Below are positions 1 to 64,000 of a DNA stretch of 64,000 nt, piece after piece. Source of the DNA: Podarcis bocagei (lineage: Eukaryota). A program made the translations under genes and the position numbers. Location of the stretch: the NCBI GenBank assembly GCA_964188305.1, contig OZ076886.1, one strand, 5' to 3'. The notes beneath the pieces were generated by a model. The model was not told where the DNA came from. It ran no database searches and worked only from the letters and a program-made list of their open reading frames with translations. Positions within the stretch are counted from its first letter, which is position 1. Each line of letters starts with the position of its first letter.

Positions 1-849
1 CAGCCCAGTCTTATGATGACTATTGAGGAAAGGGGGAACTTCCCTCTCATTCGTACGGCTTGTCATATGGCTGTGTTGCTTATAATCAGCCTGTCGGTTT
101 ATGTATTACTGTCTAAAGTTGAGCTGTTGCTGTTTTGTTCTTAGATGAACATTATATTGACAAGAATCTAGAAAGTTATTGAGGTTGCTAGGAATTGTTA
201 CTGTTTGCTACAGGTCAGCAAGTGTTATGTAGGTATTTTATTACTTTGTGGATCCAAAGGTTGCCATACCTGAAGGCTGATTCATACACTCCCAAGTCAC
301 AATATTATCCAAACCAGGATACAAGTTGTTTTAGAAAAACAGAACATTATTTACTGTTTTCTTCTGCAAACTCATTCTGAGTAAAGGCAGCCAGGCTTCA
401 ACTAAACTACCAAGACCTTGTGTCAACGCATTGGTCTACACGCGAAGCCTTTCATACAGTGGGAATCCTGAAGGTTGTGAATCATGCAGCCTACAGGTGT
501 TAGCCTATGAGACTCGCAACATGAGGCTGTTCTCACAGGGCTTGCTCCTAGGTATGCACACAGGGCTGCAACCTAATACAATGGGAAGCAAGAACCAACA
601 TGCATTATCTAGTTGCACTCCTTACAAAACCCTGTAAGGTCAATCTGTATTATTGCCTTCCTATACTGCACATGATTTGAAGCAGAGTGGTTGTAGCCAC
701 CTGTTGAGTACATGGCACAGGTGAGATTGAAACCAGGGCGGGGGTAGGGTTCCTGATTCGTAGGAGCAGGATTGATGCTATTCTATGCTATGCTGGCTCA
801 TCTATACATCATAGGAGAAAGCAGATGTTGTTAAAGCCAAGTTTCTTGA

Positions 850-19803
<18,954 letters not shown>

Positions 19804-21335
19804 AGCCCGTGTCCTGATCAGCTATGAAACGTGTGGTGCTTCTTTTCATCATATTATATTAAAATTATTTCAATTGTTCCAATCACTTTGGAATCATCCA
19901 CAGATAATATCAGTTTTTGTGTAGCTCGTGGCTTTTAGAAATCAAACAATCAAATCTTATTGTCCCCTACCCCCTGGATTGGAACTAATTGGCTGAGCCA
20001 TCTGATTACTGGCTTCTCTGATATAACACTTGATCAATTGGTGATTGCTAATTTTAAACCTGATGTTTTATGTCCGTTAAGGCTTGATCAAACACTCAAA
20101 CCCTGTTGGGAGATAATATGGGGCAGTTGTCTATTAATGAGTATTTTTATTTTCTCTTGAGTGATTGGATTGTTTTACATAGAGGAGCATAATTAATAGT
20201 CTTTCTACAGTTAGTTTCACAGCTAGTGAATAGTATCGGCAATGTAGATCGCCTGCTAATTCATAGAACCATAGAATTCTATGACTGTTTAATAGTAGCT
20301 TCTGGGAAATAGTGTTCTTGCCCCTGTCTTTGTGGAAGATGTATTTCTGTGATTTCAAAAAAAGGTCTGCAAAATTTATTATGGGATTAATTGATCATTT
20401 AAAGTTTAATTTGTACTTCTAATTACTTTGACAGCTAATTTTTAAAAGCTAATTTAAAAATATTGTTAGTTTTTAAAAACAACAACTGCAGGTGGTGTTA
20501 AGACTCTTTTAAACACCCATTAAAAAGAGGCCTTTCTCTTTTCGTTCACATGAGAAGGAATGCCTCTTCTAAGAAGTTGCCTGCTATAACTAAACTAAAC
20601 ATTTTATAAGAAAACAAGAAATATGCTTCTTGCTTCAGGACTCTTTTATTCTATTCAGATGCAATTTCTGGAAATGGCATGAATTTTAGTGAATAGATTC
20701 AATCAGTCAACTAAGGTGTTTTTAATAGGGTGGCAGCCCTAATTTATAATTTATATGAAGAGGACATAGTAATGTCTTAATTTGTTTTCTTTATAAAGTA
20801 GAATCATAGAAATATATTTCTTCTACAGTTTGGCAAACGGAGGCAAACTGTTATTTCTTACTCCCGTGTAATGTTACTAGACATTACTAATACCAGGGTA
20901 AACATGCATTTGAAACACTTCTGGATAGAACCACTGTCAATATGGAGTAAAGAAATGGCACTTGTGGAAAGGAATAATACACAACTACTCCTTTCCCTGT
21001 TGCTTCTCCATTCTAGGCTGTAGATGGTGCAAAGTTGGGCTGCTGAGGGGTGTGGCCTGGGGAGAGAGGGGATGTTGCTGAGGAGGAAGAGGAGAGTCCT
21101 GAGACCCAGACAGAGAAGCCCCCAGGCCTGAAGTTCCCAACCCCTGACATAAATTTACCTCCTCGGAGATTCGAAAGCAGCTTGCGGGGGGGGGGGGGTT
21201 CTGAGAAGAAACATTCTAGTGCACACAATGGCATTTGTGCCTCAAGATGATGCTGTAAAATTCCAAAAGGAAAAAGGTGGAGCTTCCCCATATGTCGAGA
21301 TGGGCCAGTAAACTGCAGTACTTAAAAAATAAATA

Positions 21336-21577
21336 CAGTGGTACCTCGGGTTAAGTACATAATTCGTTCCAGAGGTTCGTTCTTAACCTGAAACTGTTCT
21401 TAACCTGAAGCACCACTTCAGCTAATGGGGCCTCCCGCTGCTGCCGCACCGCCGGAGCACGATTTCTGTTCTCATCCTGAGGTAAAGTTCTTAACCTGAG
21501 GTACTATTTCTGGGTTAGCAGAGTCTGTAACCTGAAGCGTATGTAACCTGAAGTGTATGTAACCCGAGGTACCGCTG
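21336..21577. mobile_element. Tigger/pogo-like MITE
   Basis: TA-CAGTGGTACCTCGGGTTA...TAACCCGAGGTACCGCTG-TA; internal TAACCTGA repeats. Confidence 0.87.
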
Positions 21578-22577
21578 TAAATCGTTTCATACTTCCTGAC
21601 AGCCAAATAATTCCCAGGGTGATTCACAAAACCAAACCAAAGCAGTGTAGCTGTTGCTAATACTCTAAATTCTAAGCATCTTGTAAACAAGTTTGGTAGA
21701 TTAGAAAAAGTTTGTCACTTGAATCCTGCATTGCCACATATAAACAAAACTATTATAGGGGCCAGAGATGTTGCCAGGAACAGCCTCTCCCCCAACAGAG
21801 GCACTTGCTTTGTTCAACCGATTTTCACTAGACTAACTTCATGTTGGGGGTTGGGGCTGGAGAATCAGCTTCGGTCGTGCTTATGGTTACATTGCTTAGA
21901 TCAGGAGTGGCCAACCCATCAGCTAAGAGGTTTGATGGCTTCTTATTTGAAACGTTTTTGGCAATTTCTCTCCTCTCCCCGCGTCAGCAGAACAAAGAAA
22001 ACCAATGGCATCAGCATCACAGTGAATAAATAAAATGAATTTGTGTGAATTTTGAGTGGCGGAAGTGGGACTTTGAGGGAAAACAATCAGCTAAAAGTAT
22101 ATAAAAGAAAATACAAATAGAATGAATTGGGGAAGGAAAGAAATGGGTTGGCTATAAAAGGGATTAATTTCCTTCTTTGGCCTTAGCCCACTTTACCATT
22201 CTTCTCACAGTGTTGGGCATGGGTCAGTGCAGCCCTTGACCAGAAAACGTTAGCCCCCCTCCCCAGCTTAAATCCAGGAGTTTTAGTTTTGTAAGATCAA
22301 TATCACAATTATGGTGATATCTCGTGGCAAAGTAAGGGAAAGGAGGACATATCCTTGTGAATCTCTAGGAGGTCTTGCATTTGAGAACTGAAAGAAAAGA
22401 TCCTAGATACTGGATTTTTTGTTCTTCAGGACTGGTTAAGATTTCTGTCTCTATGTATATCTTGGATTCCATTAAGATGTTTAACTGATGTTAATCTCAA
22501 AGGCCAGATGCAAGACTGTAACACCCTACAGTGCTTTGATTAGGGATCTCATGTCTTTCCTGGATAACAGTCAAGGT

Positions 22578-22713
22578 CAGGCATAGGCAAACTCAGCTCT
22601 CCAGATGTTTTGGGACTACAATTCCCATCATCCCTGACCACTGGTCCTGTTAGCTAGGGATGATGGGAGTTGTAGTCCCAAAACAGCTGGAGGGCCGAGT
22701 TTACCTATGCCTG
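22578..22713. mobile_element. Palindromic hAT MITE
   Basis: CAGGCATAGGCAAACTC...GAGTTTACCTATGCCTG, nearly fully self-complementary; 8-bp TSD gtcaaggt/gccaaggt. Confidence 0.85.
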
Positions 22714-24035
22714 GCCAAGGTAATAAAGGGAGGAGAGGATCTGGTAGATGAGGCTATGTGGTATGAAACCCTAGCAGCTTAAATCAAGAGCCCTTTTGAT
22801 AAGAATGCATGTTCTCATCTCACGTTTTGTGTTTGAAGAGTACAAATACTACTAATGTCTTCATTCTAAGAGATTGAGTTCATTCTTGTTAACTGAAACC
22901 TATTTAATTTCACTTAAGGGTAGAATAACAGCTCGTTTTTTTTGAAGTCTCTGAGAAGGAGAATAACAACTGTTATACTGCCAGCGGCTAGCAGGCCTTG
23001 CTGAAAACTGATACCTGTACAGGTGTCTTATGAAAGTCTTCTTCCTACTTCTTTGATCTCTGTTCTGCACCAGGAAGTCAGTTTGTAGAAGTCGATGTGT
23101 AGATGAATGGAAATTTTCTTAAAAGTTGCCATGAACCATGCAAACCTACACTGGAGCAGGTATAATCATTAGGGTGCCTTGGGTATGTGCCTTACACATT
23201 TGTGTTTTGTACTTCCATTGAAGAGTAGGATGACTCATTTCATCCTGCAAAGAGATGAGTTCACTGCTCCCAAATCTGTTACCTGGAAATCTTGCTTTTG
23301 GGGAGATGTACCACTTCTGATGGTGGAGAAAAGTTGGTTCAGGCTTTTAGAATAAAATGACGGTGTGCTTGATGGTAGGTAAAGATCATTGGGGCACTCA
23401 TTAGAGCTCCTTGGGTACACATCTGTCTGGCTCATTGACAGGACAAAATGTTCATATTGTGCGGGAGAGTTGAGTATCGGATGCAGTCGGACAGGACAAA
23501 CTTTGAAAACTCCAATAGGAGTTTGAAAATGTGTAAGGAATATTGGAAACTGCTGCATATTAGATCAGGCTCTTGGTCCATGTAAGCCCAGTATTACAGT
23601 AGCTCTCTAAGGTCACAGGCAGAGGTGCTTTGCATTGCCCACTAGCTGAGATCTCAGGGATTGAACTTGGGATCTTCTGCATACAATGCATGGGATCTAC
23701 CTTGTCCAATAGCCCTGATCTGAACACAACTAGAAAACTATTTGTGCATTTCATTGCACTCTGTAGTGGTAAAACAAAGCCTATGTATAAATGGCTTTTT
23801 TTGGCCTGAGCAGAAACTATGTAGGGTGGTTTAACTTGACCTCAAGGATCAGGTAGCAACTTGTATCCAATGGCTGCTGCTAGAACGACTGTGGTCTAGG
23901 ATAGACTGAGCTTCTAGGATAGAGATTTGCAATTGGCAGCCTTTGAGTCCCTGAGGGGTAATTTTTGGTTGTTCAGACATTCTACTTGTGTGTAAAAACA
24001 ACTTGCAAGTGGGGAGAAGTGCACTAAACTTCACC

Positions 24036-24172
24036 CACTGTTTTCCTCAACACTTGAGTCACCAAGATGTTGCTGGGCTACAACTCCCATCATCCCTGAC
24101 CACTGGTCCTGCTAGCTAAGGATGATGGGAGTTGTAGTCCAACATCTGGAAACCTAAGGTTGAGAAAGACTG
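24036..24172. mobile_element. hAT MITE related to 22578-22713
   Basis: Shared core ctacaactcccatcatccctgaccactggtcctg...gatgatgggagttgtag. Confidence 0.75.
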
Positions 24173-25120
24173 ATCTAACATGTACAACCTCTTGTGTCTG
24201 TGGAGGCTTCCTTAAGCAATTTCAAACCTATATCTTCCTGGGTCCATAATCACACTGGAAGCCTCCATGACTGTAGGAGGTTGTCTGCTTCAGATGTTTA
24301 ACATCCCAACTTATGGAGGGTGATGGAGCCGGAGCTTAGCAATTTGCCTCTGCTTGCTTGTTGTTTTCACATGCCACTGGAATGCCTGAAGACTAGTATG
24401 TTGAGTGTTAAATGTGTCGTGACATATCTTATCTGTGATGAGAGGTGGTAGTATCACATAGCTTGTTGCCTAATACAGTTATTGGTTTAAAGGGAAGGAA
24501 AAGTATTGTGTATAGGCACTGTAGCTGGGTTCAAACTTGTGACTCTTAAGGATCTCTCCCTCCTGGACTTGTGCATTGACTGCGATAATGAAAACATTTC
24601 ATTTGGGTTGTTCAATCAGCTAGCAGCATGTGCTTATGTTGGTAGTTCCCAGTGAACACTGGAAAAAACCAGACTTCTACCTAGGGCTACATAAGGGGCC
24701 CAGAGGCCTAAGACCAAGCATTCAAAGTGCAACTGAACCTATATTGGGATCTCTTTGAGTTTCTGATAAGCTGGTGTTCAGAACAATGGAACTGAAGACT
24801 GATGCATATTGAGAAATGTATTCTGGAATGATGGAAATTGTTACAACACATGAATATATAGAGGAATCAGCTAAGACAAAATATTGTGATTTAATCCAAC
24901 CCAACTCTATGCATATTTTCTGGGAAGCGAGGCTTCACTGATGTTGGTGGGTCTTATGCTAAAGTAAATGTGCATAGGATTACAGCCTTAATTTCACTAT
25001 ATTTCCATGAACTAGCAAAGGAAAGCCCATAGGTAGTGAGAAGTGTTCAGGAATTGGCCAAAGGGCAAGCATTGTGTTTGAGTTAAGTATATAAAGCTTG
25101 CTGTCTTGTTCTCTTTTCAG

Positions 25121-25180
25121 AATGTATGCGTTAGCCGCTCTCGAGAAGAAGCTTTGAGGACTGTACCTAATCATTTGTAG
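25121..25180 (+). CDS. PFKFB4: Putative alternative (duplicated) PFKFB4 terminal exon 14b (NVCVSRSREEALRTVPNHL*)
   Basis: Strong acceptor ctgtcttgttctcttttcag|aat; same phase and length as exon 14a; 12/19 aa identical. Confidence 0.8.
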   Translation, partial: NVCVSRSREEALRTVPNHL

Positions 25181-27773
25181 CACCTTTGACCTCCCCTTGC
25201 CAGCACCGTCCCAAACTGCTGAAGCAGTGCTAAGGAAACCACTCAGGGAGCTGAGAATGAAGGCAGCCTTCAAGGAAGCCAAGCAACACAGAAATGCATC
25301 CACTCCTCCTCTTCTTGAAGACGGTGTTTCAGCTGCCTGGGTCTGGCACAAGGCAAAGTTGGCATTAAAGGTTGAAATGGACCAAGTATTTGTGGAACAG
25401 AGAATGAAACTGCTTTTAAATTAATATATGTTGTCTTTATCCTGTTGTTCTTCGACTGTGGGTGTTAAAAGTATGAAATGCTGGTGTCTCTCTTAATGCT
25501 GTATCTTAGCTTTCTTCTGCAATACTTTCCTAAGCCTTTCTTGCTGTGATTTCCTGTTTTATTCCTATATTATATATAAAATCTTTACCGGACATAGAAC
25601 GGGTGTTTCTTCAACTGAGGATTCTTCCAACTATTTATTTTAGTATACTACAAAAGGGACCACCAGTCTCCTTGTATTATATTAATCCAGTTAATATATC
25701 AATTTTAGCAACAAGCAGTGTTGTCCACTTCAAGTCATTGCTTTGCAGTTAAACATTTGATTTTCTTTCTTTTTTTTTGGTAGCTGCACTAATTTCTAGG
25801 TAATTTTACTAAAGGCTCCACTTGATGCTTCACAGCATTTAATGGAAAGCCAGAATAGGTAATATTTTCCCAGATGCATTCCATCTATCTTGTTGAAATG
25901 TTCCAGAACTCCTGGGTTATTATTATTATTTGAATAGTGTGTGAATAGTTTCCTTTCCACATCATGCGTACGGCAAACCTATTTTGTCTGTTTATTGAAA
26001 ACCGCATATTTTACTTAACTGTTTTTACCTGGTCCCCCCCTTTTTTACACCCCCTCAAACTCCAAACCCCAAGCAGAGAAGCCTATGAAAAGGGAGGGTT
26101 TTTAATTGACACTCATGTAAATATTGCTCCAAATGGAGCAGATAGTAATACAATAAAACAATGTGCATGGTGGTTACCAGAGGTGAATGGCAATAACAGT
26201 GCAGGGAAAGTGTAAGACAAATTACTAGAGAGACCAAATTATTATGAAGTGCTCCTGAGTTATTGGCATTAATGCACGCTTGTTCTTACCCATCTTCTTG
26301 AACCAAAGTCACAGATGAAGTATTAGCTGTTTTGGGTTTTTATTTTTCTTACGTATTGGTGATATTTAAGTTAAAATGCATTGGGTGGGAAAGATGAAAG
26401 CGATCCTTTATTGCATATCTTCTACTTTATTGATGAGAACAGGATTTGCACATTCATAAATGGAAACAATCTTCCGTCCCCCCCAAAAAACGAGGACTCA
26501 GGATTCTTTCTTTCCGTGAACCTTAAGCAGCCACATCTTTGCCTCAGTGCATTCCTTGAGTGGAGCTCAAGAGCATAGTGAAGAACGGGGCCCTCTAGGA
26601 TTTTCAAGTATTTATATGCAAAGAGGGATACTATGCTGTAAGTGAACTTGTGAAATTGGATCAGTCCTGCTTTAGGGTCACAACCCAACAGGGATAAGCT
26701 CCAGATATATCCTGTTGCAATGAATGGGAGGCGTGTGAAAGAAATTCCTGTTAGTGATAAAACTTCATGCATGTTAGGCCAGTTGTGTTTGTTGTACTAA
26801 GCCAACGTGTAGTGTAAATAATCTTTCCATGTGATACAAATCAGCAAGCAGCAGATTAGGTGCCTGTTTGTTCTTGAACCGAAGAAAGCTTTGTCCCGTG
26901 TGATTTGAATGCTTTTTTGCCTTGCTGTCTGTGCTGGTACCTCATCGAACCTTGCCATGCTGTTAATGTTAAGAGTTCTCTGCAATGGACTATGTAAGCT
27001 TTGCCTAGTGGGGACTCGTTTATGTGGCTGGGTGCTATAATGTAACATACTGCCGTGTTCTTCATTTCTTTAATAAGGTAGCTTAGCAATATATTCAGCG
27101 TTCTGGAGATAAGCCATAAAGCCAACCTTATTTCAGAAACATAAAAAGGACTATGTTAAACTATCAAACACTTCAAAAGCGCTTTAGCTGTACTCCATCC
27201 TTTAAGATAATATGCCTTGACATCATAATGTATTTATTCAGGTAGATCACTACTTACTGGAGTAGATGAAAAGGGAGCGTTCTGCTGTTGGCCCACAGTA
27301 CAGTGTCAGCTGGAGAAGGGGATTTTGGGTAATGGCTTAAATCACAGATGAATCGTGTCAACAGCCTAGCCCTAACTTCTCTAGATGTGAGCCACAAGTA
27401 ATTATTCTTATTATTGGCTACTTAGTGGGCTTGAGTGAAAAGTTGAGGATTCACGAGCAGAAAATTGTGCAGGTATAACTTTGGATTTTAAGTGGTAAAT
27501 GTGGTTCTTATAAGAAAATACTCTCCTTTGAGTTAGCTAAGCCTGCAAGCTAGCCTTCATTGGCAGGTGTAGCATTTTCTTCTAACCTTTTCTTAACCAG
27601 AAGTATTTGCTTTCTCTCCCCCGCCCCACCTTCATATTTCTCAATGTGCTGTAAAACTGTGGCTAAATATTTTATGTATAGTAGATATTTTTATAGGCTA
27701 CATCTAAATATACTGTGATAACAGTAGTTTCTATTTACAAGATTGTATAACTGAAAAAATTGTTGTGTGTAAG

Positions 27774-27779
27774 AATAAA
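27774..27779 (+). terminator. Putative polyadenylation signal ending a ~2.6-kb 3'UTR after exon 14b
   Basis: AATAAA preceded by an AU-rich, TGTA-rich stretch typical of 3'UTR ends and followed by TG/T-rich sequence. Confidence 0.5.
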
Positions 27780-30499
27780 TTATAAATGTATGTTGATACT
27801 TGAAAATGAAAATACTAGGAAGCTCTGGATTCTAATTTAACTTAAGATGTGATCCCAATTCCACAATTTGGAAATGAGCCCCTTTGAAATGAGTTTGCTT
27901 GCTTCAAAGTAAATGAGTTTAAAAATGATAGGTTAGATGGTTGGTGTGCCACCAGCTTCATCTGGGTTTCTAGTGATCAACTAATCCAGAAGACCTTTTG
28001 TATTTGTTGATCCACAGGACTGCTTCATTCTCTACTTTTGAAAGTGTGAATGAAGAGCGTTTCTAAAAATATGGATCTGACAGGTACATTTATCAGAGAG
28101 TTGCCATTACTAGCCATTTCCTTTTAAGTGTACACTTGAATGAAAGCCGGTGGCTTTGCTTATGTGAAATGCCTCTCAGTAGGTACTAGAAATGGAAAAG
28201 GTTATGAAAATTATTTCCTTTTGTCATAACATGTATCGTAGACCCAAATGATTTTGAATGAGATAATTAGGGTGTGACTGTTAACTCACCTAGTTCTAAG
28301 GATATATTTGGCCTTCAATTTAATCTTACATGAGATTTATTCCAAGCTAATAAACATTGTTTTAAATTGTGAGGGATGCTAATTGACTTTTCTCTCGCCT
28401 GGATTTTTTTTTTTTTGACACTTCAGGTATGTGCAAACATGTCCAGCTCAAGTGCAATGATGTTCAAACTGAAATCTGTCAAATTGGGTCAAGCATATAT
28501 TTCAAATGCTATTGATGAATACTGAGTCATTTCCAGGTTTTTATATTCTATAACAACAGGCCAGGAACTGTGAGGTTTGCTGGAGTTAGTGCTAGATGAA
28601 CTGTCACTAGATGAACTGTCAATGTTTGGTTTTAAGCAGCACTGCTGTATTTACATATGTTTTTTTAAAGTGTTGCTGGCACTTTGAGACTAGCAGAAAC
28701 AGGGGACTGCTTCTTTTAAACACCTACTACTCCTTCAACCATAATTTATTTACCCCCTGCCATTACTCTTAAAACGACTCTTCTTTTAGGCTGCCATTGC
28801 CAGTGTTTAAATAGCACTGTCGTTGTTCCAGGTTGTTTCCTGAAAATGCTGGATTAATTTAGATAAAAGAGAATCAGAACCTTATCTTTCTACAATTTTC
28901 AGCTATCTTTCTACATTTTTTTACATCAAAGAGTGCAATTTATTTAATGTAGTGATGCAAGTGTAGCACTGTATCCTGACATGTCCATTTTATAGGGCAT
29001 AGAACCCACATGGCTCGTAGCCGCTGGGAGAAAAGGAAAGCATTAGGACAATCACTAACTCTGTTGTCTTCATGACTGCTGTATGATAATTCTATGAACA
29101 CGCATCCCTCTCTTTTCTTAATTCATTGTACCAGTCTTTGGCCAGAATACATTGTCTTAATGTATGCCTTTTAAAAAATGCCTGTGACTAGGGTAGAGCC
29201 CGCTAATAATTAGAGCCGACAGCAGCAGTACAGTCCCCTCTATGTAGCAAATCTTCTATAACTCTCATCACTTTTCCAGCTGCTATCACCCTTTCCTCGG
29301 CCATCCCTTCTTTTCCATCTTTTCCGTCTTCCTCTGTGCTTTTAAACTGAATTGTTGAGAGATTTCACTCCCTAGAGAATAACTACTTAACAGATTTTAA
29401 CCAGCTGGTTCCACAAAGTCATGGTTCATAAGATGCTGAGATGATAGATTCCTTTCATTTTTGTTTAGGATGGAGATAATTGCGGTTAGGGAGTAATCTG
29501 TTAATTGTGCCTCACAAGTTGGAGGCTTTAAATGCTTAAAGCAGACTGAACTCCACCATGCTCAGTATTTAGACCTCTCCTATTTTATCTTAGTCTGAGT
29601 CTTTGTTGTTGACAAAATCTAAAAACATGGAAAATGGTGTGATGGATCCTTTTTTCACCCTATTCCAAAATTATTTTTGAAGGGTTGTTTTGTTCTTAAC
29701 AAAACAACAGATAGAAAATGACCCTTCCTGCTAGTCAGTACTTTTCCTCCTAGGACCAATGGGATGATTCTGGGATCAATTCTGCCCGGCTCTCTATCTT
29801 GTGTAGTCCGCATTAACCGCAGACTTGTGGCTAGGAAGGATCTGTCTAGAAGTGTTCTAGTTTCCCTGAAAGTTACCAGGCATCTAACACTACAAATTCT
29901 TGAATGTTTGTTTGTGTGCCTGATGTTGATGATGTGTAATGGGTGAGGACACTGAGTTGGCAAGTACAAGCCATGCGTTGGTAACATGGCACAAATTCAT
30001 TTTAAGAATTCTAAGTAATATAATTTAATGTAATTAAGGTATGTCAGTAGCTGAATTAACACTATGTGCCCAAGACCCAGCAAAGGGTGGCCCTCATGTT
30101 CCCACTTCCCATTCTCCTGTGTGGCTAGATTTCAGTTTCAAATAATGTTGATGTGTCAAACAAACCAATTCCAAACCATGGGTTATGAAGTTGTCTTGTT
30201 TAACTAGGTAGTTTTGTAGACATCATCAGCTGCTGTCTTGTAATTCATAGTATTGTTGTATTTCTTTTCTCAGCTGATCAAGGAATTTTTACTTTCCTTT
30301 ACCATCCTATGATGTTTGGAAATACGCTGACAAAGTAGTGCAGGAATAGGGAAAGTTAGGCCTGGGTGGGAGGCAAAACTATCCCTGGACTTTCTAGTCC
30401 AAACCTCCTCCTGGCCCTTCTTTCACATCCTGTGTTTTTGTCTGATTAGACCGTGTTATTGTAGCCTAATGCCTCTTGCTTGCCTGCATGAAGAATAGA

Positions 30500-30501
<2 letters not shown>

Positions 30502-30540
<39 letters not shown>

Positions 30541-30547
30541 TGTGTGT
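30502..30547. repeat. (GT)n microsatellite
   Basis: Direct reading. Confidence 0.95.
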
Positions 30548-31738
30548 AGAAACTAGCCTGATTTACAAAAGTTAAATTGAGTTGCCTCTCTGCCCCTTCT
30601 AAACACTCGCATGCACCCCCAAGAAGCGTGGCCATTGAGCTGAAAAGGATTCCTGATTCCTGATGGCTATATAAATAAAGAAATAGTAGCTCCAGGAAGT
30701 GGCCTAATATGTCCAGAGGTACATTCTGAATTTATGGAGGATTTAGAAATTGCTGTTACGAAGGAAGTTGCCTGAGGAGAATTCAGTTTATATCAGGCCA
30801 GTCTTGAGCCCAGAGTCATTTTTAAACTTCCTAATTTCATGAAATATCTGGATAATACACCCAGAGTCCTAGCTGGCAAATCTTGTGTAGACTACCATGA
30901 CAGACCTATATTTAATTTAGTATTACCTCAGTGTTAAAAAAGTAGTTTACAAATGCATAGTGGTATTTGTAGCTGTGGAAACTTGTACTTTTGCCTATAA
31001 AAACAAACTCCTAGGAAGCATTGTACTGCCTGACTCTTTAGCCAAAGTGTCTGCTGTTGATGCCTAGAGAATAAATATTTTTAGTAACCTATGAAACCTG
31101 GCACATGGGAAAGATACGTCTTGCAGCAAGCTGGACTTAACAAATCATGTGACTTTCAACAAGAGTAAGGCTAGATTTGTAGCTATCAAAACAGAGAGTT
31201 TCCACAGTAGGGATATTTCAAGTTGCAAGTGGTGTGTTTCTGCCTTGAAACATAACCCAACTTTCAAGAAGCAAAAATATTAAAGTGAAAGTTTATGTGT
31301 ATCTTAAAAAGAATCATGAATGTTTAAAAATGCTGTCATGTGTTCCTGAGAGAGCATCCCAGGGGACCATAGCCATTCTAATGGATACCAGAGCTCTAAT
31401 GTTGGTGCCTCCGAAGCCTAGGGCTGAACCAATGGCAGAACACTGTTGGCATTAGAGATAGAAAGGGAGTGTTGCTCTGGCAACACCCTGGGAATTAATT
31501 CCAAGGGACATCCATTTTAGGCCTCAGGGGAAGCCATTGCAGGGAAGGCAATATTTATGGTAGTGGAGTGGGGGAAGTAGGAATACTTGGTAGCTAGGGC
31601 CCCTGCAGGTTACCAAGAATATCCTCAAAGTCAGTGGTGGCTTGTGCTTAAAAGAGCCTGCTTTGTGGGTTAGTGTCCAGGTCATTCGATTTCAGAGGGT
31701 AAAATAGGAAGGGCAGCGTTTCAGATAATAGATGTATT

Positions 31739-31744
31739 TTTATT
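31739..31744 (-). terminator. Putative distal PRKCD polyadenylation signal
   Basis: AATAAA on the minus strand ~1.2 kb after the stop. Confidence 0.4.
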
Positions 31745-32610
31745 TAGCCTTCTAAGTTTTTCAGAAATCCATAATCAATACATCGGTTGGACAGCATTCC
31801 TTCCCTGTTACCCCACATCCCACCCACCCCACAGTTTCAACATGCTGTACATGTTGTAGGGTGTTTCTGCTTAGCCTAAAAATCTGTTATCTGGATCAAG
31901 ATACAAGGTAGCAATGATTAGTTATCACATACTGTGTATTTAAATGCTCCTACAGGAACTAGCCTTCATCTTCTCAAGCTTGACTAGACCTATATTGGCT
32001 GGCAACAAGACCAAAGTTAGACCACACAGGTCTTTAACGGCAGGTTCTTTGAAATGAGACCTGCCCACCACCCTTCATTAAAGGTGTGTTGCCCGGTCTC
32101 ATGCATGTCCAACTGCATTCTACCTCACTGTGTGCCCAATACAGATTGATATCTGGAAAAATAAATGACAAGATGGCACGTCCTCCCCCACTTACACAAC
32201 TAAGTTGAGAGTTCTATTTGTCTTCCAACACTGAGGACAGGACAGCATCCTCAAAGGGGGCGGGGGACTAAATGGCACACATACACACAGCTTTGTTCTC
32301 TAGCACCTCACTTCCTCACTCACTGGGTTGCAGATAGGGGGCCTGTGGTAGCTGTAGTCTAATAAGGAAAGGCCCACATGTTTTTAAATTAAAAAATGAC
32401 TACTTTCACTGTCTTTTAGATGGGGCTTCATCCATGAACAGCAAAGCAAGAACAACTTAAAAGGCTGTAAACTTGCTGGATTGAGGGCCTGAGAAGCACC
32501 ATAATCAATTGATGCCACTTTTTTAAAATTAAAAATAGCAATATTTGAAGCTCAGAATCAACTCAAATTATTTAGTTTGGTGGACGTTAAAAACTGCCTA
32601 GCCATTTCAC

Positions 32611-32616
32611 TTTATT
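32611..32616 (-). terminator. Putative proximal PRKCD polyadenylation signal
   Basis: AATAAA on the minus strand ~355 nt after the stop, preceded by TGTA-rich UTR-like sequence. Confidence 0.45.
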
Positions 32617-32970
32617 TGAAGGGTAGTACCCTTCGATAACCTCTTTCACCTCTTGAGCAAAATATACAGCATATACATAATTTCCCCCCCAAACGGATAA
32701 CTACATTCAAGTAACCACGTACACAATTTACATTTTCCCTACTGCAGAGGAAGTCATTTACATATGATTCACAAGGATACTTAAACTCAACCATGCACAA
32801 TGAAGCTACCGCCAGTTGCCAAAGAATGAGCACAATTAGTCGCTACTGAGTGTTGTTCGGAATGAAAGGAAAGAGACGACGGTATCCTTTGATCACATTT
32901 CACATGGAGTTCTCGAAAACTTCCATTACAGCAGTACAGCAGTACCTGAAAGTTCCTCTGTGCTGACAAA

Positions 32971-59451
<26,481 letters not shown>

Positions 59452-62139
59452 TTCTCATAGCACAGTTGTAAACCTACACAGGGGGAGAAAACAGACAAAA
59501 AAGTTAAGGCTAGAGTTAAAAATTGGGCTGTGTGGAGAAAATAAGACGAAGAAAGGACTCAGTAAACCATGCTTGAAATCAACTCCTGGTGTGTTCTAAG
59601 ACCCATCTCCTGAGTTGACTAAATTTATAGGAAAAAGATTGGATGCTTCTTTCTTTCCAGTAAAATTATAATAAATCCAATTCAGAGGAAATCTGAATCC
59701 AGACATTCTAGTTCGCATATAGCTTTTTAAAAACCAAAAACCAAAATGCATCATGTTATTGTGTGCTTGTTGGCTCATATCCTAAGAACTAAGTGTCTTG
59801 CTCTTCTCATGGAATAGAGGTTTTCACACTTTCTGTACCCCAAAAACCAGATCTATAAGGTCTGAGGACCCTGGGAAACGTTGTGAGATATGGCATAAGA
59901 GAGGCTGCAGATGGCTGGAAGATTTGAAAACTGCAGGGACCCCTTCCTTGGATAAGCAGAAGTGCTTTTCTGCTCACAGTGCACACTTTTTGGAACCAAA
60001 CCACATATCTTTGGCTAGTGGCCATAATTAACCTTTCTAACTGACACATCATACATAAATCTCTTCATTTTTCTTATCCTGCTGTTGGAAACTTATTGCT
60101 CTAGATCACTGTCCATCTTGATAAGACACTTAAGCCCCACCAGTATTTAGCTAATGACTAATTTATTATCAGAAGCAAACATGTGTTTGGCTCCCTGCAG
60201 TTCTGTCATTGTGTTTAAGGCTGACACAAGCGCCAAAAAACAAGTCATCAGTAGAATGTTTCATTCTTCTCTGGACTAAATGAGAGCACAAATGTTGTTC
60301 ATTTGTTTGCTTCATCTTACTTTAAATAAATCACTACCCCCACTTTGTCTAGACGGCTTGGTATCAAGATTTTAATGTTATACGTCTTCTCATTCACAAT
60401 ACTAATATCTCACCCAACCCCCAAATTGAAATCAAGGTGGCTTACATAAAAGCATATCATAGAATAAATAAAAAATACAGTATAAAATTATAAGCAAATC
60501 ATACATACTTAAATATAAACATTGAAGTTAAAATGCTTCCAATTTGATATATTAGCTATACATCTTTTAAAGCAACACTAGATGACAAATATTTCAGACC
60601 TAAGAGAAAACTCTGCTTTAGAAAGCCTGTGGTCCAATATTACTATAAAAGAAAAACAAAATCTGTAATGAAAGATAAACTAAAAAGAAGTCTGTTTGAT
60701 GTTTACAAATAGACATGAGGTCATCCTTACATTTTCTAACATATCACAAGACATTCAGTCTGCACATTCTCAGTACAAGCTACAAGCATTACAGCCAGAA
60801 ACTATGATCTAAACCTCAAAATATGTGAAGCTTGATTGAATCATCATTCATGTGCATGGGAAACCTTTCACACAGATAAACTTCTGTGATCTATTTGCCT
60901 GCATAATTAAGAAGTCCAGTATTTCACTTGTGAAATATGCATGAAGTACAAAAGCATCTGGCTTTAGTACTTTTCCCTGCCACCTAGTAGTTTCAGTCTT
61001 TAAAAAAACCCAAAAACTACTCCAACCCACAAATCAGATCAGGTTCTATCCTGTCTTTCTTCTTTCCCCAATTTGCTTGCTTAAATCATTCTGAATTATT
61101 TGTACCCCATTTCCTACTGTCCGCTTGTTCTCTCAATTACATGCGTGTTATTATAAAAATATTTTCAGATCTGATGTGTATTTTGGCATGAGATTGTAAG
61201 GCAAACACACATCTTGGTTTCCTCAATTAAAAGACAAAAACGAATTCACAATCGTAATCCCCATTATATCTATACAGTATATCTATATATATTTAATTTA
61301 TCCATTGCTTTTAGTAACACTCTTCACCTGTCCTGCATTAGCAACCACACAAATATAACCATTCCTACTTCCTTACACTGAAGTCAATCTTAATCACAGA
61401 GCAATTCTGTTCCACAGGTAGATTTCCACATGAGATCTGCAAAAAACTCGCTTGTCAGTGGCTCATCCTGGCAAATCAGTAGGTGGCGCTCTTTCCACTG
61501 TATCAGTAATTGATCTCCAGAAAACATACTACAACATGAATTGTTGCAAAGTGTCCCTTCTGTCTTAAATTGGCTTAAAACCATTTTTAAAAAATGCACA
61601 GCACACTCTTGCATACTGTTTTGTTAGACCAAAGAAGGGTTTCATTTGCTATCATTAAAAATGTCGTATTTTAATGTTGTATTTTAACATAACCATAAAT
61701 AACTGGTGTATAATTTCAAATAAGCAACACTGAATCTGTTATAACCTAAACTGAGGAATACACCCTGATTACTATAAGCAAAGCCAACCATAAGATACAC
61801 AATGATGCCACAAATTCCTTGCCACCATTTGCCACCTCACACAATGGCTGGTGTGAATGAAGGATTCTTCCAATCCTTTTTCATTAAAAAAAAAAAATGT
61901 TTTTATTAAAGATTTTCCTGGGTTATTCTTCCAGTCTTTATTATTCAGACCACCACCACCCCATCCATTGGTCATTCCAGTCATTGGCACAGGTATGCCA
62001 CCTTCCAGATTCTTCCAGTTCCACTTTGCAGAAAGTTCCCCTTTCTTTTTGTTTCACTCCAGACTATGTTATGAATGGAGTAGATTTCAAAGCAAAATGG
62101 AAGTGAGAAGAACATGTATTTTGCAGTAATAACATAACT

Positions 62140-62282
62140 CTGGATAGCTCAGTTGGTTGGAGTGTGGTGCTGATAACGCCAAGGCTGCAGGTTTGATCCC
62201 CGTATGGGGCAGCTGCATATTCCTGCGTTACAGGGGGTTTGGACTAGATGATCCTCAGGGTCCCTTCCAGCTCTATGATTCT
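62140..62282 (+). mobile_element. tRNA(Ile)-like-head SINE with CR1-type tail
   Basis: A box tagctcagttgg, B-box-like ggtttgatccc, tail ggactagatgatcctcagggtcccttccagctctatgattct. Confidence 0.75.
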
Positions 62283-62343
62283 TACCTTTGCCAGAGGTCT
62301 ATTATCCCTTGCTGTCATGAATTAAGACAGTATCAGTGATGGG

Positions 62344-62434
62344 CAGTGCTTTTTCTGGGGGTGCCCAAGGGTAAAAGTATGGCACAATTTCATGGTGAGT
62401 ACTGGCACCTTTTCTTTCTAGAAGAACAGCACTG
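62344..62434. mobile_element. Small hAT MITE (91 bp)
   Basis: TIR cagtgct/agcactg; perfect 8-bp TSD gtgatggg (62336-62343, 62435-62442). Confidence 0.8.
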
Positions 62435-63318
62435 GTGATGGGGAGGGCCAGAAACAAAGCCAGGAAAAGGCCTTTCTCACTGGCAGCTCATCTTTCAGAG
62501 GCACTTCTTGGTATTGCCAGTACATCTCCTAGCTGTGTATTTGACTATGTGAGTTTAGCTCCCCCCCCCCACCAATTATTTCTATTTATCCCAAACATAT
62601 ATATGAAAGACACAGTTTCTAGAGTATGAATCAGATCCTTTTAAACAGTTCAAACTGAAGGTGTTTTCCTGAAACATGTTCTCTAAACAAATCTTGAATT
62701 AATATAGTACATATTCCTGAACTGACATGCTCAGATAATGTGCTTTGCTTGCTACTGAGTAGGAAACAAACTATTATAAACCCTTTCATTCCAAGGTACA
62801 TATCCTTCTTTGAAAATGGAAGCTCTTACAGCAGGCTATAAAACTGAAGATAAATGAAATATTATTTTAAAGAGGAAGAGATTGTAATGTGGATCAAATG
62901 CTTTTTATTTTTGCTGTGGTGAGCATTTTCCTAGTAAACTAATGTTCATCATTGCCAACATGATTATTCGACTACCATTTAGGGGGAGAAGTCAGCATTT
63001 CCCATCTAGTCCTTGAGCTGATATTTGCATAAGTGTTTGTGTACCGTATACAGATACACCCATTGCAAGCAAGTGGTGCTTAGCAAGGATCCTAAAACAC
63101 ATTTAACAGCCAACATGCTTTCCACAAATTTTATTCAAGATGTCATTGACTGTTAAGAACAGGAAAAGAAGAATTCAGGTTTGATAGTTTCCAATTACTT
63201 GGTGACTCGCTGGCCTAGTTCACACATAAGCATGATTCAGTGTGCACAAATGGGCACCAAAAGTGAAGATCACACCTGCTGCATTATTTCCCCAGTCCTG
63301 CTGATGCTGGGCTCAGTA

Positions 63319-63567
63319 CAGTGGTACCTCTAGTTATGGACTCGATCCATTCTAGGGTGCTGTTCGCACCCCAAAAAGTCCGCAACTAGAGTGCCACTTC
63401 TGTGCACACGCACAGCACGATAGAGCGCTTCTGCACATGCGTGAGATGCGCAGAGCGCTTCTGTGCATGCACGCATGGCGAAACCTGGAAGTATACACTT
63501 CCGGGTTTGCCGCATTCGTATCCTGAAAAAACGCAACCGGAGACTGACTTAACAAGCGGTACGGCTG
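63319..63567. mobile_element. Tigger/pogo-like MITE
   Basis: TA-CAGTGGTACCTC...GCGGTACGGCTG-TA; interior similar to 12739-12968. Confidence 0.78.
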
Positions 63568-64000
63568 TAATACATCTGAATCTAGGTTGTGGTTTTCTTG
63601 TCCAGACAAATCTCAAGCTGTAAGCAATATTTGTTTTCTGCAGCTGCAGCAGCAGCAGATGAGGAGCACAGCAGATGCAAACTTCACCTTGGGAACCCAC
63701 ATTTGCTCATTTATGCTGTTCCATGTTTGAGCATTGTGCATGAACTGGACCAATGTCTCTTTATTGGCTCCCATGTTTAAAACAAAGTACTGCTAGACTG
63801 ACAAAAGCTGAGCGGAAACTGTTTGCTTTCCCTATATTTCAGAGGTCTCTACAGCAGCTCTCATAGCACTCCAAGGAACATAACAGCTGCTAACAAAACA
63901 ATATTTACTGGAATGAAACATAGTGCTTTATCTGTTAAAAAAACAAAACAAAAACAAAATGTTAAGATATTCTGTTTGTGATAGCTTTAAGGTGGGAGAA

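Follow-up and report, generated by a model that had tools for sequence, protein, structure and literature searches.

The 60-nt unit at positions 25121–25180 (plus strand) of the Podarcis bocagei sequence analysed here is best explained as the coding start of a true distal terminal exon of PFKFB4, which originated from a tandem duplication of the last coding exon and which supplies an alternative protein tail when the proximal copy is skipped. We assign a probability of about 85% to this interpretation. The analysed sequence, referred to as the window, is the whole stretch of 64,000 nt. The proximal copy (unit A, 19744–19803, plus strand) codes for 19 residues followed by a stop codon; the distal copy (unit B) codes for NVCVSRSREEALRTVPNHL, also followed by a stop codon, and was assigned from its translation, from RNA data, and from its conservation across species.

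The 3' two thirds of PFKFB4 are found on the plus strand of the window. Collinear tblastn matches delineate exons at 865–963, 1349–1420, 2705–2779, 4069–4128, 5422–5544, 6783–6989, 7686–7835, 9063–9167, 11175–11303, 12619–12684, and 14358–14420, and from 19744 onward. When exons were analysed singly, without a joined spliced model, six of them matched the domains PF01591 and PF00300 (6PF2K and His_Phos_1). The proteins nearest to the window gene all bear the name PFKFB4, a Podarcis PFKFB4 locus shares 95.7% DNA identity with the window, and the closest solved structures are those of rat testis PFKFB4 (1BIF, 2BIF, and 3BIF). A general search of representative proteins gave reference proteins only, and most of these matches were fragments or mis-modelled. 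Judged by these similarities, the window gene is the orthologue of PFKFB4 and not of PFKFB1, PFKFB2, or PFKFB3. A word search with a salmon protein, which returned PFKFB1, showed that PFKFB1 tails (...RDPEEAL.TVP.H[YFI]) resemble the A type.

The penultimate coding exon of PFKFB4 (14358–14420, plus strand) ends in phase 0 with ...ccacag and is followed by the donor gtaggt, which starts at 14421. The donor at 14420 is common to both choices of terminal exon. As to the neighbourhood of the gene in relatives, a convergent protein kinase C gene is located downstream of PFKFB4 in a lizard (locus L001, 85344–87194, minus strand) and in a hummingbird (locus L004, 63350–68071, minus strand), and in the cheetah locus a COL7A1-like gene and a gene of the CRF family (UCN2-like) are located upstream.

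A direct comparison of units A and B revealed 12 identical residues out of 19 and 34 identical nucleotides out of 60. The units have the same phase and their stop is at the matching codon position. At seven of the 12 common residues (positions 5, 6, 9, 11, 12, 15, and 18) different codons are used. All these values had been reported by the sequence-only reading and proved to be exact upon recount. Both units are preceded by a pyrimidine tract and cag. When the window was scanned in six frames with unit A, the query itself was retrieved with 20/20 matches including the stop, followed by unit B with 13/20, and there was no further match of at least 8/20 in the window. The best match in 100 block shuffles of the window did not exceed 9/20. 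The similarity of the units thus reflects homology rather than chance, so that A and B are homologous exons of equal length and equal phase. A tblastn analysis detected no other PFKFB-like exon downstream. Because the last exon alone has a second copy, the pair results from an exon duplication and does not represent the remnant of a second gene.

The pair is not confined to the window. Comparison of PFKFB4 loci across vertebrates, which had been proposed from the sequence alone, uncovered it in squamate, turtle, bird, marsupial, and catfish loci. In the six other loci which carry it, A is followed by B in matching phase and length and with the stop in place, and the gap from A to B amounts to 5862 nt in Podarcis, 3036 nt in Crotalus, 6921 nt in Chelydra, 4642 nt in Calypte, 4956 nt in the marsupial Macrotis, and 1437 nt in the catfish Tachysurus. 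Including the window, there are thus seven loci in which B is located 1.4–6.9 kb downstream of A, with a phase-0 AG acceptor and 19 codons plus stop. No exon B-like sequence was found within 10 kb after exon A in the placental Acinonyx.

Unit B is 100% identical in the Podarcis assembly that is 95.7% identical overall. Between Chelydra and Calypte, exon B shows eight synonymous and no nonsynonymous differences; between the window and Calypte, there are 13 synonymous and three nonsynonymous differences. Among amniotes, pS ranges from 0.55 to 0.99 and pN from 0 to 0.14, so that pN/pS is far below 1. The conservation of exon B is confined to the region from the AG to the stop codon, and this is the signature of a translated sequence. 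The pattern of substitutions shows that unit B is under coding constraint. The occurrence of the pair from catfish to marsupial, together with a pN much lower than pS, bears out the earlier proposal of an ancient tandem duplication of the last exon which has been kept under selection at the protein level.

These data also bear on the notion that unit B is a pseudo-exon in decay, has an open frame by chance, or belongs to another gene. Only its short length speaks for this, and we consider the probability to be close to nil. The shuffled sequences never came near the match with unit B, conservation of the unit extends from catfish to marsupial, no other PFKFB-like exon is located behind it, and the next gene in relatives is the convergent protein kinase C gene. 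The notion is refuted by the use of the acceptor in RNA (see below), by the presence of the pair across species, and by the bias of the changes towards synonymous ones.

The duplication is at least as old as the last ancestor shared by amphibians and amniotes, and it probably dates back to the ancestor of bony vertebrates. Orthology between teleost and tetrapod tails is clear for the A type (13.4 vs. 11.7 and 10.8 of 19); for the B type, it is weakly supported by identity (11.9 vs. 10.8 of 19), to which the exon order is added. The A tail is identical in all 19 residues in shark, coelacanth, turtle, lizard, and placentals including cattle. For a C-terminal tail, the A tail evolves at a very slow rate, and the B tail evolves several times faster. 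A PFKFB4-like protein from white shark, encoded by a gene that spans 230 kb, has the B-like end NVNVNRSEEEALKTVP, which is followed by an 11-residue extension instead of xHL-stop.

Much of this is already represented in gene models. The window matches the signature of the B peptide (NV.[VI].R[ST]..[ED]AL.TVP.H[LF] plus stop), and its B peptide is identical in 19/19 residues to that of Ahaetulla prasina isoform X3. Other squamate models with a B tail are Crotalus tigris X2, Sphaerodactylus X2, and Anolis sagrei X1, and Anolis sagrei X2 has the A tail. The B tail of birds and turtles is NVGVDRSREEALRTVPNHL, to which the window is identical at 17 of the 19 positions. A B-type tail is also found in Xenopus laevis X1. 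Both tails are modelled within one species in Bombina (X3 with B, X2 with A) and in Tachysurus (X4 with B, X3 with A). The called gene ranges stop exactly at the B stop in Podarcis, Crotalus, Calypte, Tachysurus, and Macrotis. Among cluster representatives, we counted 17 A and no B tails in placentals, compared to nine A and seven B tails in sauropsids.

Exon B is thus genuine but known, since the gene models of many non-placental vertebrates include it in an alternative isoform. The proposal of two alternative C-termini agrees with these modelled isoforms. The designation of exon B as hidden has to be dropped, since the annotated CDS of relatives ends on B and a snake isoform has the identical peptide. 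Such an exon is not known from the human annotation, which fits its absence from one placental locus and from the 17 placental cluster representatives. We found no paper that describes a duplicated last exon, or a pair of tails, for PFKFB4.

Transcription was analysed for positions 19650–25649, using two raw stranded RNA runs (X23 and X24) and contigs from two small runs (X1 and X2). The acceptor at 25121 is used in RNA. The depth of raw reads jumps at this position from about 1–2 in the intron to 14–22, and reads with the joint 19830->25121 (GT..AG) were encountered in X23 (15 reads, 12 starts) and in X24 (eight reads, eight starts). All gene-specific reads have the orientation predicted for plus-strand RNA. 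The sequence-only reading had staked its case on spliced reads into 25121; such reads exist, and the donor seen in them is 19830. In all four runs, three stretches within the intron between A and B (21250–21650, 22450–22850, and 24050–24250) are covered to very great depth on either strand and abound in loose ends and strand-switch joints. These stretches are interspersed repeats and not gene exons.

The joint defines a proximal exon A of 87 nt (19744–19830, plus strand), consisting of 57 nt of coding sequence, the TGA at 19801–19803, and a further 27 nt, with a used GT donor at 19831. Since this donor is located 27 nt past the A stop, unit B is part of the 3'UTR in the 19830->25121 mRNA. Exon A, with its 87 nt, is internal in this mRNA and occurs together with an untranslated B. 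Nonsense-mediated decay follows a 50–55-nt rule, and a stop codon located as close to the last junction as that of A (27 nt) should not elicit it.

The distal terminal exon of PFKFB4 extends over about 3.25 kb (25121–28368, plus strand). Its far end was derived from an X2 contig, which comprises 3251 nt from position 25118 and thus ends at 28368, 14 nt past an AATAAA at 28349–28354. Several differences from the window were seen in the RNA. At 25129, 26/26 reads from X23 and 7/17 reads from X24 have T instead of C, a change that does not alter the amino acid in the B frame (TGC to TGT). An extra G after 25182, directly past the B stop, was seen in nearly all RNA reads, and about five more changes are found in the next 200 nt of the UTR.

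The 19830->25121 reads bear on two other interpretations of the distal exon. In the model that had been favoured from the sequence alone, A and B are alternative last exons of the classical kind; each has a 3'UTR and a poly(A) site to itself, and A is normally terminal. Consistent with this, an X1 contig covers 19739–20400 unspliced at 19830, the X2 contig of exon A is also unspliced and reaches 20449, and X23 and X24 show weak read-through. An ATTAAA is present downstream of exon A at 19858, and no clear proximal 3' end was seen in contigs or reads. The GT at 19831 was found only in lacertids and turtle and is absent from snake, bird, and marsupial, where exon A must therefore be terminal. 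Against this, the 15 and eight reads with the 19830->25121 joint are commensurate with the depth on exon A (about 11–14) in X23 and X24, and the depth of the read-through past 19830 is only 1–2. In the raw reads, the distal exon forms the 3'UTR of the canonical form as well, so that the earlier claim that the two forms simply have different 3'UTRs is not supported. We thus regard separate last exons as very improbable in this lizard and assign the read-through sequence (19831–20450, plus strand) to a minor form with A as its terminal exon. From the restriction of the 19831 GT to lacertids and turtle, it follows that the intron in the 3'UTR is a lineage feature and not an ancestral design.

The other interpretation is that the distal exon serves this lizard exclusively as a 3'UTR exon of the canonical mRNA, its similarity to coding sequence being inherited and untranslated. 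The only directly read junction into 25121 indeed comes from 19830, past the canonical stop. In X23, this junction (15 reads) and unspliced reads (seven) make up the majority of the 26 reads at 25129, and thus most of the coverage at the start of exon B; the B-coding form may be minor in this sample. In X24, however, about eight of the 17 reads at 25129, i.e., about half, neither have the 19830 junction nor are they unspliced. The properties of the unit itself also argue against this: the B frame is intact with its stop in place, the peptide is identical to that of an annotated snake isoform, the unit changes almost only synonymously between species, and it has remained 100% identical in the otherwise diverged Podarcis assembly. 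Together with the contigs described below, this makes it unlikely that the exon is restricted to a role as UTR.

For the translated form, we infer the joint 14420->25121 in this lizard from the geometry of the contigs and from the accounting of the reads. The X1 contig that leads into exon B is aligned from 25118 and has an additional 21 letters which do not match the genome. The X1 contig that leads into exon A is aligned from 19739 and has an additional 19 such letters. Each of the two contigs thus reaches exactly 24 nt upstream of its acceptor. The extra "cag" and "cacag" are matched at the acceptors because the exon at 14358–14420 ends with ...ccacag. Exons A and B begin with the same six letters, AATGTA. 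For contigs built with k=31, these shared letters behind a single upstream exon lead to a break 24 letters (31-1-6) before the junction. The "cag" with which the X1 and X2 contigs enter 25121 fits the exon ending at 14420; it cannot come from the exon ending at 19830, since that exon ends with "aac". On exon B, the contigs have depths of 66 and 90, compared to 14 and 7 on exon A. The pattern of contigs and reads fits a 14420->25121 mRNA that is abundant in some samples. Taken together, the data strongly indicate that skipping of exon A makes the B protein.

According to the interpretation preferred here, namely a duplicated last coding exon with skipping of its proximal copy, the donor at 14420 would pick between two phase-0 acceptors, 19744 and 25121. 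Upon 14420->19744 splicing, translation would stop at the A stop and yield the ...VPAHQ tail; the resulting mRNA would either end shortly after exon A or be spliced again (19830->25121), with B as 3'UTR. Skipping of exon A (14420->25121) would lead to translation of exon B and to the ...VPNHL tail. The choice may be regulated via the conserved flanks of exon A, and the two tails may differ in function, possibly as the tissue-specific glycolytic switch that had been proposed from the sequence alone.

A role of the flanks is suggested by the conservation in and around exon A (19664–19900). The synonymous sites of the exon are conserved as well (pS 0.07–0.35), and lizard and marsupial differ at only four of 57 nt. 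Sauropsids and the marsupial have also kept about 40 nt of intron upstream of the exon and about 100 nt behind it. Such flank conservation was not found in Acinonyx, the placental without exon B. This pattern is typical of a regulated alternative exon and suggests the presence of elements that control splicing. A candidate regulatory element is a GCATG (19703–19707, plus strand) in the conserved intron flank, 37 nt upstream of exon A. It is present in the window, in Podarcis, in Chelydra, and in Macrotis, and is absent from Crotalus, Calypte, and Acinonyx. A crude test for RNA duplexes between the flanks of the donor, exon A, and exon B gave no pair beyond the level of shuffled sequences (z from -1.9 to +1.3).

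Tails of the A and B type differ at positions 3–5, 7, 8, 13, 17, and 19. Among the changes from A to B are PP to SR and V to R. A Cys is present in all four squamate B tails that were seen. Eight tail positions are invariant across 60 sequences of both types (N1, V2, R6, A11, L12, T14, V15, and P16). Because both tails keep these same eight positions, altered regulation or partner binding is more likely than an altered fold. Structure prediction for both isoforms gave mean pLDDT values of 40.5 and 39.4, with the 60-sequence alignments too alike and the packing of the tails unreadable. It has been reported that the N- and C-terminal ends of PFKFB modulate the two activities (PMC4178209, PMC7926708).

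The same layout of two exons and two tails is seen in the PFKFB4 isoform pairs of Anolis sagrei (X1/X2), Crotalus tigris (X1/X2), Bombina bombina (X2/X3), and Tachysurus fulvidraco (X3/X4), and in those of birds and turtles. The window differs from these modelled pairs in nothing essential and adds one more species. New compared to the models are the lacertid reads in which exon A is joined to exon B (19830->25121) and the strong conservation of exon A across species, at synonymous sites as well as in its flanks. Tandem mutually exclusive exons are homologous neighbours of equal length and phase, one of which is translated per protein. PFKFB4 exons A and B differ from such pairs in that both are terminal coding exons with their own stop and that they can share one mRNA, with B as UTR. 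Under the strict definition that mutually exclusive exons never occur together in one mRNA, the pair does not qualify because of the 19830->25121 joint.

Within the gene family, variants of PFKFB3 (variable region, exon 15) and PFKFB2 (terminal exon 15) likewise alter only the C-terminal regulatory end and leave the core constant (PMC4178209). Those variants add or remove unrelated tails with phosphorylation sites, whereas in PFKFB4, as described here, homologous tails of equal length (19 residues) are swapped. For PFKFB4 itself, a variant with skipping of exon 6 is known (PMC12639319), and variants from rat with differing C-terminal parts have been attributed to Minchenko et al. (2008), as cited in PMC7926708 and PMC4178209. 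Although the rat and human splice variants concern the same gene, the papers found on them describe no duplicated last exon.

The main weight of these results is on annotation. The lizard PFKFB4 gene probably has two protein tails and at least three forms of mRNA at its 3' end, and the distal 3.25-kb exon is to be assigned to PFKFB4 and not to intergenic space. For the specialist, the surprise is small because gene models already hold the A/B pair, even though we found no paper describing it. It is conceivable, albeit rather doubtful at present, that PFKFB4 with the B tail is an isozyme with a function of its own, differing in its kinase/bisphosphatase balance or in its partners, with its use set by regulated skipping of exon A and with this arm lost in placentals. 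If so, the biochemistry of PFKFB4, which comes from rat and human, would cover one of two ancestral forms. The frog as a model may be affected, given the B-type tail of Xenopus laevis X1. A second, selected C-terminal tail of PFKFB4, which is outside the literature on rat and human, is present in non-placental vertebrates.
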